In this document: piece by piece, positions 1 through 64,000 of the stretch
Numbering within the stretch: the stretch's first letter is position 1
Layout: every line of letters begins with the position of its first letter
From: Anaerolineaceae bacterium
Lineage (GTDB): Bacteria > Chloroflexota > Anaerolineae > Anaerolineales > Anaerolineaceae
Assembly (NCBI GenBank): GCA_040766895.1
Contig: JAXGPR010000002.1
Location: forward strand, 16,991 to 80,990
Length of the DNA stretch: 64,000 nt
Direction of reading: 5' to 3'
Notes under the pieces: model-generated
The model's input: the letters and a program-made list of their open reading frames with translations, nothing else
Told to the model about the DNA's origin: nothing
Database searches by the model: none
Translations under genes and position numbers: made by a program

Positions 1-357
1 CTATGTTATTACATTGCAGATAGTTACCTTAATCACCCAGATCACCGCACAGCTGGACAGATCGTGGTGGATTCGGTATTTCCAGCAGCGATCAACAACG
101 CCTTTTTCCCGGAGCTCCTCGAAGAAGGTTTGTCAGCTGTCGACATCTCCGAACTTTGGTTAAGCCTACCACAATCGCCTAATGTCAGGCTGGATGTAGA
201 TATATATTGGGAACGGCGGTTGAATGCTCTCCTCAACCATAAATCTCAAATCATTGATGCTGAAAAGTTTCTCACACGCATGCAGACCAATAAGGCAAAT
301 ATACTCGCCGAGGATGGCCGCTATTACGAATTTTTCCGGCGGATAAAATTTCACTGA
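1..357 (+). CDS. PIG-L/LmbE-family deacetylase, C-terminal part (5' end lies outside the window)
   Basis: Frame 1 is open from nt 1. The translation ...LNHPDHRTAGQIVVDSVF... carries the HPDH motif typical of PIG-L deacetylases. Stop TGA at 355-357. Confidence 0.55.
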   Translation, partial: LCYYIADSYLNHPDHRTAGQIVVDSVFPAAINNAFFPELLEEGLSAVDISELWLSLPQSPNVRLDVDIYWERRLNALLNHKSQIIDAEKFLTRMQTNKANILAEDGRYYEFFRRIKFH

Positions 358-449
358 GATTCTAATTGAGTTAAACAATCTGGTGAGTTAACCTAGACTA
401 ATAGACAAATTAAGTAGACTATTTGGTGAATTGCAGGTACGGAAATAGA

Positions 450-1004
450 ATGTCCCAGTTGGTTGGCATATATGGCTCAAGTGGTTGTGGAAAGACGCGC
501 TTTGTTGAAGAGATAGTCAGGCAGGTTACCGATAGAGGATTTAATTGTAGAGGTGTTTGCAGCCCGGCGATTTTTGAGGAAGGTTTGAAGACTGGTATTA
601 CGGCGCAGCTTATCCCTGGCGGTGAAAACCGGCAATTAGCTCGCTTAGCACAAGCTGGCGATGGACAAATTTTTGGAAAGTGGCACATGTTCCCGGAAAC
701 AATGACATGGGCTCTAGAGTATTTACAAAAGGATGTTTACAGTGATTTATGGGTCATCGATGAGATCGGCCCCTATGAAGTCGAGAAAGGTTTAGGCTGG
801 GCGGCTATCCTGCCGCGTTTAGGAAACTTGCCGAGCAAGGTGACCTTGATTACCTACCGCCCGAGCTTGATAACTTACTTCAGCAGGCACTATCCGAGCA
901 TCTTAGCTTTTGACCTTGAGCAAGCTGGCGCTGCCGAAAAAGCAACCCAGAAAATTGAAGAGCTGCTTTCGGCGGGAGAAATATCTCAAAAATTCGCTTT
1001 CTAA
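450..1004 (+). CDS. Small P-loop NTPase (THEP1/DUF2478-like)
   Basis: Walker A GSSGCGKT lies near the N-terminus (MSQLVGIYGSSGCGKT) and Walker B-like LWVIDEIG follows. I prefer the ATG at 450 to the upstream start of the 423 ORF. Confidence 0.55.
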   Translation: MSQLVGIYGSSGCGKTRFVEEIVRQVTDRGFNCRGVCSPAIFEEGLKTGITAQLIPGGENRQLARLAQAGDGQIFGKWHMFPETMTWALEYLQKDVYSDLWVIDEIGPYEVEKGLGWAAILPRLGNLPSKVTLITYRPSLITYFSRHYPSILAFDLEQAGAAEKATQKIEELLSAGEISQKFAF

Positions 1005-1036
1005 CCCTTGTTGGAAGCGGAGTTTCTTTGTGTCTC

Positions 1037-3520
1037 TTATCCGTGTTTTGTTGTAGATTTGATCCACTCAGTTAATTTAAGTTGAGCATCTAGCCAAGCT
1101 ATCTGAGCATCCGTTGCGATGGGTTGAGATTGCTTCCAGAAGATGCTTTCGAGGATGGATAAAAGCTGAGAGTGTGTGAAATGGTGTTCTATTGCGCGTA
1201 GCCATTTTGGGTTATTCATTAATTCATTGAGATGACTCATGAACTGAAATTTTATCGAGGTTGGCATTCGCTCTGCGGTGATCAGTTGAGAGAGGCGGTC
1301 TGTTACTTTCGATGTCCATTGCTGCAACTCCACATTACCTAAAATCAAGCTGATATTTGATTCCACGGCTAACTGGGGCAAATGGACAATCAATTTACAT
1401 TTTGTTTCTTCATACGTGAACGTGCACTCAACCGGCACTTCATCTGCGGTTGCTAAGACGCTCTCTGGATGAGAAATTCCATTAATTTCAAAGCTCCAAG
1501 TACGTTCTCTAGGTATGCCTTTAACCTTAGCAGAAATAGGTCGAATTTGCACCGTGAGGGTTTGATGAGCATACGTTTGTGCTATCTCAGTTTCATTAAA
1601 TTCACCTTGCAGGTAGGCTTGGCTCTCCCCATCATCTTCGTACAGTCTGAAGGTATTATCAGCACCAGCAAAGATTTTGAGGATAATTTCTTGGGGTAAT
1701 GCTGTACCGTTGGCAATTTTTTCTGCATCCAACGGAATAATCGCACCGGCTTTGGCAAAAACAGGAATTTGTTCTTTTGAACAATATAACGGATACCACG
1801 CATTGCCTTCGAAGTATTCACCGGTAAAAAAATCATACCAATCACCAGCGGGAAGCCAGACGACCTGGCGGGCAAGGCGCGTATCGGGATCAGTCTTATG
1901 GGTAATCGGAGCGGCGAGGAGCTGCTGGCAAAAGAGATATTCTTGCGGGCATTTGTAAGCCTCTGGGTTTTCTGGCCAACCGTAATAGAGCGGCAAAATC
2001 AAAGGCTCACCAGTAGTCGCGTTGTGATAATTGGCAGAATAGAGCAAAGGAATCAATTGGCGGCGCAGCTGCATAGCCCGGCGCACAATTTCGAGCGTAT
2101 CCAATCCATAACCCCAAGGACGACGTTCGCAGTATGGGTTATTAGTCGAATGCAAGCGCAAAATAGGACTGAACACGCCTAACTGTACCCAGCGGAGGTA
2201 TAACTCAGCTTCTTCGATGCCTTCAAAGTGCCCGCCAATATCATGGCTCCACCAACCAAAGGCTACGTTTGCAGCTGTTGCGGTGAACTCTGGTTGGAAA
2301 GCAAGGGATTCCCACGAGACAATCGTATCCCCAGAAAAACCGATGGGGTAACGCTGCCCACCTAACCCAGGCCAGCGAGAGAAAATAAAGGGGCGCTTTT
2401 CTGGTGTTCTGCCCAAATCATAATAGTGCAAATGGTTTAGCATAAAAAGCGGGTCTAAGCCAGTAATTTTACTGCGTGTGCCTTGCTGCCAATCGATCCA
2501 CCAGAAATCAACGCCTTGGGCTTCTAAAGGGTGATGCAATATTTCAAAGTAAGCTCGGCGGAATGTTTCCGAAGTGAGATCAAAGGGAACAGGAGTATTG
2601 CTGGCAGGGTCAATACCCAATGCTTCTGCCATTTGTGGGTAACTTTCTTCGTGAGGATGAATTCCCTCAGCGGGATGCAAATTAAGTGCTGTTTTCAGCG
2701 CATTTTGATGTAAGAATTGTAAGAACTGTTTTGGATCTGGAAAGAGTTGCTTATTCCAAGTGTAACCTGTCCAACCAGAACAGCTGTTGCCTGTATTTGT
2801 AATATGCCAATCCATATCAATGATGCAGACAGAAAGTGGGATTTCTCGGCGTTTGAATTCCAATATAAGTTCGGTCAATTCCTCTTGGGTATACGCCCAA
2901 TAACGGCTCCACCAGTTCCCTAAAGCCCAACGGGGAATGAGTCCAGGCTTGCCAGAAATATCCTGAAAGTCCTGGATAGCAGCCAAATAGTCATGTCCAT
3001 AGCCGAAAAAGTACCAATCCCGCGCATCTGGGTCAGTCCCGCGCGGCTCAAGGGTTGCTTCACTGGTGAAAATGAGGGAATTGCTGTCATCGATTAGACT
3101 CCAGCCAGAGCGGGAAACTAAGCCTTTTTCTAAGGGAATGCGCCCGTTGGCGCGGTCGAGTGTGCGGGCGGTACCGCGCAGGTTAGTTTGGTCGCGATCG
3201 CCATACTTCCAAGTAACGCCATTCGCTTTGAGCCGAATTTGTATGAACCGCGCAATCGGCGGCTCACCTAAGCGGTAGGTAAGCTCTAAATCCGCTGTCT
3301 CGATGATTAATTTGCCGTCTTTCTCGTAGGTTTGGAATTCGGGTACGGGTTGGTTGCGATACCAAAACACTTGGCTAGGGCGGTCCTCAAAACTTTGCTC
3401 AGGTGAAAATTCAATACGGATGAGCCGGCTTTTCAGCATGGTAAAACGCATTGGACCGGCTAAAACAATCGCTTGGGGGTTAGCAACTGGATCAAATACA
3501 GGTTTAGCTGGAGAAAACAT
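1037..3520 (-). CDS. Glycoside hydrolase family 31 (alpha-glucosidase/alpha-xylosidase-like)
   Basis: 827-aa ORF with GH31-type motifs: CIIDMDWH, GVDFWWIDWQQG and WSHDIGGH. Confidence 0.85.
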   Translation of the reverse strand: MFSPAKPVFDPVANPQAIVLAGPMRFTMLKSRLIRIEFSPEQSFEDRPSQVFWYRNQPVPEFQTYEKDGKLIIETADLELTYRLGEPPIARFIQIRLKANGVTWKYGDRDQTNLRGTARTLDRANGRIPLEKGLVSRSGWSLIDDSNSLIFTSEATLEPRGTDPDARDWYFFGYGHDYLAAIQDFQDISGKPGLIPRWALGNWWSRYWAYTQEELTELILEFKRREIPLSVCIIDMDWHITNTGNSCSGWTGYTWNKQLFPDPKQFLQFLHQNALKTALNLHPAEGIHPHEESYPQMAEALGIDPASNTPVPFDLTSETFRRAYFEILHHPLEAQGVDFWWIDWQQGTRSKITGLDPLFMLNHLHYYDLGRTPEKRPFIFSRWPGLGGQRYPIGFSGDTIVSWESLAFQPEFTATAANVAFGWWSHDIGGHFEGIEEAELYLRWVQLGVFSPILRLHSTNNPYCERRPWGYGLDTLEIVRRAMQLRRQLIPLLYSANYHNATTGEPLILPLYYGWPENPEAYKCPQEYLFCQQLLAAPITHKTDPDTRLARQVVWLPAGDWYDFFTGEYFEGNAWYPLYCSKEQIPVFAKAGAIIPLDAEKIANGTALPQEIILKIFAGADNTFRLYEDDGESQAYLQGEFNETEIAQTYAHQTLTVQIRPISAKVKGIPRERTWSFEINGISHPESVLATADEVPVECTFTYEETKCKLIVHLPQLAVESNISLILGNVELQQWTSKVTDRLSQLITAERMPTSIKFQFMSHLNELMNNPKWLRAIEHHFTHSQLLSILESIFWKQSQPIATDAQIAWLDAQLKLTEWIKSTTKHG

Positions 3521-3646
3521 GGCGCCTCATGACTATAAAAATTTCCTTTATTTTAAACGCTAATCCTATTTTCAGGACGGTTAAGTGAGGAAATAATGCG
3601 ATTTTCGGGTGATTATTGGATGAACGGAGGTGATCGCGTTGTTTTC

Positions 3647-5320
3647 TTATCGATTTCTAAAAGAGGATAAGGCTAACCAAACAAAAATCGCAAGGATGCC
3701 AATCACACAAATCCCGATAGGGATAAAGACTAAGGCATTGCTCAGTGCGATGGGCAGCAGCATAGCGATGGCAAGTACAAGGCTAGCGATGAGGATACTG
3801 AAGGAAAGCTGGTTGAGACCGCGAACAACTTCCTTTTTTTCTTTCTCTCGACCAATCAGGTTTATATCCAAAGGCTTATTCTGGTCAATGCGTTCAACTA
3901 GTCGTCGGGTTGTACGGGGAAGTAACCTAGCCACCTCTTCCCAATCCATCGATTGGCGCACGAGATATCGCATCCATTCTTTTTTAGGCAAGAGCATCTC
4001 TCTGCGCAATTTGCGCACTATGGGTTCAGAGATTGCAAAAATATCTAATTCCGGATAGAGCAGCAACCCAATGCCTTCCATCATTCCTAAAGTTTTACCA
4101 AGCATCCAGAAATCAGGTGAGAGTGTAAGGCTATAGCGGGTAACGAGCTTGGTGAAGTCTTGCAAGATAGTCTGAAAATGCATTTCCTTGAGCGGCAAAC
4201 CGGCATATTTCTGCAGCATGTGTTCCATGTCCCGTTCTAAGCTCTCTCTATCTACATCTGGAGGCACAGCATTCATCCGAAAGAGTTCATCCACGATACC
4301 TTCGGCATCCATGGCAATAGCATTGATGTACAAACGTGTAAGGCTTTGGCGGTCCCGTGAGGTTAACTCGCCCACCATACCAAAATCCATTACACCAATT
4401 GAACCATCCTGGAGAACAAAAAAATTGCCTCCATGGGGGTCAGCATGATAAAAGCCATCCTCGAGGATTTCCTTGACAATCATTGAGACTGCGTTATGAG
4501 CTACTTTTTTACGGTTGATTCCCGCTTCTTTAATGGCAGCAATATCAGTAATTTTGATACCGTGCAATTCTTCCATCACTAAAACACGGCGGGTTGTATG
4601 TTCCCAATAAATCGTGGGGATGTAAATGCGCTCATCACCGGTGAAATTCTCGCGAAAACGGTCAGCATTGCGACCTTCGCGGTAGTAATCAAGTTCGTTA
4701 CGTAAGGTATGAGCGAAAGCATCGATTATCTCAACCGGGTGGTTGCGCTCACCCCACGGGGTCCGTTCTGCCAAACTAGCTAAATCTCCTAAAATGGAGA
4801 GATCTACTTCGATGATGCTTTCGATGTTTGGCCGTTGTATTTTAATAACAATGCTTCTGCCATTCTTTAGGCGAGCAGAATGCACTTGCCCTAAAGAGGC
4901 AGAAGCAAGCGGAATCGGATTGATTTCGGGAAATACCTGCTCAAGTTCTTCACCTATCTCTTCGATGAGGACAGCATGAATCACTTCCCAGCTCTCAGGA
5001 CGAACGGAATCTTCTAATTTGGTTAATTCCTGAATAAACTCTGGGGGAAGCAAATCCGGACGTGTAGAAAGAATCTGTCCGACTTTAATAAAAGTGGGAC
5101 CAAGCTCCTCTAAAGCTAAACGAAAATGGACTGCACGAGATTTTAAATCTTCTTCGGTTTTGGGGGTTTCCTCTGGAGGAATAGGAAAGAAGGAGCGCTT
5201 CAGTTGTAGCTTGGCTAAGGCATAACCAAAACCATGCTTAATGAAAGTTGAAAGGATCTGCTGATATCTCTTTCGATGTGAAATCTTTGAAGGGGAAGAT
5301 TTCACTGGAATCTCACTCAT
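3647..5320 (-). CDS. ABC1/UbiB-family atypical protein kinase
   Basis: 557-aa ORF with ABC1 signatures (LGPTFIKVGQILSTRPDLLP, ASASLGQVH, FYHADPHGGNF) and two C-terminal TM helices. Confidence 0.85.
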   Translation of the reverse strand: MSEIPVKSSPSKISHRKRYQQILSTFIKHGFGYALAKLQLKRSFFPIPPEETPKTEEDLKSRAVHFRLALEELGPTFIKVGQILSTRPDLLPPEFIQELTKLEDSVRPESWEVIHAVLIEEIGEELEQVFPEINPIPLASASLGQVHSARLKNGRSIVIKIQRPNIESIIEVDLSILGDLASLAERTPWGERNHPVEIIDAFAHTLRNELDYYREGRNADRFRENFTGDERIYIPTIYWEHTTRRVLVMEELHGIKITDIAAIKEAGINRKKVAHNAVSMIVKEILEDGFYHADPHGGNFFVLQDGSIGVMDFGMVGELTSRDRQSLTRLYINAIAMDAEGIVDELFRMNAVPPDVDRESLERDMEHMLQKYAGLPLKEMHFQTILQDFTKLVTRYSLTLSPDFWMLGKTLGMMEGIGLLLYPELDIFAISEPIVRKLRREMLLPKKEWMRYLVRQSMDWEEVARLLPRTTRRLVERIDQNKPLDINLIGREKEKKEVVRGLNQLSFSILIASLVLAIAMLLPIALSNALVFIPIGICVIGILAIFVWLALSSFRNR

Positions 5321-5605
5321 CGGTTTTGTCCTGGTTTTTCCAATAAAACTAAACGCTTGAGTAACTCTCTAGTTTAAAAATTGTCATTTCTAAAGAGTCA
5401 AGCTAAGCCTGAATCGTTGTTTCAAAGCAATTAACATTATACCCAGCAAACATTTATTCGAGTTAAGCTTGCTGGGTTCATCTCCCAGGGATAATCCTGG
5501 ATCTCGGGCAGTAAATCATCTCATCTAATAAATAGTACTTAATGTAATCTATTCGTTGTTATTGATGCGGTTTGCAAAAAACTTGCCTACCTCGACAACA
5601 CCCAA
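5283..5605. repeat. Copy 1 of an imperfect direct repeat (ABC1-kinase 5' end plus promoter region, module A, followed by 55-bp module B)
   Basis: By eye, 5283-5550 aligns with 5967-6237 and 5551-5605 aligns with 5911-5965. The module order differs between copies: A-B here, B-A in copy 2. Confidence 0.8.
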
Positions 5606-5908
5606 AAGAAGCAGCGCAATTCCAACTACGGTTGCCCATTCGATTGGGGTGAGTGGCCCTCCCAGCACCGTCAAGTTCGTTTTTTAGCGTCAATCTGCTG
5701 GGAGAGGGTGGTTCTTTTGCAGGCGTGGGCGTTGCCGGCCGCCTGCATACATCTTCCTCCCAGCATCGGGCAGAAAGTTTTACACTGAAACGAGACGCTG
5801 GGGGAGGAATCAAAAGTGGGAGTTTGCAGTGCAGTTTATGAACATATTGTGTTCTTCTTGAATATTAAGTTATTCATTTTTTATTATTCTGGGCATTTTC
5901 AACGCCCT

Positions 5909-6004
5909 TTATTCGTTGTTATTGACGCGGTTTGTGAAAAACTTGCCTACCTCGACAACACCCAATATCTTTGGAGGGGAAGATTTCACGGGTTTCTCAC
6001 TCAT
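5909..6004 (-). pseudogene. 31-codon chimeric ORF made by the duplication junction (ABC1-kinase N-terminus fused to a hydrophobic C-terminal tail remnant)
   Basis: The reverse strand reads ATG AGT GAG AAA CCC GTG AAA TCT TCC CCT CCA AAG | ATA TTG GGT GTT GTC GAG GTA GGC AAG TTT TTC ACA AAC CGC GTC AAT AAC AAC GAA TAA. This gives MSEKPVKSSPPK-ILGVVEVGKFFTNRVNNNE. The real kinase starts MSEIPVKSSPSK. The tail is also present at 5549-5680 as ...PLTPIEWATVVGIALLLLGVVEVGKFFANRINNNE*. Confidence 0.3.
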
Positions 6005-6237
6005 CGGCTTTGTCCTGGTTTTCCGTTAGAACTGAACGCTCGTGTATCTCTCGAGTTTATAAAAAATGTGATTTCTAAAGAGTCAAGTTAAGCCTGAAAC
6101 GTTGTTCCAAGGTAATTAACATTATACCCAGCAAACAATCATTCGAGTTAAGCTTGCTGGGTTTCATATCCCCGGGAAAACCCTGTTTCTCGGGAAGTAA
6201 ACCACCTCTTCTAATAAAAAAGTACTTATGAATTAAT
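5911..6237. repeat. Copy 2 of the same repeat (module B then module A)
   Basis: Same-orientation copy with scattered substitutions and small indels. It includes a copy of the first 12 codons of the ABC1-kinase gene. Confidence 0.8.
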
Positions 6238-6373
6238 TGCAAAACTGGCAAAGACAATCCTGCGTCCTACCATCGGGTCACCGTGTAGGGTGGAATAGTG
6301 AAAATCAGCAGGGTTGATGCGTGCTGGGTTAACTCCGATATTGCGCATAGCCACACTAACTCACGATATTCGC

Positions 6374-6415
6374 TAAAAGAAAAAGGACTGCTTTGTGAAC
6401 TTCAACGCAGTCCTT
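6374..6415 (-). terminator. Rho-independent terminator downstream of tRNA-Asp
   Basis: Stem aaggactgc (6383-6391) pairs with gcagtcctt (6407-6415). A T-run follows on the minus strand (A-run 6374-6384 on plus). Confidence 0.5.
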
Positions 6416-6429
6416 CAATTTATTTGGTG

Positions 6430-6503
6430 CGGGAGCGACGGGATTTGAACCCGCGATCTTGGCCTTGACAGGGCCACATGTTTGACCGCTACACCACGCC
6501 CCC
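6430..6503 (-). tRNA. tRNA-Asp (anticodon GUC)
   Basis: The reverse complement folds as a cloverleaf: acceptor GGGGGCG/CGCTCCC, anticodon stem TGGCC/GGCCA with loop CTGTCAA, and T-arm GCGGG TTCAAAT CCCGT. CCA is not encoded. Confidence 0.9.
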
Positions 6504-6645
6504 GAACGCAAATGAGTTTATCATACCCCATAGGGTTCGTCAAGCAATAAGCTTCCTTGGCTGATAACCCTGCTCAGCGAGACGCGTTTTCGAGGTTCGA
6601 ATTAGACCCGTCCTTATTGCTAATTAGATAGCAACGGGATGTGTT

Positions 6646-6975
6646 TTAGTCGTTTTCTTCCTCAAGCTCCTCGGAGGCTTTTTTGACCTTTTTCTTGGTC
6701 GTCTTAACCTCTTCTTCTACTGCTTCCAGAGCTTCTTCGCCTTTTTTCATCCCTTTGGAGAGAATTTCTTTATAGGCTTCTTCGGCTTTCTTCTTGGTCT
6801 CTTCGAAAGTCTCTTGACTTTTATCCTTGAGTTCGATGGCTCTGTCTTTGATAATCTGCCGTGTCTCTTCACCTGTTTGTGGTGCGAGCAAAAGCGAAGC
6901 AATGGCACCCGAAAGAGAACCAATAACAAAACCCATTAAAAACGCTCCGAAATTTTTCTGTTCAGACATATTCAT
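6646..6975 (-). CDS. YtxH-domain protein (general-stress-type, N-terminal TM helix plus charged coiled region)
   Basis: The N-terminus FGAFLMGFVIGSLSGAIASLLLAPQTGEETR matches the YtxH signature, and the C-terminal half is lysine/glutamate-rich. Confidence 0.7.
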   Translation of the reverse strand: MNMSEQKNFGAFLMGFVIGSLSGAIASLLLAPQTGEETRQIIKDRAIELKDKSQETFEETKKKAEEAYKEILSKGMKKGEEALEAVEEEVKTTKKKVKKASEELEEEND

Positions 6976-6999
6976 ACTCCTATCTTTTGTGTTTTCTGT

Positions 7000-7434
7000 T
7001 TATTTCTTGATTTTAAACATCTGCAGCAAGCGGTTTATGCCTGCCATAGATTGATAAAGTTTGATGACCGGTTCGGTCACATTATCACTAAGGAATTTTA
7101 CTGTACCTTTGAGGTCGTTCACAGTTTCTGTCGTCGAGTCCAATATTGGTTTTACCTCATTTTGCAGCAGGTTACTCAAGGATGCAAGTTGGATAATTAG
7201 AACAATCAGAGCAACCCCAATAATGAACATCTCCACTGCTAACAAAATAATAAAAATGTCCCGAACTTTGCTGGTTACTTCCTGAGGCTGATTGGAAAGG
7301 ATCACAATGCCGGCAATGATGAGCCCGATGAATAAGATTGCGATGATGATCGCCCAAGTAGAACTGCTTTTCTTACTCGTTTCAGGCTGCTCGTTTACTT
7401 CTACGGAGGTGCTTTCTATTTGAATCTCGTCCAT
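7000..7434 (-). CDS. DUF948-like membrane protein
   Basis: Two TM helices are followed by a helical tail (VKPILDSTTETVNDLKGTVKFLSDNV). DUF948 proteins are commonly paired with YtxH. Confidence 0.5.
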   Translation of the reverse strand: MDEIQIESTSVEVNEQPETSKKSSSTWAIIIAILFIGLIIAGIVILSNQPQEVTSKVRDIFIILLAVEMFIIGVALIVLIIQLASLSNLLQNEVKPILDSTTETVNDLKGTVKFLSDNVTEPVIKLYQSMAGINRLLQMFKIKK

Positions 7435-7491
7435 ATCATCCTTTCAAAAAATAATTATAACCGATTCTTAAGGTCGCAATTTTTCTGGATA

Positions 7492-8262
7492 TTAATCTTC
7501 AATAGTGAATTCAGCTTCTTGCATGGTATGGAGCTTTTCCTTAGCAAAGATTTTAATATCTGCGAATATATTACTCTGCTCCGTTTTGATTAAATCTTGC
7601 TTGACTAGTTCTAAAATAGCGAGAAATACAATAATGGCATTTAGCCGCGAATGGTCATTCCCAATCAAACCTTGAAAGGAAGTCTGTTCCGTCTTATGAA
7701 GCACTGTCAAAATCTCCTGGACCTTTTGTTTGAGTGTTACTTTTGGGATACCTATCATGGTGCTGGCTGGTGGGGACGATTGTTGAGAGACGAGGTTCAA
7801 TAGCGCCTCAACCAAGTCTTGGAGCCCTAAGCCAGACATGTCCACTTTTATAGTTGTCGGAAAGGACTGAGGGACATGCACATAACACCGCATATTAGCA
7901 CTGATGCGTTCATCTAACCATTGGGCTTGCCGCTTAATCTGGCGGTAAAGCAGAAGCTGTTGGGCTAAGCTTTCTCCGATATCTTCTTCCTCTTCGTGAA
8001 CCGGCGGATGGGGGAGCAATGCTTCAGATTTGATTTGGATGAGCTTGGCAGCGGTCACCATAAAAGCAGAGATGTAGTCTGGGTTTGTGTCCCGATGTAA
8101 TTGAATGTATTCCAGAAATTGGTCCGTCACCTGGGCGATCGCAAGCTTGGTGATGTCCAACTCGGCTTTTTGGATGAGATCCAGCAAGAGGTCTAGGGGA
8201 CCGGAGTAGACATCAGTTTCAATTTCGTACTCGCCAGTTTGAGGCTGCCAAAGCTTGTTCAT
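7492..8262 (-). CDS. scpA: Segregation and condensation protein A
   Basis: The N-terminus VYSGPLDLLLDLIQKAELDITKLAIAQVTDQFLEYI is typical ScpA. Confidence 0.85.
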   Translation of the reverse strand: MNKLWQPQTGEYEIETDVYSGPLDLLLDLIQKAELDITKLAIAQVTDQFLEYIQLHRDTNPDYISAFMVTAAKLIQIKSEALLPHPPVHEEEEDIGESLAQQLLLYRQIKRQAQWLDERISANMRCYVHVPQSFPTTIKVDMSGLGLQDLVEALLNLVSQQSSPPASTMIGIPKVTLKQKVQEILTVLHKTEQTSFQGLIGNDHSRLNAIIVFLAILELVKQDLIKTEQSNIFADIKIFAKEKLHTMQEAEFTIED

Positions 8263-8346
8263 GATTTAATTATACACTTCCGTTCAAGCCTATATCTACC
8301 GCCTGTATGATAATATTAATATAGCCAATTAAATTTAGATTCTAAA

Positions 8347-9459
8347 ATGACAACGTATTGCTGTTCAAAATGTAAGTTAACATATCCTTCGAAGGGGTTG
8401 CCGCATCAATGCCCGCGTTGTGGGGGAACTTTTACCTTAGCAGAGTTTTCTTTTCCCCAAGGAGGTATCGCCTTGAGTAAATCGCCCGGCATTTGGCGTT
8501 ACCAGAATGCCTTTGGCTTATCTGAAAATCCTCCAATAACTTATCTCGGCGAAGGGAATACGCCCTTAATCATTAGAAATATTAGTGGAACGCGGATTGC
8601 CTTCAAGTTGGAAAATTTGAATCCGAGCGGTTCCTTTAAGGACCGCGGAACTGCGTTATTGACGAGCATCCTTCTGATGCGTGGGATAAAGGAAGTGGTT
8701 GAGGATTCTTCGGGGAACGCGGGCGCCTCGTTAGCGATGTATTCAGCTGCATTTGGAATCCGAAGTAATATCTTTGTTCCAGCGATTGCCTCAGGTCCTA
8801 AATTAAACCAGATGAAAGCAAGCGGTGCAAATGTTATTTCTGTTACCGGTCCCCGGGAGAATGCCCATCAAGCAGCGTTGAAATACATAGCAGAAACTGG
8901 ATTTCCCTATGCCAGCCATGCCTTACTGCCTTTCGGATTAGCTGGGATTGCTACAATTTGCTTAGAAATCTATGAGCAGCTTGGGGAACTGCCAGGTACG
9001 ATTGTTGCGCCTGTGGGGCATGGCAGTCTATTTTGGGGAATTCAACTCGGTCTGCAAGCCTTGCAACAGCAATGTGATATACACCAGGAAGTTAAAATGG
9101 TTGGTGTACAGCCTGCAAGATGTGCCCCGCTAGTGGCTCTTTGGACAGGACAACCCTTTGAAGGTGGTACACAACCTGAAGGTTGTACACAACCATCTTT
9201 AGCAGAAGGGACCCAAATTTTAGCTCCTGTGCATGGTGAGAAAATCTTAAAATCCTTGCAGCGGGGGAAAGATGAATTGATCTCGATTGAGGAAGAGGGT
9301 ATCTTGCCAGCATTTTACAGCTTAGCCAAGATGGGTTTTTATGTGGAGCCCACCTCAGCACTTGTTTGGGCGGCTTACCAAAAATTTGGCTTCCACTGGC
9401 CTGAGCCAATCGTTTTGATATTAACGGGTTCTGGATTAAAATTTTATCCAACATCATGA
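8347..9459 (+). CDS. Threonine synthase-like PLP enzyme with N-terminal zinc ribbon
   Basis: CxxC...CxxC (CCSKCK...CPRCGG) at the N-terminus, PLP-lysine motif GSFKDRG, and SSGNAGAS. Confidence 0.75.
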   Translation: MTTYCCSKCKLTYPSKGLPHQCPRCGGTFTLAEFSFPQGGIALSKSPGIWRYQNAFGLSENPPITYLGEGNTPLIIRNISGTRIAFKLENLNPSGSFKDRGTALLTSILLMRGIKEVVEDSSGNAGASLAMYSAAFGIRSNIFVPAIASGPKLNQMKASGANVISVTGPRENAHQAALKYIAETGFPYASHALLPFGLAGIATICLEIYEQLGELPGTIVAPVGHGSLFWGIQLGLQALQQQCDIHQEVKMVGVQPARCAPLVALWTGQPFEGGTQPEGCTQPSLAEGTQILAPVHGEKILKSLQRGKDELISIEEEGILPAFYSLAKMGFYVEPTSALVWAAYQKFGFHWPEPIVLILTGSGLKFYPTS

Positions 9460-9492
9460 TGAACTGCAGGATCGTTTGCTATCAAAGCTTTG

Positions 9493-10230
9493 ATGTCAGA
9501 CGATCAAGCAGCTCTGGATTGGAGACACATGCTTGATAAAAATGCCTCGAGCAGGTTTTATCAGAGCCTGCCGGCAAATTTTACTGATAAATTCTTACTA
9601 ACCCGTGCTCTGACGCATCGCTCCTATTTGAATGAAAACCGTTTGGTAGTAGAGGACAACCAGCGGCTGGAGTTTTTGGGCGACGCCATCCTAGCTTATA
9701 TTGTGGCGGAATGGCTCTACAATCATTTCCCTGAACAAAAAGAAGGCTTTCTTACTAAAATGCGTTCAGCATTGGTGCATACAGAGCAATTAGCCTTTTT
9801 CGCCCGAAAAATAGACCTTGGTTCCGCGCTACTGTTAGGTAGGGGGGAAGAACAAGCCGGCGGGCGTGACCGCACTGCTATCCTTTGTGATGCTTTTGAA
9901 GCTCTCATTGCTGCTATTTATTTGGGAACGGATATCCAAACGGTGAAAGATTTCTTTTACCCCATGATAGAGAGTCAAATAGACACAATTTTGCAAAATC
10001 ATACTGAAGAAGACCCGAAAAGCATTCTTCAGGAGTGGTCCCAAGCACAAGGGTATGCTTCGCCAGTGTATTTCTTGGAACGGGAAACTGGACCTGATCA
10101 CGACAAGGTGTTTGAGGTTTCAGTAAGCGTGGACGGAAAAGAACTTGCCCAAGGTGCCGGAGGCAGTAAACAATTGGCTGAAAAAGCCGCGGCTTCAGCA
10201 GCAATCCGAAAATTGGGTCTGCGAGAATAA
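9493..10230 (+). CDS. rnc: Ribonuclease III
   Basis: RNase III signature NQRLEFLGDAIL and a C-terminal dsRBD (GPDHDKVFEV...GGSKQLAEKAAA). The ATG at 9493 lies just inside the TTG-initiated ORF. Confidence 0.9.
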   Translation: MSDDQAALDWRHMLDKNASSRFYQSLPANFTDKFLLTRALTHRSYLNENRLVVEDNQRLEFLGDAILAYIVAEWLYNHFPEQKEGFLTKMRSALVHTEQLAFFARKIDLGSALLLGRGEEQAGGRDRTAILCDAFEALIAAIYLGTDIQTVKDFFYPMIESQIDTILQNHTEEDPKSILQEWSQAQGYASPVYFLERETGPDHDKVFEVSVSVDGKELAQGAGGSKQLAEKAAASAAIRKLGLRE

Positions 10231-10233
10231 TCT

Positions 10234-13200
10234 ATGCCAATCAAACTTGCATCGTTAGAGTTGAACGGCTATAAAACTTTTGCTCAGAAGACCACTTTTG
10301 ACTTCCCTGCCCGAATTACTGCCATTGTTGGCCCAAATGGTTCGGGAAAATCAAACGTCGCCGATGCGATTCGCTGGGTCTTAGGAGAGCAGTCTTACTC
10401 ATTGCTGCGTGCAAAAAAGACAGAAGACATGATTTACAACGGTTCAGACCAGCGCGCCCGAGCTGGAATGGCTTCCGTTTCCATCACTTTTAATAATGAA
10501 GATAATTGGCTGCCAATTGAGTATAGCGAAGTGGTACTCACCCGGCGGGCTTATCGAGATGGAACGAACGAATATCTGCTCAATAACCAGCGCGTTCGAT
10601 TGAAGGATTTTTATGAGCTGCTGGCGAAAACTGGCTTGAGCGAGCGAACTTATACAATTATTGGTCAAGGATTGGTGGACTTAGCTCTCTCAATTCGTCC
10701 TGATGAGCGGAGCAAGCTGTTTGAAGAAGCCGCTGGTATTGGGCTTTATCGCACACGCAAAGAAGAGGCTCTCAAACGCTTGGAAGCAACGCGGCGCAAC
10801 TTAGAGCGAGCTCAGGATATTTTAGATGAGATCAAACCACGCTTACGCAACCTGGAAAGGCAGGCAGTCCGCGCCCGGGAATACCTCACTATACAAGATA
10901 ACTTACAGAACAAACTACGTCTTTGGTATGGCTACCATTGGTATAAAGCTCAAGAAGAGTTCGCAGGTGCTAAAACACAGCTGAACACAGCTCAAGAAGC
11001 CCGTGATAAGATCCAAGCTCGTGTTGATACGATCCACGTTGAGGTTGGAGACCTTAAAGAAAAGCTTACGATGGAAAGGGACAAGGTAGGCAGGTTGCAT
11101 GAGCAGCTTGGCGCTTTCCATAACCAGGTGCAGGCGAAAAACCAACAAATTGCCATTTTAGAAGAGCGGGAAAGATCACTGAACCGAGAGAAAGATCAAC
11201 TCGAAAATGATCTTTCCATTTTAGTAGAGACGATTGAGTCTGAACAAAAAAGCCTCAATGTAATGCAGGCGGAGATTGACCAAAAAAACCAGGATTTAAT
11301 GCAGCTGCAAGGGCAATTCACCCAAGTGGAAGCACAACTCAAGGAAGCAAGAAGCAAAAAAGAAGCTTACGATACACAATATAAATTGTGGCAAAACCGT
11401 TTGATAAGTGCTGAAAAAGATGCAGTAGTCATAAAATCCCGCAAGAGTGAAATTGCTGAGCGGATAAAAACGCTGCAAAATAGCATAAATTCAAATCAAG
11501 CTACGGCGCAGAGCCTGCAAGAGGAAGAAGGAGGAGCAGTCCGAGCTCATGAGGCTTTGCTGGAAAAGCAACAAGCGCTTGAAAAAGATAGCAGCGCACT
11601 GGAGCAGAACCTCAAGGAATTATTGGAACAACAAGCTGATCTCAAGCACAAGCAGGAGCAGGTGAGCAGACAAATCAACCAATTAAACTTGGAGAGGAAC
11701 AAGCTTACCAATCAAATTGATCTGTTGCGGCAATCGCAGGAGAGCCTTTCTGGTTTCTCGGAAGGGGCGAAAGTTGTCCTGAAAAACCCAAAATTCAGGC
11801 AGCAAGGCAAGGGTTTTACTGACCTTGCCACCAAGTTAGAGGTCCCAGAAGTGTATGAAAAAGCTATTACGGCTGCCCTTGGTGAAGCAATTGATCTGCT
11901 CGTTTTAGAGGATGGGGAACTTAATGATGTGCTCCTTATGGATATTGCAGCAAGCGTCAGCGAGAAGGTTGCGCTTGCAAGCAGCGATGGTGACCAATCT
12001 AAGCAATTGGCGGAACTGCCACTGGATGATGCCATCGTTGGCGTAGCTGCGGAGTTAGTGAACTATCCGCAGCGATTGGCACCAATTATCCATCGGCTGC
12101 TTGGAGATTTTTTAGTAGTCAGCTCGATTGATAAGTTATTTCATCTTCCCCAAAAAATCCGTGAAAGTTACAACTTAGTTACGCTGGATGGTCAGGTTTT
12201 GCTTAAGAACGGCGTCGCCATTGTCGGAAATCAGCGGCAATCAGGCAAAGTAAGCTACATTCGCAGGTCAAAAGAGCTGGAAGCTGCGCTTGCTAAGGTG
12301 AATGCCGCTTGGGAAGAAGCTAAGAATCTAGAAGAAAAATACCAGCAAGAGAATCAGCAATATGAACACTTGCTTTTTGAAGCTCAAGCACGCTTGCGAA
12401 GTTTAAATACACAAACGCAACAACTTCATAAAGAATTGTCTGCAGCTGCAGTAGCCATCGATAAACTTAGCAGCCGTAGAAAGTGGATAGAGAATCAGAT
12501 CGAAGAAAGTCATCAGCAGATTTCTAAGTTGGAAGCAGATCGCCTCGTTCTCGATGAGCAAGAAGGTAAAAATCAATTAGAAATCGAAACGGCGCAATCC
12601 GAATTGGAAAAGGTAAAGCAATTGCTAGCAGAGCACTCTACGGAAGATTATGAGCACCAATTTCAGTATTTGCTGATGGAAATTAGGGTCGCTCAGCAGG
12701 CAGTTGAACATGAAGCCGCTACCCAAGAAGCTCTAAAACAACGGCTTGCTGAAGACGAACAACGGCTTCATCAATTGACCCAACGAAATGAGGACGCTGA
12801 TCAAAACCTCCGCGAGCTTAAGGAGCAGAGAGCAGAGCTAAACCAAGCAGTTGTCGAACTCAATAATCAGATTGGTACGCTAAAAACCGAACACTTAGAC
12901 AAACGCCAGCAACAACTTGCTCAGCTTGAATCCCGCTATCAGGAATTGCTCAAGCAAGAAGAAGCCCACCGCCAGGAGCTCAGCGCTACTGAGCATCAGC
13001 TTACACATTGCCAATTAGAGGTTAGCCGCAAGCAAGAAAGGTTGGACTCACTCCGGAATCGCATTGAAAATGATTTTGGACTTATTCAGCTGGAATACCA
13101 AGGAGAAAACTTTAATCCTCCACCGCTACCATTCCAGGATTTTTCGATAGATTCATTACGCTCAACGCCCACACCACCTGATACGACCGAAGAGGAAATA

Positions 13201-13845
13201 AAGGGACTCAAAGCGCAGTTACGCCGGATCGGTGTGGTGAATGTGGAAGCAGAGAAAGAATATCAAGAAACAAAAACCCGCTACGATAACTTCATCAGTC
13301 AGATCTCAGACTTGGAGGCAGCCATTAGTGACCTTGAAAGGATCGTTAAAGAACTCGATGAAGTTATGGAACGCGAGTTCCTCGAGACCTTTAAAGCGGT
13401 CAGCGCTGAATTTTCGCGCATTTTTACACGCCTATTCAATGGTGGATCCGCACGGCTGATTCTTTCGGATAATAACGCTCCATTAGAGGGAGGGATTGAA
13501 ATTGAAGCGCGCTTGCCTGGAAAACGCGAGCAAGGGTTAGTTTTACTTTCAGGTGGTGAACGCAGCCTTACGGCTGTGGCGCTTGTGTTTGCCCTTCTGA
13601 AAATCTCCCCAACGCCGTTCTGTATTTTGGATGAGGTGGACGCGATGATGGACGAATCGAATGTGGGTAGGTTTATTGATTTGCTTAAAGACCTTTCGAA
13701 TGACACCCAATTTCTTCTGATTACCCATAACCGTAATACCGTCCAAGCTGCTGATGTCATCTATGGAGTTACAATGGGGAAAGATGGCGTCAGTCAGGTG
13801 ATGAGCTTACAGCTTGAAGATGTAGATGACGTTTTCCTTAAATAA
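10234..13845 (+). CDS. smc: Chromosome segregation protein SMC
   Basis: 1203 aa with N-terminal Walker A GPNGSGKSN, long coiled coils, a hinge, the C-terminal signature LSGGERSL and Walker B CILDEVD. Confidence 0.95.
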   Translation: MPIKLASLELNGYKTFAQKTTFDFPARITAIVGPNGSGKSNVADAIRWVLGEQSYSLLRAKKTEDMIYNGSDQRARAGMASVSITFNNEDNWLPIEYSEVVLTRRAYRDGTNEYLLNNQRVRLKDFYELLAKTGLSERTYTIIGQGLVDLALSIRPDERSKLFEEAAGIGLYRTRKEEALKRLEATRRNLERAQDILDEIKPRLRNLERQAVRAREYLTIQDNLQNKLRLWYGYHWYKAQEEFAGAKTQLNTAQEARDKIQARVDTIHVEVGDLKEKLTMERDKVGRLHEQLGAFHNQVQAKNQQIAILEERERSLNREKDQLENDLSILVETIESEQKSLNVMQAEIDQKNQDLMQLQGQFTQVEAQLKEARSKKEAYDTQYKLWQNRLISAEKDAVVIKSRKSEIAERIKTLQNSINSNQATAQSLQEEEGGAVRAHEALLEKQQALEKDSSALEQNLKELLEQQADLKHKQEQVSRQINQLNLERNKLTNQIDLLRQSQESLSGFSEGAKVVLKNPKFRQQGKGFTDLATKLEVPEVYEKAITAALGEAIDLLVLEDGELNDVLLMDIAASVSEKVALASSDGDQSKQLAELPLDDAIVGVAAELVNYPQRLAPIIHRLLGDFLVVSSIDKLFHLPQKIRESYNLVTLDGQVLLKNGVAIVGNQRQSGKVSYIRRSKELEAALAKVNAAWEEAKNLEEKYQQENQQYEHLLFEAQARLRSLNTQTQQLHKELSAAAVAIDKLSSRRKWIENQIEESHQQISKLEADRLVLDEQEGKNQLEIETAQSELEKVKQLLAEHSTEDYEHQFQYLLMEIRVAQQAVEHEAATQEALKQRLAEDEQRLHQLTQRNEDADQNLRELKEQRAELNQAVVELNNQIGTLKTEHLDKRQQQLAQLESRYQELLKQEEAHRQELSATEHQLTHCQLEVSRKQERLDSLRNRIENDFGLIQLEYQGENFNPPPLPFQDFSIDSLRSTPTPPDTTEEEIKGLKAQLRRIGVVNVEAEKEYQETKTRYDNFISQISDLEAAISDLERIVKELDEVMEREFLETFKAVSAEFSRIFTRLFNGGSARLILSDNNAPLEGGIEIEARLPGKREQGLVLLSGGERSLTAVALVFALLKISPTPFCILDEVDAMMDESNVGRFIDLLKDLSNDTQFLLITHNRNTVQAADVIYGVTMGKDGVSQVMSLQLEDVDDVFLK

Positions 13846-13876
13846 GCTTCATAAGCAGAATTAATTCCAATTAAAA

Positions 13877-13908
13877 ACAAGAGGCTGACTCTTTAGCCAG
13901 CCTCTTGT
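13877..13908. terminator. Bidirectional hairpin between convergent smc and the PpiC-type isomerase gene
   Basis: acaagaggctg / cagcctcttgt stem with a 9-nt loop, flanked by A-rich and T-rich sequence. Confidence 0.6.
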
Positions 13909-13926
13909 AGATTAAGAAAAGGTTTT

Positions 13927-15306
13927 TTACTGTGACTCAGTTGTTGGGTTAAATACTGCGTTTTGCAATGAGCTTGGCACGGCTGGTGTCGCTGGAACAT
14001 ATTCAGTCCAATCCGGTTCGATTACGATATCTGTGCGGGAGTTGCGTAAATCTTGCAGCCAATTAATGAAGGTTGTCGTCTTGTAATTTTCAAAATCGGT
14101 CGCATTAAGGTAGTTTTCGCCTTTGGCAAGACATTGGATAATATGGTAACCGTATTCAGTTTTGATAGGGTCACTCACTTGCCCGGGTTCCAGGGCGAAG
14201 GCAGCTTCTTCAAATTCAGCTACCATTTGACCTTTTCCAAACCAGCCTAAGTCGCCGCCGTTATCCTTGGTGGCGGTGTCTGTGGAATAGTTAGCAGCTA
14301 AATTATTCCAATCTTCGCCATTCTTGAGTAATTCAAGGACGGTATTCGCTTCGGATTCTGTAGCGACTAGTATATGCCTGGCGTGCACCTGCAGTTGTTT
14401 AGGTTCAAGATCCGCGGTAATTGCCTCTTTGACTTTATCACGCAGCAACTGAGCTCGTATTGATTTCTCGATCACATCCGTTGGGATACCATAGATTTTT
14501 AGATTATCTTGATAATCTTTGAGGTTATTGCCAAAAATCTGTGTGGTGTAGACAGTTGGGGTAGGGGTAATCGTTGGCACACTCGTCGCAGTCGGTTCTA
14601 GGGTAGGGGTCGCATCAGTCGGAACTGGTTGAGAAGTTGCGGTTGGTGCCAGCGTTGGTGTTGATGTGTTTGTGGGCTCCCAACCCTCTGGAGTACTTGT
14701 TGCCGACGGAAGAGGGGTAGGTGTGTCGGTAGGTTGAATAATCGCTATTTCTGTTAGGGACATCGTGGGTGTGTTTACGGGGGTGGGTGTAATGGTAGGT
14801 GTTGGCGTCCCATTAGGATAGAAGTTAAATGCTTCTTGCATTGCTTGTGCAAGCTCTTCATCTGTGACGGTGATTCCGCGCTTGGCTGCTTCTTCCTCGA
14901 TCAAGATATCTTCAATCATGGTGTTTAGAACTTGTTCACCAACGGATGTCGGGTTATTAAGCGTAAGAACTAAATCCTGTGCACTGGTAAGGAATGACTC
15001 ACCATAGCTGCCAAACATTTGATAGTAATAGTAATAATTATCGGCTTGATTAATCATGTTCAAACGGGTGTATTTGACCATAGGTTCAAATTCTCGAACC
15101 TTAATGGTTTTTTCCCCGACCGAAGCAATTACTTTGTTTGGAGTAATCACATATCTATCGATGAGAACATAGCCAAGTAAAACCACCACAATTACAGTAA
15201 CTGCGATAGCTCCAATGAGGAGAAGACGCGTTTGTTTCGCCTCTTTTTCCTGTTTAGCGACATGCTTTTTAGTAACCTGCTTGGGTGGAACATTATTTTT
15301 GGCCAT
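13927..15306 (-). CDS. Membrane-anchored PpiC/parvulin-type peptidyl-prolyl isomerase with a Thr/Pro-rich linker
   Basis: N-terminal TM anchor, SurA-like N domain, and parvulin core HARHILV...GGDLGWFGKGQMVAEFEEAAF...YGYHII. Confidence 0.8.
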   Translation of the reverse strand: MAKNNVPPKQVTKKHVAKQEKEAKQTRLLLIGAIAVTVIVVVLLGYVLIDRYVITPNKVIASVGEKTIKVREFEPMVKYTRLNMINQADNYYYYYQMFGSYGESFLTSAQDLVLTLNNPTSVGEQVLNTMIEDILIEEEAAKRGITVTDEELAQAMQEAFNFYPNGTPTPTITPTPVNTPTMSLTEIAIIQPTDTPTPLPSATSTPEGWEPTNTSTPTLAPTATSQPVPTDATPTLEPTATSVPTITPTPTVYTTQIFGNNLKDYQDNLKIYGIPTDVIEKSIRAQLLRDKVKEAITADLEPKQLQVHARHILVATESEANTVLELLKNGEDWNNLAANYSTDTATKDNGGDLGWFGKGQMVAEFEEAAFALEPGQVSDPIKTEYGYHIIQCLAKGENYLNATDFENYKTTTFINWLQDLRNSRTDIVIEPDWTEYVPATPAVPSSLQNAVFNPTTESQ

Positions 15307-15318
15307 ACTGGATTACTC

Positions 15319-15594
15319 CTACGAATTTGAGTCGGACCACACGTCACCAGTGAAGGGGATGAGCGCGATATGACGGGCATTCTTAATTGCCTGAGCGATT
15401 TCACGTTGATGTTTGGCGCAAGTGCCAGTTTGACGACGGGGGCGGATCTTACCGGTCTCGTTAATAAAACGCATCAGTAAATCGGTGTTTTTATAGTCAA
15501 TCACCAGATTTTTATCGGTGCAAAACTGGCAATATTTGGGTTTAGAATAATAACGGCGGTTAGAGCCATTGCCATTAGATTTGTAATCGGTCAT
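15319..15594 (-). CDS. rpsR: 30S ribosomal protein S18
   Basis: YCQFC...[50 protein letters not shown] is canonical S18. Confidence 0.95.
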
Positions 15595-15605
15595 TTTTGT
15601 CCTTT

Positions 15606-15890
15606 CTATGCCTTTTTAACAATGATATAACGTAACACATTTTCGTTATATCCCAGGGAACGCTTTAGATTGGCGACTTCGTCTGGCTCACACTTGAAGT
15701 TAACACAGACATAATATCCCTCGTTCATTTTACGAATGGGATAAGCCAATTTGCGTTTCCCCCAACGGTCGACCTTGTCAATTTCGCCGTTGCTATTCTT
15801 GATCAAGGTTTCGATGTTTTCTACAATGCCATCCGTGGTGGCATCGTCCAGGTCTGCCTGGAGAATGTAAACTAATTCATATTCACGCAT
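15606..15890 (-). CDS. rpsF: 30S ribosomal protein S6
   Basis: [11 protein letters not shown]...[10 protein letters not shown] is canonical S6. It sits 11 nt upstream of rpsR. Confidence 0.9.
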
Positions 15891-15960
15891 TTATTTGAGG
15901 CTCCTTTCCTCGGGTTTGCTCCTGTTGGTCGCCTTGGGCGGGCAGGAGTGGAAGGTATCA
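15891..15960 (-). promoter_or_regulatory. Structured GC-rich 5' leader of rpsF (possible S6:S18 autoregulatory leader)
   Basis: The minus strand reads ...CTCCTGcccgcccaaggcgaccaaCAGGAGcaaacccgaGGAAAGGAGcctcaaataaATG. A hairpin lies immediately upstream of the SD. Not verified against the known rpsF-leader covariance model. Confidence 0.3.
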
Positions 15961-16020
15961 GGTATTCCTGAATTTAACGCTGCTTAGTTTACCACAACAT
16001 TTTTACAATGCAAGTGAAAT

Positions 16021-16052
16021 CAGAAAAACAAATACCGGCCATTGCCGGTATT
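16021..16052 (-). terminator. Rho-independent terminator after the holin-family gene
   Basis: Stem aataccggc (16031-16039) pairs with gccggtatt (16044-16052). On the minus strand it is followed by TTGTTTTTCTG. Confidence 0.6.
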
Positions 16053-16078
16053 TTATTCTTTAAATGGGGCTTTCATGG

Positions 16079-16441
16079 TCAATCTTCGACTAAAGCCCGG
16101 CTGACCAAGGTGTTTACTATCGAGACAATAATCGAGCCTAAAAGAGCAGCCCAAAAGTTCTCCACGTAGAAACCGAAATTAAACCAGTTTACGGTAATTG
16201 AAGAGGCTAACATGAATACCGCTGCATTTAAGACCAAGCTGAATAAGCCTAAGGTTAAAATAATCATCCCACACGAGGCAACCTTAAGGAGGGGCAGTAA
16301 GGTGGCATTCAGCAAGGAAAGCACCAAAGCCATCACCGCATAAGCGCCCCAGCTACCTTCACTGACCTGAATCCCAGGGACTAACCATGCAGCTACCAAA
16401 AGTGCCAGAAAAATGGCTAACCAACGTGCTACAAATTTCAT
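16079..16441 (-). CDS. Small 4-TM membrane protein (phage-holin-4_2/DUF-type family)
   Basis: 120 aa and almost entirely hydrophobic. MKFVARWLAIFLALLVAAWLVPGIQV resembles the PF04020-type family. Confidence 0.55.
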   Translation of the reverse strand: MKFVARWLAIFLALLVAAWLVPGIQVSEGSWGAYAVMALVLSLLNATLLPLLKVASCGMIILTLGLFSLVLNAAVFMLASSITVNWFNFGFYVENFWAALLGSIIVSIVNTLVSRALVED

Positions 16442-16524
16442 CGTCTTATTCCTTTCGTTTTTAGATATTATCTTGCATGGTCATGATGGCTTCACTAGAT
16501 AATCTATCGATTTATAGCCAGAGG

Positions 16525-16597
16525 CGCCCTTGACAGGATTCGAACCTGCAACCAACAGCTTAGAAGGCTGCTGCTCTGTCCATTGAGCTACAAGGGC
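16525..16597 (-). tRNA. tRNA-Arg (anticodon UCU)
   Basis: Reverse complement GCCCTTGTAGCTCAATGGACAGAGCAGCAGCCTTCTAAGCTGTTGGTTGCAGGTTCGAATCCTGTCAAGGGCG. Acceptor GCCCTTG/CAAGGGC and anticodon loop CTTCTAA. Confidence 0.9.
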
Positions 16598-16629
16598 TTC
16601 CAAACTTATTGTATAACAAACTAGGCTAA

Positions 16630-17055
16630 TTATATAGGCTTTATTCCTCGATAAACTTTTCCGGAGCCTATCGTTCTAAGAATTAGATCTGCAGGTCGAT
16701 TAATGAGCTTAGAAAGCTCAACCGGTGTTAGCGGCTGATTTTGATTGACCAAAAAAATTTTAAAGATGGCATCGACTAAGGCAGTATTCTCAGAAAGAAA
16801 ATCGGGTTTGCGGGCACAGTGATTAATGAGCGTGTAGAGAAGAGCATCTTCTTTTGTAACCTCACCGGTCTGTGGATTGACCAAGTCAATTTGATCTTCG
16901 TAGCTAAAGTTTGCTAAAATTTTTTTATGTTCCTCGCAGAGAAAGGATTGGAGGTAGACTTTCCAGTTTTGGTCCTGATTTTTCCACCAATCAAAATCAA
17001 CTCTAAACTTCGTGTTTAGCGTGGGTTTGATTAGGCTTGAGAACTTAGAATCCAT
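16630..17055 (-). CDS. Hypothetical protein (141 aa)
   Basis: Clean ORF 11 nt downstream of the 531-aa ORF. I recognise no motif. Confidence 0.5.
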   Translation of the reverse strand: MDSKFSSLIKPTLNTKFRVDFDWWKNQDQNWKVYLQSFLCEEHKKILANFSYEDQIDLVNPQTGEVTKEDALLYTLINHCARKPDFLSENTALVDAIFKIFLVNQNQPLTPVELSKLINRPADLILRTIGSGKVYRGIKPI

Positions 17056-17066
17056 TTAATCTCCTG

Positions 17067-18659
17067 TTAGTCTGTTTCTGCCAAGTTGTAATAATTATCT
17101 CCAACATGAACAAATTCGCTGCTCTTCGATAAGACTGCTAACAGATCAAAAGGTGGTGTGCGGCGGATAACATTAATCGAGGCATACAAATCAATAAAGT
17201 GGACATGTCTCTGATTGTCTAGCTTAGAGAGCTCGGTCATCATGCGTTTTACGTCCGATTTCAGGCTGATATTTTTTGAGCGCCGTTGGTTCCATAAATT
17301 ATCTAGGGAAGCGACATCTGGGATAGCAATAGCCATGCGATCATGGATACCTGCGTAAATTGGTTGCCGCAACAACGCAATAACCAAACCACCATCGGCA
17401 CCGACCAGGACGGTTTTGATCCACTCTTTATTCGAGCGCTTTTTCTGCGGTACGATTTTTACGACACCAGGGTCTTCAGTGGCAGCAATTTCGATAATAC
17501 TCCCCGGGATGAGGTTTTGTCTTTCAAACCAATCACGCAAACCAAAGACATATCGATGCGGGCGAACGACCCAGGCAGAAATTTTTTCATCATTTTGTGC
17601 ATCCACGAGCGTAAATTTAACATGCTCTGTTTCCAAAGCTGTCGGGAAGATTTGGGCTGTCGCAGAAGTAATTGGGAGAGTACCTGTACGCCAATGGGGA
17701 TAGTTTAGGACAATAGATGTCTGGTTAATTTGTTCCTCGGGTTCTGGAATTTCGCTTAGGGTCAGCTCATCATTTAAGCTGAGGATCATCTTAAGCGTGT
17801 CCTCGGAAATTTCCGGAAGTTCTGTAATTTCAGTAACTTCAGGTTCAACCCTTAGATAAAGCGGCACTTCCCGAACCTCTTCAGGTTCGAAACGGCGTAA
17901 AAACCAGGCAATTTTGCCGCTTGTTCCAACCTCATCAAAGCGTGGATCTTCTTGCATCGCGTAGTTGAGAGAGAATTCTAAAAGCTTCAAGTTATCTGTC
18001 TGATCGAGTTCCATTTGCTTGAGCAACTCTTCAGGGCTCATCGGTCCGCCTTTTTGGGCATCTAATAAAGCTTCAGCGAGATTAAGGTAACCCTGGTTGA
18101 TATCGATGAGCAAAGACTTTGGAAACCATGTTCCACCAATGCGGACGATATCGCTTTGCTCTTCGAGCGCTACCCGCAGCTTCTTCCTGATATCTGCTCC
18201 ATAGGTCTTGAGCACCGTTTCGACTGTCTGATCATCGCTCGAATCAACTTTATTACGTTGGGTATTAAGGGGATGCTCTGCCAATTCAGCTGCAAATTCG
18301 CGCTTTTCACCGTCCTCGAATTCAACGGTGATTACCTTGAATTCCCCGATTTCAGGGTTGTTCCCCTGCCTGGCAGCACTAACTGTTCCGCTTTTCCAAT
18401 CCAAATGTGGAAACGTTATTTGTTCTCCGAGCGTGTATTGTTCTTTAGGGAGATAAACTTTGCCTAGGGTCTTCTGACGTTCTTCGAGCACTTTTCTTTC
18501 ATGTTCTAAGCGGTTATGGACGAGGATTCTGGCTAAACTTTCAATGGAAAGAGGGGTTTCTGTCTCAAAAAGGTAAGCCAGTAAATCTTGTAAGTCTGCG
18601 TCTGTAATCGTGAGATTTTTCCAACGCTCGTTATTTGAATTATTATGCGGTACTGCCAT
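17067..18659 (-). CDS. Hypothetical protein (531 aa from the ATG at 18659)
   Basis: Long ORF. The ATG at 18659 is preceded by GAGG 6 nt upstream. The upstream extension to 18770 is Cys/Tyr-rich and looks like junk. No recognised domain. Confidence 0.55.
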   Translation of the reverse strand: MAVPHNNSNNERWKNLTITDADLQDLLAYLFETETPLSIESLARILVHNRLEHERKVLEERQKTLGKVYLPKEQYTLGEQITFPHLDWKSGTVSAARQGNNPEIGEFKVITVEFEDGEKREFAAELAEHPLNTQRNKVDSSDDQTVETVLKTYGADIRKKLRVALEEQSDIVRIGGTWFPKSLLIDINQGYLNLAEALLDAQKGGPMSPEELLKQMELDQTDNLKLLEFSLNYAMQEDPRFDEVGTSGKIAWFLRRFEPEEVREVPLYLRVEPEVTEITELPEISEDTLKMILSLNDELTLSEIPEPEEQINQTSIVLNYPHWRTGTLPITSATAQIFPTALETEHVKFTLVDAQNDEKISAWVVRPHRYVFGLRDWFERQNLIPGSIIEIAATEDPGVVKIVPQKKRSNKEWIKTVLVGADGGLVIALLRQPIYAGIHDRMAIAIPDVASLDNLWNQRRSKNISLKSDVKRMMTELSKLDNQRHVHFIDLYASINVIRRTPPFDLLAVLSKSSEFVHVGDNYYNLAETD

Positions 18660-18826
18660 TCCGGACCTCATACATTTATTATTAGTGGCTGAATTATACA
18701 TGAAAAAGGCACAATATACATGTTTACAAGAATGCGTTAGATAATAGCTAGAAGCATTGCGCATAGCCATTATATAATAACTAAATTTTACATATAATTT
18801 GTTTACTAATCGTATCAGAAAAATTT

Positions 18827-19219
18827 CTACTTTACGAAAAATGCTATCAGGATGCCAATAAGCAGCCCCAGAAAAGAAGATACGACTAGCATAAATGCTT
18901 CCCCCCGCTTTATTTTTTGTTTAATTGCTTTTGTTGGGACCGTAGTGCCCAAATAGATGGAACTTCGTCCACCTCGCCTCTCAATTTTTATGGTTGGCTG
19001 AGAGCTTAGATCAACTTCTCTGGATTGCTGGGATAATATTGAACGGATTGGCTCAGGATCTATGACCTGTTGTGCACTCTGAGCCAAGTATTCCAATCGC
19101 ACTTCATCAGGAGCTGAAGGGGGTGGGGCAATCGCCTCTTTACGTTCATGCCCTCTTTTCCCTATTGGCAGCAATATATTCCAAAAATGGATTTCTAATG
19201 TTTTGAACAGGTTTATCAT
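18827..19219 (-). CDS. Hypothetical tail-anchored membrane protein
   Basis: 130 aa with a single C-terminal TM helix (FMLVVSSFLGLLIGILIAFFV). Second gene downstream of ftsZ. Confidence 0.45.
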   Translation of the reverse strand: MINLFKTLEIHFWNILLPIGKRGHERKEAIAPPPSAPDEVRLEYLAQSAQQVIDPEPIRSILSQQSREVDLSSQPTIKIERRGGRSSIYLGTTVPTKAIKQKIKRGEAFMLVVSSFLGLLIGILIAFFVK

Positions 19220-19227
19220 TCGGCTTT

Positions 19228-19446
19228 CTATCCTCTGGAAGAAGACATTTTTATGATGTTTCCTTCCTCATCCGCTACGACCCGTACTGTCTGTTCCAAA
19301 GCTTTCCCTGTTGGAAGTTTATTGGTTTTTGTAAAAATCAATAAATATCTACTTCCTTGGGCACTAACCTTAGGTTTGACTCCTTGAAGTGCGGGAACAC
19401 GAGCGTAAACACTTTGGCAAACCTTTTTTATTGCTGCGGAATCCAT
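19228..19446 (-). CDS. Hypothetical small protein (72 aa from MDSAAIKK)
   Basis: ORF immediately downstream of ftsZ. The longer start at 19506 would overlap ftsZ by 44 nt, so I prefer the internal ATG. Confidence 0.4.
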   Translation of the reverse strand: MDSAAIKKVCQSVYARVPALQGVKPKVSAQGSRYLLIFTKTNKLPTGKALEQTVRVVADEEGNIIKMSSSRG

Positions 19447-19462
19447 GACTTTACCCTTTGAT

Positions 19463-20662
19463 TCATCTTGATTGATATGAACGCCGCCTGAGAAAAGCGG
19501 GCACATCTAAATTGTTTTCCGGCTCTACCTTGGTTAGATAATCCTCCTGGCTAATCTCGTTGAAATCTTGAAACTTTGTGCTTTTGTCAGATTTGTTTTT
19601 CTCTGTGTTCCAATCAACGGGGTTCTCTGAGACCGTCTTTTGTTCAAAAGGGACATCATGCGATTTATTTTCCCTCATCTCTCCCGGCTTATTGCCGATT
19701 CCAGTCACGATCAGAATGAGTTGTACGCGGTCCTCCATGCGCGGGTCGGTGATGACGCCGGGAATAATATCCGCATGATATCCGGAGGCTTCTTGGAGAA
19801 TTTGTAAAGCATCGGTAACGTCGCGGAAGGAAAGGTTTGCACTGCCGGTGAAATTCGCGATCATATTCGTGGCGGAATAGAGATCAATTTCATCGAGCAA
19901 GGGATGGTGTAACGCTTTTTCGATGGCTTGTTTGACCCGGTCTGGGCCGCTGCCCGTGCCGATAGCCATAAGAGAGCCACCGCCACGCTGCATAACGCTC
20001 TTGATATGCGAAAAATCAACGTTAATAAGTCCAGTTTCTGTTATAAGCTCAGAGATGCCCTGTACGCCCTGACGCAGCACATCGTCAGCCAAGGTAAACG
20101 CCATTTCTAGCGGCAAATCACGCGGGGCTACCTGAATCAGCTTATCGTTGGGGATTGCGATGAGCGTATCTGCAAACTGGCGCAGCTTTTGCAAACCAAG
20201 CTCACAATTTTTTTGCCGTTTCCCCAACTCGAAGGAGAAGGGTTTCGTAACGATGGCGATCGTAACTGCGCCTACCGCTTTAGCCACCTTGGCGGCGATT
20301 GGGATAGCACCTGTACCAGTACCCCCTCCCATCCCTGCCGTGAGGAAGACCATTTCAGCGCCGTCCATAACAGCAGCGAGATCGCGGTAACTTTCTTCTG
20401 CAGCTGCTTCACCAATTTCAGGAATGCCGCCTGCCCCCAAGCCGCGCGTAGCTTTGGGGCCCAATTGGATCTTGTTAGGTGCTAGATTAGTTCTCAGCAC
20501 CTGTGCGTCGGTATTACAAGCGACAAAGGTAACCCCTTGCATTCCGCTCTCAATCATGCGGTTGATAGCATTACAACCACCACCGCCTAAGCCCATGACT
20601 ACAATTTTGGGTTGCGGACTAGAGATCGGGGTTCTTGATGAATAAGAAGGATTTGTGCTCAT
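19463..20662 (-). CDS. ftsZ: Cell division protein FtsZ
   Basis: Tubulin signature GMGGGTGTGA, NTDAQ, and the C-terminal conserved peptide DVPAFLRRR. Confidence 0.95.
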   Translation of the reverse strand: MSTNPSYSSRTPISSPQPKIVVMGLGGGGCNAINRMIESGMQGVTFVACNTDAQVLRTNLAPNKIQLGPKATRGLGAGGIPEIGEAAAEESYRDLAAVMDGAEMVFLTAGMGGGTGTGAIPIAAKVAKAVGAVTIAIVTKPFSFELGKRQKNCELGLQKLRQFADTLIAIPNDKLIQVAPRDLPLEMAFTLADDVLRQGVQGISELITETGLINVDFSHIKSVMQRGGGSLMAIGTGSGPDRVKQAIEKALHHPLLDEIDLYSATNMIANFTGSANLSFRDVTDALQILQEASGYHADIIPGVITDPRMEDRVQLILIVTGIGNKPGEMRENKSHDVPFEQKTVSENPVDWNTEKNKSDKSTKFQDFNEISQEDYLTKVEPENNLDVPAFLRRRSYQSR

Positions 20663-20683
20663 TGTTTCACCTCGGGTAAATTA

Positions 20684-21958
20684 TCAGGCAGTAATCCTGA
20701 CACTATTAACAATTTTCTCATCTACTTGGCATCCAGCTTCTCGGAGCATTTGGAGATCATGCTCGCTAAAAGCTGAATCTTCGTTCCATATGGTAACTTT
20801 ACGCGCGTTCATTGCTTCAATCAGCGAGAAACCAATCGTTGGCCGAGCTTCGCGGATAATTGGACGGACGCGGTCTAATATATTCTCAGGGATTCCCCAG
20901 TCATAGGAAGGTAATAGCAAATAATGGTCGATTGGATACAACCACTGTGCGACGCGATCTGCGATAGGGTATTCCTCATCTTTCTTTGAAGTTTCTTTGA
21001 TTTGTTTTTTATAAAGACTAACCGTCTCTTGTTTTGGATTGCCTTGTTCATCAAACCACGCCGCTTTTTCCAGTGAATCAGCCTCATTTGAGCTAAGCAG
21101 CCAAAGCAGGCAACCTATTATCTCCTCGGGTAAGCTATTTTCCTTTTCTGCACCGGCAGGGTCAGAGTTTGCCAACTTCACCAAATCTTCAAAATTAAGC
21201 GCAGGGTCCAATTGGTTTTTTTCGATGCTGGCTGCTCCAAACCAAAATAAGAACATTTTAGGCGTGATGTTAAGTGTTGACTTTATAAGGTCTCGGTACC
21301 ATTCCCAAGTATTGATTCCCTGATGATCCTGCTCGCCAATTTCGGTTTTGCTGTATGGGCGCGGGGATTTCCACTTCGCTGTTGCGCCCTTGCCCCATGT
21401 AAGAGATTTAGAAAAGGTTTGGCCACTGACCGCCATATGTAAATTAGCAGTAAAGTCAAGCGAGCGACGCTGTTGAACTAATTGCAAAACCTTTTTCAGG
21501 AAGGAAAGATCCCAATAATCACCGCCTGGCTGTAAAGGAGGGAAGACCGGAATAAGATCGTTTTGCTCTGCGATGCGCACAAATGGCAAGTACCGATCTA
21601 AAAACCGTTCAACCAGATCTCCCTGAGACCAGGTACCTTCCATCCACGATGACTTTATGTTAGGGCTTCTAAAGAAAACTACATATTTAACGCCCCAACG
21701 CGCATAGGCTGAGAGCAGCACCGACAAGTCATCAGGTTTGGTATTGTCATTAATCCGCATGTCAAAGTCAATGATTGGTTGAATACCTCCCTGAACTAAA
21801 CCAGTAATAAATTCTTCTGGTATTGCCTGGGTGGTTGAGCTTTTTATGACGAGCCAGCCGGCATTGAGCGCTTGCAGCTCTGGCAACCAAAGATTGAGAT
21901 CCCGGACCTGGTAGTGGTTGACATCTTGAAAGTAATGAAATCCCAGTCGTTTGTTCAT
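20684..21958 (-). CDS. Hypothetical protein, possibly a TIM-barrel glycosidase-like fold
   Basis: 424 aa from the ATG at 21958, which has AGGA 7 nt upstream. Alternating beta/alpha-type hydrophobic pattern. No catalytic motif recognised. Confidence 0.45.
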   Translation of the reverse strand: MNKRLGFHYFQDVNHYQVRDLNLWLPELQALNAGWLVIKSSTTQAIPEEFITGLVQGGIQPIIDFDMRINDNTKPDDLSVLLSAYARWGVKYVVFFRSPNIKSSWMEGTWSQGDLVERFLDRYLPFVRIAEQNDLIPVFPPLQPGGDYWDLSFLKKVLQLVQQRRSLDFTANLHMAVSGQTFSKSLTWGKGATAKWKSPRPYSKTEIGEQDHQGINTWEWYRDLIKSTLNITPKMFLFWFGAASIEKNQLDPALNFEDLVKLANSDPAGAEKENSLPEEIIGCLLWLLSSNEADSLEKAAWFDEQGNPKQETVSLYKKQIKETSKKDEEYPIADRVAQWLYPIDHYLLLPSYDWGIPENILDRVRPIIREARPTIGFSLIEAMNARKVTIWNEDSAFSEHDLQMLREAGCQVDEKIVNSVRITA

Positions 21959-22038
21959 GGCTTTTCCTATAGTTAATTGCAAATTCAGCTATGATGATGC
22001 AAGATATATGCCATAAATCGTCATATTATTATGCTATA

Positions 22039-22953
22039 ATGTCGCGGATGATTCTAATCACTGGTGGTACCGGCTTTATAGGAATGGAATTGCTCAATCA
22101 GTGCTTAGAAAGTGACCGTCCCATTCGGTTGTTAATTCATCCCCAAGAACCCACGTTAAAACTTCCCAAAAGCGTCCAATTTGACGCTGCGATCTGCGCG
22201 TTTTCGGATGAACGAGGGCTGAAAGCTGTTCTACAGGATGTTGATGTGGTTTACTTCATTTCCTTAGCCGATCAGATCACCGCGAACATTGACCTCCAAC
22301 AAATCGAAATTAGAGAAGTCGAAAGTTTTTCCCATGCAGCAAAAGTGGCTGGTGTAAAAAGATTTATCTACTTGAGCCATTTGGGCGCAGATCGCGCCTC
22401 GGCTTTTGATCTGTTGAAAGCCAAAGGAATTGCAGAGCACATCATTAAAGAAACTGGCATCCCATATACCATTATTCGCAGCAGTATTGTTTATGGAAAA
22501 GGAGATGTTTTTTCAGAAAACCTAGCTCGCTGGATTCGCTATTTTCCTGGTCGTGTACCAATCCTTGGCGATGGCAATGTCAACTTACAGCCTTTATGGG
22601 TACGAGATCTGGTGACCTGTATGTTGTGGGCAATGGATATGCCTTCAACCGAAAACAACATCATTGAGATCGGTGGACCCGAATATCTCACTTTGCTAGA
22701 AATCCTACAAATTATTGCTCAAAAATTGCGAAAGAAACGCAGTTTTTTTGCTGTGAATACGAACCAATTGCAACGTTGGCTGCGTTTGATACGAAGTTTG
22801 CACCATGATTTTCCCCGCACAGCTTATTGGATGGATTATTTTATTGAAAATCAAATTTGTGCATTGGATTCCATTCCGCGCATTTTTGGTATAAATCCTG
22901 CAAGATTCCATCAGAACATTGATTACTTAATTCCACAGACAAAAGGAATTTAA
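22039..22953 (+). CDS. NAD(P)-binding SDR/NmrA-like epimerase-dehydratase family protein
   Basis: Rossmann motif ILITGGTGFIG near the N-terminus. The start is uncertain (22039 or 22048) because a TATAAT hexamer lies at 22032-22037. Confidence 0.7.
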   Translation: MSRMILITGGTGFIGMELLNQCLESDRPIRLLIHPQEPTLKLPKSVQFDAAICAFSDERGLKAVLQDVDVVYFISLADQITANIDLQQIEIREVESFSHAAKVAGVKRFIYLSHLGADRASAFDLLKAKGIAEHIIKETGIPYTIIRSSIVYGKGDVFSENLARWIRYFPGRVPILGDGNVNLQPLWVRDLVTCMLWAMDMPSTENNIIEIGGPEYLTLLEILQIIAQKLRKKRSFFAVNTNQLQRWLRLIRSLHHDFPRTAYWMDYFIENQICALDSIPRIFGINPARFHQNIDYLIPQTKGI

Positions 22954-22963
22954 AGAAAAAATT

Positions 22964-24352
22964 ATGAAGATTTGCATTCATGGTCATTTTTATCAACCCC
23001 CACGAGAAGACCCCTTTTCAAACTATATCCCTGACGAAACTGGCGCAGAACCATTCAGGAATTGGAATGAGCGAATACTTTTTGAGTGTTATCAACCTAA
23101 CGCTAAAGCGAGAAATTTTGAGAAACTCAGTTTCAACGTCGGCCCCACCTTGTTCAGTTGGTTAGCTGACTTTGATCCTGAAGTGAGCGATATGATCATC
23201 AAGCAGGAGCAGGAGAATTACCACCGTTTTGGCGTTGGGAATGGGATGGCACAGGGATATAACCATCTCATCATGCCTTTAGCCACCTTAGAAGATAAAA
23301 TTACCCAAGTGCGCTGGGGGATAGAAGATTTTTATTACCGCTTTGGGCATAAACCAGATGGGCTATGGCTGCCTGAAACTGCTGTAGATCTAGAAACGCT
23401 ATGCGTTCTTTCAGATTGCGGAATTAGATTTACAATTTTAGCCCCGTGGCAAGTAATTCCGGAAGAGACAAGCCGGGGTCCTTTTCTGATCGATTTACCT
23501 AATGGGCGGGAGCCATTTATCGTATTTACTTATGACCAGGAACTGAGCACCCAGGTTAGTTTTAATCCAAGCGCAACGGTCAATGGCGACCTCTTTTTAG
23601 ATAATCTTCTCCGTACTCGCCCTGATAACCCCAATGAATTGGTACTAATTGCCAGCGATGGTGAGCTTTATGGGCATCATCAACCATTTAGAGATCATTT
23701 CCTTTCTTATCTGATGGACGGTGCCGGCACGCGTAGGAATATCGAATGGACTTATCCGGCTAAGTGGCTGCAAGAGCATGAGGTAACCACCAAAGCTCGA
23801 CTCGTGGAAAATTCTTCCTGGTCCTGTATGCATGGTGTAGATCGTTGGAAGCAAGCTTGTGGGTGCACACCGAACGCTGTCTGGAAAGCAGCCCTGAGGG
23901 ACGCTCTTGACCGTACCGCAGTACTGCTGGATACACTCTATGTGCAAACGCTCTCACCCATTTTTCCCGAACCGTGGGAGCTTCGGCATCGGTACATCGA
24001 GGTACTTTGGGGCAAGCGCACACTACAAGATTTGTGTTACCAGCTTTCAGGGAGAAGGCTCACGTCAATGGAATTGAATATCGTTCAAGATCTGCTCTCG
24101 GCGCAATATGAACGGCAGCGAATGTTCACTTCTTGCGGATTTTTCCATGATGAGTTCTACCGCTTAGAACCGCAAAACAATATCGCCTATGCCGCTAAAG
24201 CGGTTTACCTGACCGAACGGGCAACGGGCGTCGAGCTTAGGTCGGTTGTTACCGATTTGCTCCAACGCGTGCAAAGCGAAAAGACAAGCCTGAGGGGCGA
24301 TACCGTCTTCTCTCAGACGATGATGCGCGCTCAGGCTGAGAAAGCCGCTTAA
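22964..24352 (+). CDS. Glycoside hydrolase family 57-like protein (DUF3536-type)
   Basis: The N-terminus MKICIHGHFYQPPRE is the GH57 hallmark. ...SDGELYGHH follows later. Confidence 0.8.
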   Translation: MKICIHGHFYQPPREDPFSNYIPDETGAEPFRNWNERILFECYQPNAKARNFEKLSFNVGPTLFSWLADFDPEVSDMIIKQEQENYHRFGVGNGMAQGYNHLIMPLATLEDKITQVRWGIEDFYYRFGHKPDGLWLPETAVDLETLCVLSDCGIRFTILAPWQVIPEETSRGPFLIDLPNGREPFIVFTYDQELSTQVSFNPSATVNGDLFLDNLLRTRPDNPNELVLIASDGELYGHHQPFRDHFLSYLMDGAGTRRNIEWTYPAKWLQEHEVTTKARLVENSSWSCMHGVDRWKQACGCTPNAVWKAALRDALDRTAVLLDTLYVQTLSPIFPEPWELRHRYIEVLWGKRTLQDLCYQLSGRRLTSMELNIVQDLLSAQYERQRMFTSCGFFHDEFYRLEPQNNIAYAAKAVYLTERATGVELRSVVTDLLQRVQSEKTSLRGDTVFSQTMMRAQAEKAA

Positions 24353-27300
24353 TCCAGCGCTGCTTGGAGTTGATCGAGCCGGAATTCGGATTGCGCAAAA
24401 GCTTTTTGCAGCGCATCGAAAATAGGCTCTGCCCGCAAGATAGCTTCAACTTGTTCAACCGAAGAAATGCTTGGATCAGATGCATAACGTAAAATCGTGG
24501 CAATGTGCATGTACCAAAGCATGGACTCGAATTTCTCTTTGTTGAACCAATATACCTGGTTATACTCGTTTAATTCCAGATATTCTTTGAATTGCTCATC
24601 CTGCAGCCACTGCTCTAGAAGCTTGCTTGGGGTCAAATCTTTTTCGCTTAGCCAGTTCGTGTTAATCAACAACCATTTAATAGCTTGGCAGGCTTTGTAA
24701 GCTTCGTAATCGCCGAAACCTAAACCCTTTAGAGTTTCTGTCACCAACTGCGAAGTTGGTTCTTCATCTAAGAAGCGTCGCGCGGTTTGCGTGTTCTCTG
24801 CTTCATTAGCAGGACCAGCCAAGTTGCTAAGGAAATTCCAGATAAGCAGCACAAACTTAGCCCGCGGATCGATTTCTTGTAAAGCCTTGCTTAGGAGCGG
24901 CGCAATCTTTTTGCTGGAAAGTCCTAGTTTTTTATCTAAGCTTTCTAAGTCAAGAATTTGCCGCAGGCATTTTTCGAGATGTTTGCTCGCTGCTTCGATA
25001 TCGCCGCCCAATGCAAGCCCTTGGCGCTGCATAGCATAGCCAGCTTGGCTTATCAAGTCTAGATTAACGCGGAGTAAGCTTTCGAGTGAGGCTGGGTTTT
25101 CCCTCTCCTGCGCTAATTCAATCAAGTTATTCAAGTTAGTGGGGTTGATGACTTGCCCAAGTGGCTGCAACACTGGTCCAAGCACGATTTCCCGTCTGGC
25201 GACATCTAAGTTGGAAACCCCTCTGCCATTGAGGTGTGCGTTCAGTTCCTCGTATTCCCGCCCGCTCACAAGCCGAAAATCCATGAATACGTGATGCTTA
25301 TAAGCGTCAAGAGCAAAGAACATCCCATGTTCGCGAATATCCTGCACCGAGCGGATATATTCGAGTTTTTCGATGTAGTCTCTAAATGTCACAAAAGTGT
25401 TGGAATCACCGCCGAGTTGGAGCGCGTCGGCTAATTCACTTGTCTCCAGATGGGCATTCTCAGAACCTTTCACTAAATAAGGCACCGAGGTTTTAATCCA
25501 ACCCGAGGTGGAGCCATAGCGGTTGTGGTAAACCACTAAAGCCGCTTGACCGCCCTCGGTATTACTGTAAGCAAAAACGTTCTCATCCACACTTCCTGTA
25601 GGCGTATAGAAGTCGTACAGTCTGAAGTTATCCACGTTGGCAAAAACGCGCCGGCGGTGAACAAGAGGGAAAACGTCGGTTTCGTGCCGATGGATGAGAT
25701 AATAATCTGGGGTTTCATCCCAATAGGGGCGGTAATATTCCATGCCATATTTCTCGGCATAACCCTCGATTTGTCCATGCCCAAACATCGGTAACCCTGG
25801 CATGGTGATCATCACGGTACAAATACCAAAGTATTTATCACCTTTGCCAAATTGTTCTACCGCAGTTTTTTCATCTGGATTATTCATAAAGTTAACGTAG
25901 CGCTTGAGAATTTGCGGGTCGTAAACCAATGTGTTTTTAATCAGCTGGCGGTATTTATCGTTTTCTTCGTTGCGCAGCATGTTCATAAACGCACTGTTAT
26001 ACACGCGATGCATGCCTAAGGTGCGGACAAAATAGCCTTCCATCAGCCAGAAAGCTTCTGCCAGCAAGAGTGTATCTGGGACCTCTTTAGCCACGCGCTC
26101 GACCACCTCGCGCCAAAATTCGTTAGGCATGGCACGGTCAAATTCCTCTTTGGTCATAGCATGCTCAGCACGCGATGGAATGTCGCCTCCAGTGCCCGGC
26201 TGCGGGAACCAAAGGCGCTGGTAATGCTTTTTTGTCAGGGTCATGGCTGCATCGAAGCGAATGATGGGGAATTTGCGTGCTACCGAAAGAATGGTTTGGA
26301 TGACAGCTTCGCGTACTTCTGGGTTGAGGTAATTGAGTTGAGCCGTGTCATTCCAAGGCATACTGGTGCCGTCATTTCCGTGATAGATGAAGCGCGTATC
26401 GCCATTGCGGTGGTCATAGCGCTTGAAGACGACGGCAGCATCGCTTCGGGTGTAATAGTGGTCTTCGATGTTAATGCTAATATCTGGGTTTTGGGAGAGA
26501 TCTGGTCCGTTGAAAGTGTAATTTGGAAATGGGCTGTAACTCTGACCGATAAACCAGTCTGGGTGCTCATAAACCCAATCTGAGTCAATGCCCATGTGAT
26601 TGGGGACCATATCACTCGCTAAGCGAATCCCGCGCTGGCTGGCACGATGGCTGAGGTTCTGATAAGCGGCTTCTCCGCCTAAGCGCTCGGCGATTTGATA
26701 GCGCGCCAGCGAATAGGCTGAGGAGACCGCATCCGGATTGCCGCACATTTGTTTGATGCGGCGGGAAGCCTCGCTGCGTTCCCATAAACCAATCAGCCAC
26801 AAGCCTGTGAAGCCCCAACGCGCTAACTGATCTAAAGTTTCATCAGGCACTTGATCGAGCCGCTCAATTGGGCGTTGGTACTGTTTTGAAAGCTGATTGA
26901 GCCACACAAAAGTGTTTTTGGCAATCATCACCACCCTTGGCATCCAATCGCTATCCGGGCTGAAGCGCTCTACTTCAAGATCCTGGCTTACATAGTCCGG
27001 CACCAGCGTAGGCCCTGGGCCGGTAAAAATAGCGCGCTCTTCCTCCTTAATCAAATCAAGGCTGCCAAGCAGGCGATAAAGGAATTTCCCTAAGTATTTC
27101 GCCCAATGTTGGCGGATGTACTCTAACTGACCGCTTAAGGATTGCGGCACAACAATGGCAGGCGTGCGCAACATTGTGACAAGGTCCTGATTCTCAGGAC
27201 CAAAGAAAGGTTGCTGCTTAAAGAACACTTTGATGCCATCAATGATTTGATCGTAAGCAGTGGTTTTTTGGAGCTTACTGTCGTCGAAAAGCTCAGAATA

Positions 27301-27777
27301 GGGTTCAGCTGCTGGGTTAGCGTTAGTTAACCAGAGCATCAGCAATTCTTCGAGTGCTAACTGATAGTGTGAAACACCCTCTGTTTCGCCAGCGAGATAA
27401 TCTTTTAAACTAATCTTGCCCTGATAAACTTCCACAGGTGGAAACTCGTTCAAAAAAGCTTCCAAGGTGGATTCAACCTTTTCCTTACCTAATTTAGAGA
27501 TCAGCTCAGTATAGAGTGCTTCGCGAATGTCCTTTCCATATTCCTGATAGTATTGCGAAACGATAAGATGAAAAATCTCGTCAATCAATCCTAAAGCGTT
27601 AATTTGCCCTGGGGAAACGAAGCCTTTGTCTCCCGGTTTTTTCTGAGCATTAATTTGCGCAGCAAATTGGCGCGCAGCCTGAAAATTGGCAAAAATGACA
27701 TTACCGTTTAGTGAGAATAAGACCTGGTCGAACTGATACTTATCGCGGCTTGCACGGGAAACATGGAACTCCATCAT
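24349..27777 (-). CDS. Large GH13 alpha-amylase-family protein (1142 aa)
   Basis: GH13 conserved regions: I SDMVPNHMG, II IIRFDAAMT, III LLLAEAFW, IV YVNFMNNPDE. Confidence 0.8.
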   Translation of the reverse strand: MMEFHVSRASRDKYQFDQVLFSLNGNVIFANFQAARQFAAQINAQKKPGDKGFVSPGQINALGLIDEIFHLIVSQYYQEYGKDIREALYTELISKLGKEKVESTLEAFLNEFPPVEVYQGKISLKDYLAGETEGVSHYQLALEELLMLWLTNANPAAEPYSELFDDSKLQKTTAYDQIIDGIKVFFKQQPFFGPENQDLVTMLRTPAIVVPQSLSGQLEYIRQHWAKYLGKFLYRLLGSLDLIKEEERAIFTGPGPTLVPDYVSQDLEVERFSPDSDWMPRVVMIAKNTFVWLNQLSKQYQRPIERLDQVPDETLDQLARWGFTGLWLIGLWERSEASRRIKQMCGNPDAVSSAYSLARYQIAERLGGEAAYQNLSHRASQRGIRLASDMVPNHMGIDSDWVYEHPDWFIGQSYSPFPNYTFNGPDLSQNPDISINIEDHYYTRSDAAVVFKRYDHRNGDTRFIYHGNDGTSMPWNDTAQLNYLNPEVREAVIQTILSVARKFPIIRFDAAMTLTKKHYQRLWFPQPGTGGDIPSRAEHAMTKEEFDRAMPNEFWREVVERVAKEVPDTLLLAEAFWLMEGYFVRTLGMHRVYNSAFMNMLRNEENDKYRQLIKNTLVYDPQILKRYVNFMNNPDEKTAVEQFGKGDKYFGICTVMITMPGLPMFGHGQIEGYAEKYGMEYYRPYWDETPDYYLIHRHETDVFPLVHRRRVFANVDNFRLYDFYTPTGSVDENVFAYSNTEGGQAALVVYHNRYGSTSGWIKTSVPYLVKGSENAHLETSELADALQLGGDSNTFVTFRDYIEKLEYIRSVQDIREHGMFFALDAYKHHVFMDFRLVSGREYEELNAHLNGRGVSNLDVARREIVLGPVLQPLGQVINPTNLNNLIELAQERENPASLESLLRVNLDLISQAGYAMQRQGLALGGDIEAASKHLEKCLRQILDLESLDKKLGLSSKKIAPLLSKALQEIDPRAKFVLLIWNFLSNLAGPANEAENTQTARRFLDEEPTSQLVTETLKGLGFGDYEAYKACQAIKWLLINTNWLSEKDLTPSKLLEQWLQDEQFKEYLELNEYNQVYWFNKEKFESMLWYMHIATILRYASDPSISSVEQVEAILRAEPIFDALQKAFAQSEFRLDQLQAALD

Positions 27778-27919
27778 GAGGGCTCTCCTTAATTATGCTG
27801 GTTGTGACTCTGCAATGGTGTTCAATAGTACCCAACAGGTTCTACAGCCAAAGGACATATTATCCAGTGGTTTTTGATTCCTTAGGGTGCTCTTGAACAC
27901 CGGCACTGTGAGAATTTTA

Positions 27920-29068
27920 TCATTCTTGTCTGAGAATGTGGGTGAAAATATTCGAGCCTGATCCGCCGATGTTTTGTGCCATCCCATAGCGGTTGCGCTG
28001 GACTTGGGTAGCACCTGCCTCTCCACGTAATTGCAAGGTGACTTCGACAAGTTGGTAAATACCAGTCGCACCAACGGGGTGACCACGCGCTTTCAATCCT
28101 CCCATGGTCGCCACGGGGATTTCCCCATCAATCTTTATTTTTTCTTCCAGCGCCATGCGTGGACCCTGACCAGGCTCACAAAAACCGCAAGATTCTAAGG
28201 CTAAGGCTGCCATAATCGAAAAGGCATCGTGATATTCGAATACGCCGATATCCTTGGGGCTAATGCCGGCTTGAGCATACGCTTTGCGAGCAGATTCCCG
28301 TGCAGCGAAAAGCTGCATGGGGTTTGCGCGGTGCTGAATTGAGATGGTATCCGTTGCTGCTGCAGATGCTGCCACGCTTACAGAGCGGTGCTTCCCATTT
28401 GGGCGGGAATTGGTAATAAAAATCGCTGCCGCGCCGTCACAAACTGGCGAAGCATCTAACAAGTTGATCGGGTCGCAGACCATGCCGGCACGTTCAAAAT
28501 CAGCTGCACTAATCTTGTTGTGAAAGCGCGCATTGGGGTTGTGCACCGCATTTGCATGGGCATTAATCGAAAAACCGGAGAAATCCCGCGCTTCCCAGCC
28601 ATATTCAAACATATAGCGGCGCATCAATAATGCATTTAGCGCCACAAAAGAGACACCAAAATCGCCTTCAAGTTCAGCATCCGAGGCTGTTACCAAGCTG
28701 GCAGTTATTTCGTTGATGGGCGAATCGGTCATCTTCTCCACCCCCACAATGAGCGCAGAAGACAGCTCTCCTGAGGCTACAGCCATCAGACCAGCCCGAA
28801 AAGCAGCAGCTCCAGAACCGCAGGCGGACTCGACGCTTAGGCTTTCCTTGTGATGCGCACCGATCCAATCAGCAATGAGTGCACCTAACTGCAATTGCTT
28901 ATTAGCTGTGCCGGACATCATATTTCCAATAAAAATGCCCTCCGGGTAACCCAACTCGGCATCTTCAATAGCCATGAGCGCAGCATCTCCAGCTAATTCC
29001 TTGAGAGATTTCTCCCAATTTTCTCTAACCGGGGTTTGACCAACCCCAGCGATATATACTTTTTCCAT
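27920..29068 (-). CDS. Thiolase-family protein (acetyl-CoA acetyltransferase-like)
   Basis: Active-site Cys context VESACGSGAAAF, C-terminal GHPVGATG and NIGGSGSN. Confidence 0.85.
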   Translation of the reverse strand: MEKVYIAGVGQTPVRENWEKSLKELAGDAALMAIEDAELGYPEGIFIGNMMSGTANKQLQLGALIADWIGAHHKESLSVESACGSGAAAFRAGLMAVASGELSSALIVGVEKMTDSPINEITASLVTASDAELEGDFGVSFVALNALLMRRYMFEYGWEARDFSGFSINAHANAVHNPNARFHNKISAADFERAGMVCDPINLLDASPVCDGAAAIFITNSRPNGKHRSVSVAASAAATDTISIQHRANPMQLFAARESARKAYAQAGISPKDIGVFEYHDAFSIMAALALESCGFCEPGQGPRMALEEKIKIDGEIPVATMGGLKARGHPVGATGIYQLVEVTLQLRGEAGATQVQRNRYGMAQNIGGSGSNIFTHILRQE

Positions 29069-29185
29069 ACAAGTCCCTTATTCCTCTCAGGTTTCAATTT
29101 ATTCTATTGCTAAACTCTCTAAAAAACTCTCAAACTTTGTGCGCTTGTAGGTATAATCTCAGAAAATGACCTAAAGGAGCCTAAA

Positions 29186-29824
29186 ATGGCGATCTTTGAT
29201 ATCAGTATAGGCATCGACGAAAGCTTGCCGCTCTGGCCGGGGGACCCAGAATTAAGGCTACATTGGGCAGCGAACATCGAACAGGGCGATTCGGTAAACC
29301 TCACTGAACTTTCTATGAGTATCCATACCGGTACGCATATCGACGCACCGTTGCATTTTTTACCTAAAGGTAAACCGATTGATAGTTTGAGCTTGAATGT
29401 TTTCGTGGGGGAAGCTCAGGTTGTAGCGATCCCGCCAGATGTGAATTTGATTACTGTTGATATTTTGCAAGATGTATGCGAAATTAATGCAGCCCGGATC
29501 CTTTTTAAGACTAAAAATTCGCAGCTTTGGGGTACTTCTAAATTTCAGCAGGATTATGTCGCCTTAGAAGCCAGCGCTGCCCAGTGGCTGGTGGATCAGG
29601 GTGTACAGCTGGTCGGGATAGATTATCTTTCCATCGCGCCTTTCAAAGACCCAGCCCCAACGCACGAGATTCTGTTGAGTAATGATGTAGTCATCGTTGA
29701 GAGCTTGGATTTGCGTTCGGTTGAACCTGGATTATATACTTTGATTTGCCTACCACTTAAACTAGTGGGCAGAGAAGCTGCACCCGCCCGGGCGATCCTC
29801 ATGAGCCCTAGCCCTGAAAAATAA
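29186..29824 (+). CDS. Cyclase-family protein (arylformamidase/kynurenine formamidase-like)
   Basis: HTGTHIDAPLHF motif and the GIDYLSI motif. Confidence 0.8.
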   Translation: MAIFDISIGIDESLPLWPGDPELRLHWAANIEQGDSVNLTELSMSIHTGTHIDAPLHFLPKGKPIDSLSLNVFVGEAQVVAIPPDVNLITVDILQDVCEINAARILFKTKNSQLWGTSKFQQDYVALEASAAQWLVDQGVQLVGIDYLSIAPFKDPAPTHEILLSNDVVIVESLDLRSVEPGLYTLICLPLKLVGREAAPARAILMSPSPEK

Positions 29825-29849
29825 GCAGAATTGCGTATAAATTAACCGA

Positions 29850-30641
29850 TTAGCTTTCTATAATCGGCATCGTTATGAGGTGAAAAGCCAAGGTTTCCAC
29901 ATCGCGTGCCTTTTTAGAATCTCCTAACTGCTCAACAATTTCTTCGATGTGGGAGCGGATAACAGGGTCGTCCTGCAAATATTGATAGGGATCTAAATCC
30001 CCGGAGAAGATCTCTTCTAACCCCATACGGGTATATAGCTCACTGACCATCCCATAGCTCCATTGATCCGAAATCCTCAGTTCATCTGCCAAGTCTCGCC
30101 TGCCGATGGAGAAGATAATTGCCAGGCGAGCAATCTCTTCTTGCCGGGTAGTTAATCCAGAAAAGGTCCTGCCACGCAAAATCATCTTGTTGGGTGGTAA
30201 GGCAATATCATTTTGGTAGAAAGCTTCTTCAGCGCCTGGGGTGAGCACAAAATTCCCCTCGGAGGCAAAAGTTAGCGCCCATGCTAATGAAGTTGAAATC
30301 TCTTGTTTGAGCAGATAGCCATTGAGAAGGTTTGGATCAGTTTTTCTGAGCAAGCGAAAATTGGTATCAGAAGCAATGAATATCACTTTGGGATGGTTGG
30401 CTATTTGGGTTAGCTCATTAAGTTGTTGGCTATATCGAGCCCAGTCCTGGTTTGTATCCAAATCTACCAAGAGCAAATCTGGCTTTGGGAGCATCGGTTT
30501 AATCGATCTGGTGAGGTTATCATGCAGCGTGAGTTCAGCAATCACACGCGTGCGCCAATCGCGAACGAGGAGCAAACACATCCAGTTCTGTGAATAAATA
30601 TCGTCACTTACTATAGAAACTAAAATATCTTTGGACATCAT
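29850..30641 (-). CDS. Orphan response-regulator-like protein with a LuxR-like HTH region
   Basis: Receiver-like pattern IVSDD ... LLLVDLD ... FIASD ... GYLLK, followed by LTTRQEEIARLAIIFSIGRRDLADELRISDQWSYGMVSELYTRMG. No kinase gene is adjacent. Confidence 0.45.
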   Translation of the reverse strand: MMSKDILVSIVSDDIYSQNWMCLLLVRDWRTRVIAELTLHDNLTRSIKPMLPKPDLLLVDLDTNQDWARYSQQLNELTQIANHPKVIFIASDTNFRLLRKTDPNLLNGYLLKQEISTSLAWALTFASEGNFVLTPGAEEAFYQNDIALPPNKMILRGRTFSGLTTRQEEIARLAIIFSIGRRDLADELRISDQWSYGMVSELYTRMGLEEIFSGDLDPYQYLQDDPVIRSHIEEIVEQLGDSKKARDVETLAFHLITMPIIES

Positions 30642-30740
30642 TCCTCTCTAGTAATTATCCATCAAATTCCGGCGTACTTTCTTCAGGTATTATAATTACA
30701 AACACTTATTTTTTTATTGAAACGTCCTATGAGGTGAAAA

Positions 30741-31712
30741 ATGACACAAAGGGTAGCGGTCTTGACAAGTGGTGGTGATGCCCCTGGTATGAATGCAGCC
30801 ATCCGAGCAGTTGTTCGTTGTGGTGTGAGCAAGGGTTGGCAGATGTATGGCGTCTTGCACGGGTATCAAGGTCTTATTTCTGGTAATATCAATCAAATGA
30901 CCACACGCGATGTGGGTGGGATTATCCAGCGTGGCGGTACGATACTGGGGAGCGCACGCTGCCCAGAATTTATGACGGTCGAAGGCAGAAAACTCGCAAT
31001 TCGAAATCTAAATCAGGCTGGGATCGATGTATTAGTTGTTATTGGAGGTAATGGTTCCCAAACTGGTAATTATGAATTGCATCGTTTAGGCTTCCCTGTG
31101 GTTGGGATTGCCTCGACTATTGATAACGACCTTTCTGGTTCGGATATCACCATCGGCGTGGATACAGCCTTGAATATTGCTCTAGAAGCTATCGACCGCC
31201 TAAAAGTGACAGCTTCTTCCCACCAGCGGGCATTTATCGTCGAAGTGATGGGGCGCAAGTGCGGTTATTTAGCTCTTATGGCTGGCATTGCCGGCGGTGC
31301 TGAAGCCATCACTCTGCCAGAGGTACCGACTAATCCCGAAGAAGTTGCCCAAACTTTACAGCTTGCTTATGAGCATGGCAAATCCCATGCCATTGTGGTT
31401 GCCGCCGAAGGCGCCGATTACAACGCTGCTGCTCTGACGGAATTTTTTGTCAGCAACAAAGAACGTTTAGGATTTAGTGTGCGTTCGACTATCCTGGGAC
31501 ATGTACAACGCGGCGGCAATCCTAGTGCATACGACCGCACGCTGGCAAGCCGCTTTGGCTGTGAGGCTGTTGAAGCCATCGATCGGCAAGAATTCGGCGT
31601 CTTGGTAGGTCAAATGCACGGGAAAATTGCAACGACACCCTTAGAAGAAGTGGTTAATACCAAAAAAGAACTTGATCTGGAAATGGTGAAATTGGCTAAG
31701 CTTTTGGATTAA
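30741..31712 (+). CDS. pfkA: 6-phosphofructokinase
   Basis: VAVLTSGGDAPGMNAAIRAVV, TIDND, VEVMGRKCGYLAL, GHVQRGG. Confidence 0.9.
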   Translation: MTQRVAVLTSGGDAPGMNAAIRAVVRCGVSKGWQMYGVLHGYQGLISGNINQMTTRDVGGIIQRGGTILGSARCPEFMTVEGRKLAIRNLNQAGIDVLVVIGGNGSQTGNYELHRLGFPVVGIASTIDNDLSGSDITIGVDTALNIALEAIDRLKVTASSHQRAFIVEVMGRKCGYLALMAGIAGGAEAITLPEVPTNPEEVAQTLQLAYEHGKSHAIVVAAEGADYNAAALTEFFVSNKERLGFSVRSTILGHVQRGGNPSAYDRTLASRFGCEAVEAIDRQEFGVLVGQMHGKIATTPLEEVVNTKKELDLEMVKLAKLLD

Positions 31713-31713
31713 C

Positions 31714-32791
31714 CTATTTCATGCGTAAGTAAGCTTCCATAAAGTTATCTAGATCACCATCGAGAACAGCTTGCGTGTTAGACGTCTCGTAATCGGTACG
31801 GTGATCCTTAACCATTTGATATGGGTGCAATACATAAGACCGAATTTGGCTGCCCCATTCCACCTTTTTAAATTCGCCTTTGAGCTCTGATACCATTTCC
31901 TCGCGCGCTTGCATTTGTAGTTCAAAGAGACGGGAACGTAAAACCTTGAGCGCATTCTCTCGGTTCTGCGTTTGAGAACGCTCATTTTGGCATGTGACGA
32001 CCAATCCGGTGGGGAGGTGGATAATGCGCACAGCGGTCATGTTCTTTTGAACGTTTTGCCCGCCAGCTCCCGAAGATTTATAGACTTCGATGATGATATC
32101 GTCGGGATGAATCACGACTTCTTCGTTATCCTCCAGCTCTGGCAAAACTTCTACCAGAGCAAAGGAGGTATGCCGGCGATGGGCGGCATCAAAAGGGGAT
32201 AGCCTCACCAGGCGGTGAACACCTTTTTCGGCTTTGAGGTATCCATAAGCCATCTTGCCTTGTATTAAAATGGTTACCGATTTGATACCGGCTTCTTCGC
32301 CGCTGCTCCGGTCTAAGATTTCTGTTTTATAACCGTGCTGCTCCGCCCAGCGCAGATACATCCGTTCTAACATCTCCGCCCAATCTTGGGCTTCAGTCCC
32401 TCCAGCCCCGGCGTGGATGGCTAAAATTGCATTTCCTTTGTCGTACTTGCCAGAGAATAGCAGCTCAGTTTCTTTTTGCGCCAAGATTTGCTCAAGAATT
32501 TCAACTTGGCTTTCAATCTCCGTAGTTAAAGAGCCGTCATCCAGTTCAAGTAGTGATTTGAGCTCGTTTATATCGGAAGTCAGTTTGTGCCACTCATCGA
32601 TTGTGCTGTTCAGTTCCGCGATGGATTTCATAACCTTTTGAGCAGCTTCTGGGGAATCCCAAAATCCTGGTGCTTCTGCTTGTTGTTGCAGGTCTTGTAG
32701 TTCTTGCTCTTTTACGGCTAAGTCAAAGATGCTCCTGAAGTGCATGGCTTTGAGTCTCTAAGGCTTCGATGCGGTCAGATAAATCAGACAT
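31714..32791 (-). CDS. prfB: Peptide chain release factor 2, made by a programmed +1 frameshift
   Basis: Frame 0 reads MSDLSDRIEALETQSHALQEHL then TGA (32791-32723). The +1 frame continues DLAVKEQELQ... to 31714 and contains SGAGGQNVQK (GGQ) and the SPF motif (RLSPFD). Confidence 0.9.
32722..32736 (-). promoter_or_regulatory. RF2 frameshift site: AGGAG-CAT-CTT TGA C
   Basis: Slippery CTT followed by TGA C at 32728-32722, with SD-like AGGAG at 32736-32732, 3 nt upstream of CTT. This matches the known prfB autoregulatory site. Confidence 0.85.
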
Positions 32792-32805
32792 TTTTTACTC
32801 CAAAA

Positions 32806-33714
32806 TTAGCGTTCTAGGATGCCATCTACAAAGGCATTGCGGTCAAAAAGCTGCAAGTCATCCATTCCTTCGCCTAATCCAGCGTAAAGGATCGGGAGAT
32901 TGAGCTGGTGTTTGATTGCAAAAGCCATCCCACCTTTCGCAGAGCTATCCAGTTTTGCCAAGATGGCACCATTTAGGTCTACGGCTTGCTGGAATGCCTT
33001 GGCTTGCTGGAGCGCATTTTGCCCCGTGGTGGCATCTAAAACGATCCATGAATGGTGGGGGGCGCCCGGCAGGGCTTTGCCAGCCACACGGTAAACTTTC
33101 TTGATTTCTTCCATTAAGTTATAGCGCGTGTGCAACCTGCCAGCTGTGTCGATCAATACCACGTCCATCCGCCGCGCAATCGCTGACTTAATGCCATCAT
33201 ATGTTACCGCGCCGGGGTCACTGTTGGGCGTGGAAGTAATAATAGGAACGTCGACACGTTCGCTCCAAATCTCTAACTGATCGGCGGCTGCTGCCCTAAA
33301 AGTATCCCCTGCAACCAAGAGGACTTTTTTTCCCATCTTTTTGTAACGTGCAGCCAGTTTAGCAATTGAGGTGGTTTTTCCAGAACCGTTGACACCCGCA
33401 ATCATGATGACGGTAGGCTCTGCGGAAAGATCTGGTTCTTCTGGCTGATCTAAAAGATTAATTAATTCTTCTTTTACGAGTTGATAAAGTTGTTCGGTGC
33501 GCGTAAGCCCTTGCTTTCGCACTTTTTCCATGCAGTTCTCGATGATGCTGGATGTTGTTTCCACGCCTAAGTCAGCTTGGATCAGCAAGGCTTCTAGCTC
33601 ATCCCAGGAATCCTCATTAATCTCGGTAGTACCGAAGAAGTTCGCAATGCGCCCAAAGGTTACATTGCGCGTTTTGGTTAGGCTTTCGTGCCATTTATCA
33701 AAGATATTTGTCAT
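32806..33714 (-). CDS. ftsY: Signal recognition particle receptor FtsY
   Basis: NG domain: GVNGSGKTTSIAKLA, DTAGRL, AKLDSSAKGG. Confidence 0.9.
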   Translation of the reverse strand: MTNIFDKWHESLTKTRNVTFGRIANFFGTTEINEDSWDELEALLIQADLGVETTSSIIENCMEKVRKQGLTRTEQLYQLVKEELINLLDQPEEPDLSAEPTVIMIAGVNGSGKTTSIAKLAARYKKMGKKVLLVAGDTFRAAAADQLEIWSERVDVPIITSTPNSDPGAVTYDGIKSAIARRMDVVLIDTAGRLHTRYNLMEEIKKVYRVAGKALPGAPHHSWIVLDATTGQNALQQAKAFQQAVDLNGAILAKLDSSAKGGMAFAIKHQLNLPILYAGLGEGMDDLQLFDRNAFVDGILER

Positions 33715-33750
33715 AGGGCTTGTATTATAACGGAATGTTCGCCAAGACGG

Positions 33751-33960
33751 TTAAAGGAATAAGATTGTAATCACAACTAATAGGACTAGTAGTGAAGTAA
33801 ACCCTAAAGTGGAACAACCGCAACCTCGCAAAATGCCAGCTCCAAACTTTCTCTGCCTACCGCTTTTAGTTAATGGGATGCCTGTTTTTCTCGATATTCT
33901 CTGTTTGGCTTGCGTGATTCCTAAAGCCCGCTTCCAAGAAAAACCACCTCGGTTTGGCAT
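33751..33960 (-). CDS. Hypothetical small basic protein with a C-terminal TM helix
   Basis: 69-aa ORF between ftsY and rlmN. Arg/Lys-rich N-terminal half and hydrophobic tail LGFTSLLVLLVVITILFL. Confidence 0.35.
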   Translation of the reverse strand: MPNRGGFSWKRALGITQAKQRISRKTGIPLTKSGRQRKFGAGILRGCGCSTLGFTSLLVLLVVITILFL

Positions 33961-33984
33961 TGCTCTCCTAATCTTAGCTTATTA

Positions 33985-35037
33985 CTAATTATTATCAAAC
34001 GTTTTTTCAGCACTCGCGAGCTGACCACAGCCGGCTTGGATCTCAACACCGCGCCGTAATCGTATTGTTACAGGGATTCCATGTTCTTCGAGGGTAGCAG
34101 AAAATGCGTGCACTTTAGTTTTCGAGGATCCTTGCAGAGGGTAATTTTTACTCGGGTTAAGTGCAATTAGATTGACATGACAAAGCATGCCTTTTAATAA
34201 ACTGCTTAAGGCAAGTGCTGCCTCATGCGAATCGTTTACGCCATCGATGAGTGCATATTCAAATGAAATCCTGCGGTGAGTTTGCTCAGTATATGCTTTG
34301 CAGGCGGGAATAAGCTTGCTCAGCGGGAACATGCGATTGGCTGGCACGAGTTGACTGCGCAAGGAGTCATCGGCTGCATGCAAGCTAACAGCTAAGTTGA
34401 CTTGCAGGTTCTCCTTGGTGAATTGTTCAATCTTGGGAATAATCCCAACCGTACTGATGGTGATGCGCCGAGCCCCGAAGTTCATCCCTCGAGGATCCAT
34501 CAAACGACGCAACGAATTCATTGTCGCTTCGTAGTTTAGAAAGGGTTCACCCATACCCATATAAACAATGTTGGTTAGGTTTTGGTCTTCAGCCTTTAAC
34601 TTACGCATGAAATGCAGAACCTGGGCTAAGATTTCCCCTGAACTTAGGTTTCTGATAAAGCCCATTTGCCCCGTGGCACAGAAAACGCAGCCCATTGGGC
34701 AGCCAATTTGAGTGGAGATGCACAGGGAGTTGCGTCGCTCATAACGCATCAGAACCGTCTCAATGCTGAGGTTATCGGGTAGTGTAAACAAAACTTTTTC
34801 GGTTAAGCCGTCTTTAGAAAGCAAAGATTTCTGTACACGCAGAGGGTCGATGATAAATTGTGCGGATAAACTGTCGCGTAAGTCTTTGGGGATGTTTGAG
34901 AACTGCGCAAAATCGGCAAAGTAGTGAGTGTATAGCCCTTCCCAAAGCTGCTGAGTCCGGAAAGCCGGTTGGTCTAGCTCAGCAAGGGCGGCTGCTAACG
35001 CCTCAAAATCGAGATCGTAAATAAGGCGTTTAGCCAT
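33985..35037 (-). CDS. rlmN: 23S rRNA/tRNA (adenine-C2)-methyltransferase RlmN (radical SAM)
   Basis: Radical-SAM CPMGCVFCATG, MGMGEP, and C-terminal GCGQL. Confidence 0.9.
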   Translation of the reverse strand: MAKRLIYDLDFEALAAALAELDQPAFRTQQLWEGLYTHYFADFAQFSNIPKDLRDSLSAQFIIDPLRVQKSLLSKDGLTEKVLFTLPDNLSIETVLMRYERRNSLCISTQIGCPMGCVFCATGQMGFIRNLSSGEILAQVLHFMRKLKAEDQNLTNIVYMGMGEPFLNYEATMNSLRRLMDPRGMNFGARRITISTVGIIPKIEQFTKENLQVNLAVSLHAADDSLRSQLVPANRMFPLSKLIPACKAYTEQTHRRISFEYALIDGVNDSHEAALALSSLLKGMLCHVNLIALNPSKNYPLQGSSKTKVHAFSATLEEHGIPVTIRLRRGVEIQAGCGQLASAEKTFDNN

Positions 35038-35827
35038 AAACGAGCTCGGTTAAGTCTTTTGCAATTAAATCGGGTTGTGGCTGCCAACTTCGCGCTTTAC
35101 TTTCATCCGTCACACCAGAAAGCACAAGCCCTGCCAGACAGCCAGCTTTTTGCGCGCCGGCGATATCGGTCTCTAAGCGATCCCCAATTGCCATAATCTC
35201 AAGCGGAGCAAATCCTAAAGTTTGAAAGGCGAGTTCGTACATTGGCGTCTGTGGCTTGCCAATCAAAAGGGGCTGCATCTCCGCTGCAGTAGCAATCGCT
35301 GCAACACAGGCACCTGCTCCGGGAAAGAGCCCTTGGGGGGTGGGGAAGGTGGCGTCCATATTTGTGGCGATAAAATCAGCTCCCTGACGGATTTGCGTAG
35401 CGGCATTGCTTATTTTCTCATAGGTGAGGTTGGTATCCATAGCCACTAAAACAACTTGCGCTGAATCCCTTTCGGCATCATCGCATACCTGAAAACCGTG
35501 CTCACGGATAATATCTTTGAGCGAAGCAGAACCTACCACATAAACCTTGCTATTCGTCGGGTAGTGTTGTTGTAAATACTTAGCCGCCGCCATGGCGGAG
35601 GTGATGATCTGCTCTGGTTCAACTTGAACGCCAAACGAAGCAATTTTTTGTTGATACTCTTCGATAGACTTTGTTGCATTGTTAGTTGCAAAAACGACTT
35701 TTAAACCTAAATCGGAGATGCCTTTGAAAACATAAGGCAAATCTCCGATTGGTTTACTATCTTTCCAGAGGACCCCATCCATATCCAAGATTAATCCCTT
35801 AAGCTCAGGGAATTTATCTGTCAGCAT
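35030..35827 (-). CDS. HAD-IIA family hydrolase (NagD-like)
   Basis: LILDMDGVLW, ATNNATKS, IGDRLETDI. Confidence 0.8.
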   Translation of the reverse strand: MLTDKFPELKGLILDMDGVLWKDSKPIGDLPYVFKGISDLGLKVVFATNNATKSIEEYQQKIASFGVQVEPEQIITSAMAAAKYLQQHYPTNSKVYVVGSASLKDIIREHGFQVCDDAERDSAQVVLVAMDTNLTYEKISNAATQIRQGADFIATNMDATFPTPQGLFPGAGACVAAIATAAEMQPLLIGKPQTPMYELAFQTLGFAPLEIMAIGDRLETDIAGAQKAGCLAGLVLSGVTDESKARSWQPQPDLIAKDLTELVYG

Positions 35828-35854
35828 AGATCCTCCAGTATATTTTTGCTCTTC

Positions 35855-36463
35855 TTATTCTTTTTCCGGTGGCCGCAGCACTTTATCCACGATGCCGTAT
35901 TCAGCTGCCTGATCTGCAGTCATATAAAAGTCTCGGTCTGTATCTCGGCTGATGACCTCAATGGGTTGACCCGTAGCTTCAGCTAAGAAAGAATTGAGCT
36001 CATCTTTCAGCCGTAGAATTTCCTTCGCCATAATTTGAATATCCGTAGCTTGACCCTCGGCTCCACCTAAAGGTTGATGTAAGTGAATGGTCGCATGCGG
36101 TAAAGCGTAACGCTGCCCTTTGGTGCCGCCAGCTAAGAGGACTGTTCCAAAGCTAGCCGTTACGCCTACGGCAACCGTGCTAATCTTATTCGGGATCATT
36201 TGCATCGTATCTAAAATAGCCAAGCCTGCGTAAATCGATCCGCCAGGTGAGTTAATGTACATCTGAATGGCTTTATCCGGGTCTTCCCGGCTGAGATAAA
36301 GCAATTGAGCAACGACCAAATTAGCGATTTGATCGTTTATCGCTGTCCCCACAAAAATGATACGTTCCTTCAGCAGCAATGAGTAGATATCATACGCCCG
36401 CTCACCAGCTCCGGTAGCTTCAACAACCATGGGAATAACGGATTTAAATGTGTCTTTATCCAT
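35855..36463 (-). CDS. clpP: ATP-dependent Clp protease proteolytic subunit
   Basis: YINSPGGS, catalytic-Ser context [26 protein letters not shown]. Confidence 0.95.
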
Positions 36464-36539
36464 AATTTTCTTTTCTCCGTAATGTTTCTCAGAAGCTTAC
36501 CTTAGTGTTGTAAGAGAAATATCAAAATCTATATACAAA

Positions 36540-38018
36540 TTATGCTTCGCTTTCTGGTTCTGTTTCTTCTTCTGCAGCTGGTTCTTTTTCTTGTTCTGTT
36601 TGGATTTCCTCCGAGCCTACTTCTGATTGGTTGGATTGTTCCTCACGTTCTTCTGCTTGAAGAGATTCAGGCGCTGCAAGCCGGCGTAACTGTAGACGGA
36701 GGGCTTCTTCGAAGGCTTGCTCCGTGGCAAGAATAGAAACACTTTGAGTGAATTTTCTTTCGCCTAAGCTGCGCTGCACCTCTTCCAGTTCACCCGAGCG
36801 TATTAGTTCAGAAAGAACATTGCTAATTTGTCTCTCCAGTTCTTCCTTACTTATTTGAATATTGTATTTCTTTACGATTGCTTGCTTAATTAGGGAGCGC
36901 TCCAAACGATCGACGGCAGAGGGGCGTACTTCCTTCTTGATAAATTCTTCTTTATCGAGCTTCCGCAGCTTAAGATATAAATCGAGATTCATCTGTTGAT
37001 GTGAAAGTTCATGCTCCAGGTCATCTAAGACGTCCTCTACTTCTTTGGAGAGCACCTGAGGGGGATACTTAATTGAAGATTTTTCCCGAATCCGATCAAT
37101 CAATCCATTGTAGTAATTCTCATCATATTCTGCTTTTGCGCTTGTTTGCATGCTATTGCGAATGTATTCTTCTATCTCTTCACGAGATTTAAAGTCTCCC
37201 ATCTTCTGTAAGAAATCTTCATCAACTTCTGGTAATTCCAACCCTTTCACCGATTGGACTTTCACTTTGAAAATGACACGCTTACCGACCAGGTCCCCAT
37301 CTGGAGTATCATCGGAGAACTCATGCTCAATGTCGAGCTCGTCGCCAGCGTTGACGCCAATCAATTGCCGCGCAAACCCCTTAAAAGGCCACTCGGTTTC
37401 ATTCTGTTCTTTTTCTGTAGGAATGAAAACTTGTTGGGGGGTGGATTGAATAAGTTCTGCTTCCTCTCCTTCTTGGGCTTGGGCATTCACAGCGCTAAGC
37501 GTGAAAAAAACTAAATCGCCTTCTTTCGCTGGAGTATCAAGCGGAATAATGGTGCTTGCGTTGCGTCGCGCTGCGAGAAGAGTTCCTTGGACATCTTCCT
37601 CGGCGATTGTTGGTGGTTCATAAGGCTCTTTGAGGTCATCTAAATTGCCAAGTTCCACAGTCGGTTCGAGTGGAATCGTGAAAAAGAAAATTACAGAATC
37701 TTCAATTTTTACATCATCTAAGGCGCCCGGTCCAGAAGGTTTGATACCTGCTTCCTTGACGACTTCGGGATAAAACCTATCCACCATCAAGTCTATAGCG
37801 TTATTCATTATGGTTTCTTCACCCACATAGTTCACAACCATGTTATAGGGCGCTTTGCCAGGACGGAAACCAGGAATTCGGGTTTCCTTTGCTAATTGAC
37901 GAGCTGCTTTTCGCTCATAGGTTTCTAAAACCTCCGTATCAAACTCAACGGTTACTTTTGCCTGATGGTCTTCGGTAAAATCGGTTTGAATCTTCAAAAT
38001 ATGCCTCTCAACAATCAA
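36540..38018 (-). CDS. tig: Trigger factor
   Basis: N-terminal ribosome-binding motif IPGFRPGKAP, an FKBP-like middle, and a long acidic C-terminus. The clpP-adjacent position is typical. Confidence 0.9.
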   Translation of the reverse strand: MIVERHILKIQTDFTEDHQAKVTVEFDTEVLETYERKAARQLAKETRIPGFRPGKAPYNMVVNYVGEETIMNNAIDLMVDRFYPEVVKEAGIKPSGPGALDDVKIEDSVIFFFTIPLEPTVELGNLDDLKEPYEPPTIAEEDVQGTLLAARRNASTIIPLDTPAKEGDLVFFTLSAVNAQAQEGEEAELIQSTPQQVFIPTEKEQNETEWPFKGFARQLIGVNAGDELDIEHEFSDDTPDGDLVGKRVIFKVKVQSVKGLELPEVDEDFLQKMGDFKSREEIEEYIRNSMQTSAKAEYDENYYNGLIDRIREKSSIKYPPQVLSKEVEDVLDDLEHELSHQQMNLDLYLKLRKLDKEEFIKKEVRPSAVDRLERSLIKQAIVKKYNIQISKEELERQISNVLSELIRSGELEEVQRSLGERKFTQSVSILATEQAFEEALRLQLRRLAAPESLQAEEREEQSNQSEVGSEEIQTEQEKEPAAEEETEPESEA

Positions 38019-38035
38019 TTTTTAAGTAAATGCTG

Positions 38036-38117
38036 TGGGGAAAGAGAGGCTCGAACTCTCACGCGTTGCCGCACATGATCCTAAGTCATGCCTGTCTGCC
38101 AATTCCAGCATTTCCCC
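38036..38117 (-). tRNA. tRNA-Leu (anticodon UAG), long variable arm
   Basis: Reverse complement GGGGAAATGCTGGAATTGGCAGACAGGCATGACTTAGGATCATGTGCGGCAACGCGTGAGAGTTCGAGCCTCTCTTTCCCCA. Acceptor GGGGAAA/TTTCCCC and anticodon loop CTTAGGA. Confidence 0.9.
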
Positions 38118-38291
38118 TGGGAAATGAAATTATAAACAAGTCGGATATTCCCGTCAAACAAATTCTGAAAAGCAGTACTTTTGGTAATAGTTTCATATTT
38201 TCAGAGATTAGACAGAGAAGATTACAGAATTCTGGAAGGTGCTAAAATATCAACAATTTGTTCATTTACTACATATTTATCGGAGGTAAAT

Positions 38292-38732
38292 ATGCTTTCA
38301 CTTTTAAACATACCTGGCTTTCTTGGAACAAAGGCTTCGATGCTCTCAGATATTTCTTTAGTTTTATGTGCCATTTCGCTCGTCCTTTTTATCCTGGGTG
38401 CGGTCCAAGCGCGCTCGCGCAAATTTCGCCAGCACAAGGTAACTCAAACTGTAGCCATTATTTTGGTCTTCTTGGCGATCGTCTTATTTATGGCGCCAGT
38501 TTATACTCAGGATTACGAAGCAGCGGGCACCACGCCCTTCCTTCCGAATGGTTTGGTTGCACTGCACGCCGGGTTGGGTGGTCTCACGCTTTTGTATGGC
38601 ATTTATGTGACTTTGGTCGGTTATAACGTTTTCCATGCAAAAAATAAGAAGTTGCTTATGCAAATCGCTACCGTGCTTTTTATTATTGTGAATATCAGTG
38701 GCATCGTGATTTACCTCAATTTATATCTATGA
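38292..38732 (+). CDS. DUF420-like integral membrane protein
   Basis: 146 aa with 4 TM helices. The ATG at 38292 is preceded by GGAGG (atcGGAGGtaaatATG). Confidence 0.55.
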   Translation: MLSLLNIPGFLGTKASMLSDISLVLCAISLVLFILGAVQARSRKFRQHKVTQTVAIILVFLAIVLFMAPVYTQDYEAAGTTPFLPNGLVALHAGLGGLTLLYGIYVTLVGYNVFHAKNKKLLMQIATVLFIIVNISGIVIYLNLYL

Positions 38733-38746
38733 GATTGAATCTTCCA

Positions 38747-38786
38747 TAAAGCCCCACTCTCCTGAAGGAAATTCCTGCCTTCAGGA
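38747..38786 (+). terminator. Rho-independent terminator
   Basis: 12-bp stem ctctcctgaagg / ccttcaggagag followed by TTTATTT. Confidence 0.65.
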
Positions 38787-38858
38787 GAGTTTATTTACGC
38801 AATTTTGACAGAAGCTATAATAGATTAAGAATCCTTTTTCCAAAAAAGCTGTTTGCTT

Positions 38859-39590
38859 ATGGCTGAACAAATACGCATCGGCACTTCGGGTTGGCTCTAT
38901 AAACATTGGCAGGGGATTTTTTATCCTGAGGATATTTCTCAAAAGCAGTGGTTTGCGTATTATGCGCGTTCTTTTGATACTGTAGAAATCAACAGCACTT
39001 TTTACCATCTCCACAACGCGAGCGTATTCGAGCACTGGCGGCAACAAGCTCCAGGTGGCTTCTTATATTCAATCAAAGCCAGCCGTATTATTACGCACAA
39101 CCAGCGGCTCGAAGGCTGCCAGGACACATTAGAAACCTTTTTAAGCCGCGCCAGCCTCCTGGGGGAGACCTTGGGTCCTGTCCTTTTCCAGCTGCCGCCT
39201 AGTTTCTCGCTTGATCTCAGTCGGTTCGAAAGCTTCTTGGCTCTCCTGCCCCAGGGGTTTTCGTACGCGATGGAGTTCCGCAACCCCACCTGGTTGACGG
39301 AAGAGGTCTTTGCGTTGTTGGAGCGCTTCGGCGTGGCGCTCTGCATTCACGATATGCCCCCGCTGCAGGTGCCGTTACGCATTACCGCTAAGTTCGTCTA
39401 TTTGCGCTTCCATGGCGACGTTGACCATACTGGTGATTATCCTCTCGAGACGCTCGCGCTCTGGGCAGAGCGGATGAAAGCCTGGCAGCGCCAGGGACTG
39501 GCGGTTTTTGCATACTTCAATAACGACACCGGCGGGATGGCAGTGCGTAATGCACTGACGATTAAGCAGCTCTTGGGGCAGGGCAGCTGA
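38859..39590 (+). CDS. DUF72-family protein
   Basis: IRIGTSGWLYKHWQGIFYP...YARSFDTVEINSTFY is the DUF72 N-terminal signature. Confidence 0.85.
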   Translation: MAEQIRIGTSGWLYKHWQGIFYPEDISQKQWFAYYARSFDTVEINSTFYHLHNASVFEHWRQQAPGGFLYSIKASRIITHNQRLEGCQDTLETFLSRASLLGETLGPVLFQLPPSFSLDLSRFESFLALLPQGFSYAMEFRNPTWLTEEVFALLERFGVALCIHDMPPLQVPLRITAKFVYLRFHGDVDHTGDYPLETLALWAERMKAWQRQGLAVFAYFNNDTGGMAVRNALTIKQLLGQGS

Positions 39591-39599
39591 CCAGAGCGT

Positions 39600-41837
39600 T
39601 CAAACTTCTAAAAGCGCCCTGTTCCAAGTATCCAGTGGCAGTTGAATGCCACCTTTGAGCGTCCATTCCAAGAGCACCTGCGGGTCAATACCAAAGGGCA
39701 GCAGCACACTCCCGCCGGCTTTAGCCAGCAATTCCAGATACTTGTGCTGATTCAGCTTGGCGGGGTCCACTTGCCCGCCTAATTCCCAAGCGTATACATC
39801 CGGCTCGCCCTGCATAAATAGGAAGCGCACACGCTGCCCCGGGCGGATCTGCATGCCGGCAGCTTGCAGCTGGCGTGCAGCGCGCACCGAAGCCGTGGCG
39901 CTCTTGTAAGCCTCCAAGGCGTAGCTAACCTTGCCATTCACCACCAACAGCTCCGGCGGCACCTGACCTTGCTTCAACTTCCTGACGGATTGTTCATACA
40001 CCTGAAAAGCTGCGTGCAAAGCCTCTGGCAATTCGGCGCGGGTTTTTGCCTGACCCAGGCAAGTGAGCATTTCGGTTTGCACCTGAGCGATCCAGCGTGG
40101 GGTATCCCGCCGGCGGGCTTCCAAGCCGCGCACTTTAATCTCGCCGCTCTGGAAGACGCCAAAATAGCGGTTGGGGATGGGCACACGTGGGTCGGTTTTG
40201 GAGGGCAAAAAAGCCACCCAGCGGTAAATGCCATCTAGGGCAATCGCCAGCCCAGTGCGGCTGGAAATCTTGTGCATCACGTCTTCGAAATGCTCTGGCT
40301 TGCTGCAACCCTTTTTCTTCAGCCAAAGGGCATCCACGTACATGTGCAGCACTTCGAAGCCTTCTTCCTCGGCGACTTCTTTAGCGCGCAGCAGCACCTC
40401 GCGCCCGCCTTTAGTAACTGCCTCGTGTGCTTCGATGCGCCCGTAACGCGCATTTTTGTAGCCCAAAAAACCAAAGCAAACCACCAGCAGCCATTTCAGC
40501 GCCGCGGAGCGCGCTTTTAACGTCTTTGCCATGGGATGGTCAGGTGGGTAAAAGCGGGTTTTGGTTTTGAGTGCCACGCGCTTCTCGTAGATGGGCTTGA
40601 GCGTCAGCGGGACCACGCCCAGCTCTTCGCTAGCTGGTGTGAGCACATCTGGCAGCGGCACTTCCGGAGAAATATTGCCATGAATGATGACTGCTGGGTA
40701 CATGGAGACGAAATCGATCTCAGCTACGTCGCTGTGCAGCCCCACTTTGGGCTGGTAGATCATCCCGCCGCGATCGGACTGAATCAGCTGCAAACCGCTT
40801 TTAAACTCTTCTACTTGGCGCTTTTGATAGGGCACCAGGATGTCTTTTTGCAGTGCGGTAATTACTTGCATAGCTGAGATGCCCTGACCAGGCGAAACGC
40901 GCGCCGCTTTTTCGATGGGCAGGGTGGTAACGCGCGCCATCTCTAACGTGCCGGCTAAGCTGTAATCGGACCACATCATCGCGGATTTGCGGTCAACGTG
41001 GCAGCGCCCGAAGAGGTGCGCTTCCTCCGGGCGGAAAATGATATGACCATACGAAAAATAGGTGATTTCTTTCTGCCAGCGCACCGGCCGGCTGAGGTCG
41101 CGGTTGAGCGCCAAGGGAATGCCTAACTGTTCTGATTGCCGTAGCAGGAAGGGCAGCAGCCAACTATCTCCCCAATCCGTTACCAAAATGTCTGGGTCAT
41201 AAGCTGCGAGGGCTGCATTGATCGCTTGCAGGTAATTGCCCTGCGCGTCCAGCGGCAGGCTCTGGCTAAAGCGGTCCGAGCGCAGGCTGAGCGCCTGCAC
41301 TGCGCTGTGGGTAGGGTCTACGTCGGGCGTAAGCTCCAGAATGCGCAAGGGTGGCAGCGCGGGCATCACATCCCAGCGGCTGTTGAGCGTCTCTAAGGAT
41401 TGGATGCGGTTCTGGCTGTCGGCTTCCAACTGGCACAGCGCCAAAGGAAAGGCGCCATAGCGCGCGATGTAACGCGTGCTAATGGTTACATCTGCGTCGT
41501 ACCAAATCAGGGTGGGGAATTGGTCTTCTAGCCGGTGGAAAAGCTCCACTTGGTGGGCAGGTGTATCCACGTCGATCGCTAGTACGTCAACCGGATCCGC
41601 TACAAAGACGTCTTGCTTTTGTTGGCGGGTGAGCTTGGTGACGGCTGGCTCTTTGCGCAGCGCCTTCCATAAGCGGCGCAGGTCATCGGAGGCGCCGGCA
41701 GCGTAAAACGTGACTGGAAAGCGCTGGGTGAAGCAGACACGGCTGTCATCACTTTCGGAGATAAACCACAGCGTCAAGCCGTCTTGCTGGTTGAGGTACA
41801 GGTCCAGCAGCCATCCGCGGAAGGTTGGGTTGCTCAT
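39600..41837 (-). CDS. Family-B DNA polymerase, exonuclease motifs degenerate, atypical motif C
   Basis: Motif A DFVSMYPAVI (40715-40686). Motif B-like KWLLVVCFGFLGYKNARYG. Motif C position YVDALW (40340-40323) instead of YGDTDS. KxY-region NRYFGV...IKVRGLEARRRDTPRW. The ExoI/II/III positions read LRILELT, TDWGDSWLLPFL and YSLAG, without the expected acidic residues. Confidence 0.85.
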   Translation of the reverse strand: MSNPTFRGWLLDLYLNQQDGLTLWFISESDDSRVCFTQRFPVTFYAAGASDDLRRLWKALRKEPAVTKLTRQQKQDVFVADPVDVLAIDVDTPAHQVELFHRLEDQFPTLIWYDADVTISTRYIARYGAFPLALCQLEADSQNRIQSLETLNSRWDVMPALPPLRILELTPDVDPTHSAVQALSLRSDRFSQSLPLDAQGNYLQAINAALAAYDPDILVTDWGDSWLLPFLLRQSEQLGIPLALNRDLSRPVRWQKEITYFSYGHIIFRPEEAHLFGRCHVDRKSAMMWSDYSLAGTLEMARVTTLPIEKAARVSPGQGISAMQVITALQKDILVPYQKRQVEEFKSGLQLIQSDRGGMIYQPKVGLHSDVAEIDFVSMYPAVIIHGNISPEVPLPDVLTPASEELGVVPLTLKPIYEKRVALKTKTRFYPPDHPMAKTLKARSAALKWLLVVCFGFLGYKNARYGRIEAHEAVTKGGREVLLRAKEVAEEEGFEVLHMYVDALWLKKKGCSKPEHFEDVMHKISSRTGLAIALDGIYRWVAFLPSKTDPRVPIPNRYFGVFQSGEIKVRGLEARRRDTPRWIAQVQTEMLTCLGQAKTRAELPEALHAAFQVYEQSVRKLKQGQVPPELLVVNGKVSYALEAYKSATASVRAARQLQAAGMQIRPGQRVRFLFMQGEPDVYAWELGGQVDPAKLNQHKYLELLAKAGGSVLLPFGIDPQVLLEWTLKGGIQLPLDTWNRALLEV

Positions 41838-42268
41838 GGCGCCTCTTCGAAAGCGGTGTAGGAGACAGAAACAGATAAATCTGCTGGCACAGCTTGCGGG
41901 CTTTCAGCTGCTAATTCAAGCGCCTCCTGCGGAGCGAAGTTTTCCAGCGTTTCATTGAGCAGCTGCAAAAAACGGGCTTCTTTGCCAGAATTAAGCTGCA
42001 CTTGTGGGTCAGTAGATGCCTCGGCTTGGGCAACCTGCCTTTGCAGAGCCTTGAGCTCTTTGTAGACCTCCAGCAGAATGGCGATCAGGTACATATCCAG
42101 CGGGTAAAGGTTGGAAGCGTAAGAAGCCTCTGCCAAATGCTGGCGGGAAAGCACCAGCAATTCCTCCAGCAAAAGTTGGTCATCTTTACGCAGAGCGCGT
42201 TCAAAGCGCTTGAGGGCAGCTTCTTCCTGCAGCCAGGTTTGGGTGATGGATGCAATTGTGCGGCCCAT
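41834..42268 (-). CDS. Hypothetical helical protein (144 aa), middle gene of the PolB operon
   Basis: SD AAAGGAG lies 6 nt upstream of its ATG. Its TGA overlaps the PolB ATG (ATGA, 41837-41834). No recognised domain. Confidence 0.55.
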   Translation of the reverse strand: MGRTIASITQTWLQEEAALKRFERALRKDDQLLLEELLVLSRQHLAEASYASNLYPLDMYLIAILLEVYKELKALQRQVAQAEASTDPQVQLNSGKEARFLQLLNETLENFAPQEALELAAESPQAVPADLSVSVSYTAFEEAP

Positions 42269-42307
42269 AAAAGCTCCTTTCTATTCTATCGATAAAGCGA
42301 TAAAGCG

Positions 42308-42883
42308 TTACATCATCGCAAATAGCGTCGGCTGCAAACCTTGCTCGGCAGGCAGCGCGGACGGCTCTTCCCAATGCATGTCCGAAGATGAGCGTAGCTG
42401 GTCTAAAAAGCCAGTGCGTGCGGCAGAAATCTGCGGTACAGGCTTAGCACTCACCACCACGGGGGCGCTCTGACCCAGCAGCCGTAGGCAAGTCAGACTG
42501 CGCGTGAGCAAGCGCTGACTGTCTTTCAGCTCCACATCTTCATCCAGGAAGGTAGCCAGCAAATCCAGCACAATCAGCGGTTCGTGGGGCGGCGCTGCAG
42601 CAACGGCTTCCAGCATGGCTAGCACCTGATAGCAGGTGAAAGCCCGCGAGAGGCGGATATTTGCCATTACAGCGGCTGGGTCGGAGGTGTAGGGGCGGAT
42701 GGTTTTAGCCACCGCATACATGTTCGAGCGGTTGCCGCAATCCAGAATGGTGGCGCGCTGCTTGAGCGCTAAGGCAGCCACAAGCTCCAACATTTTCTCT
42801 GTGAGCGCATGCTGCCCAATGACCACCAGCAAGCCGGCGGGTAAGGGGTCCTTAAAGGGAATTAAGCTGAAATCTGCGTCCAT
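42308..42883 (-). CDS. RecA-fold-like protein lacking a Walker A motif (ImuA/SulA-like pseudo-ATPase candidate)
   Basis: The beta-strand LLVVIG is followed by QHALTEKM where GxxGxGKT/S would be. Walker-B-like PLIVLDLLATF. 191 aa from the second ATG (42883); the first ATG (42889) abuts the -10 hexamer. Confidence 0.5.
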   Translation of the reverse strand: MDADFSLIPFKDPLPAGLLVVIGQHALTEKMLELVAALALKQRATILDCGNRSNMYAVAKTIRPYTSDPAAVMANIRLSRAFTCYQVLAMLEAVAAAPPHEPLIVLDLLATFLDEDVELKDSQRLLTRSLTCLRLLGQSAPVVVSAKPVPQISAARTGFLDQLRSSSDMHWEEPSALPAEQGLQPTLFAMM

Positions 42884-42889
42884 ATTCAT

Positions 42890-42917
42890 ATTATATAGAA
42901 TATTTGTTCTATGTCAA
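42890..42917 (-). promoter_or_regulatory. Consensus sigma70-type promoter of the PolB operon (TTGACA-16 nt-TATAAT)
   Basis: The minus strand reads cctcTTGACAtagaacaaatattctaTATAATatgaatATGgac. -35 at 42917-42912 and -10 at 42895-42890. The predicted TSS is about 42883, the A of the second ATG. Confidence 0.55.
42896..42911. promoter_or_regulatory. SOS-box-like 16-bp imperfect palindrome (proximal), filling the promoter spacer
   Basis: The minus strand reads TAGAACAAATATTCTA. Core GAAC-AAAT-ATTC has one mismatch to GAAC-N4-GTTC. Confidence 0.5.
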
Positions 42918-42924
42918 GAGGCTA

Positions 42925-42940
42925 TAGAACATCTGTACTA
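42925..42940. promoter_or_regulatory. SOS-box-like 16-bp imperfect palindrome (distal)
   Basis: The minus strand reads TAGTACAGATGTTCTA. Core GTAC-AGAT-GTTC has one mismatch to GAAC-N4-GTTC. It is 29 bp centre-to-centre from the proximal box. Confidence 0.45.
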
Positions 42941-43061
42941 TTTTACAGCTTGTTTTGTCTGGCTGCAGGGGAGGAGCGTGTGAACGTCACCGGAAAAAGC
43001 TGATCCGATTGGTTATAATAATGCGCGAAAAGAGAGACATTTTACAGGTAGATGCATAAAG

Positions 43062-43481
43062 ATGACAACGATTAAAGGTAACGAAAGTGGCACCACGCTG
43101 CGCAACCGATTGAGCAAATCGATCGTGCAGGCGCTCCGCCTGCTCATGCAAAAGCAAGAGCCGGACGCAGAAAGCCGCGACTTGGCAGCTTATATTGTCT
43201 TGGCATTGGAGAAAATTACCGAGTCTGTCGAAACTACCGCCAGCGCTTGGGAGAAACGCGATTACTGGCTGAAAGCCGATCGCTTCCGCCAAGAATGGGC
43301 TTGGTGTGAAGCCAGAAGCCAAGCTTTGGCAGAAGCATTGCGAGCGGATGACTGGGCTGGTGTAGCACAGGAATTAGCGTTCATTGGTCAAGCGCTGCGT
43401 GGGGTGGAGGTAAGCACTAATAACCGCATTGGGAAGCCTTGGGTTGGTGCATGGGAAAAGTTTTCAGAACGACTTGCGTAG
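43062..43481 (+). CDS. Hypothetical protein (139 aa), divergent from the PolB operon
   Basis: GC-rich ORF with coding-like composition. Predicted helical and Trp-rich (DYWLKADRFRQEWAWCEARSQAL). No recognised domain. Confidence 0.5.
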   Translation: MTTIKGNESGTTLRNRLSKSIVQALRLLMQKQEPDAESRDLAAYIVLALEKITESVETTASAWEKRDYWLKADRFRQEWAWCEARSQALAEALRADDWAGVAQELAFIGQALRGVEVSTNNRIGKPWVGAWEKFSERLA

Positions 43482-44019
43482 ATTTTGAATGGCATTTTGA
43501 CATTTGCTCAACCCTTACGGTACAGAAATAATGGGTGAGGCATAAAAACCGAATTTTGGTTTATGGTTATGATAAGTATCATTATCATAAGCATTTGATA
43601 TCGAGCAAAAGGCGGCTTCTTAGCGAAAATTGGGCTGCTCCAAAGAGGCTTATTCTAATAGTGGATTATTCGACCGTAAAAATGTGAAGTAACAATATGT
43701 AGTAGATGAGCAGCACCTTGTATGTGCTGAATGTTTTCTACACCAAGATAATTCTTTTCCTTGATTTATTAAACTTTGCAATTCAATGCTAACTAACCCC
43801 TTTTTATTCGTGAGGTACGTTTACATCTCTTTATGATCATGTTGAAAATTACTTGTCACTATAGGATAAGAATATCTGGACAAAGGTATAGTGACAGTAA
43901 ATCTAAACTTGCTATTAAAAGTATAAAAAACTATACGCAATACACACTAAATAATGGGGTTAATAATAATATCCTACAATTTATCGAAACCATTCAGAAA
44001 ATACGTTATAATTTTACCG

Positions 44020-44997
44020 ATGAATGATAACCTCACCATCCAACAAGTCATCGATCGTTATCTCAATTCTGTGCGCCTCTCACGCAGCGCCAATACTGCT
44101 CGCACGTATCGTAACGCGATGCACCTTTTTATTACGGTGCTAACAGTCCACCAGATCGACCCGGAGCAAGAGCCCATTACAAAATTGGGTGAAGAACCAG
44201 TTGTTTGGATGACCACGGCGCTTAAAGACTATTCCGCGCATACTGAGCAATGTTACCTCACAGCAATGGTAGGTTTCTATGAATACCTTGCTGGAGAAGA
44301 CTTGGCGCAAATCAACCTGCCACGGGTACGGCTGCTCATCAAACAGCGGGCACGTAAACCCGGGATTCGCTTACCACAATTCCCCAAATCAGATATTGAA
44401 ACTGTCCTTGAATATGCTGCTAATCTAAACCAGCAAGAAACCAGTAATGAAATTGAGCACTTGATAAACCTGCGAGATCGTGCTTTTCTGCTCACCTTAG
44501 CTGATACTGGCTTGCGTGTGCATGAGGCGTGCAACCTACGCCGTGGGGATATCGATTGGCACGAGAGCCGCGCTGTTATCATTGGCAAAGGCAATCGAGA
44601 AGCAGTTTTACGCTTTTCTCGGCGCAGCTTGAGAGCAATCAAGGATTATCTTTCAGCGCGGGCTGAAATGGATGGAAGCGGCTCTAAAGCCCTGAGTTCC
44701 CTACCTGTCTTCGCACGCCATGATCGCGCCAGTGGAAAAAAGGTCAAACCTATCTCCACAACCACCGGACGCGAAATTGTCAATCAACGGGTACGTGAGG
44801 CGCTTGGAGAAGAAGCCGTGGGTACCATTACTCCCCATTCTTTCCGGCATTATTTTGTGACTACTATTTTGCTCGTATCTGGTAATCTAAAACTCGCACA
44901 GGAACTCGCACGGCACCAAAATATCGCAGTAACGCAACGCTATAGCCACCTGAGCGATGAGGAACTTGACCGTAAGTACATGGAAATCTTTGATTAA
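44020..44997 (+). CDS. Tyrosine recombinase/integrase (XerC/XerD-like)
   Basis: N-terminal SAM-like core-binding domain. Catalytic set: R (LADTGLRVHEA), K (GKGNRE), HxxR (PHSFRHYF), H (LARHQN), Y (TQRYSH). Confidence 0.85.
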   Translation: MNDNLTIQQVIDRYLNSVRLSRSANTARTYRNAMHLFITVLTVHQIDPEQEPITKLGEEPVVWMTTALKDYSAHTEQCYLTAMVGFYEYLAGEDLAQINLPRVRLLIKQRARKPGIRLPQFPKSDIETVLEYAANLNQQETSNEIEHLINLRDRAFLLTLADTGLRVHEACNLRRGDIDWHESRAVIIGKGNREAVLRFSRRSLRAIKDYLSARAEMDGSGSKALSSLPVFARHDRASGKKVKPISTTTGREIVNQRVREALGEEAVGTITPHSFRHYFVTTILLVSGNLKLAQELARHQNIAVTQRYSHLSDEELDRKYMEIFD

Positions 44998-45055
44998 GGC
45001 GCTTCATGGTATGATATTCTCCGATTAAACCAGCGGAGGTATTAAATCTCACACC

Positions 45056-47170
45056 ATGACGGATTATCGCATCAATTCTCACCCCATTCTGCACGATAAT
45101 TCTCTACCCACCCTCACTTTTTATTGGAATGACCAACCATTTTTAGCCAAGCCTGGCGAAATGATCGCCTCAGCGCTGTATGCTCATGGCATCCGCATTT
45201 TTGGACATCACCCTAAAGACAATGCCCCTCAAGGCATTTTTTGTGCGAATGGGCAATGTGCACAATGTATGGTAATTGCTGACGGCTTACCGGTTAAAGC
45301 CTGTATGACCGCTGTCCGCTCAGATATGCGCATTAAGCCAGCCGATGGGCTGCCTGTGCTGCCAGAGGTGCCCATGCAGGCGTATGCTGGCTTGCCAATC
45401 ACTGAATATTCAATTGAGGTGCTGATTATTGGCGGGGGTCCAGCAGGGCTTTCAGCGGCTAAGGAGCTTGGCGAGCAAGGTGTTAGTGTCTTACTTATCG
45501 ACGATAAGAGTAAATTAGGTGGAAAGTTGGTGCTGCAAACACACCGCTTTTTTGGTTCCAAAGAAGCCGTTTTCGCCGGCACGCGTGGGATTGATATTGC
45601 CAAAAAGTTGGAAGAGCAAGTGCGCGCCCTGCCAAGCATAACCGTTTGGCTAAGCTCCACAGCGATAGGTATATTCGAAGATCATTCTGTCGGTGTGCTC
45701 CGTGAAGGTTCCGAATATGTGTTAGTTCACCCACAGGTTTTGCTCGTGGCTACAGGCGCACGCGAGAAGAGCTTAGCCTTCCCGGGCAATACACTTCCGG
45801 GTGTTTATGGCGCTGGCGCTTTTCAGACGCTGGTCAATCGGGACCTGGTGAAGCCTTGTCAGAACCTCTTTATCGTCGGTGGCGGTAATGTAGGCTTGAT
45901 CGCCGGATACCATGCCATTCAAGCGGGCATTCACGTGGCTGGCTTGGTGGAGGCTGCACCGCAATGCGGCGGTTATAAAGTGCATCAGGATAAATTAGCA
46001 CGGTCAGGCGTACCGATTTACACCTCCCATACGGTAGTTGAAGCATTAGGGGCAGATCATATTGAAAAGGTGGTTATTGCCCAATTGGACGAGCAATTCC
46101 AACCAATCCCTGGCACAGAAAAAATCTTTTCTTGCGATACGCTGCTCATCGCGGTTGGACTGGATCCAGTGAACGAATTTACACGCAAGGCACAAGAGGT
46201 TGGCTTGCCAGTATTTGCCGCTGGAGATGCTCATGAAATTGCAGAAGCTTCTGCTGCTATTTTTTCTGGCAAAATCGTTGGTAATCAAATTGCCGAGCGC
46301 TTAGGTATACCAATTGAATCGATCCCCCAGGAATGGTACCGCATCGAAGATATCCTCAAATCCAAACCTGGTAAAACCTTCGCAGAGGTGCCTTATTCTG
46401 AAACCAAAGGGGTTTTCCCAGTATTACACTGCATACAGGAAATTCCCTGTGACCCTTGCGCTAGTATTTGCCCGCGAAATCTCATCCATGTAAATCCAGA
46501 GGACATTCGCTCCCTTCCCCATTTTCTGCAGGATGAGCAAAAGGGCTGTACTGGCTGCTTGCGTTGTGTTGCCGTTTGCCCCGGCTTAGCCATTACCTTA
46601 GTGGATTTCCGCAAGAGCCAAGAGTTAGCACAAGTTTCTCTACCCTATGAGCTGCTGCCTGACAATTTGAAAATCGGTGATATGGTTGAAGTAACCGATA
46701 CGGATGGTGGGATGCTTGGTTGTTTTCCCGTGTTGAAGGTTCGGCAACTACCTTCCTTCAGCGGCACAACGATTGTAACAATCGAAGTACCCACGGAACT
46801 CGCTACACAGATTGCTGGTATGCGCTTGATTGCGCAAAGCGAACCTGAGCCTTTTGACCAGGTCGGTGAATTCTCTGAGCATCTGGATGATGAAGCTTAC
46901 ATTTGCCGCTGTGAAAGGGTGAAAGCTGGCGAAATTCGCAGTCTGATTCGGACGGGCGTTCGGGATATCAACCAGATCAAAGCCCTCACCCGCGCGAGTA
47001 TGGGTTCCTGCGGTGGGAAAACTTGCCTGAGTCTCATCAAGCGCCTCTATCAAGCAGAAGGCATCCCCCTTTCGGAGGTCACGGAACCACCGGTGCGGCC
47101 AGTTTTTGTGGAGGTCCCCCTTTCCATCCTAGCCAATATCAGGCTGGAAGATGAAGAAGGTGAGCGATGA
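45056..47170 (+). CDS. Multidomain FAD/NAD(P) oxidoreductase (sarcosine/opine oxidase alpha / HcnAB / proline dehydrogenase alpha-like) with Fe-S domains
   Basis: N-terminal 2Fe-2S-type FCANGQCAQCMV...KACMT. Two Rossmann motifs, IIGGGPAGLSAA and IVGGGNVGLIAG. 4Fe-4S motifs CDPCASICP and CTGCLRCVAVCP. BFD-like CRCERV...CGGKTC. Confidence 0.8.
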   Translation: MTDYRINSHPILHDNSLPTLTFYWNDQPFLAKPGEMIASALYAHGIRIFGHHPKDNAPQGIFCANGQCAQCMVIADGLPVKACMTAVRSDMRIKPADGLPVLPEVPMQAYAGLPITEYSIEVLIIGGGPAGLSAAKELGEQGVSVLLIDDKSKLGGKLVLQTHRFFGSKEAVFAGTRGIDIAKKLEEQVRALPSITVWLSSTAIGIFEDHSVGVLREGSEYVLVHPQVLLVATGAREKSLAFPGNTLPGVYGAGAFQTLVNRDLVKPCQNLFIVGGGNVGLIAGYHAIQAGIHVAGLVEAAPQCGGYKVHQDKLARSGVPIYTSHTVVEALGADHIEKVVIAQLDEQFQPIPGTEKIFSCDTLLIAVGLDPVNEFTRKAQEVGLPVFAAGDAHEIAEASAAIFSGKIVGNQIAERLGIPIESIPQEWYRIEDILKSKPGKTFAEVPYSETKGVFPVLHCIQEIPCDPCASICPRNLIHVNPEDIRSLPHFLQDEQKGCTGCLRCVAVCPGLAITLVDFRKSQELAQVSLPYELLPDNLKIGDMVEVTDTDGGMLGCFPVLKVRQLPSFSGTTIVTIEVPTELATQIAGMRLIAQSEPEPFDQVGEFSEHLDDEAYICRCERVKAGEIRSLIRTGVRDINQIKALTRASMGSCGGKTCLSLIKRLYQAEGIPLSEVTEPPVRPVFVEVPLSILANIRLEDEEGER

Positions 47171-48330
47171 TGAGCTCAGCGCGGACCTTCGACGTTATCA
47201 TCGCTGGCGCCGGTTCCGTCGGCACCCCCACTGCGATGTATTTGGCACAAGCAGGCTTTAGCGTTCTAGTTATCGAAGCACTACCCAGCTGTGGTCAAGC
47301 TTCAAATAAGCACGCTATCGGCGGCGTACGCGCTACCCATTCTGACCCTTCAAAAATATACCTATGCGCAGATAGCATTAATATCCTGTCTACATGGCAA
47401 GAAAAATATGGGGATGATATCGAATGGCGCTCAGGTGGCTATAGCTTTGTCGCTTATGATGAGAACGTTGAAGCTAACCTAAAAAGCTTGCTGGCTGTGC
47501 AGAAATCCTTGGGGTTGAATATCGATTGGCACAGTGCCGACCAAATTTTGCAGCTTATCCCTGGCTTACAGCCTAAAGGTTTGCGCGGTGGCACATTTTC
47601 ACCCGAGGATGGCTCAGCTTCTCCACTCAAAACCGCGGCGGCTTTTTATAAGCATGCGAAAGCTTCTGGTGCAGAATTCCACTTTAATGAAAAGGTCAGC
47701 CAGGTGACGTTGGCAAATGGAAGAGTCAGCCAGATAATTACCGATCGCGAGCAATATATCTGCAAGTATTTTATTAACGCAGCCGGCTCTTGGGCTGGAG
47801 AGATTTCAGCGTTATTAGGTGTGCCTTTGCCTGTGCAGCCAGAAGCCCACGAAGCGGCAATCACGGAACCAACACAACCGCTGTTCGATGCCATGGTTGT
47901 CGATATCCGCCCTACGCCCGGATCGAATAACTTTTACTTTTACCAACATCCGACGGGTAAGATTATCTTCTGCCTCACACCAGACCCGCCAATTATGGGT
48001 TTTTTGAACCAAAATACCAGTGGTTTCCTTACAGCCGGCTCACAACGTCTGATTGATCTGATGCCAAAGCTGATGAACTTACGCCTGAGGCGTTCCTGGC
48101 GCGGCACCTACCCGATGACGCCAGATGGTTTACCTATTCTTGGCAGCGTCGATTCAGTAGGAGGTTATCTCTTGGCAACCGGCTTGTGTGGTCAGGGCTT
48201 TATGTTAGGTCCAGGCGTTGCGCGCTTGTTGACCCACTTAATTGAAGGACGCCTAAATCCACAGGAACATGCTTGCTTAGAAAGCTTGAGTTTAGAGCGG
48301 GCATTTACAAGTGAAGAAATGTTAAAATAA
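47167..48330 (+). CDS. FAD-dependent oxidoreductase (sarcosine oxidase beta / HcnC / DadA-like)
   Basis: FDVIIAGAGSVGTPTAMYLAQAG dinucleotide-binding motif. Its ATGA start overlaps the upstream stop. Confidence 0.8.
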   Translation: MMSSARTFDVIIAGAGSVGTPTAMYLAQAGFSVLVIEALPSCGQASNKHAIGGVRATHSDPSKIYLCADSINILSTWQEKYGDDIEWRSGGYSFVAYDENVEANLKSLLAVQKSLGLNIDWHSADQILQLIPGLQPKGLRGGTFSPEDGSASPLKTAAAFYKHAKASGAEFHFNEKVSQVTLANGRVSQIITDREQYICKYFINAAGSWAGEISALLGVPLPVQPEAHEAAITEPTQPLFDAMVVDIRPTPGSNNFYFYQHPTGKIIFCLTPDPPIMGFLNQNTSGFLTAGSQRLIDLMPKLMNLRLRRSWRGTYPMTPDGLPILGSVDSVGGYLLATGLCGQGFMLGPGVARLLTHLIEGRLNPQEHACLESLSLERAFTSEEMLK

Positions 48331-48368
48331 AACTGGCAAAATGTGGCATACTATAGCTGCCGTAAATC

Positions 48369-50567
48369 ATGGAGTTCGAAAAAGCTTTTCATAAATTTCC
48401 TGCGAGTTATTCTGCAAGCGACATCGAGCAGATAAAAAAAGCTTACCTGCTCGCTGAACAAGCTTACGCTGGGCAAACGCGCGCTTCAGGCTTGCCATAC
48501 GTCTCTCACTGTGTTGGCGTGGCGAATATCTTGCTGGATATGGAAGTGCATCCAAACTTAGTAATTGCTGGTTTGCTGCACGATATTCTCATCGACACAA
48601 ATGTAACCTTGGATGAAATTCGAGCCCAATTTGGCGATCAAGTAGCCAAATACGTAGAAGACCTTACGAAGATCACCAGCCTTCCACAACTTTCCCGTGG
48701 AGATCAGCATCCCGAAGAACGCGTTCCAATGTCCGAAACAGAGGGTCCAAGCTCAACATGGAAAGGGGATTTAGCCGCTGAGACGCTGCGCAAGATGCTG
48801 CTTGCCATCGGTGAGGACGTTCATATAGTCATCGTCAAGTTAGCTGACCGTTTGCATAATATGCGCACTCTGAAAGACCTACCCCCAGATCGGCAGAAAA
48901 GAATCGCACAGGAAACACTGGATATTTTTGCTCCACTGGCAAACCGATTGGGTATCTGGCAGATTAAATGGGAGCTTGAAGATTTAGCGTTTCGCTATGT
49001 GAACCCCGAAGAATATAGCAAAATCGCGGAACAACTCGCTTCCCGCCGAACGAAACGAGAAGATGAGATCAAAACAATCATTTCAGAATTGGAAGATCTC
49101 TTGCGTAAATCTGACGTCGAGGCAAAAATCACTGGCCGCCCGAAACATATTTATTCTATCTATCGCAAAATGCTGCGTAAAGGTGAAAGCTTTGAAGCCG
49201 TACGCGACCTGCGAGCAGTGCGCATCATTGTTGATGACGTTGAAACCTGCTATAAAGTCCTAGGCATTATTCACATGCACTTCCAACCTATCCCGGGCGA
49301 ATTTGACGACTATATTGCTGCCAGAAAACCAAACAACTATCAATCCTTGCATACTACGGTTATATACAAGGATGGAAAACCTTTAGAAATTCAAATCCGC
49401 ACCTGGGAGATGCACTACAACGCTGAATATGGTGTGGCTGCTCACTGGCGCTATAAAGAAAATAAGACCCCAATTTCTAACGAATATGAGCAAAAAGTTA
49501 ACATCCTCCGCAGCTTGCTTTCCTGGAGTATGGATATTGAAGAGAGTTCTGAGAGCTCGGAGAGAGAGCACCTAGATGTGCTCCGGGACCGTGTGTATGT
49601 CATCACGCCCAAAGGAGACGTGGTAGAGCTGCCTTATGGCGCCACGCCAATAGATTTTGCGTATATGGTCCACACTAATGTTGGTCATCGCTGCCGAGGC
49701 GCCAAGGTAAATGGCAAGATGGTTCCTTTGGATTACCAGCTTAAAACTGGCGATCAAGTCGAGATACTAACCGCCAACCGAGGAGGACCCAGCCGAGATT
49801 GGCTAAACCCCAACTTAGGTTTAGTTAAATCCGCCCGAACGCGCTCCAAGATTAAACAATGGTTTAAGCAACAGGATCGAGAACAAAACCTCGAGCACGG
49901 CAAGATGATCATCGAGAAAGAGTTCAAACGGCTCGGGATTGGGCAAGTTGATCTCAATCAATTTGTGGATGAATTCCACGTAAAAACTTTAGATGATTTA
50001 TATGTAGGGATTGGCTGCGGAGATATTCCTATTGGTCGCTTGGTAAACCGTATCGCTGAAACCCAGCGGGAACCCGAACCTGAGACTATTGTAGTCATGC
50101 CCACAGCACCGGCTAAGGTTCGGCCTGGCGCTACAGTCACGGTGATGGGACTTAAGGGCTTAGCCACAAGCATGGCGCGCTGCTGTAACCCAATGCCAGG
50201 TGACGAAATCATTGGCTATATTACCCGCGGCAGAGGCGTTACCATTCATCGTTCCGATTGTCCCAACGTCCTGCGGGTCAAAGATAACGAGCGGCTGATC
50301 AAAGTCGATTGGGGCATGGAGGAAAAATCTTATCCCGTGCCTCTCCAAATTAAGGCTTATGACCGCCAAGGGTTAATGTCTGATATTTCTAATGTAATCT
50401 CCAGTGAACCAGTGCATCTCATTGATCTTTCCATGAACAGCCGGCAGAATATTGTTGTCATCAATCTGGAAATTGAGGTTGGCGGTATCAGCCAATTGAG
50501 CCGTTTGCTTGCTCGCCTGGAGAATATCCCTAATGTAATCGAGGCTATCCGCGTCAAACCAGGATAA
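48369..50567 (+). CDS. RelA/SpoT-homologue (p)ppGpp synthetase/hydrolase
   Basis: HD domain (YVSHCVGVANIL, HDILIDT, DRLHNMRTL). Synthetase motifs (RPKHIYSIYRKM, DLRAVRIIV, YQSLHTTV, EIQIRT). TGS and ACT C-terminal regions. Confidence 0.9.
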   Translation: MEFEKAFHKFPASYSASDIEQIKKAYLLAEQAYAGQTRASGLPYVSHCVGVANILLDMEVHPNLVIAGLLHDILIDTNVTLDEIRAQFGDQVAKYVEDLTKITSLPQLSRGDQHPEERVPMSETEGPSSTWKGDLAAETLRKMLLAIGEDVHIVIVKLADRLHNMRTLKDLPPDRQKRIAQETLDIFAPLANRLGIWQIKWELEDLAFRYVNPEEYSKIAEQLASRRTKREDEIKTIISELEDLLRKSDVEAKITGRPKHIYSIYRKMLRKGESFEAVRDLRAVRIIVDDVETCYKVLGIIHMHFQPIPGEFDDYIAARKPNNYQSLHTTVIYKDGKPLEIQIRTWEMHYNAEYGVAAHWRYKENKTPISNEYEQKVNILRSLLSWSMDIEESSESSEREHLDVLRDRVYVITPKGDVVELPYGATPIDFAYMVHTNVGHRCRGAKVNGKMVPLDYQLKTGDQVEILTANRGGPSRDWLNPNLGLVKSARTRSKIKQWFKQQDREQNLEHGKMIIEKEFKRLGIGQVDLNQFVDEFHVKTLDDLYVGIGCGDIPIGRLVNRIAETQREPEPETIVVMPTAPAKVRPGATVTVMGLKGLATSMARCCNPMPGDEIIGYITRGRGVTIHRSDCPNVLRVKDNERLIKVDWGMEEKSYPVPLQIKAYDRQGLMSDISNVISSEPVHLIDLSMNSRQNIVVINLEIEVGGISQLSRLLARLENIPNVIEAIRVKPG

Positions 50568-50587
50568 AATATTGGGAATGTGCTTTA

Positions 50588-50636
50588 CGGCTGGCTTAAC
50601 CTAAGGTAAAATGCCAGCCGAGATTTTAGCTTTTTT
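50588..50636 (+). terminator. Rho-independent terminator after the RSH gene
   Basis: Stem cggctggc / gccagccg followed by AGATTTTAGCTTTTTT. Confidence 0.6.
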
Positions 50637-50649
50637 AAGGAGAATTTGA

Positions 50650-50907
50650 ATGCCAAAAATTCGCTGTCACTATTTAGATTGCTTGTTCCTTGACGAGCGC
50701 TATTGCACCGCTGCTGCAATCGAACTGAATCCGGATACGGGTTGCCAGACTTACACCCCCGATGAGGAGGCTGGAGCAGAAAACTGGGAAGATGAAGATT
50801 TGGATGAATGGGAACCTCTAGCGCCGGAGGATGAAACTGAGGAGTGGGAAGAAGAGGTCGAAGACGAGGAAGAAGAAGACGAAGAAGACGAGAGTGAAGA
50901 GTATTAA
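50650..50907 (+). CDS. Small Cys-containing (DUF1540-like) protein with a polyacidic tail
   Basis: SD AAGGAG upstream. N-terminal KIRCHYLDCLFLDERYCTAAAIELNPDTGCQTY, then a tail with 32 Asp/Glu in 49 residues. Confidence 0.5.
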   Translation: MPKIRCHYLDCLFLDERYCTAAAIELNPDTGCQTYTPDEEAGAENWEDEDLDEWEPLAPEDETEEWEEEVEDEEEEDEEDESEEY

Positions 50908-50985
50908 CCAATATTGTTTACTTTCAATGCTTTTTCAAAGGATAGTTGGGCATGCGTGCTGATTTGCCAACGCTGAGGAGCTAAA

Positions 50986-51510
50986 ATGAGTAGTTTATTG
51001 CCAATGATTTCACTAAACGTCTTTCTACTGCCGGATTTTCGTAGAGAAATTCTCACAACCGTGCTTAATGAGAAAGACACCTTATCACCAGAAAATAAGC
51101 GGGAGCTCACGCAAGCGATAAGAGAATTCGTTAAAATTAGCGGATTTCGCAATCCTTTAGCTGCTCCACAAGCATTGCAAGTGCGTGCTATGGAATCCCC
51201 TTTCGAGAAAGAATCGCGTTTCGTAAAAGCGATCCTCTCCTCTTGGGCAGATATTAATTCGGACCTACAGGCGAATTTACAATCGGTTATTCCCGAGTTG
51301 GGTTTTGAACCTAACGATCAAGCGCCTCTTTACCCCGATCCAGAAAATGCTTTTGCGCTTGGCTGGCCAGAAGATCTGAGCTTCGAAAAGTTGGCAGACC
51401 TGGTAAAACAAAAAACTGAAATTGACGCCAGCTCAGATGCGATTTCATTGATGACTGTCTGGCTGACTGGGCGCTTGCCTGGCTCAGAACCTGCTGGCGA
51501 ACAACCTTAA
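50986..51510 (+). CDS. Hypothetical protein (174 aa)
   Basis: ORF upstream of the Asp23-nusB pair. No recognised domain. Confidence 0.45.
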   Translation: MSSLLPMISLNVFLLPDFRREILTTVLNEKDTLSPENKRELTQAIREFVKISGFRNPLAAPQALQVRAMESPFEKESRFVKAILSSWADINSDLQANLQSVIPELGFEPNDQAPLYPDPENAFALGWPEDLSFEKLADLVKQKTEIDASSDAISLMTVWLTGRLPGSEPAGEQP

Positions 51511-51522
51511 TTAAGGAGAAAA

Positions 51523-51858
51523 ATGGAAGAAACAACTTCTGGCAAGACCACCATTGCTCCCTCCGTGCTTAATACCATCGTGCGCCTGACGACGCTTGAA
51601 ACCCCTGGTGTCAGCCGCATGGCGCCTGTATATTTCCCGGTTGCCAAATCAGAACGCCATGATGATGAAGGCGTAAAAATTGTAGTTAAAGACTCGACCA
51701 TCTATGTGGATGTTTACGTCGTCATTAATGGTGAGGAGAACGTCCGCGTGGTCGCCGAAACCATTCAGCAGCGCGTTACGAGAGCAATTTCCGAAATGGT
51801 TGGTATGGATGTTGCATACGTAAATGTTCATGTTACGGATGTTGACCTCGAAGCGTGA
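51523..51858 (+). CDS. Asp23/Gls24-family stress protein
   Basis: GKTTIAPSVLNTIVRLTTLETPGVSRM and the V.V.V pattern typical of Asp23. The position before nusB matches the Firmicutes arrangement. Confidence 0.8.
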   Translation: MEETTSGKTTIAPSVLNTIVRLTTLETPGVSRMAPVYFPVAKSERHDDEGVKIVVKDSTIYVDVYVVINGEENVRVVAETIQQRVTRAISEMVGMDVAYVNVHVTDVDLEA

Positions 51859-51864
51859 TTTTTT

Positions 51865-52293
51865 ATGAAATCCCGCACAAAAGCGCGATACACCGCCCTG
51901 CAAACCTTATATGAGGTGGATATGGCTGACCACCCTTTGGGTACGGTACTTCAGGAACGGGCTGAAGAAAATGAGCTGGACACAGCAGAATATGATTTCG
52001 CGCAAGAAATCGCATTAGGTGTCAACCAAAATAAAGACCGTTTGGATCGTTTGATCGCGCAACATGCCCCAGAATGGCCCTTGGATCAGGTCGCGATTAT
52101 CGATCGAAACATTTTACGCATCGCCTTGTGGGAGATAGCCATTTACCGGAAAACTCCCCTCAAGGTGGGCATCAATGAGGCGGTAGAACTGGCTAAAACC
52201 TTTGGCACTGATAGTTCGCCCCGTTTTATAAACGGTGTATTAGGCAGTTTGGTTGACAATTTGGATGCTTTAAAACAAGCACTTTCTCAGTAA
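51865..52293 (+). CDS. nusB: Transcription antitermination factor NusB
   Basis: RTKARYTALQTLYEVD..., ILRIALWEI, INEAVELAK.FG, FINGVLG. Confidence 0.9.
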   Translation: MKSRTKARYTALQTLYEVDMADHPLGTVLQERAEENELDTAEYDFAQEIALGVNQNKDRLDRLIAQHAPEWPLDQVAIIDRNILRIALWEIAIYRKTPLKVGINEAVELAKTFGTDSSPRFINGVLGSLVDNLDALKQALSQ

Positions 52294-52302
52294 AGGCGGT
52301 TT

Positions 52303-54735
52303 ATGAAACCGAAAACGGTTAGGCAAGTTACCACTTATCTCTGCATCATTACCGTTTTGGGTTTCCTCTCGGGATGTGCCCTTTCCATTGTTCCAAAAAC
52401 TGAAAAACCAGTAGAAACACCCTTAACCTTGCCCGCGCGCCTTGAGGAGCCCGAGCTCGTGCCTGTAGTGTTCAATGCGGAACTTCGCCGAAGTTATTCT
52501 GATGAGACTGTGATAGCCATTGAGGTGCTGGATGAGCTCAGTGGTCTGGATCGCAATATCACCCGCTACGAGCTGACCAAGATTGAAGAGAACCATTATG
52601 CTGGGACGCTTCTGCTTCCATGCGGTGAAATAATTAAGTATCGTTATGTGAGCACCTTCCCTATCAGCCAACCTGAAGCTACTGCAGATGGCAACACGGT
52701 TATCTACCGGACGATGACTGTAGCCAAGAACACAACCATCAAGGACATCATTGCGGGCTGGCCCGAGCTGCCTTATGAGGGGGATCTCGGCAAACTTACC
52801 GGAATCATTTCTGATCAAAGTACAAAACAACCTTTAGCCGATATTCTCGTCACTGTGGCTGGTTACCAGACCTTCACAGATGCGACCGGTCGCTTCGATT
52901 TCTCTCAGATCCCCGTAGGTACACACAATCTCTCTGCTATTTCTATCGATGGCGCCTACCTTTCATACCAACAAGAAGCCAATATTATGGCAGATCTTTC
53001 GACGCCGGCTGTGATCGAACTGACGCCATTGCCGGAAGTCAATGTCACTTTTACTGTTAGCGTGCCGGAGGAAGCAAGTGGTGCGCCGATTCGATTAGCC
53101 GGAAATCTTTACCAGCTGGGCAATGTGTATGCTGATTTGTCTAATGGTGTTAGCAGTCTTGCTTCACGGATGCCTATCCTGAGCCGTTTGGACGATGGCA
53201 AATACTCCTTGCAGCTCAAATTCCATGCTGGTAATGCGCTAGTTTATCGTTATACCCTTGGCGATGGCTACCTCAACGCCGAACGCGATAAAGATGGCAG
53301 ACTGGTTACCAGGCGGATAATTATTCCAGATCGCGATGTGACCATCGAAGATACCATCGTATCGTGGGGTATGGCAGGCGTTGAGCCCATTACGATTAAA
53401 GTAACCGTCCCAGTGGAGACGCCTGCAGAAGATTCAATTTCCATTCAGTTACAACAAGGGATCTGGCAACAACCCCTTCCGATGTGGCCTCTGGGTAATA
53501 ATCAATGGATGATTTTGCTCTTCCTGAACCCTGAGGCAAGACAAAACACGCAATATCGTATTTGTCGGAACGCCCAGTGTGATCTTGCGTACGATGAAGC
53601 GAGTTACGCCTCGCCAATTTCATTAGCTGATATTACTGCGAACACAAGCGTACATACTGTCTCCAACTGGCATGCCTGGCAGCCTCAAATAGGCGGAACT
53701 CAAGATTCTGTTTTGCTCGGAGATGGCATTGAACTTATTGGGGTTGAATTCCTTCCAGACTATCAACCCTCTGATCTTAATCGTTATCGCGATAGTTTAA
53801 CGGAGCTGAAACAATCCGGCTTCAATTGGGTTATTTTTACGCCCACTTGGAAGGTTTCAATCGTAAACAACCTTCCTCAAGTCTCCCCTAACATCGAACA
53901 AAGTATGCTGATGATGGATTTAGCTGATTTGATGCAGTTAGCCAAAGAAAATGGCTTTACTGTCGGGCTTTACCCGCGTCTGGATTTTTCTATGGACTCA
54001 GCGGAGTGGTGGAAAAATTCTAAACGGGATGCGCTGTGGTGGCAGCAATGGTATCAGGAATACGAGCGTTTTACAATAAGCTATACGCAATTTGCTGCTA
54101 ATAATAAGGTTGATCAGCTTATCCTTGGCGGTGTTGACGTAACCGCCAGCCTCCCAGGTGGCGTCGAAACCACAATAGATAACAAAGGTACACCTAAGAA
54201 TGCCGATCAACTGTGGGAAGCATTACTTCAAAAAATAAATCAGTATTACCAAGGTCTAATACTTTTGGCATTACCCATTGAAGAATCAGAACTCCCCGAA
54301 TATACGTTTTACGATCAAATTGACGGCTTTTACTTACAGTTTCAACCTGCTGCTGATATTAGTCCTAGCTATGATCAACAAACTGTAGAAAACACCCTTA
54401 ATAACATTGTAGTTAATCTCCAGCGGAGTATGAACGATAAGCAATTTTTTGCTGGGTTGAACGCGCCTGCACTCTCTGCAGACGATTTTACTTGCCCATC
54501 TGCCGACTGCCTGATTAGCCCCAGAGCATCTGCCTATGCCACCTACCCAGTAGATTTAGCTGCCCAGCTGGACTTTTATCGAACGTATCTTAGTGCACTT
54601 AGCCAACGAAGCTGGGTGCAGGGCATCAGCTCACGTGGCTTTTTTCCAGTCGTCAAACTACACGATTTTTCCTCATCTATTTATGGCAAACCTGCTATGC
54701 AATTGCTAATGAACAGCACAACAGATGCTGAATAA
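52303..54735 (+). CDS. Large lipoprotein with a carboxypeptidase-regulatory-like domain and a glycosidase-like C-terminal region
   Basis: Lipobox LGFLSGC. CarboxypepD_reg-like GIISDQSTKQPLADILVTVAGYQTFTDATGRFDFSQIPVGTHNLS. The function of the remainder is unknown. Confidence 0.55.
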   Translation: MKPKTVRQVTTYLCIITVLGFLSGCALSIVPKTEKPVETPLTLPARLEEPELVPVVFNAELRRSYSDETVIAIEVLDELSGLDRNITRYELTKIEENHYAGTLLLPCGEIIKYRYVSTFPISQPEATADGNTVIYRTMTVAKNTTIKDIIAGWPELPYEGDLGKLTGIISDQSTKQPLADILVTVAGYQTFTDATGRFDFSQIPVGTHNLSAISIDGAYLSYQQEANIMADLSTPAVIELTPLPEVNVTFTVSVPEEASGAPIRLAGNLYQLGNVYADLSNGVSSLASRMPILSRLDDGKYSLQLKFHAGNALVYRYTLGDGYLNAERDKDGRLVTRRIIIPDRDVTIEDTIVSWGMAGVEPITIKVTVPVETPAEDSISIQLQQGIWQQPLPMWPLGNNQWMILLFLNPEARQNTQYRICRNAQCDLAYDEASYASPISLADITANTSVHTVSNWHAWQPQIGGTQDSVLLGDGIELIGVEFLPDYQPSDLNRYRDSLTELKQSGFNWVIFTPTWKVSIVNNLPQVSPNIEQSMLMMDLADLMQLAKENGFTVGLYPRLDFSMDSAEWWKNSKRDALWWQQWYQEYERFTISYTQFAANNKVDQLILGGVDVTASLPGGVETTIDNKGTPKNADQLWEALLQKINQYYQGLILLALPIEESELPEYTFYDQIDGFYLQFQPAADISPSYDQQTVENTLNNIVVNLQRSMNDKQFFAGLNAPALSADDFTCPSADCLISPRASAYATYPVDLAAQLDFYRTYLSALSQRSWVQGISSRGFFPVVKLHDFSSSIYGKPAMQLLMNSTTDAE

Positions 54736-54753
54736 ATACTTAGGAAGGAACAA

Positions 54754-56343
54754 GTGGAACGCAAACATTTAGAACAAGAACTCTCGAAGATAGGCATATC
54801 AAACCCTCAAACGATTTTCTATAACCTCAACCGAGCAGAATTAGTTGAAGCTGCTTTAGCCAAGCAGGAAGGCAAGTTTTCTCAGGCTGGTGCGTTTGTC
54901 GTCAATACCTCGCCATATACTGGCAGGTCCCCTAATGATAAATACCTGGTTACAAATGGTGATCCAGACTTGTGGTTTGCCAGCGGGACACAAGCCATGG
55001 ATGATAAGACTTATGCTGCGTTGAAGGCTAAGTTGATGGCACATATTCAGCAACAACCGCTCTTCGTGAGGGATATGCGTGCCGGCGCTGATCCAGACCA
55101 AACGCTCCAGATTCGCATCATTTCCGACCTCGCCTGGCATAACCTTACCGCCAGTAACATGTTTATCCCCCGTTGTGATGACGAGCCAATCACGGATCCA
55201 GACCTGACAGTCGTGGTCGATACTTCCTTCGCTGCTGACCCAGCAACGGATGGGGTACGCTCACCAGCATTTATCATTATGAACTTCGAAGAAAAGCTGG
55301 TGCTAATAGGCACAACACGCTATGCTGGCGAAATCAAGAAGTCCGTTTTTACCTTCATGAATTATGTGATGCCCAAACGCCACGTGCTTTCTCTGCATTG
55401 CTCAGCCAATGTAGGCGCCGCTGGGGATGTCGCCCTATTCTTTGGGCTTAGTGGCACGGGGAAAACCACCCTTTCTTCAGACCCGCAAAGAAGGCTGATT
55501 GGAGATGACGAACACGGTTGGAATGAGCAAGGTGTTTTTAACTTTGAAGGCGGTTGTTACGCAAAAACTATTCGCATTAATCCAGAGTTTGAACCTTTAG
55601 TTTGGTCCGCTATCAACCGCTTTGGTTGCTTGCTGGAAAACGTCCCGCTCAATACCCAACGCGAGCCAGATTTCGATAGCAGCGCAATTACTGAAAACAC
55701 ACGTGCATCCTACCCGCTGGACTTCATCCCCAATTACGAGCCTTCTGGGCAAGGCGGGCACCCGAAACACATCTTCTTGCTCACCGCGGATGCTTTTGGC
55801 GTGCTTCCGCCCTTGGCGAAGCTGACGATTGAACAAGCGATGTACTATTTCCTCAGTGGTTATACCTCCAAATTAGCCGGCACCGAGCGCGGATTAGGTG
55901 ATAAACCCGAAGCAACCTTTTCAGCGTGTTTTGGAGCACCCTTCCTGCCGCTTAAGCCTTCAATCTATGCCAACCTCCTTGCCGAAAAGTTAGCCCAACA
56001 TCAAACCCATGTGTGGCTGCTTAATACCGGTTGGTCGGGTGGCGGCTATGGAGTAGGCAAACGCATCGCACTCCCGCTCACGCGTGCCATGATCAGCGCT
56101 GTCCTATCCGATCAGCTCAATAATGTGGAGACGCATCGTCACCCCATATTTAACTTGGATATTCCCGATGAGGTCGAAGGAGTTCCTCAAAATGTCCTCA
56201 ATCCAGAGTTAGCTTGGACTGATCAGGCTGCTTATCAGCGAGAAGCACTTCAATTAGCGCATAGGTTTGCTGAAAACTTTAAGAAATATGAAAAGACAGT
56301 TCTGCCGGAGGTTAGTGCAGCCGGTCCTCGCGTGGCGCTCTGA
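54754..56343 (+). CDS. pckA: Phosphoenolpyruvate carboxykinase (ATP)
   Basis: GLSGTGKTTLS kinase-1a motif, IGDDEHGW, and the NTGWSGG motif. GTG start. Confidence 0.9.
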   Translation: MERKHLEQELSKIGISNPQTIFYNLNRAELVEAALAKQEGKFSQAGAFVVNTSPYTGRSPNDKYLVTNGDPDLWFASGTQAMDDKTYAALKAKLMAHIQQQPLFVRDMRAGADPDQTLQIRIISDLAWHNLTASNMFIPRCDDEPITDPDLTVVVDTSFAADPATDGVRSPAFIIMNFEEKLVLIGTTRYAGEIKKSVFTFMNYVMPKRHVLSLHCSANVGAAGDVALFFGLSGTGKTTLSSDPQRRLIGDDEHGWNEQGVFNFEGGCYAKTIRINPEFEPLVWSAINRFGCLLENVPLNTQREPDFDSSAITENTRASYPLDFIPNYEPSGQGGHPKHIFLLTADAFGVLPPLAKLTIEQAMYYFLSGYTSKLAGTERGLGDKPEATFSACFGAPFLPLKPSIYANLLAEKLAQHQTHVWLLNTGWSGGGYGVGKRIALPLTRAMISAVLSDQLNNVETHRHPIFNLDIPDEVEGVPQNVLNPELAWTDQAAYQREALQLAHRFAENFKKYEKTVLPEVSAAGPRVAL

Positions 56344-56378
56344 TTGACAATTCGTTTGTACCTTGCAAAGGAGTACCT

Positions 56379-57665
56379 ATGGACAAGTTCATCATTCATG
56401 GAGGGAAACCTCTAACCGGGACGATGGTCCCATCGGGTAACAAGAATGCTGCCCTACCATTGATGGCAGCTTGTTTGCTTACGGAAGAGCCTATTGTTCT
56501 GCATAATATGCCCAACATTACTGATACCCAGACGATGCGTAGACTGATGGAAAGTTTGGGCGTGCAAGTGCGGCAGATTGATGCTTCTTCTTATGAGTTC
56601 CTCGCTAAAGATATTCACCCTTCTGATCTTGACCCTGATCTTTGCAGGCAGATTCGTGCCTCTATTTTGTTGGCTGGACCAATGCTCGCACGCTCAGGGG
56701 AGCTCATACTTCCCCCTCCAGGTGGAGATGTGATCGGACGACGGCGCGTTGATACGCACATATTAGCGCTCAATAAACTAGGGGCGCTGTTTTCCTATAA
56801 TGATTGTTTTCACTTTTCTGCTCCCCAACTGAAAGGCGCTGAAATCTTGCTAGATGAAGCCAGCGTTACAGCGACTGAAAATACGATTATGGCAGCTGTT
56901 AAGGCTGAAGGGCGCACCATAATCCGCAACGCAGCCTCTGAACCACATATTCAGCAGCTTTGTCAGTTCCTCAATCTGCTTGGTGCCGATATCAAGAACA
57001 TCGGCTCGAACACACTGATTATTGATGGCGTCAAGGAGCTGCATGGCGGGGAGTTTACCATCGGCCCAGATTATCTCGAAGTAATCAGTTTTGTAGGCGC
57101 AGCTGTAGTGACGCGTGGCGAAATTCGGATTAAAGACGCTGGCGTCGAGCACCTCAAAATGATTCAACTTGTGTTTCGGCGCTTAGGCGTGGATTTCGAC
57201 TTTATTGGGGATGATGTGTGGGTTGGCTCCAATCAGCGGCTCGTCATAGAGCCAGATTTAGGCAATGCTATTCCAGAGATTAGCGTGATGCCTTGGCCAT
57301 CTTTCCCTACCGACTTGATGAGCATCGCGATTGTAATTGCCACGCAATCCATTGGCAGCATCCTCTTTCATGACTGGATGTACCCCAGCCGCATGTTCTT
57401 TACAGATAAGTTGGTCTCAATGGGGGCACAAATTGTGCTTTGCGATCCGCACCGTTGCATTGTGCAAGGCCCAACCCGCCTCAACGGTGAAAAATTAGAT
57501 AGCCCCGATATCCGTGCAGGGATTGCATTGGTTTTGGCTGCGCTTTCTGCCAAAGGCACCTCGGTTATCCGCAATGTAAGCCAGATTGACCGTGGTTATG
57601 AAAGTATTGATCAAAAATTAGCCGCGCTTGGGGCTGATATCGTTCGCGAGAATGGAAATAAATAA
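56379..57665 (+). CDS. murA: UDP-N-acetylglucosamine 1-carboxyvinyltransferase (Asp at the active-site Cys position)
   Basis: VPSGNKNAALPLMAA is present. The active-site loop reads PPGGDVIGRRRVDTH, with D117 (56727-56729) where Cys115 sits in E. coli MurA. Confidence 0.9.
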   Translation: MDKFIIHGGKPLTGTMVPSGNKNAALPLMAACLLTEEPIVLHNMPNITDTQTMRRLMESLGVQVRQIDASSYEFLAKDIHPSDLDPDLCRQIRASILLAGPMLARSGELILPPPGGDVIGRRRVDTHILALNKLGALFSYNDCFHFSAPQLKGAEILLDEASVTATENTIMAAVKAEGRTIIRNAASEPHIQQLCQFLNLLGADIKNIGSNTLIIDGVKELHGGEFTIGPDYLEVISFVGAAVVTRGEIRIKDAGVEHLKMIQLVFRRLGVDFDFIGDDVWVGSNQRLVIEPDLGNAIPEISVMPWPSFPTDLMSIAIVIATQSIGSILFHDWMYPSRMFFTDKLVSMGAQIVLCDPHRCIVQGPTRLNGEKLDSPDIRAGIALVLAALSAKGTSVIRNVSQIDRGYESIDQKLAALGADIVRENGNK

Positions 57666-57682
57666 AAAAAAGGGAGCTAATG

Positions 57683-57732
57683 GCACTGCGCCTTTCTGTC
57701 GGATTTTTTGTCCGACTTTTAGGGCGCAGTGC
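57683..57732. terminator. Nested hairpin between convergent murA and trxA
   Basis: Outer stem gcactgcgcc / ggcgcagtgc encloses inner stem tcgga-ttttttg-tccga. Confidence 0.55.
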
Positions 57733-57758
57733 ATAATGCTCTCTTTTTCTAATCGAGT

Positions 57759-58112
57759 TTAGTTCTTCTTGTGGCTGTTAACTACTTCCAAGAACTGATC
57801 GATGACCTCTCGCAGCATCGGCTCAGGTAACGCCCCCACTTGGCGATGCACCACTTTCCCGTCAGCGATCATTAACATCGTTGGAATACCTTCCACGTTG
57901 TACTTGCTTGCCCATTGTTGATTCTCATCGGTGTTGACCTTCGCTACGATGAGTTTATCAGCATATTCCTTGGCGATCTTCTCTAAAATGGGCGCAACCA
58001 TTCGGCAAGGACCGCACCAAGGTGCCCAAAAATCCACAATCACGGGGATGGGCGATTCCAGCACGGTCTTCTGGAATGCTGCATCAGTCACATTAATCGG
58101 TTCACTAATCAT
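57759..58112 (-). CDS. trxA: Thioredoxin
   Basis: WAPWCGPC active site, 117 aa. Confidence 0.9.
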   Translation of the reverse strand: MISEPINVTDAAFQKTVLESPIPVIVDFWAPWCGPCRMVAPILEKIAKEYADKLIVAKVNTDENQQWASKYNVEGIPTMLMIADGKVVHRQVGALPEPMLREVIDQFLEVVNSHKKN

Positions 58113-58192
58113 TGATAATCTCCTTCAGTTAATTTCTGACGATAGTATACATGAATAATTTCCATGAAAAGTTTTAACCTTATTCAACTTTA

Positions 58193-58618
58193 TTACAACC
58201 CCAGTTTAATTCGCAAATGTGGGCCTAGAACTAAGATACCCACTATAACAGCGATCAGAGCAGCAAAGAGGACAGCGGCTGCAGCAACATCTTTACCCAC
58301 TTGGGCAAGAGGATGACGCTCGGGGCTAGCCATATCAACGATGCTTTCTAACGAGGTGTTGATAAATTCTGCTGTCCATACCATTCCGATCACTAAAAGG
58401 ATCGCCACCCATTCCATGCGCGTTAATTGCAGCCAAAAGCTCACTGCAATAACCGCAAGCATGACAACCGTATGGATCCAGGCATTTTTTTGTGTACGCA
58501 TAACATAGCTTAGTCCTCGGCTGGCATACTTGAAAGAGTTACCCCGAGAAATGATAAACAACTTTAGAGCTGAGGGCTTTTTACGCTGATATTGTTGATC
58601 TGGAACGATTGGATCCAT
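58193..58618 (-). CDS. dgkA: Diacylglycerol/undecaprenol kinase (DgkA family)
   Basis: NAWIH, TAEFINTSLESIVD, GKDVAAAAVL. Confidence 0.8.
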   Translation of the reverse strand: MDPIVPDQQYQRKKPSALKLFIISRGNSFKYASRGLSYVMRTQKNAWIHTVVMLAVIAVSFWLQLTRMEWVAILLVIGMVWTAEFINTSLESIVDMASPERHPLAQVGKDVAAAAVLFAALIAVIVGILVLGPHLRIKLGL

Positions 58619-58737
58619 GGCTTGCTCTCCTTTTCAGAAATCTGATAGGTCTGATCAAACATAATTATAAGGATAAACGAACTTTTGGTGGTTTTTAGTT
58701 TACGATATGAAAAAATGCGGTAAAATATAGGTCCCAA

Positions 58738-58809
58738 GCGGGTGTAGCCAAGTGGTAAGGCAGTAGCTTCCCAAGCTACCATTCGTGGGTTCGAATCCCA
58801 TCACCCGCT
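58738..58809 (+). tRNA. tRNA-Gly (anticodon CCC)
   Basis: GCGGGTGTAGCCAAGTGGTAAGGCAGTAGCTTCCCAAGCTACCATTCGTGGGTTCGAATCCCATCACCCGCT. Acceptor GCGGGTG/CACCCGC and anticodon loop TTCCCAA. Confidence 0.9.
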
Positions 58810-59056
58810 CTTTTGTTGCGGTTTCCAAATCATCATTAAGTTAATTGATTGAAATTTATTTCGTTTAGAGATTGGCTTCATTCAAGCATTTGAATAACCA
58901 ACATCTCCGGCTTTCACACTAATAAACTGTAAAATCGTAAAGATTGAAAATAAAGTAATTTATAATGGCTAGCAAAGCAGCGCGCATAAAGACACTCAGC
59001 CTCATTACGCGCGTAAACGGGAAGAATTGGCTGAATTATTATCTACTGATGTGCCG

Positions 59057-60133
59057 ATGAATAAGAAAAAATCTCTCTCTTTGCCAATTGCCCAGGCTTG
59101 GGCTGCAGCATTTCTATTTGCCTGCTCAACACCACTCTCCAAAATCTTACTGGGGGATATCGACCCAATTCCTTTGGCAGCGTTTCTATATTTTGGAAGT
59201 GGAGTAGGCGCCCTTTTGCTCCGTCTTCTCATGAAAACGCGCCACCCTCTGCAACAAACTGAAGCCAAGCTCACCCGAAATGATCTCCCTTGGTTGATTG
59301 GTGCTATCGGCTTCGGCGGTGTTCTGGCACCGATTGCTTTGCTGTCTGGGCTGCGCATCACCCCAGCTTCAACTGCATCTGTCTTGCTTAATTTCGAAGG
59401 TGTTGCTACCGCATTAATTGCAGCAGTTATATTCAAGGAAGCTGTTGGGCAAAGAGTCACTTTATCTATCATTCTCATCACACTAGCCAGTATTGGGCTC
59501 TCTTTTGAGGGCGGACAATGGGGGTTCTCACCTGGAGTTTTACTCATTCTCTTAGCAACCATCTCTTGGGGGTTGGATAACAACTTCACACGTAATATTT
59601 CGGAGCGCAACCCGCTCGATATTGTGCTGGTCAAAGGATTGGGAGCGGGCATTTTTTCTTTGATCCTCACCTTAATACTCGGCAAGCCTCTTCCCAATCT
59701 GAGTCACATCCTGATTGCAAGCACCTTAGGAGCAATAAGTTATGGGCTTAGTATCGCACTCATCATCTTAGCGATGCGCGGTTTGGGCTCTGCCAGAGCG
59801 TATGCCTGGTTTGGTAGCGCACCATTTATAGCTCTGATACTTAGCTTATTAATATTTAACGAGAAACCCCCTATCAGTTTATGGATTGCTCTGCCATTGA
59901 TGCTCGCTGGCGCTTGGCTGATGGCAACCGAACACCACAGCCACCTGCATGTACATGAGCCGATTGTGCACGAGCATGCTCATACCCACCCTGACCTACA
60001 CCATTCTCATGCCCATGCAGATTTAGATCCAACCCAGCCGATAACCCATAGTCACATCCACGCCCACGAAGCGCTTGAGCATGAACACGAACACACGCCT
60101 GACATTCATCACCGGCACGTTCATGCGAAATAG
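59057..60133 (+). CDS. EamA/DMT-family transporter with a His-rich C-terminal tail
   Basis: About 10 TM segments with a two-fold EamA-like repeat. The tail of 66 aa (59933-60130) contains 24 His. I prefer the ATG at 59057 (MNKKKSLSLP) to the TTG at 59027. Confidence 0.7.
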   Translation: MNKKKSLSLPIAQAWAAAFLFACSTPLSKILLGDIDPIPLAAFLYFGSGVGALLLRLLMKTRHPLQQTEAKLTRNDLPWLIGAIGFGGVLAPIALLSGLRITPASTASVLLNFEGVATALIAAVIFKEAVGQRVTLSIILITLASIGLSFEGGQWGFSPGVLLILLATISWGLDNNFTRNISERNPLDIVLVKGLGAGIFSLILTLILGKPLPNLSHILIASTLGAISYGLSIALIILAMRGLGSARAYAWFGSAPFIALILSLLIFNEKPPISLWIALPLMLAGAWLMATEHHSHLHVHEPIVHEHAHTHPDLHHSHAHADLDPTQPITHSHIHAHEALEHEHEHTPDIHHRHVHAK

Positions 60134-60177
60134 CATTGTTACTTAAGTAGAAAAAGGCGAACAGGAACCCTTATTGC

Positions 60178-60927
60178 CTATTCTACTTCCTTGGTCAAAC
60201 GGCGGTATTCGCAATATTCGCAATCCGGATTTGCCTCAGGGATAGTGTCGCTTTCCAAAATCGCTTTCATGTCCATCAGAGTGGGACTAACCCAAGAATC
60301 GTCCCCCTGATGAGTGAGAATCGTTAGCTCGAACTCAAGCTTGTTATCGAAAAGCTTGCGGTCCTTCAAAGCATTTGCAAAAACAAAATACCCCACTGGG
60401 GAGACCTTAAAGCCCATTTTCCTAAAAATCCATTGGTAAACTTCCATTTGACGCTTGTAGGACTGTTTAAATTCATCGTCTAAACTAATTTCACTGGCAG
60501 TGGAAGTGGCTTTGTAGTCTACTATGTTCAATTCTCCTTGGGGTGTGATCCAAACATCATCAATAATTCCCTGAACCTGAAAACCCGTTTGTTCATCCAC
60601 AACGGAAGCCCCCACATAATGGTAGACATCATCTCGCCAAAACGGCAAATCGGGATGAGAAAAAGGGACGGCATCAATGCCATATTGAACCATAATTGGG
60701 TGAGGTAGTCGTAGTTTTCGATAATAGTCAAATTCCTGCTTCAGAAGGTAATCAACTGCAGAATTGAGAGGCCAGCCTGGCATGGAAGGCTGAGCCAATC
60801 CAAGCTTCCTATCGAGATAAAAACAACGCGGACAGTTAATAAACAGGTCTATCTTAGATCGTGAGATTGCATAAGTATCGGAATTGTTTTCGTAGAGATT
60901 GCGCTTGCGCTGTTTATACTTGGTCAT
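60178..60927 (-). CDS. PD-(D/E)XK nuclease-family protein with CxxC...CxxC
   Basis: Nuclease core GIIDDVW...LNIVDYKA (D...D/E-x-K). Cys pairs NCPRCF (N-terminal) and DCEYCEY (C-terminal), reminiscent of Cas4/AddB-type cluster ligands. Confidence 0.65.
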   Translation of the reverse strand: MTKYKQRKRNLYENNSDTYAISRSKIDLFINCPRCFYLDRKLGLAQPSMPGWPLNSAVDYLLKQEFDYYRKLRLPHPIMVQYGIDAVPFSHPDLPFWRDDVYHYVGASVVDEQTGFQVQGIIDDVWITPQGELNIVDYKATSTASEISLDDEFKQSYKRQMEVYQWIFRKMGFKVSPVGYFVFANALKDRKLFDNKLEFELTILTHQGDDSWVSPTLMDMKAILESDTIPEANPDCEYCEYRRLTKEVE

Positions 60928-61043
60928 AGCCTCATCTCTCCTTTATCAGCTAGACGAGTTTTTCCTCAATTATACCTGGGGTGCATCAATAAAAAACAGC
61001 AGACTCTGATAAAGCCTGCTGTTAATTGCGTGTTGCTTTGATT

Positions 61044-62171
61044 TTACGCGAGCGCTTTTTTATACACCCGATGGTTCTTGTAAAACGTGCAGCCGAGGTT
61101 TTTCAGGTCTTTGCGCATTTGCACAGCAGTCTCAGCTACCTGGGTTAATTCCGCATGCTGGTAGCGAGGATTTGCAGTCACAGAATTGATCAGGATTTCA
61201 TAAATAAGCGCATTTCCACCAAAACCTTGTGCTTCAGGCAAAATGCCTATGCCATTAAAGTCGATCCAATTGGTTTTATTGATTTCCTGCAGAATACGCA
61301 AGATTTCAATTGGTCCTAACTTGCCATTGTTCTTTTTAAACGCTGCGGAGACATCCGGAAAAGGCAGCACAAATCCAACCACCTTATCGCCTTTGAGCAC
61401 CAATTGCAGCAGCTCGGGGATTACCAAAATGATGGCATTATCCACCACAAAGTTAATTTCGCGCTCGGTGAGCGGATAGTATTCCCAGTTATTGACGAAT
61501 GCACCATTATAGGCTTCGCGTATCTTGGGTGCCCATTTGCGGATTTCGGCTTTGTTCTTGAAGTTCTTTATGGTCAATGTGCCGCGTTTCTTGGCTATAC
61601 TAGCAGCTTTGGCAATCTTTTCCGGCACTTCAAGATGTTGTGGATCGATATAGCTAGAGACAAAGTCAACTTCCTTGATAAAACCGTAATTTTCGACCAA
61701 ATCGCGGTAATAAGGATAGTTGTAGTTCATCATGTTCATCATTTGATGATGCTCGAAGCCTTCGATTTGAATGCCATAACCATCTAGAGGACCAAAACCC
61801 TTTGGACCAACCAGCCGATCCATCCCGCGTGCTTTCGCCCATGCCACCACACGGTCAAAGAGCGCATTAGCGACCTCCTGGCTATTGATGCAGTCAAACA
61901 AGTAAAACTCAGCATCTTTGGTGTTGTGATAGGCGTTAAAGGGCTTATTTTGCAAGGCGGCAATGCGGCCCACAACCTTATCCCCATCCAGTGCTAAAAA
62001 GAAATCTGCATCCGAATGTTCATAATAAGGATGTTTTTTAGGGTTCATCATCGCATAGATATCACTTTTAATTGGTGGAGTAAACTGTGGACAATCTTCA
62101 TAGAGCTGATATTGAAATTCGACAAATTGCTTTTGCAGATTCTTGCTATTAACAGGAATAACGTTTACCAT
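61044..62171 (-). CDS. Hypothetical protein, possibly GNAT-like acyltransferase
   Basis: 375 aa. DGDKVVGRIAAL...FYLFD...RGMDRLVGP resembles a family of ~380-aa putative N-acetyltransferases. Weak call. Confidence 0.45.
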   Translation of the reverse strand: MVNVIPVNSKNLQKQFVEFQYQLYEDCPQFTPPIKSDIYAMMNPKKHPYYEHSDADFFLALDGDKVVGRIAALQNKPFNAYHNTKDAEFYLFDCINSQEVANALFDRVVAWAKARGMDRLVGPKGFGPLDGYGIQIEGFEHHQMMNMMNYNYPYYRDLVENYGFIKEVDFVSSYIDPQHLEVPEKIAKAASIAKKRGTLTIKNFKNKAEIRKWAPKIREAYNGAFVNNWEYYPLTEREINFVVDNAIILVIPELLQLVLKGDKVVGFVLPFPDVSAAFKKNNGKLGPIEILRILQEINKTNWIDFNGIGILPEAQGFGGNALIYEILINSVTANPRYQHAELTQVAETAVQMRKDLKNLGCTFYKNHRVYKKALA

Positions 62172-62334
62172 AATTTCTCTTTCTATTGCATAAATTTGTT
62201 AGTGATAGGCTGTACTAATCTGATATTATAAACCCACAAAACAAGCTTTCGTTACAGTTTTATCAGGCTTGCCATCACTCCATGCCTGATTTATAATCTG
62301 CCTGTTTTCAAATAAGCAGTGAGAGGTTTATTAA

Positions 62335-62892
62335 ATGATTGATGTGAATGAATTGCGCAAAGGTGTTACTTTCCAAGTGGATGGGGAGCTTTATAAAGTC
62401 TTAGACTATACGCACAATAAGCCAGGTCGAGGAACCGCTACCATCCGGGTGAAAGCACGTAACTTGCGCAAGGGTAATACGCTTGAAATGACGTTTATCT
62501 CCGGGGATCGTGTGCAAGATATCCAGCTGGATTACCACAATGTGCAATACCTTTACCGAGATGATAACTTCTTCTATTTCATGGATATGGATACCTTTGA
62601 ACAGCCTGCCATTCCGGCTGAGCTGGTTGGAGATTATGCCGGCTTCCTCAAAGGCGATATGGAAGTTAAGCTGACATTTTTTGGAGACGAACCCTTAGAT
62701 ATCGAGTTGCCGACCAGCGTCGATTTAGAGGTCGTCTCGGCAGAACCCGCAGCGCGAGGCAACACAGCCACAGGCGTCACAAAACAAGTCGTCACTGATA
62801 CCGGGCTGAAAGTCCAGGTACCCTCTTTCGTTGAGGAAGGCGATGTGATCCGCGTGGATACCCGCACTGGGGAATATATAACCAGGGTTTAG
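62335..62892 (+). CDS. efp: Elongation factor P
   Basis: MIDVNELRKGVTFQVDGELYKVLDYTHNKPGRGTATIRVKARNL is canonical EF-P. Confidence 0.95.
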   Translation: MIDVNELRKGVTFQVDGELYKVLDYTHNKPGRGTATIRVKARNLRKGNTLEMTFISGDRVQDIQLDYHNVQYLYRDDNFFYFMDMDTFEQPAIPAELVGDYAGFLKGDMEVKLTFFGDEPLDIELPTSVDLEVVSAEPAARGNTATGVTKQVVTDTGLKVQVPSFVEEGDVIRVDTRTGEYITRV

Positions 62893-62900
62893 CTTATAAA

Positions 62901-63230
62901 ATGAAAACACCTTATGGCAAGGAGTGCCGTTTCTTTTATGGAGATTATTACCGTGGCAGAAATTTTGAAGAGTGCCGCCTGCTCACAGATAGTGATAAAC
63001 ACCAATGGGAGCCTATTTTCTGTAAGAACTGCCCTGTGCCTGGCATTTTGATCAATAATGGCTGCCAGTATATGGTCCTGAGTGGAAAGATTAAAAGATC
63101 TCTTTTTAGTAAGCGCATTCAAGTGAGCGCTTATTGCACAAAGTCCCATAGCGAAGTTAAAGATCCGAACGTCGGCTGTGAAATTTGCCACCGGGAAATT
63201 TTCTCTGCGAGTTCTGATCCAAAATCATAG
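62901..63230 (+). CDS. Hypothetical Cys-rich small protein
   Basis: 109 aa starting 9 nt after efp. Nine Cys, including CKNCP and CEICH pairs. Confidence 0.45.
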   Translation: MKTPYGKECRFFYGDYYRGRNFEECRLLTDSDKHQWEPIFCKNCPVPGILINNGCQYMVLSGKIKRSLFSKRIQVSAYCTKSHSEVKDPNVGCEICHREIFSASSDPKS

Positions 63231-63298
63231 AGAATTCTAAGAAGTTACCCTGAAGATTAGACGATATTTTCGGTATAAAATGGGTGCTGATATAATAA

Positions 63299-64000
<702 letters not shown>

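Follow-up and report, generated by a model that had tools for sequence, protein, structure and literature searches.

The window analysed here, 64 kb of bacterial DNA, contains three tightly packed genes on the minus strand that encode an inactivated RadA/Rad51-family protein (iRadA), a small helical PolB2 partner (PPB2) and a DNA polymerase of family B whose exonuclease domain is decayed and inactive (PolB2) (Table 1). A 39-nt gap (42269-42307) separates iRadA from PPB2, and the PPB2 stop overlaps the PolB2 start in an ATGA (41837-41834). The original prediction had proposed this packing, an AAAGGAG within the gap and the overlapping junction, all of which agree with the open reading frame coordinates and the sequence. 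The conserved TATAAT-N6-ATG geometry places the true iRadA start at the second ATG (42883), in keeping with the predicted length of 191 aa, and because this start sits 6 nt after the -10 hexamer, iRadA is probably leaderless. The anticipated synteny across relatives was also found, with the iRadA-PPB2-PolB2 order holding in 70/70 related loci that have enough upstream flank. The DUF72 gene is an associated neighbour outside the operon that was found in the five closest loci only, and DUF72 genes are enriched beside polB2 (PMC11791011). The GC3 of the operon region is 0.64-0.68, compared with 0.46 +/- 0.035 elsewhere. This persistent excess, also new here, is shared by the DUF72 gene.

Table 1. 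Positions of genes, motifs and regulatory elements at the locus.
Feature	Position	Strand	Remarks
tRNA-Leu	38035-38117		3' end directed away from the island
DUF72 gene	38853..39590	+	PF01904 at 5e-70; convergent, ends 9 nt from PolB2 stop
PolB2	39600..41837	-	745 aa
PolB2 motif C, YVD for DxD	40332..40340	-	First Asp lost, catalytic second Asp502 kept
PolB2 motif A, DFVSMYPA	40692..40715	-	Metal-ligand Asp375 kept
PolB2 loop, TYFSYGHIIFRPEEAHLFGRCHVDR	40989..41063	-	From translation; invariant TYFSYG (F-x-x-G, Rad51-oligomerisation-like), then D(K/R) motif
PPB2	41834..42268	-	144 aa
PPB2 Shine-Dalgarno, AAAGGAG	42274..42280	-	5 nt before PPB2 ATG
iRadA	42308..42883	-	191 aa from conserved, probably leaderless ATG
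iRadA open reading frame	42308-42889	-	193 aa counted from first ATG
iRadA beta-clamp-binding-type motif, QPTLF	42320..42334	-	C-terminal; from translation
-10 hexamer, TATAAT	42890..42895	-	Promoter match and conservation; within conserved TATATAAT
Proximal LexA (Cheo-type) box, TAGAACAAATATTCTA / AGAACAAATATTCT	42897..42910	-	1 mismatch from GAAC-N4-GTTC; fills -35/-10 spacer
-35 hexamer, TTGACA	42912..42917	-	Promoter match; CTTGACA conserved in 68/70 related loci
Distal LexA-box-like palindrome, TAGTACAGATGTTCTA / AGTACAGATGTTCT	42926..42939	-	1 mismatch from GAAC-N4-GTTC
XerC/D-like recombinase	43954-44997		GC3 host-like (0.46)

The polymerase matches PF00136 (5.5e-23) and NF004416 (8e-112), whereas the Pol II NCBIfam models reach E = 4e-14 or worse. 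The catalytic residues of ExoI, ExoII and ExoIII are all replaced, including in PDB alignments, which together with the PF00136 match confirms the exonuclease-dead family-B polymerase that had been proposed for the third gene. Motif B reads KWLLVVCFG, without the canonical N and Y, and the YVD form of motif C is listed for Chloroflexota PolB2 (PMC11791011 supplement). D375, K448 and D502 are invariant among homologues. Across the segment from motif B to motif C, identity is 62-74% to archaeal and bacterial PolB2 (62% to archaeal Thermoplasmata PolB2) versus 34% to canonical PolB. The F-x-x-G-containing loop is proposed, by analogy with its structural role in PMC11791011, to contact iRadA and the PPB2 arm.

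The AF2 model of iRadA (pLDDT 87.4) has a RecA-superfamily fold, the top 50 Foldseek matches are all Rad51, RadA, DMC1 or Rad51 paralogues, and a GK[TS] P-loop is absent from the protein. The first gene is therefore the Walker-A-less RecA-fold protein that was expected, though not a RecA/SulA-like one, as its nearest folds are Rad51, RadA and DMC1 and not RecA, ImuA or SulA. Its C-terminal Q-x-x-L-F, in which Q186 and L189 are invariant among 20 iRadA homologues, belongs to a class of beta-clamp motif described in PMC11791011. PPB2 begins with an MGRT arm, and its homologues carry a precomputed PF26485 annotation. Helices are predicted at residues 5-25, 28-49, 55-83 and 96-111, in line with the 144-aa helical protein foreseen, with low confidence (monomer model pLDDT 58.5). 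A clade-specific C-terminal extension ends in YTAFEEAP, and this tail, which is conserved in the clade, is new here.

Upstream of iRadA, a TTGACA-16-TATAAT promoter scores 12/12 (42917-42890, minus strand), and the proximal palindrome lies exactly in its spacer. The arrangement CTTGACA-N2/3-GAAC-N4-GTTC-TATATAAT-N6-ATG is conserved in 68/70 species, with the proximal box at the same position and with 0-1 mismatch in 68/70 loci; conservation does not extend to the sequence that precedes the -35 hexamer. The distal palindrome, which precedes the -35 hexamer by 9 nt, is not conserved beyond the closest clade (L001-L010, L027 and L050, plus a weaker copy in L011), and its role is uncertain. Both of the GAAC-N4-GTTC-like palindromes predicted before the operon are thus present. 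In the window, 28 such 14-mers occur at two or fewer mismatches versus 26.2 expected, and this count alone therefore proves nothing. At one mismatch or fewer there are three in 64 kb, two of which lie here, 29 nt apart, while the third (7360) is inside an open reading frame. Related loci totalling 805 kb contain 51 perfect GAAC-N4-GTTC sites, compared with the 12.3 that base composition predicts, and 49 of them fall at the iRadA promoter. In Dehalococcoides, GAAC-N4-GTTC is reported to be a LexA motif (J Bacteriol 2002). The same sequence is the established motif for LexA in Gram-positive-type bacteria (PMC3323433). Judged by its sequence, the proximal box is a LexA-type operator within the sigma-70-type promoter of the operon. 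No lexA gene was found in the window or, among 80 related loci, in the 5 kb around the operon, so it is the operator itself that speaks for LexA control, and both boxes of the window depart from the motif at one position. This architecture is not described in the PolB2 mutasome papers cited here, and the conserved promoter with a LexA box in its -35/-10 spacer is new here.

We are confident that this Anaerolineaceae genome, close to Candidatus Mesolinea, carries here a bacterial PolB2 mutasome operon, which probably encodes a LexA-controlled, proofreading-free damage-tolerance polymerase complex. The defining sequence features of the PolB2 system that were checked were all found, namely the gene order, the MGRT arm, the dead exonuclease, YVD, the Walker-A-less RadA/Rad51 fold and QPTLF. 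BLASTP against named system components from L. arvoryzae, B. fermentans and L. illini gave 44-49% identity to the Longilinea arvoryzae set (iRadA, 44%; PPB2, 49% over residues 1-87; PolB2, 49% over 386 aligned N-terminal residues). The iRadA-PPB2-PolB2 system is a published one that bacteria acquired from archaea. Its linkage of PolB2, inactivated RadA and arCOG07300 was published in 2014, including bacteria and with lexA nearby (Makarova 2014, PMC4104785), and the heteropentameric 'PolB2 mutasome' was modelled in detail in 2025 with a dataset that explicitly takes in Anaerolineaceae (Timinskas 2025, PMC11791011); PMC12926913 also supports this reading. The original prediction had held the gene combination to be undescribed and had named prior characterisation of the exact cassette as grounds for rejection. 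Given that PMC4104785 and PMC11791011 describe the cassette and characterise it in silico, the claim of novelty fails on its own terms. In the papers cited here, experimental characterisation concerns the archaeal homologue and no bacterial PolB2 complex. The predicted function was essentially right, as the RecA-superfamily pseudo-ATPase, small helical accessory protein, proofreading-dead PolB and LexA-type operator most likely make this an operon for a multi-subunit, damage-inducible, error-prone polymerase.

An older view of PolB2, whose inactivation was first proposed in PMC4104785, would instead make the complex catalytically dead, with a regulatory or structural part to play at stalled forks or origins. 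Consistent with this, DxD has lost its first Asp, motif B is without the N, S and Y that are canonical there, and the exonuclease is dead. However, the metal ligands D375 and D502, K448 and the palm residues R557/Y558 are invariant or nearly so among sequences 56-98% identical, and Sulfolobus islandicus Dpo2, which has IID for DxD, is reported to be active and required for targeted mutagenesis (PMC11791011; PMC7390963; PMC8764526), making a dead complex improbable. The catalytic competence of bacterial PolB2 is itself extrapolated from Dpo2.

It is still less probable that the operon belongs with the ImuA-ImuB-DnaE2 (ImuABC) cassette as a divergent member, or arose independently as its analogue. 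The parallel drawn in the original prediction is sound in its functional logic, as ImuABC is likewise a LexA-controlled three-gene cassette, in which an error-prone polymerase without proofreading stands behind an SOS box together with an accessory protein and a pseudo-ATPase of the RecA superfamily. Homology does not follow, as ImuABC has a C-family polymerase and a Y-family-like ImuB, whereas the polymerase here is of family B, the accessory protein has a helical core of ~90 aa, the pseudo-ATPase is nearest to Rad51, RadA and DMC1, and no Y-family or C-family component was found in the operon. In addition, all three proteins match named PolB2-system components, and archaeal orthologous operons are documented (PMC11791011). 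The operon works like ImuABC, but has no protein homologous to it at the family level and is neither a member nor independently novel. Equally hard to credit is the idea that the operon is cargo of a mobile element or provirus, or serves its replication, suggested by the nearby tyrosine recombinase and tRNA, the GC3-anomalous island and weak PHROG matches for iRadA and PPB2, given that flanking direct or inverted repeats are only of chance length, the tRNA faces away, the recombinase has host-like GC3 and an identity range (66-98% across 20 loci) similar to that of PolB2, 50 other loci have the operon without it, a proofreading-dead polymerase under a LexA operator ill fits a replicative or protein-primed PolB, and PADLOC gave no defence matches apart from an intein-PolB artefact.

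For the PolB2 mutasome operon, we infer induction, complex formation, clamp binding and mutagenesis at this locus as follows. The single sigma-70-type promoter drives the transcript, and LexA at the spacer operator would occlude it until DNA damage triggers LexA cleavage. PPB2 has its own Shine-Dalgarno sequence, and PolB2 is coupled to it through the ATGA overlap. The assembly predicted for the family comprises single copies of PolB2 and iRadA and a trimer of PPB2, in which the F-x-x-G loop of PolB2 would hold iRadA, the MGRT arm of PPB2 would insert between the two near the DNA, and QPTLF would tether the complex to the beta sliding clamp. Such a complex could extend mismatched or lesion-containing primer termini without proofreading, and damage tolerance would be gained at the cost of mutations, as experiments have shown for the archaeal homologue Dpo2; damage induction and TLS extension are reported for archaeal PolB2 in PMC7390963 and PMC8764526.

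Among known systems, the bacterial type 1a PolB2 mutasome operons of Longilinea arvoryzae, Brevefilum fermentans and Pelolinea submarina (PMC11791011) share the gene order, MGRT arm, YVD motif C, dead exonuclease, and Walker-A-less iRadA with a C-terminal beta-clamp motif, with 42-49% identity between the window's proteins and those of L. arvoryzae and B. fermentans; the DUF72 neighbour is likewise reported for the family. In contrast, PPB2 is ~87-89 aa in those three species and 144 aa here, where it has one more helix and a tail of conserved acidic-aromatic character, and lexA is not adjacent. The archaeal S. islandicus system of PolB2/Dpo2, iRadA and PPB2 (arCOG07300) draws on the same three protein families, has also lost proofreading and the first Asp of DxD, and is a damage-inducible, error-prone TLS extender. 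Its gene order is PPB2-PolB2-iRadA, however, and archaeal members have PCNA-type rather than beta-clamp-type motifs and neighbourhoods enriched in Orc1/Cdc6 homologues, key players in the DNA-damage response of archaea (PMC11791011), rather than lexA. PMC11791011 draws parallels with the E. coli Pol V mutasome (UmuD'2C-RecA) and eukaryotic Pol zeta in clamp use, in a RecA/Rad51-family protein that the polymerase binds by an oligomerisation-like motif, and in the N-terminal arm of a small subunit near the active site; Pol zeta is in addition a B-family extender with a dead exonuclease. Pol V differs in being Y-family with an active RecA, and Pol zeta in its unrelated accessory subunits. E. coli-type Pol II (PolB) is a family-B, SOS-inducible polymerase too, but it consists of one subunit only and its DEDDy exonuclease is active.

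The three-gene operon iRadA-PPB2-PolB2 is the published PolB2 mutasome, which earlier work had already recorded in Anaerolineaceae. Makarova et al. 2014 connected PolB2 with arCOG07300 and an inactivated RadA, and saw the same trio in bacteria, sometimes with lexA nearby (PMC4104785). In 2025, Timinskas, Timinskas and Venclovas introduced the partner names iRadA and PPB2, modelled a PolB2:iRadA:PPB2x3 'mutasome', and gave as diagnostic traits an N-terminal 'MGRT' arm on PPB2 and substitution of the first Asp of the polymerase DxD motif, with beta-clamp motifs mostly on iRadA and with lexA, SRAP and DUF72 genes enriched near polB2 (PMC11791011). A 2026 survey names the group G2/PolB2 (PMC12926913). 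Using the reference iRadA, PPB2 and PolB2 sequences of the PMC11791011 supplement, BLASTP matched the window's proteins to those of L. arvoryzae at 44% identity for iRadA (E = 9e-38), 49% for PPB2 (E = 3e-21) and 49% for PolB2 (E = 6e-130), while the Leptonema illini components gave weaker yet significant matches. The ungapped segment from motif B to motif C of PolB2 scored 62% to Thermoplasmata PolB2 and 74% to Myxococcota PolB2, against 34% to the canonical P. abyssi PolB, placing the window's polymerase nearer to named PolB2 members than to other PolB groups. At the level of sequence, the testable traits of the PolB2 mutasome are all present at this locus. The original prediction of a PolB-based mutasome was a good functional intuition, and its claim that the gene combination is not a described system is contradicted by both PMC4104785 and PMC11791011. 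No experimental study of the PolB2 mutasome in any bacterium was found in the literature searched.

The three genes are adjacent and in one orientation, in the order iRadA-PPB2-PolB2, which is the order required for a bacterial PolB2 mutasome and the sole one reported in bacteria (PMC11791011). The tight minus-strand packing proposed from the sequence was borne out in full by an ORF and junction check, including the 39-nt gap between iRadA and PPB2, an AAAGGAG 5 nt upstream of the PPB2 ATG, and the ATGA overlap at the PPB2/PolB2 junction. PolB2 homologues are abundant in Anaerolineae, and a scan of species-representative genomes yielded 384 stretches encoding a relative, making the mutasome common in Anaerolineaceae. 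The best 80 of these 384 are all from Chloroflexota and nearly all labelled Anaerolineaceae or Anaerolinea, the closest being Candidatus Mesolinea sp. at 98% identity. The proposed check of gene-neighbourhood conservation was run on these 80, and iRadA and PPB2 lie ahead of PolB2 in the same order in all 70 loci with enough upstream sequence; the other ten, cut upstream by contig ends, are outside this count.

Features of the operon and its surroundings, in window coordinates
Feature	Position	Strand	Remarks
tRNA-Leu(tag)	38035-38117	-	between trigger-factor gene and 183-aa membrane-protein ORF
DUF72 gene	38853-39590	+	convergent with PolB2; gene ends 9 nt apart
PolB2 ORF	39600-41837	-	745 aa
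PPB2 ORF	41834-42268	-	144 aa
PPB2 extra part, residues 88-144	41834-42007	-	variable acidic linker, fourth predicted helix, conserved C-terminal tail
iRadA ORF	42308-42889	-	193 aa from first ATG, 191 aa from second
Distal box	42926-42939		second palindrome, upstream of the -35 hexamer
p139 ORF	43062-43481	+	139 aa, divergent from operon
XerC/D-like recombinase gene	43954-44997

The component descriptions of the original prediction also held, beginning with an exonuclease-dead family-B polymerase. PolB2 matches PF00136 among Pfam profiles (5.5e-23), and its top NCBIfam model is NF004416 (8e-112); the Pol II models of that collection reach only E = 4e-14 to 2.5e-8, far under their cut-offs. 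Its residues were read by aligning it with archaeal PolB structures and 15 homologues. In the polymerase domain, motif A is DFVSMYPA with an invariant Asp375, the motif B lysine K448 is retained, and motif C is YVD (residues 500-502), which has lost the first Asp of DxD and keeps the catalytic second one, Asp502, as an invariant residue. This motif reads [YF]VD across all 16 aligned homologues, and the Chloroflexota PolB2 entries in the PMC11791011 supplement are also YVD. In the exonuclease domain, ExoI has T-P-D where D-x-E is expected, Leu replaces the ExoII Asp, about 50 residues are absent between GRxHxD and the ExoIII region, and, by manual reading of a stretch outside every tool alignment, an invariant Gly296 stands where the ExoIII Asp would be. 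Judged by these residues, PolB2 is a family-B polymerase with a dead exonuclease. The alternative that the whole assembly is a catalytically dead regulatory complex is unlikely, because the polymerase catalytic residues are invariant and archaeal biochemistry argues against it. PolB2 further carries an invariant TYFSYG (F-x-x-G) followed by HVD-RK, with D282 invariant; as a trait of the family, a D(K/R) loop is described as coming after a beta-alpha motif that resembles the Rad51/RadA oligomerisation motif and is predicted to bind iRadA (PMC11791011). A C-terminal QLPL was considered as a second clamp motif and is not claimed as one, because it is lost in more distant homologues (56-58% identical). 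A PADLOC 'HEase' match on PolB2 falls at positions 1390-1607 of a model 1671 positions long, which we read as a model of an intein-containing PolB.

The Walker-A-less RecA-fold protein proposed as the first gene product is, according to its predicted structure, an inactivated RadA/Rad51-fold protein. The AF2 model of iRadA is confident (pLDDT 87.4, pTM 0.82), and the top 50 Foldseek hits are all Rad51, RadA, DMC1 or Rad51 paralogues (E down to 3e-8, TMq 0.55-0.69); in a profile search RadA and DMC1 rank first, weakly (E 0.016). The model comprises the ATPase-core fold only, lacking the RadA/Rad51 N-terminal domain. Its loop after strand 1 reads G25-Q-H-A-L-T-E-K with no GxxxxGK[TS] P-loop, and G25 is the sole invariant residue of that loop among 20 homologues. 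The C-terminus ends in LQPTLFAMM, with Q186 and L189 invariant and Q-x-x-L-[FL] present in 20/20 homologues, so that QPTLF is a predicted beta-clamp-type motif of the kind expected of a bacterial PolB2 mutasome.

PPB2, likewise anticipated as a 144-aa helical accessory protein outside the Y family, has no Y-family match in Pfam or NCBIfam and begins with MGRTIASITQTW, in which M1 and T4 never vary and G2 and R3 are kept at 90% or more. The AF2 monomer from a 21-sequence alignment reached a pLDDT of only 58.5 and places helices at residues 5-25, 28-49 and 55-83; PPB2 is a small PolB2 partner with an MGRT arm, its helicity being predicted from a poor monomer model. PF26485 is precomputed on PPB2 homologues, and a Pfam search of PPB2 itself did not return it. 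Residues 1-82 align to the 90-position profile phrog_26583 (E = 2e-8) and iRadA matches phrog_16666 (E = 1e-8), both PHROG families of unknown function, and because of these matches we note that relatives of both proteins are present in collections of viral or proviral sequences. PPB2 is 144 aa here, whereas Longilinea, Brevefilum and Pelolinea have a PPB2 of about 87-89 aa. The tail of the extra part has the consensus Y-x-[DE]-[FL]-[EQ]-[ED]-[AG]-[PA], with FEEAP in 41/72 loci. Since the tail codons vary synonymously among loci and the PolB2 junction itself varies (ATGA, GTGA or TGATG), the Tyr and Phe/Leu positions look constrained as protein, even though the tail codons also contain the GAGG of the ribosome-binding site for PolB2.

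Upstream of iRadA lies a TTGACA-16-TATAAT promoter (12/12 match) whose 16-nt spacer is filled by the proximal box, TAGAACAAATATTCTA; the distal box, TAGTACAGATGTTCTA, lies 9 nt upstream of the -35 hexamer. The two GAAC-N4-GTTC-like palindromes proposed ahead of the operon were thereby located, each one mismatch from the consensus. At up to two mismatches, such 14-mers are at chance level in the window (28 against 26.2 expected). At up to one mismatch, there are three boxes in 64 kb, two of them at the operon promoter; the third, inside an ORF at 7360, was treated as chance rather than as an operator. When the upstream regions of 70 loci were aligned by anchoring on the box, CTTGACA-N2/3-GAAC-N4-GTTC-TATATAAT-N6-ATG was present in 68/70, and sequence farther upstream was not conserved. 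Across 805 kb of related loci, 49 of the 51 perfect GAAC-N4-GTTC sites stand at the operon promoter. The same palindrome is also the LexA operator in Dehalococcoides (Chloroflexota). It serves as LexA operator in Gram-positive-type bacteria (PMC3323433). The proximal box, a palindrome of this Cheo type overlapping the promoter, is accordingly a predicted LexA site of the SOS regulon, and the case for LexA control of the operon is one made in cis, from a spacer operator kept in 68/70 species.

Because the operator fills the spacer, repression would occur by promoter occlusion. The conserved ATG lies 6 nt past the -10 hexamer, which leads us to place the iRadA start at 42883 and to expect a leaderless or nearly leaderless mRNA; the start is probably leaderless. 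The distal box is confined to the closest clade (L001-L010, L027 and L050 of the related loci L001-L080), with a degenerate copy in L011, and may be an auxiliary operator. It was rejected as an operator of the divergent gene p139, since it overlaps no evident p139 promoter, lies some 75 nt upstream of the one plausible -10 for p139, and is missing from several p139-bearing loci. A tblastn search with an E. coli LexA query, which may miss divergent LexA, returned no lexA in the window or in the 80 loci with 5-kb flanks. Enrichment of lexA near polB2 is described in PMC11791011, where the operator architecture is not given, and no description of this architecture was found in the literature searched; the LexA-spacer promoter of the PolB2 operon is an addition of the present analysis.

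The operon also stands out in composition. GC at third codon positions (GC3) is 0.64-0.68 for the DUF72 gene, PolB2 and iRadA, 0.55 for PPB2 and a moderately raised 0.54 for p139, compared with a mean of 0.464 +/- 0.035 (maximum 0.524) for the other 37 window ORFs of at least 150 aa. Operon GC exceeds that of its own flanks by 4.7-17 points (mean 8.7) in 45/45 loci with full flanks, still follows host GC (r = 0.67, 45 loci), and the excess holds across 55-98% PolB2 identity; it is synonymous, since GC1 and GC2 are normal. The DUF72 gene, whose family PMC11791011 relates to UV-damage endonuclease TIM barrels, was found only in 5 Mesolinea-like loci. p139, which drew no match from Pfam, NCBIfam, PADLOC, PHROG or PDB, is kept at the same position in 21/70 related loci, usually beside the XerC/D-like recombinase gene. 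The tRNA-Leu(tag) gene lies some 740 nt ahead of the start of the GC-rich stretch, and its 3' end faces away from that stretch. A mobile element or provirus has no support: no att-like or terminal repeats were found between 37900 and 45300, the recombinase has host-like GC3 and is absent beside the operon in most loci, and PADLOC gave no defence-system match apart from the 'HEase' artefact.

Family literature suggests how the PolB2 mutasome would work here. DNA damage would trigger LexA cleavage and derepress the operon, and a heteropentamer of PolB2, iRadA and PPB2 (1:1:3, with PPB2 as a three-helix trimer) would assemble through the PolB2 TYFSYG...HVDRK loop and the PPB2 MGRT arm. iRadA would tether this complex to the beta clamp, and PolB2 may extend distorted primer termini without proofreading, by analogy with Dpo2 in Sulfolobus. 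What retains interest beyond the family description is the LexA-spacer promoter, the clade-specific PPB2 tail and the GC3 excess of the operon. It is tempting to see in a leaderless LexA-spacer promoter, an added PPB2 helix and tail, and a persistent GC excess a distinct Anaerolineaceae sub-type of the mutasome, though we consider this improbable. Were it true, the promoter would put an archaeal-derived operon in the SOS regulon though lexA is not adjacent, the PPB2 tail might recruit a further partner and be displayed three times by the trimer, and the GC excess might point to a mutational, expression-linked or transfer regime specific to these genes, not to ordinary recent acquisition.

The parallel first drawn with imuA-imuB-dnaE2 is sound as functional analogy, and membership of ImuA-ImuB-DnaE2 fails on all three components: the polymerase there is the C-family DnaE2, whereas that of the operon is family B (PF00136); ImuB is Y-family-like, whereas the 144-aa PPB2 has no Y-family match; and ImuA is RecA/SulA-like, whereas the nearest folds to iRadA are Rad51, RadA and DMC1. 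E. coli-type Pol II is a single subunit with an active DEDDy exonuclease, in contrast to PolB2, in which the exonuclease residues are replaced. The PolB2 mutasome, an archaeal import in bacteria, is predicted to be the first B-family translesion polymerase with several subunits in prokaryotes. Our locus is no new kind of system within this family, but it offers a clean, testable regulatory prediction for the bacterial version across about 70 species, namely that the operator sits within the promoter spacer and that the first gene is probably leaderless.

Follow-up and report, generated by a model that had tools for sequence, protein, structure and literature searches.

A PolB2/G2-type DNA polymerase with a decayed exonuclease domain in a conserved, putatively LexA-controlled three-gene operon of Anaerolineaceae

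The window, a stretch of 64,000 nucleotides from an Anaerolineaceae bacterium (contig JAXGPR010000002.1), carries on its minus strand a compact operon of three genes, iradA, ppb2 and polB2, which is preceded by a consensus promoter with an embedded palindrome and runs towards a convergent DUF72 gene. The main features of the locus are as follows:

38853..39590, plus strand: DUF72 gene (Pfam PF01904, 5e-70), convergent with polB2 across a 9-bp gap
39600..41837, minus strand: polB2, 745-aa family B DNA polymerase, PolB2/G2 catalytic subunit (ORF, Pfam, NCBIfam, AF2 model, Foldseek)
41834..42268, minus strand: ppb2, 144-aa accessory protein (PPB2/DUF8156), starting MGRTIASIT (ORF, homologue annotation, BLASTP)
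42308..42889, minus strand: iradA, inactivated RadA/Rad51-like protein of 191 or 193 aa, depending on the start codon (AF2 model, Foldseek, RadA profiles)
42890..42917, minus strand: promoter, TTGACA (42917-42912), 16 nt and TATAAT (42895-42890), matching the consensus at 12 of 12 positions
42897..42910, minus strand: candidate LexA-type operator 1, AGAACAAATATTCT, of the GAAC-N4-GTTC class, filling the -35/-10 spacer (palindrome, conservation)
42926..42939, minus strand: candidate LexA-type operator 2, AGTACAGATGTTCT, upstream of the -35 element (palindrome, conservation)

The polB2 reading frame runs from ATG to stop, and its product matches the Pfam family DNA_pol_B (PF00136, 5.5e-23); NF004416 ranks first among the NCBIfam models with 375 bits, short of its 516-bit cut-off. 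The AF2 model of the protein reaches pLDDT 94.1 and pTM 0.91, and the top Foldseek matches to it are all archaeal PolB. Chance origin of the frame is excluded because more than 3200 homologues exist and dN/dS lies between 0.06 and 0.15 for all three operon genes; polB2 is thus a real gene under strong purifying selection that encodes a family B DNA polymerase. Ranked by similarity rather than by a tree, archaeal PolB2 stands nearest (31% identity end to end with P0262, 3e-106 over residues 7-712), ahead of the PolB3 structures (19-21% identity, 1e-38) and of Pol II (1.6e-9, palm only), and the archaeal PolB2 matched by the window protein is itself adjoined by a DUF8156 gene. On these similarities the protein is best placed in G2, the branch of archaeal PolB2 that bacteria carry, and does not represent a new enzyme type. 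The residues that mark E. coli Pol II-type enzymes, namely intact ExoI-III and a DxD motif C, are lacking at both the exonuclease and the DxD positions. Conservation is reported below for 76 relatives of the window protein at ~30% identity, drawn from bacteria and archaea.

The polymerase centre is represented by the following segments, all on the minus strand:

40686..40715: motif A, DFVSMYPAVI (residues 375-384), including the catalytic Asp375 and the steric-gate Tyr380, aligned to DFRSLYPSII
40440..40514: motif B region, ARSAALKWLLVVCFGFLGYKNARYG (442-466), from the alignment and column composition
40323..40352: motif C, VLHMYVDALW (496-505), aligned to VLYIDTDGLY
40155..40172: NRYFGV (556-561), the KxY motif with Lys changed to Asn556, aligned to KKYALI
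40986..41009: GRCHVDRK (277-284), with the PolB2-specific D(K/R) motif D282-R283, from column conservation

Motifs A, B and C and the NRYFGV region, which continues to KVRGLEARRRDTPRW and spans residues 556-582, align column for column with Pyrococcus PolB, so that the placements of motif A, motif B and NRYFGV in the first-pass annotation are borne out. The two carboxylates that it singled out as key residues, D375 and D502, are each invariant in 76/76 relatives, and Y380 is kept in 71 of the 76. Its observation that motif C retains one Asp likewise holds: Tyr500 takes the place of the first DxD Asp, a position that holds I, Y or L across the family, the catalytic Asp502 is kept, and His498, typical of PolB2/G2, is present in 68/76. 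The resulting arrangement, H498-M-Y500-V-D502, in which only the second Asp follows a conserved upstream His, is a described feature of the PolB2/G2 group (PMC7544198). Motif B proper, KWLLVVCFGFLGYKNARYG (448-466), corresponds to KILANSYYGYYGYAKARWY of Pyrococcus PolB; the wider region (442-466) preserves R443 and K448, with N, S and Y of KxxxNSxYG changed to V, C and F. Asn556 in the KxY motif is shared by 63/76 relatives. These departures in motif B and KxY may entail strongly reduced activity. Across the 76 bacterial and archaeal sequences, little or no variation occurs at K448 and in the GG and NxSxE elements. The D(K/R) motif of the group, which lies in the loop that follows the GRxH strand, is present as D282-R283 (D282 in 72/76, with the two positions after it mostly R or K), and G277, R278 and Y263 are invariant; the SYFSYG-type segment (259-264) that precedes GRCHVDRK corresponds to a predicted iRadA-binding beta-alpha element (PMC11791011).

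The exonuclease domain is represented by segments that retain the fold in part, again on the minus strand:

41385..41399: SLETL (147-151), most likely the ExoI remnant (HMMER, model strand order, column composition)
41322..41348: LRILELTPD (164-172), in all likelihood not ExoI but strand 2 of what is left of the exonuclease fold (HMMER alignments, AF2 model)
41145..41180: ExoII remnant, TDWGDSWLLPFL (220-231), with Leu227 at the catalytic Asp position (alignment)
40950..40964: YSLAG (292-296), within a single helix (289-304), not an ExoIII homologue (alignment break, AF2 secondary structure)

The first-pass annotation had read ExoI as LRILELT and ExoIII as YSLAG, and both registers appear misplaced when profile alignments and the strand and helix order of the model are considered. 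ExoI more likely corresponds to RIQSLETL (144-151), supported by HMMER and by model strand order, with S-L-E in place of D-I-E, and LRILELT, which contains no D-x-E, is then the next strand; neither register yields a conserved acidic column among the 76 relatives. In SLETL the Asp has become Ser147, and Glu149 is kept here but is acidic in only 19/76 relatives. The statement that ExoII lacks its catalytic Asp is confirmed, as TDWGDSWLLPFL aligns with TYNGDSFDLPYL and position 227 is L, I or V in 70/76. As for ExoIII, alignments to solved PolBs, by single sequence as well as by profile, break at query residues ~258-298, a region of ~40 residues in the PolB2 family of the window compared with ~85 in Pyrococcus (a shortfall of ~45), and the AF2 model offers only one long helix (289-304) where ExoIII would be expected. 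Because of this break, the shortfall and the single helix, the ExoIII helix is considered missing rather than substituted, with YSLAG forming part of helix 289-304; absence of ExoIII has been published for B2/G2 (PMC7544198). The broader claim that acidic residues are absent from all Exo motifs survives in substance but not to the letter: the profile alignment that had been proposed as a check for acidic residues at shifted positions does place Glu149 in the likelier ExoI register, yet this residue is unconserved and the active site is still lost. With ExoI unconserved and ExoIII missing, as is typical of PolB2/G2, a DEDD exonuclease site cannot form, at most one of its four carboxylates remaining in the sequence.

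The two partner genes show the arrangement of a coupled operon. The stop codon of ppb2 overlaps the start codon of polB2 (ATGA), with an AAGGAG ribosome-binding site upstream, and the co-oriented order iRadA-PPB2-PolB2 recurs in every locus for which upstream DNA is included. Pfam and NCBIfam library scans assigned no family to PPB2 or to the product of the divergent orf139, and single-sequence phmmer searches of iRadA, PPB2 and orf139 against the PDB gave nothing meaningful. PPB2 homologues nevertheless carry PF26485 in precomputed annotations, a family named DUF8156 beside an archaeal PolB2; PPB2 matches archaeal PPB2 by BLASTP at 1e-4, and its N-terminus, MGRTIASITQTW, is invariant across loci and includes the MGRT arm described for this small helical protein (PMC11791011). 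The identity of iRadA emerged only from a profile search and a structure model. Its AF2 model (pLDDT 88) retrieves RadA, Rad51, DMC1 or Rad51 paralogues in all of the top 50 Foldseek matches (TM ~0.6), and weak matches to RadA profiles extend over DP..vl.nI.lsRAF as well as over the Walker B strand. The Walker A motif GxxxxGK[ST] is absent, being replaced by GQHALTEK from G25 onwards, so that the 193-aa protein presents a RadA/Rad51 ATPase-core fold without the N-terminal domain and without the ATPase site. Two C-terminal motifs, both encoded on the minus strand, resemble elements that bind the beta sliding clamp:

42320..42334: QPTLF (186-190) at the C-terminus of iRadA, predicted beta-clamp-binding motif (conservation; motif class in PMC11791011)
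39630..39647: IQLPLD (731-736) at the C-terminus of PolB2, a QLxL element similar to motifs that bind the beta clamp (conservation; putative function)

The iRadA protein ends in ...LQPTLFAMM, with Q186 and L189 invariant in 23 homologues and QxxLF found at the C-terminus in 36/36 loci that include the gene. It is thus iRadA that carries the candidate C-terminal clamp motif of QLxLF type, and PolB2 additionally bears IQLPLD, whose [IL]QLxL pattern recurs in almost every Anaerolineaceae orthologue. A second clamp-like motif in PolB2 goes unmentioned in the main text of PMC11791011, as does the GC-rich island considered below.

The promoter architecture is conserved in 36 Anaerolineaceae loci. 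A conserved iradA ATG lies 6 nt past the -10 element and therefore implies a leaderless mRNA; the true start in the window is likely the second ATG, at 42883. In the same 36 loci the promoter spacer holds a palindrome whose arms are fixed and whose N4 centre varies, and in 22 of them the arms match exactly the Gram-positive LexA consensus, given as GAACN4GTTC for B. subtilis (PMC4234289). Operator 1 of the window departs from it by one mismatch (ATTC for GTTC), and its 14-mer is almost confined to the iradA promoter across 507 kb. Operator 2 is limited to the closest clade and faces the divergent orf139. The LexA of Chloroflexi (Dehalococcoides) reportedly uses the Gram-positive box as well. 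Neither the LexA-type operator in the promoter spacer nor the leaderless start is mentioned in the main text of PMC11791011.

The locus as a whole closely resembles a system that is already known from comparative work on the PolB2/G2 group and its mutasome (Kazlauskas et al. 2020, PMC7544198; Timinskas et al. 2025, PMC11791011; NAR 2026, PMC12926913). Loss of proofreading and the one-Asp motif C were reported in 2008 (PMC2527604) and 2020 (PMC7544198), and the three-protein mutasome was modelled in 2025 from a dataset that included Anaerolineae operons, with YVD motif C and clamp models (PMC11791011). The window protein shares with bacterial G2/PolB2 the one-Asp motif C with its His, the D(K/R) motif and a decayed exonuclease without ExoIII, and its operon shares the iRadA-PPB2-PolB2 order, the MGRT arm, the P-loop-less partner, the iRadA clamp motif and the DUF72 neighbour, a TIM-barrel family that is related to UV-damage endonuclease and enriched beside PolB2 operons (PMC11791011); no group-defining difference separates the window system from them. 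The window polymerase is accordingly a known kind of damage-tolerance enzyme, of a class already described. In the literature found, no bacterial PolB2 has been purified, assayed or genetically tested, and the activity of the window enzyme is extrapolated from Sulfolobus enzymes at ~30% identity. Purified Sulfolobus Dpo2 is a robust polymerase without 3'-5' exonuclease that efficiently extends mismatched and lesion-paired termini; it is accurate on undamaged DNA, and its role is that of an extender rather than an inserter (PMC8764526). Targeted mutagenesis is attributed to this damage-inducible enzyme in the summary given by PMC7544198. Dpo2 of S. islandicus and S. solfataricus belongs to the same family, has the same accessory genes, has a dead exonuclease and is without the first Asp of motif C. 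Its expected identity to the window enzyme is only ~30%, and it differs in motif C (IID in Sulfolobus rather than YVD), in its PCNA motifs and in its Orc1/Cdc6-type regulation, in place of which the window operon has beta-clamp motifs and a LexA-type box. Among better-studied systems, E. coli Pol V (UmuD'2C-RecA) and ImuA-ImuB-DnaE2 work in the manner proposed for the window system, as SOS-controlled, multi-subunit, error-tolerant polymerases that involve a RecA-family protein and the beta clamp, but catalysis lies with a Y-family (UmuC) or C-family (DnaE2) subunit rather than a B-family one, their accessory proteins are unrelated to PPB2, and the RecA of Pol V is an active recombinase. E. coli Pol II and eukaryotic Pol zeta (Rev3) are, like the window protein, B-family polymerases, and they are damage-induced and have an extender role, as is predicted for the window enzyme; Pol zeta further shares a dead exonuclease domain and a multi-subunit organisation, although its subunits are unrelated to the window partners, whereas Pol II works as a single subunit, retains an active exonuclease and matches the window protein at no better than 1e-9.

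Taken together, the polB2 frame very probably encodes the catalytic subunit of a bacterial PolB2 (G2) mutasome, presumably an exonuclease-dead extender under LexA-type control. The polymerase would be of archaeal origin, keeping its DnaQ-like domain only as a structural remnant and, in its centre, the putative metal-binding residues D375 and D502 and triphosphate-binding residues R443 and K448. In the undamaged cell, LexA bound to the GAAC-N4-GTTC operator within the spacer of the consensus sigma-70 promoter would block transcription. DNA damage would then release a leaderless iradA-ppb2-polB2 mRNA, whose genes are expected to be co-transcribed and translationally coupled. PolB2, iRadA and PPB2 would assemble, the MGRT arm of PPB2 being predicted to reach between PolB2 and iRadA; for relatives, including Anaerolineaceae, a 1:1:3 PolB2:iRadA:PPB2 complex has been published as an AlphaFold model (PMC11791011). 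The complex may dock on the beta sliding clamp through QPTLF of iRadA, and possibly also through QLPLD of PolB2, and would extend mismatched or lesion-paired primer ends without excision, providing damage tolerance with mutations as the cost. The non-proofreading translesion or mutagenic polymerase envisaged by the first-pass annotation is thereby favoured by homology and context, through PolB2/G2 membership and the active archaeal Dpo2. Its further prediction of altered catalysis should not be read as low fidelity, given the accuracy of Dpo2 on undamaged DNA.

Other explanations have to be weighed against this one. An inactive scaffold or pseudo-polymerase, which would have lost catalysis and serve as a structural partner of replication or repair proteins, was named as the alternative in the first-pass annotation. 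It was the original hypothesis for the PolB2 family in 2008 (PMC2527604) but is no longer upheld for the archaeal enzymes. Loss of the first motif C Asp, the changes in motif B (N, S and Y) and in the KxY Lys and the vanished exonuclease site would all suit such a role, and purifying selection would fit it too. A pure scaffold, however, would not need D375, D502, K448, GG and NxSxE, and since these are (nearly) invariant across the 76 bacterial and archaeal sequences at ~30% identity, the scaffold is disfavoured; archaeal PolB2 (Dpo2) is, moreover, a robust polymerase, and the scaffold reading is considered quite improbable. Still less probable is a proofreading-deficient replicative or gap-filling polymerase that operates outside the SOS response, with the palindrome being the site of another regulator or a feature of the spacer. 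The high fidelity of Dpo2 on undamaged DNA would agree with it, as would the lack of a lexA gene among the ~40 window ORFs scanned with Pfam, including all ORFs of 170-270 aa. On the other hand, the exact LexA arms around a free 4-nt centre in 22 loci argue for the SOS, as do the enrichment of lexA beside bacterial PolB2 operons elsewhere (PMC11791011) and the damage induction of archaeal PolB2 operons.

Equally hard to credit is an integrated element or genomic island that brought its own replicative B-family polymerase. The base composition at first suggests one, as the block at ~39000-43500 has a GC content of 53-57% (GC3 0.54-0.68) against 44-47% in the flanks, with a tyrosine recombinase (43954-44997) and a tRNA-Leu (38035-38117) nearby, and bacteria presumably acquired the PolB2 family horizontally (PMC11791011). 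Yet XerC/XerD models give the recombinase its highest scores, the tRNA gene is oriented with its 3' end facing away from the block, the block lacks flanking att-like direct repeats, and terminal-protein, capsid and casposase-type genes are absent. An Int-orf139-operon arrangement is found in ~20 Anaerolineaceae loci where flanks were captured, and the order operon-tRNA-Leu-trigger factor in ~30 loci, in 10 of which the tRNA was checked, with iRadA identities as low as 54%; the DUF72 neighbour occurs only in Mesolinea-like loci. Because the chromosomal neighbourhood is the same across loci, the GC-rich block is regarded as old and vertically inherited within Anaerolineaceae, and the mobile-element reading was rejected on the grounds of conserved synteny, tRNA orientation and missing att repeats. 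The missing exonuclease site, the synteny and the absence of flanking repeats also set the protein apart from protein-primed and primer-independent PolBs of mobile elements, and the LexA box and accessory proteins fit repair rather than element replication.

The preferred interpretation, a LexA-controlled bacterial PolB2 mutasome, illustrates that a translesion-type B-family polymerase can be picked out by careful reading of raw sequence, and it makes the Anaerolineaceae operon a clean test system, which combines a LexA-type operator set within a consensus promoter, a first gene that lacks a leader and strictly conserved interaction motifs and could be used to test bacterial SOS mutagenesis via an archaeal-derived B-family mutasome. 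A more specific version, plausible but somewhat doubtful, is that the Anaerolineaceae mutasome is encoded by a directly LexA-repressed leaderless SOS operon and engages the two pockets of the beta-clamp dimer at once, with QxxLF of iRadA and QLxL(+QxLF) of PolB2. If so, it would do with a B-family enzyme what Pol V and ImuABC do, in a phylum whose SOS mutagenesis is unstudied, and the persistent GC-richness of the operon would point to a distinct mutational or expression regime at a normally silent locus.

The operon on the minus strand of the window is the published PolB2 system, in which a family B DNA polymerase (PolB2, encoded by polB2) follows, on the same strand, two genes located immediately upstream of it.

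DUF72 gene, downstream of polB2 and convergent with it
39600..41837, minus strand: polB2, 745 codons from ATG to stop
41834..42268, minus strand: ppb2, 144-aa ORF
42308..42889, minus strand: iradA, 193-aa ORF, inactivated RadA-like protein (iRadA)

The polB2 product matches Pfam DNA_pol_B (PF00136; 5.5e-23), and its top NCBIfam model is NF004416 ('type B DNA-directed DNA polymerase'; 375 bits, below the 516-bit cut-off). Sequence searches against solved structures placed Pyrococcus and Thermococcus archaeal PolBs at the top (~1e-38), with E. coli Pol II at only ~1e-9. An AlphaFold2 model built from 76 relatives was confident (mean pLDDT 94.1, pTM 0.91), and its Foldseek neighbours were archaeal family B polymerases throughout, at 18-21% identity. 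More than 3200 homologues and pairwise dN/dS values of 0.06-0.15 against orthologues indicate a real gene under selection. Relatives reach Thermoplasmatota and Bathyarchaeia/Nitrososphaerota, with 31% full-length identity to a Bathyarchaeia-type homologue (P0262).

Polymerase motifs in the window PolB2 and in Pyrococcus PolB, with columns compared by HMMER alignment
Motif A, residues 375-384: window DFVSMYPAVI; Pyrococcus DFRSLYPSII
Motif B, residues 448-466: window KWLLVVCFGFLGYKNARYG; Pyrococcus KILANSYYGYYGYAKARWY
Motif C, residues 496-505: window VLHMYVDALW; Pyrococcus VLYIDTDGLY
KxY region, residues 556-582: window NRYFGV...KVRGLEARRRD; Pyrococcus KKYALI...

This alignment confirmed motifs A, B and C and the KxY region as recognized in the first-pass annotation. 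Across an alignment of 76 PolB2 relatives (29-82% identity), D375 and D502 never vary, K448 occurs in 75 and His498 in 68, while the first Asp of the motif C DxD is replaced by I, Y or L (Tyr500 in the window protein). The KxY Lys has become Asn556 in 63 of the 76 (window 40155-40172), and the N, S and Y of the motif B signature KxxxNSxYG (window 40440-40514) are V/T, C/S and F across the family. In canonical PolBs, the KxY Lys and these motif B residues touch the base pair being formed and the minor groove at the primer terminus; the changes are therefore possibly tied to mismatch extension, and it may be speculated that terminus checking is relaxed. Several distant family members (P0178, P0193, P0198, P0203, P0208, P0223, P0257 and P0263) are 1240-1310 aa long and match the window PolB2 in two stretches with a break at residue 454/455 within motif B, a pattern that would be expected from a motif B intein.

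The earlier proposal that no exonuclease catalytic site remains was essentially right in substance, with two of its motifs mis-registered. ExoII TDWGDSWLLPFL aligns with TYNGDSFDLPYL, which places Leu227 at the position of the catalytic Asp, as had been claimed, and this position is L, I or V in 70 of the 76 relatives. The assignment of ExoI to LRILELT was not upheld: HMMER aligned DIETL to S147-L-E-T-L and LRILELT to the next strand (IIMISYA), and the strand order ahead of helix 201-213 in the model agrees with this placement. No conserved D-x-E was found in either register among the 76 sequences: 10 are acidic at position 147 and 19 at position 149 (HMMER register), 18 at position 170 and 41 at position 172 (the earlier register). 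YSLAG, previously read as a substituted ExoIII, is not one; the ExoIII segment is missing, since single-sequence and profile alignments both break from ~258 to ~298, the interval spans ~40 residues in the PolB2 family versus ~85 in Pyrococcus, and in the model it forms one long helix (289-304). A DEDD exonuclease site cannot form, in line with the earlier proposal.

Rogozin et al. 2008 (PMC2527604) described such polymerases as an archaeal family, 'inactivated' and having a small branch in bacteria. Kazlauskas et al. 2020 (PMC7544198) later defined an archaeal group, B2, and a bacterial group nested within it, G2, by an unconserved ExoI, a missing ExoIII, a motif C with one Asp and a conserved His, and a D(K/R) motif. 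All four features occur in the window PolB2, the last as D282-R283. In a 2026 survey (PMC12926913), G2/PolB2 is one of the listed bacterial polymerases whose proofreading is inactivated. Feng et al. (2020, 2022; PMC7390963, PMC8764526) showed that Dpo2 of Sulfolobus is damage-inducible and active as a polymerase but free of exonuclease activity, and that it extends termini that are mismatched or paired with a lesion. Homology supports the translesion role suggested initially, and an inactive scaffold is disfavoured by the invariant catalytic residues and by this archaeal biochemistry.

In bacteria, iRadA-PPB2-PolB2 is the sole gene order, with PPB2 carrying an N-terminal 'MGRT' arm, iRadA corresponding to a RadA core without the N-terminal domain and ATPase site, beta-clamp motifs mostly on iRadA, and nearby genes enriched for lexA, SRAP and DUF72 (Timinskas et al. 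2025, PMC11791011). In the window, the ppb2 stop overlaps the polB2 start (ATGA), with an AAGGAG ribosome-binding site ahead. PPB2 begins MGRTIASIT; its homologues carry PF26485, a family named DUF8156 on the gene adjoining an archaeal PolB2, and PPB2 can be aligned with the product of that gene from the MGR(T/N) start of each. Sequence matches of iRadA to Rad51/RadA are weak, yet the best 50 Foldseek matches of its AlphaFold2 model (pLDDT 88) are all RadA, Rad51, DMC1 or Rad51 paralogues. Its Walker A loop is absent, with GQHALTEK instead, and it ends in QPTLF, of which Q186 and L189 are invariant in 23 homologues.

A reference-genome scan recovered 42 loci, Anaerolineaceae throughout, the top one being a Candidatus Mesolinea MAG at 98% identity. 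Wherever a locus includes the DNA upstream, the gene order is the same; PPB2 begins with an invariant MGRTIASITQTW save for minor variants (MSRT in locus L010, MGRTISSSTKTW in L038), and iRadA has QxxLF at its C-terminus. Besides this motif, a PolB2 C-terminal [IL]QLxL element is kept (IQLPLD, residues 731-736, window 39630-39647), and one clade's PolB2 ends in tandem motifs, IQLKLNQALFE (C-termini noted in L015, L018, L021, L023, L024, L034 and L037). With clamp-like motifs on PolB2 as well as iRadA, both clamp pockets might be used; the published analysis almost never saw motifs on both (PMC11791011).

The 172-bp region upstream of iradA contains a perfect sigma-70 promoter (TTGACA-16 nt-TATAAT, 42917..42890), whose spacer is taken up by AGAACAAATATTCT, a sequence that differs by one mismatch from GAAC-N4-GTTC, the Bacillus LexA consensus (PMC4234289). 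A second LexA-type copy, AGTACAGATGTTCT (42926-42939), lies 30 bp upstream. CTTGACA-(T)AGAAC-N4-GTTCTATATAAT is kept in 36 loci, its arms constant and its centre free to vary, and 22 of these have a perfect GAAC-N4-GTTC; within 507 kb of loci and window, the operator 14-mer is nearly confined to the iradA promoter. The conserved iradA ATG lies 6 nt past the -10 hexamer, implying a leaderless mRNA; the first ATG of the window gene (42889) sits directly against the -10, so a 191-aa product probably begins at the second (42883). Chloroflexi LexA reportedly uses the Gram-positive box, a report attributed to Fernandez de Henestrosa et al. in 2002. No lexA gene was found among the window ORFs scanned. 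Divergent from the operator region is orf139 (43062-43481, plus strand; 139 aa), kept in ~20 Anaerolineaceae loci and without a match in Pfam, NCBIfam or PDB, which could be co-regulated through the second box.

We infer the following steps, apart from the complex, for which a model of the relatives' proteins has been published. LexA would sit on the operator within the promoter spacer until DNA damage lifts repression, whereupon one leaderless, translationally coupled mRNA would yield iRadA, PPB2 and PolB2. The three proteins would assemble, as in the 1:1:3 complex modelled for relatives, and be tethered to the beta-clamp via iRadA QPTLF and perhaps also PolB2 QLPLD; PolB2, unable to excise distorted primer ends, would then extend them. 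A non-SOS role for the operon is conceivable but unlikely.

A mobile-element polymerase might be suspected from the GC-rich block (53-57% vs 44-47%), the tyrosine recombinase neighbouring the operon and tRNA-Leu, but this is contradicted by family-wide conserved synteny with tRNA-Leu, trigger factor and ClpP and by the tRNA orientation, and a search for att repeats found none. The island (39000-43500; DUF72, polB2, ppb2, iradA and orf139) has a GC3 of 0.54-0.68 against 0.40-0.48 in its flanks, and polB2 lies 4-13 GC points above the flanks in nearly all orthologous loci (L001-L041, except L038); recent transfer fails to explain an excess so near-universal across loci with conserved synteny.

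Little in the finding is new, because the kind is known and the lineage lies within the published dataset: supplementary tables of PMC11791011 include many Anaerolineae operons, some with a YVD variant of motif C, and models of Anaerolineae iRadA and PolB2 with the beta clamp. Its main text does not mention the leaderless promoter with an operator in its spacer, a layout that 36 loci conserve, the second clamp-like element on PolB2 or the operon's persistently GC-rich composition.

Downstream of the operon, tRNA-Leu(tag) (38035-38117, minus strand), then trigger factor and ClpP, occur in all loci checked (the window, L001, L004, L006, L011, L014, L015, L020, L024, L034 and L035). The polB2-to-tRNA interval varies from ~0.1 to 3 kb and in the Mesolinea clade is occupied by DUF72 and a membrane protein of the DUF420 family. 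The Xer-like tyrosine recombinase (43954-44997; top models XerC/XerD, below their cut-offs) is preceded by a very AT-rich stretch (GC 0.28-0.37 at 43501-44000) and accompanies the operon, in synteny, at roughly half the loci. A PD-(D/E)XK nuclease with weak Cas4-like similarity (60178-60927, minus strand) bears no relation to PolB2, and the remaining window genes are those of an ordinary chromosome (SMC, ScpA, RNase III, FtsZ, FtsY, RelA/SpoT, NusB and EF-P).

Follow-up and report, generated by a model that had tools for sequence, protein, structure and literature searches.

In a MAG of Candidatus Mesolinea (Anaerolineaceae, Chloroflexota), an iRadA-PPB2-PolB2 operon, i.e., the translesion operon published as the "PolB2 mutasome", is preceded by a full-consensus promoter with a palindrome of the Gram-positive LexA-box type in its spacer. 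With a probability of about 0.72, we read the whole as a DNA-damage-inducible translesion polymerase operon with a LexA-type operator in its promoter and a leaderless start. The operon and its link to lexA have already been published, while the literature searched contains no description of the operator, the promoter or the leaderless architecture. The stretch of DNA analyzed, referred to as the window, comprises 64,000 nucleotides.

The promoter occupies the minus strand from position 42940 to 42881. It consists of an auxiliary operator 2 (TAGTACAGATGTTCTA, 42925-42940) centered at about -49.5 from the predicted transcription start, the 7 nt tagcctc, the -35 hexamer TTGACA (42912-42917), operator 1 (TAGAACAAATATTCTA, 42896-42911), the -10 hexamer TATAAT (42890-42895), the sequence atgaat and the ATG at 42883-42881. 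An earlier note on this DNA had described both hexamers as perfect consensus, a 16-mer palindrome as filling the 16-nt spacer exactly, a near-identical second 16-mer as lying 29 bp upstream and the cores of the two (GAACAAATATTC in operator 1 and GTACAGATGTTC in operator 2) as each being one mismatch away from GAAC-N4-GTTC. All of this is borne out, and both sites in the window are thus imperfect. This is the only promoter in the window to match the consensus in 12 of 12 positions; the pattern TTGACA-N16-18-TATAAT has a single match on both strands of the 64 kb vs. 0.04 expected. With at most one mismatch allowed, TAGAAC-N4-GTTCTA matches twice in the window, both times at this promoter, vs. 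0.15 expected, and a count of two was reached in 3 of 100 shuffles; no further copies of the box were found elsewhere in the window. Since GAAC-N4-GTTC with one mismatch and looser versions of the motif occur at chance frequency within the window, the signal is carried by the palindrome in its extended form together with its position and not by GAAC-N4-GTTC alone. The combination of promoter and palindrome is real and far above chance. Known RNA families were not found in the region.

Conservation provides the decisive evidence. The same design, TTGACA followed by a box in the spacer, TATAAT and ATG, is shared by 78 of the 79 species loci from Anaerolineaceae, where it is retained down to 48% protein identity, and also in one distant homolog. 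Among the 78 conserved promoters the -35 hexamer reads TTGACA in 76 and the -10 hexamer TATAAT in 74 cases, the spacer measures 16 or 17 nt, and the box is always present, in perfect form in 57 and with one mismatch in 21. Over 52 distinct promoter variants the positions of the half-sites show no or almost no variation, and the central N4 varies. These four positions are 86% A+T and fit RNRY in 38 of the 52 variants as compared to 19% expected; a preference for RNRY in the central N4 is a rule from the literature on the Cheo box. Thirteen related loci share operator 2 in the form TAG[TC]AC-N4-GTTCT, with 28-31 bp between its center and that of operator 1; it is confined to one clade and occurs solely where operator 1 is imperfect. 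This association of the two operators comes from related lineages, and a single evolutionary event may lie behind it. Low-GC phage contigs carry the identical box-in-spacer design. The proposal that the spacer palindrome serves as an operator thus gains considerably, both from the invariant half-sites and from the presence of the box at other positions and promoters in distant relatives.

The mRNA of the first gene very probably is leaderless and would start with the A of the conserved ATG at 42883, as the earlier note had proposed. An in-frame ATG further upstream (42887-42889) is not conserved and probably unused: its position reads ATC in loci L014 and L015 and ATA in L013, and the lack of the first ATG in these close relatives indicates 42883 as the start. 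In 71 of 78 loci the ATG follows the -10 hexamer after exactly 6 nt. The iRadA gene has no Shine-Dalgarno (SD) sequence and no room for one, whereas the downstream genes carry SD sequences. A -10 element of the form TANNNT that begins about 12 nt before the start codon in the absence of an SD corresponds to the leaderless signature that Zheng et al. (2011; PMC3160421) published for phyla of medium GC content, among them Chloroflexi. With the leaderless genes of that survey and of a study on Deinococcus-Thermus (PMC12340547) the operon shares the distance of 12 nt between the first T of TATAAT and the ATG as well as the missing SD; in addition, it features a full consensus -35 hexamer and an operator in the spacer, and its start is predicted from sequence. 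Taken together, these observations strongly favor the second ATG as a leaderless start, as proposed.

The three genes lie on the minus strand in the order iRadA-PPB2-PolB2 with tight spacing. The product of the first gene (42308-42883, 191 aa from the conserved ATG) is an inactivated RadA/Rad51-like subunit: its AlphaFold model (pLDDT 79.7) has only RadA, Rad51 and DMC1 as top Foldseek matches, with a probability of 1.0, the Walker A motif GxxxxGK[ST] is lacking, as fits an inactivated ATPase site, and the C-terminus bears a QxxLF beta-clamp motif, LQPTLF, in which Q186 and L189 are invariant. The second gene (PPB2, 41834-42268, 144 aa) is preceded by the SD sequence AAAGGAG (42274-42280), in contrast to iRadA. 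Its assignment as the small helical partner protein (arCOG07300/DUF8156) relies on precomputed annotation and position; the Pfam family PF26485 is precomputed for the identical gene of locus L001 and for other loci, phrog_26583 is a further match, and our own Pfam hmmscan of PPB2 gave no match. The start of the third gene (PolB2, 39600-41837, 745 aa; PF00136) overlaps the stop of PPB2 (ATGA). It encodes an archaeal-type family B polymerase with NF004416 (archaeal type B) as the best NCBIfam model at 375 bits, while Pol II models reach at most 52 bits. In an alignment with Pyrococcus PolB, DIE is replaced by LET, the aspartate of NFD is lost and DTD reads YVD. The exonuclease motifs are thus degenerate and the exonuclease is predicted to be inactivated, and the first Asp of DxD is substituted; YVD is also entered for Chloroflexota PolB2 in a table of PMC11791011. 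The identity of the operon as a PolB2 mutasome had been missed by the earlier note and strengthens the SOS reading.

On the plus strand, the operon is flanked by a DUF72 gene (38853-39590, PF01904) convergent with polB2, a type of neighbor listed as enriched around polB2 operons in PMC11791011, and by a divergent gene for a protein of 139 aa (43062-43481). The latter, to which no function is assigned, had no family match in profile searches, and its model, a four-helix bundle, had no significant match in the PDB. A TATAAT at 43014-43019 is the only other block conserved in the intergenic alignment and probably constitutes the -10 element of this gene. The gene itself is present in 21 of 80 genome loci and in none of 81 distant loci, and its joint occurrence with operator 2 is limited to this clade. 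The operon has a higher GC content than its surroundings and a gene for a Xer-like integrase lies nearby. A tRNA-integrated island was considered and rejected, as att-like repeats are missing.

The protein that binds the box is quite probably LexA, as judged from motif and context. Firmicutes and Actinobacteria have GAAC-N4-GTTC as their LexA motif (PMC3323433; PMC4551915), and the boxes described here share with this motif the inverted repeat (perfect in 57 of 78 promoters, one mismatch off in the window), the A/T-rich central N4 with its RNRY preference and the overlap with the core promoter of a damage-response operon. The literature searched contained nothing specific on a LexA motif of Chloroflexi. 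Fernandez de Henestrosa et al. are said to have shown GAAC-N4-GTTC for LexA of Dehalococcoides in 2002. No family of upstream neighbors occurs in more than 31 of 76 loci, and the distribution of the box is not paralleled by that of any adjacent regulator gene, which implies a global factor acting in trans. For this role LexA is the strongest candidate, given the agreement of the motif with the LexA box of Gram-positive bacteria, the damage-tolerance polymerase encoded by the operon and the linkage of lexA to polB2 in other phyla. According to PMC11791011, bacterial polB2 neighborhoods are enriched for lexA, archaeal PolB2 operons are cited as damage-induced, and the supplement lists lexA-bearing PolB2 cassettes from Nitrospirota, Myxococcota, Elusimicrobiota and similar phyla; in Leptospirillum, lexA resides inside the operon (PMC4104785; PMC11791011). 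We directly observed one such lexA-bearing cassette in a locus from Nitrospiria (L173). Its promoter is likewise strong and near-leaderless and features a different palindrome, GGTAGTCA-aa-TGACTACC, and it therefore provides no tie between the GAAC boxes and LexA. Searches with tblastn up to E = 5, using E. coli and B. subtilis sequences as queries, detected neither lexA nor recA in the window, in 90 related loci (1.16 Mb) or in 81 distant loci (0.45 Mb). Genes for lexA, recA or uvr were likewise absent from the 1.16 Mb and 0.52 Mb of loci examined, and the 10 kb past the end of the window contain cinA and ftsH and no SOS regulator.

The box is also found in distant Chloroflexota, where its register differs and other genes follow it. 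A total of 43 perfect boxes were counted in 518 kb vs. 8 expected, and 40 of the 43 are intergenic. In 24 of 26 loci the box is associated with a gene for a LuxR/GerE-family regulator, which is situated just upstream of a box-less iRadA promoter. The iRadA promoter of these loci has quite different conserved motifs, CACCC...GGGTTAACC and CCCC-N-GGGGATTG. In one case the same box precedes a gene of the excisionase type (HTH_17); excisionase-like genes are a classic class of SOS targets. In the published work on the PolB2 mutasome, GerE figures solely as a number in a supplementary table. We tentatively propose, with somewhat less than even odds, that in Chloroflexota the PolB2 mutasome is tied to the damage response in two ways by the same GAAC-N4-GTTC module. 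In the direct wiring of Anaerolineaceae, the box would act within the promoter of iRadA itself, and an imperfect main site would be accompanied by an auxiliary one upstream. In the cascade of a large uncultured lineage, it would control the gene for a small LuxR/GerE-family activator that would then turn on the box-less, leaderless iRadA promoter with its own conserved palindromes.

Several other explanations have to be weighed against LexA-type control of a leaderless operon. The probability that a strong promoter with an A/T-rich spacer resembles a palindrome by chance and that no operator function exists appears negligible. Although GAAC-N4-GTTC with one mismatch is no more frequent in the window than expected, the extended 16-mer is, its half-sites stay invariant over the 52 variants where neighboring positions vary, and the box recurs away from this promoter layout, so that on the conservation data chance is effectively refuted. 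It is rather improbable that promoter and operator are genuine and the mRNA is leadered all the same, be it that transcription starts elsewhere, e.g., at an upstream promoter with a -10-like hexamer next to operator 2, or that the ATG at 42889 is used. Such an arrangement would accord with a TATAAT or TAGAAT hexamer directly upstream of operator 2 in the relatives L016-L023 and with short leaders including an SD in the orthologs L071, L072, L078, L086, L106, L111 and L114, but it conflicts with the exact 6-nt distance in 71 of 78 loci, the lack of conservation of the first ATG, the lack of room for an SD in an operon whose internal genes have clear ones and the agreement of the spacing with the signature published for medium-GC phyla including Chloroflexi.

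With regard to the nature of the repressor, it is unlikely, though less so than a leadered mRNA, that a trans-acting Chloroflexota repressor different from LexA recognizes a GAAC-N4-GTTC-like dyad in response to damage or another signal. The almost complete confinement of the box to PolB2-module promoters in the DNA examined would fit a dedicated regulator encoded elsewhere, and the lexA cassette from Nitrospiria uses another motif; on the other hand, the motif is identical to the LexA box of neighboring Gram-positive phyla down to the A/T-rich RNRY spacer, the module targeted, a translesion polymerase, has a link to lexA in other phyla, the box also controls an excisionase-like gene and no candidate regulator gene co-varies with it. 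Binding by a local regulator, either the divergent 139-aa protein in the clade studied here or an autoregulating GerE-family protein in the distant clade, is very improbable. The divergent orientation of the 139-aa gene and its co-occurrence with operator 2 would speak for the former, but the gene is missing from 59 of 80 box-carrying loci, and the model of its product, a four-helix bundle, shows no DNA-binding fold and matches no known structure significantly. For the latter, the box does reside in the GerE gene's own promoter at distant loci, but GerE-like genes are found neither in any Anaerolineaceae locus nor in the window, and the iRadA promoter of the GerE-linked loci, a likely GerE target, has the quite different motifs given above. 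On occurrence counts and the model, the 139-aa protein or any other conserved neighbor was rejected as local regulator.

For the preferred reading, repression by LexA, the following course of events is conceivable. The promoter with TTGACA, 16 nt and TATAAT would be served by a housekeeping sigma factor, and its spacer would be wholly covered when a dimeric repressor, most probably the host LexA, occupies the 16-bp palindrome of operator 1 and blocks RNA polymerase. Since a mismatch is conserved in the main site, occupancy there probably is stabilized by the weaker site, which lies 29 bp, or about three turns of the helix, farther upstream and may act cooperatively. Upon DNA damage, RecA-stimulated self-cleavage of LexA would free the very strong promoter, transcription would begin with the A of the ATG at 42883 and yield a leaderless iRadA mRNA, and PPB2 would be translated from its own SD and PolB2 by coupling at the ATGA overlap.

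The operon shares with the PolB2 mutasome as described (Makarova et al., 2014, PMC4104785; Timinskas et al., 2025, PMC11791011; group G2, PMC12926913) an identical set of three genes in the one order known from bacteria, the RadA fold of iRadA without Walker A and with a C-terminal QxxLF, PPB2 as DUF8156, the dead exonuclease motifs of PolB2 as well as its YVD for DTD, and the DUF72 neighbor. Anaerolineae are among the carriers listed, and PMC11791011 names Bellilinea, Ornatilinea apprima, Longilinea arvoryzae, Pelolinea submarina and Brevefilum fermentans as cultured ones. These papers deal with proteins and gene neighborhoods only and describe no operator, promoter or leaderless start; the word "promoter" is absent from Timinskas et al. 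(2025), and the lexA adjacencies in its table, as far as available, concern phyla other than Chloroflexota. Compared to the Gram-positive LexA operator (Cheo box or dinBox, CGAAC-N4-GTTCG; Bacillus, Mycobacterium, phage GIL01), the dyad core, the 4-bp A/T-rich spacer and the overlap with a core promoter that drives a damage-response gene are the same, whereas the flanks are C/G there and TA/TA here, where LexA is the presumed binding protein. In GIL01, dinBox1 and dinBox1b likewise pair a strong with a weak auxiliary site, but are located downstream of the start (PMC4551915), whereas the operator studied here fills the spacer exactly. Like umuDC, imuA-imuB-dnaE2 and E. coli polB, the operon combines a translesion polymerase and a RecA-family accessory subunit with a promoter that is silenced by an operator, presumably so in the present case, and E. 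coli Pol II is likewise a B-family enzyme induced in the SOS response. The operon would work like an imuA-imuB-dnaE2 cassette and is no member of that group, as its polymerase is of the B family and it contains neither a Y-family nor a C-family (DnaE2) gene nor ImuB. It also differs from E. coli-type Pol II (polB, group G1), as its polymerase belongs to the archaeal-derived PolB2 group and has degenerate exonuclease (DEDDy) motifs.

So far, the SOS link of bacterial PolB2 mutasomes has consisted in a lexA neighbor in some phyla. The cis-regulatory evidence presented here carries this link to the Chloroflexota, where no lexA adjoins. We know of no experimental study of bacterial PolB2 mutasomes to date. 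Operator, promoter and start site are precise and testable, and they are conserved in over a hundred species. If true, the cascade would constitute an undescribed delay circuit leading from SOS via an activator to the mutasome. The findings direct attention to cultured carriers as possible hosts for induction tests, and suggest that abundant Anaerolineae of wastewater and digesters carry a tightly repressed and strongly inducible mutagenic polymerase.

With regard to the control region, the minus strand of the window reads, from upstream to downstream, operator 2 (TAGTACAGATGTTCTA, 42940-42925), 7 bases, the -35 hexamer TTGACA (42917-42912), operator 1 (TAGAACAAATATTCTA, 42911-42896), which fills the spacer, the -10 hexamer TATAAT (42895-42890), the bases ATGAAT (42884-42889) and the start ATG (42883-42881). 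On re-reading, the operators, hexamers and ATG codons described in the earlier note proved exact. A 12/12 match to TTGACA-N16-18-TATAAT occurs once in the 64-kb window vs. 0.04 expected, and there are two matches to TAGAAC-N4-GTTCTA when one mismatch is allowed, both of them at this promoter, vs. 0.15 expected, while looser forms of the motif showed no excess over chance in the window. By themselves these statistics are suggestive; the argument is carried by the comparison across genomes.

Three genes follow downstream on the same strand. The first, iRadA, is a 193-aa open reading frame (191 aa counted from the conserved ATG) that had no family match in a Pfam scan. Its AlphaFold model (pLDDT 79.7) has structural matches exclusively to RadA, Rad51 and DMC1; the protein is devoid of a Walker A motif and its C-terminal QxxLF beta-clamp motif is invariant. 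PPB2 (144 aa, DUF8156) is identified by precomputed Pfam hits, a separate scan in this analysis having given none. The third gene, polB2, encodes a family B polymerase of 745 aa whose nearest models are those of archaeal type B; alignment with Pyrococcus PolB reveals that the acidic residues of Exo I and Exo II have been lost and that motif C reads YVD vs. DTD. Every defining feature tested was found, and the operon is an iRadA-PPB2-PolB2 "PolB2 mutasome", described as an archaeal translesion module that reached bacteria in a single transfer, retains a constant gene order and is enriched for DUF72 and lexA in its vicinity (PMC11791011; PMC4104785; PMC12926913). A DUF72 gene is the convergent neighbor in the window.

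The stretch 39600-42900 has a GC content of about 57% vs. about 46% in the surrounding genome, an excess consistent with horizontal acquisition, and no att-like repeats were found near the operon although a tRNA-Leu gene lies nearby (38035-38117), as does a gene for a Xer-like integrase (43954-44997). iRadA (42308-42889) and PPB2 (41834-42268) resemble phrog_16666 and phrog_26583, respectively, PHROG families of unassigned function (E ~1e-8); viral genomes therefore hold homologs of these accessory subunits. Among the compared loci, polB2 is called as two ORFs in L172 and L173, and a RelB/ParE toxin-antitoxin pair is inserted between PPB2 and polB2 in L174.

The iRadA family is found in 303 species-representative genomes, of which 80 were fetched, all Chloroflexota MAGs; the named genomes nearest to that of the window are Candidatus Mesolinea (Anaerolineaceae). 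The compared loci altogether stem from MAGs and metagenome contigs. The consensus promoter with an operator-like palindrome in its spacer, as claimed earlier, recurred in 78 of the 79 loci with upstream sequence and also on an unrelated metagenome contig carrying an iRadA homolog (profile E ~1e-28). Among the 78, TTGACA is present in 76 and TATAAT in 74, the spacer measures 16 nt in 40 loci and 17 nt in 38, GAAC-N4-GTTC within it is perfect in 57 and has one mismatch in 21, and the gap from -10 to ATG is exactly 6 nt in 71. Among 52 distinct promoter variants little or no change is seen at the eight half-site positions and the N4 is variable, yet 86% A+T (RNRY fits 38 of 52), the pattern expected of a dyad recognized by a protein. 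Judged from sequence, we assign a probability of about 0.95 to the view that the PolB2 operon has a genuine promoter under repressor control. In 25 of the 78 orthologs (L025-L057 and others; 34 including TAGRRC) TAGAAC lies between -10 and ATG as a third half-site, creating a GTTCTA-TATAAT-TAGAAC inverted repeat around the -10, where the window has ATGAAT.

The second operator noted earlier is present and conserved in 13 loci, as a one-mismatch box whose centre lies 28-31 bp upstream of that of operator 1, and is limited to the window's own clade. The 13 all belong to the 21 loci with an imperfect operator 1 and none to the 57 with a perfect one (Fisher p ~9e-10, kinship among loci ignored); since the lineages are related, a single evolutionary event may underlie this association. 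Such a weak main site with an auxiliary site is reminiscent of dinBox1/dinBox1b of phage GIL01 (PMC4551915). A divergent 139-aa gene (43062-43481, plus strand) co-occurs with this clade. In the aligned intergenic regions conservation is confined to two blocks: the iRadA promoter and, 50 nt or more away from operator 2, the TATAAT of the 139-aa gene. Operator 2 is therefore part of the iRadA control region. From the 139-aa gene to the integrase gene (43500-43950) the window is AT-rich and non-coding; L003 and L005-L008, which have identical iRadA, carry there a 550-aa gene with a Competence-induced Ccs4_N domain, and the spot adjoining the integrase thus varies between strains.

Translation from the second ATG (42883), as proposed earlier, was corroborated, because in the close relatives L013, L014 and L015 the first is replaced by ATA or ATC. 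The first T of TATAAT lies 12 nt upstream of this codon, a -10 position used by Zheng et al. (2011) for calling leaderless genes, with the form TAtaaT noted in medium-GC groups including Chloroflexi (PMC3160421). Unlike the first gene, PPB2 has an SD-type AAAGGAG 7 nt 5' of its ATG and the polB2 start overlaps the PPB2 stop (ATGA). The mRNA is thus very probably leaderless from a predicted TSS at 42883. A few orthologs possess short SD-bearing leaders, so that leaderless starts prevail without being universal.

Most distant relatives, taken from metagenomes, have no box at iRadA, which is preceded by a conserved promoter of the type GGGATTG...TAnnnT-N6-ATG with upstream palindromes of its own. 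Of the 53 loci with sufficient upstream sequence, 26 have a small gene of the LuxR/GerE family (PF00196), whose named relatives are all from Chloroflexota or Anaerolineales, about 200 nt upstream of iRadA on the same strand, and GAAC-N4-GTTC precedes this gene in 24 of the 26 (kinship ignored). The position of the box varies: it lies within the spacer between TTGACA and TATAAT, where the ATG is often leaderless, upstream of a TACAAT -10, downstream of a TATAGT -10, or at a greater distance upstream. The distant loci contain 43 perfect boxes in 518 kb vs. 8 expected, 40 of them intergenic. This arrangement suggests a two-step cascade rather than direct control of iRadA; in the PolB2 papers searched, GerE is mentioned solely as a number in a supplementary table (PMC11791011). 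The order box-promoter, GerE, box-less iRadA is seen in L096, L100, L102, L112, L119-L128, L134-L139, L146-L149, L156, L164-L168 and L176 (e.g., L176:8930-9402). It was confirmed on the complete chromosome CP070764.1 (L176:9001-11600), where an IF-2B family gene comes after GerE-iRadA-PPB2 and no polB2 adjoins. The box-less promoters share TGGCTCACCC-N3-4-GGGTTAACC (L094, L113, L122, L137, L147, L176:9440-9555 and many others), then CCCC-N2-4-GGGGATTG as weak -35 and TAnnnT-N6-ATG; these conserved upstream elements may serve as activator sites, and here too the start is predicted to be leaderless. In L164 (1911-2834) and L167 (1928-2851) a GerE-like N-terminus and iRadA lie in a single ORF of 307 aa, possibly a fusion of regulator and iRadA or else a very tight overlap.

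As to the protein bound, the 139-aa neighbor was considered and rejected: it occurs in 21 of 80 genome loci and 0 of 81 distant loci, has no family match, and its modeled four-helix bundle gave no significant structural match. No other upstream neighbor family is found in more than 31 of 76 loci, the common ones being metabolic genes, and there is no co-conserved local regulator of the box in the compared sequences. The same box serves different genes and promoter registers in one phylum, so a trans-acting, phylum-wide factor is indicated.

LexA is the candidate, and a likely one, since the box matches the motif established for LexA in Firmicutes and Actinobacteria (PMC3323433; PMC4551915) and the regulated module is a translesion polymerase, whose archaeal counterparts are damage-induced (PMC11791011) and whose bacterial relatives often adjoin lexA or share an operon with it (PMC11791011; PMC4104785). 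A few kb away from the PolB2 module, L164 (5470-5730) and L167 (5487-5747) have the same composite promoter in front of an HTH_17 gene of excisionase type (PF12728); a mobile element may use the same repressor there. Excisionases being typical SOS-controlled targets, this box also speaks for LexA, and Dehalococcoides LexA reportedly uses GAAC-N4-GTTC. The identical box-in-spacer design on low-GC phage contigs was likewise counted in support; in nine of them (L178-L188, IMG/VR) a near-identical CATAATTGACAATAGAACATATGTTCTATATAATTGCTTTATCGCTACCT element has no ORF within 150 nt and may act as a LexA-controlled promoter through which Firmicutes-type phages make a transcript that is non-coding or distant. 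Against LexA counts the Nitrospiria lexA-iRadA-PPB2-PolB2 cassette (L173:2730-2800), where TTGACA-N17-TATATT is followed by another palindrome, GGTAGTCA-aa-TGACTACC, a perfect 8+8 one that extends across the start codon of lexA and is a candidate operator for a LexA of different specificity encoded within the cassette.

All regulatory roles given here are inferred from sequence. The operon works similarly to the SOS cassettes umuDC, imuA-imuB-dnaE2 and E. coli polB and is a member of none. Its association with lexA at the gene level has been published (PMC11791011; PMC4104785), the searchable literature makes no mention of its operator, consensus promoter or leaderless start, and it is classed here as a LexA-box-controlled error-prone polymerase operon. 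The wiring of the PolB2 module, direct vs. cascade, is possibly new.
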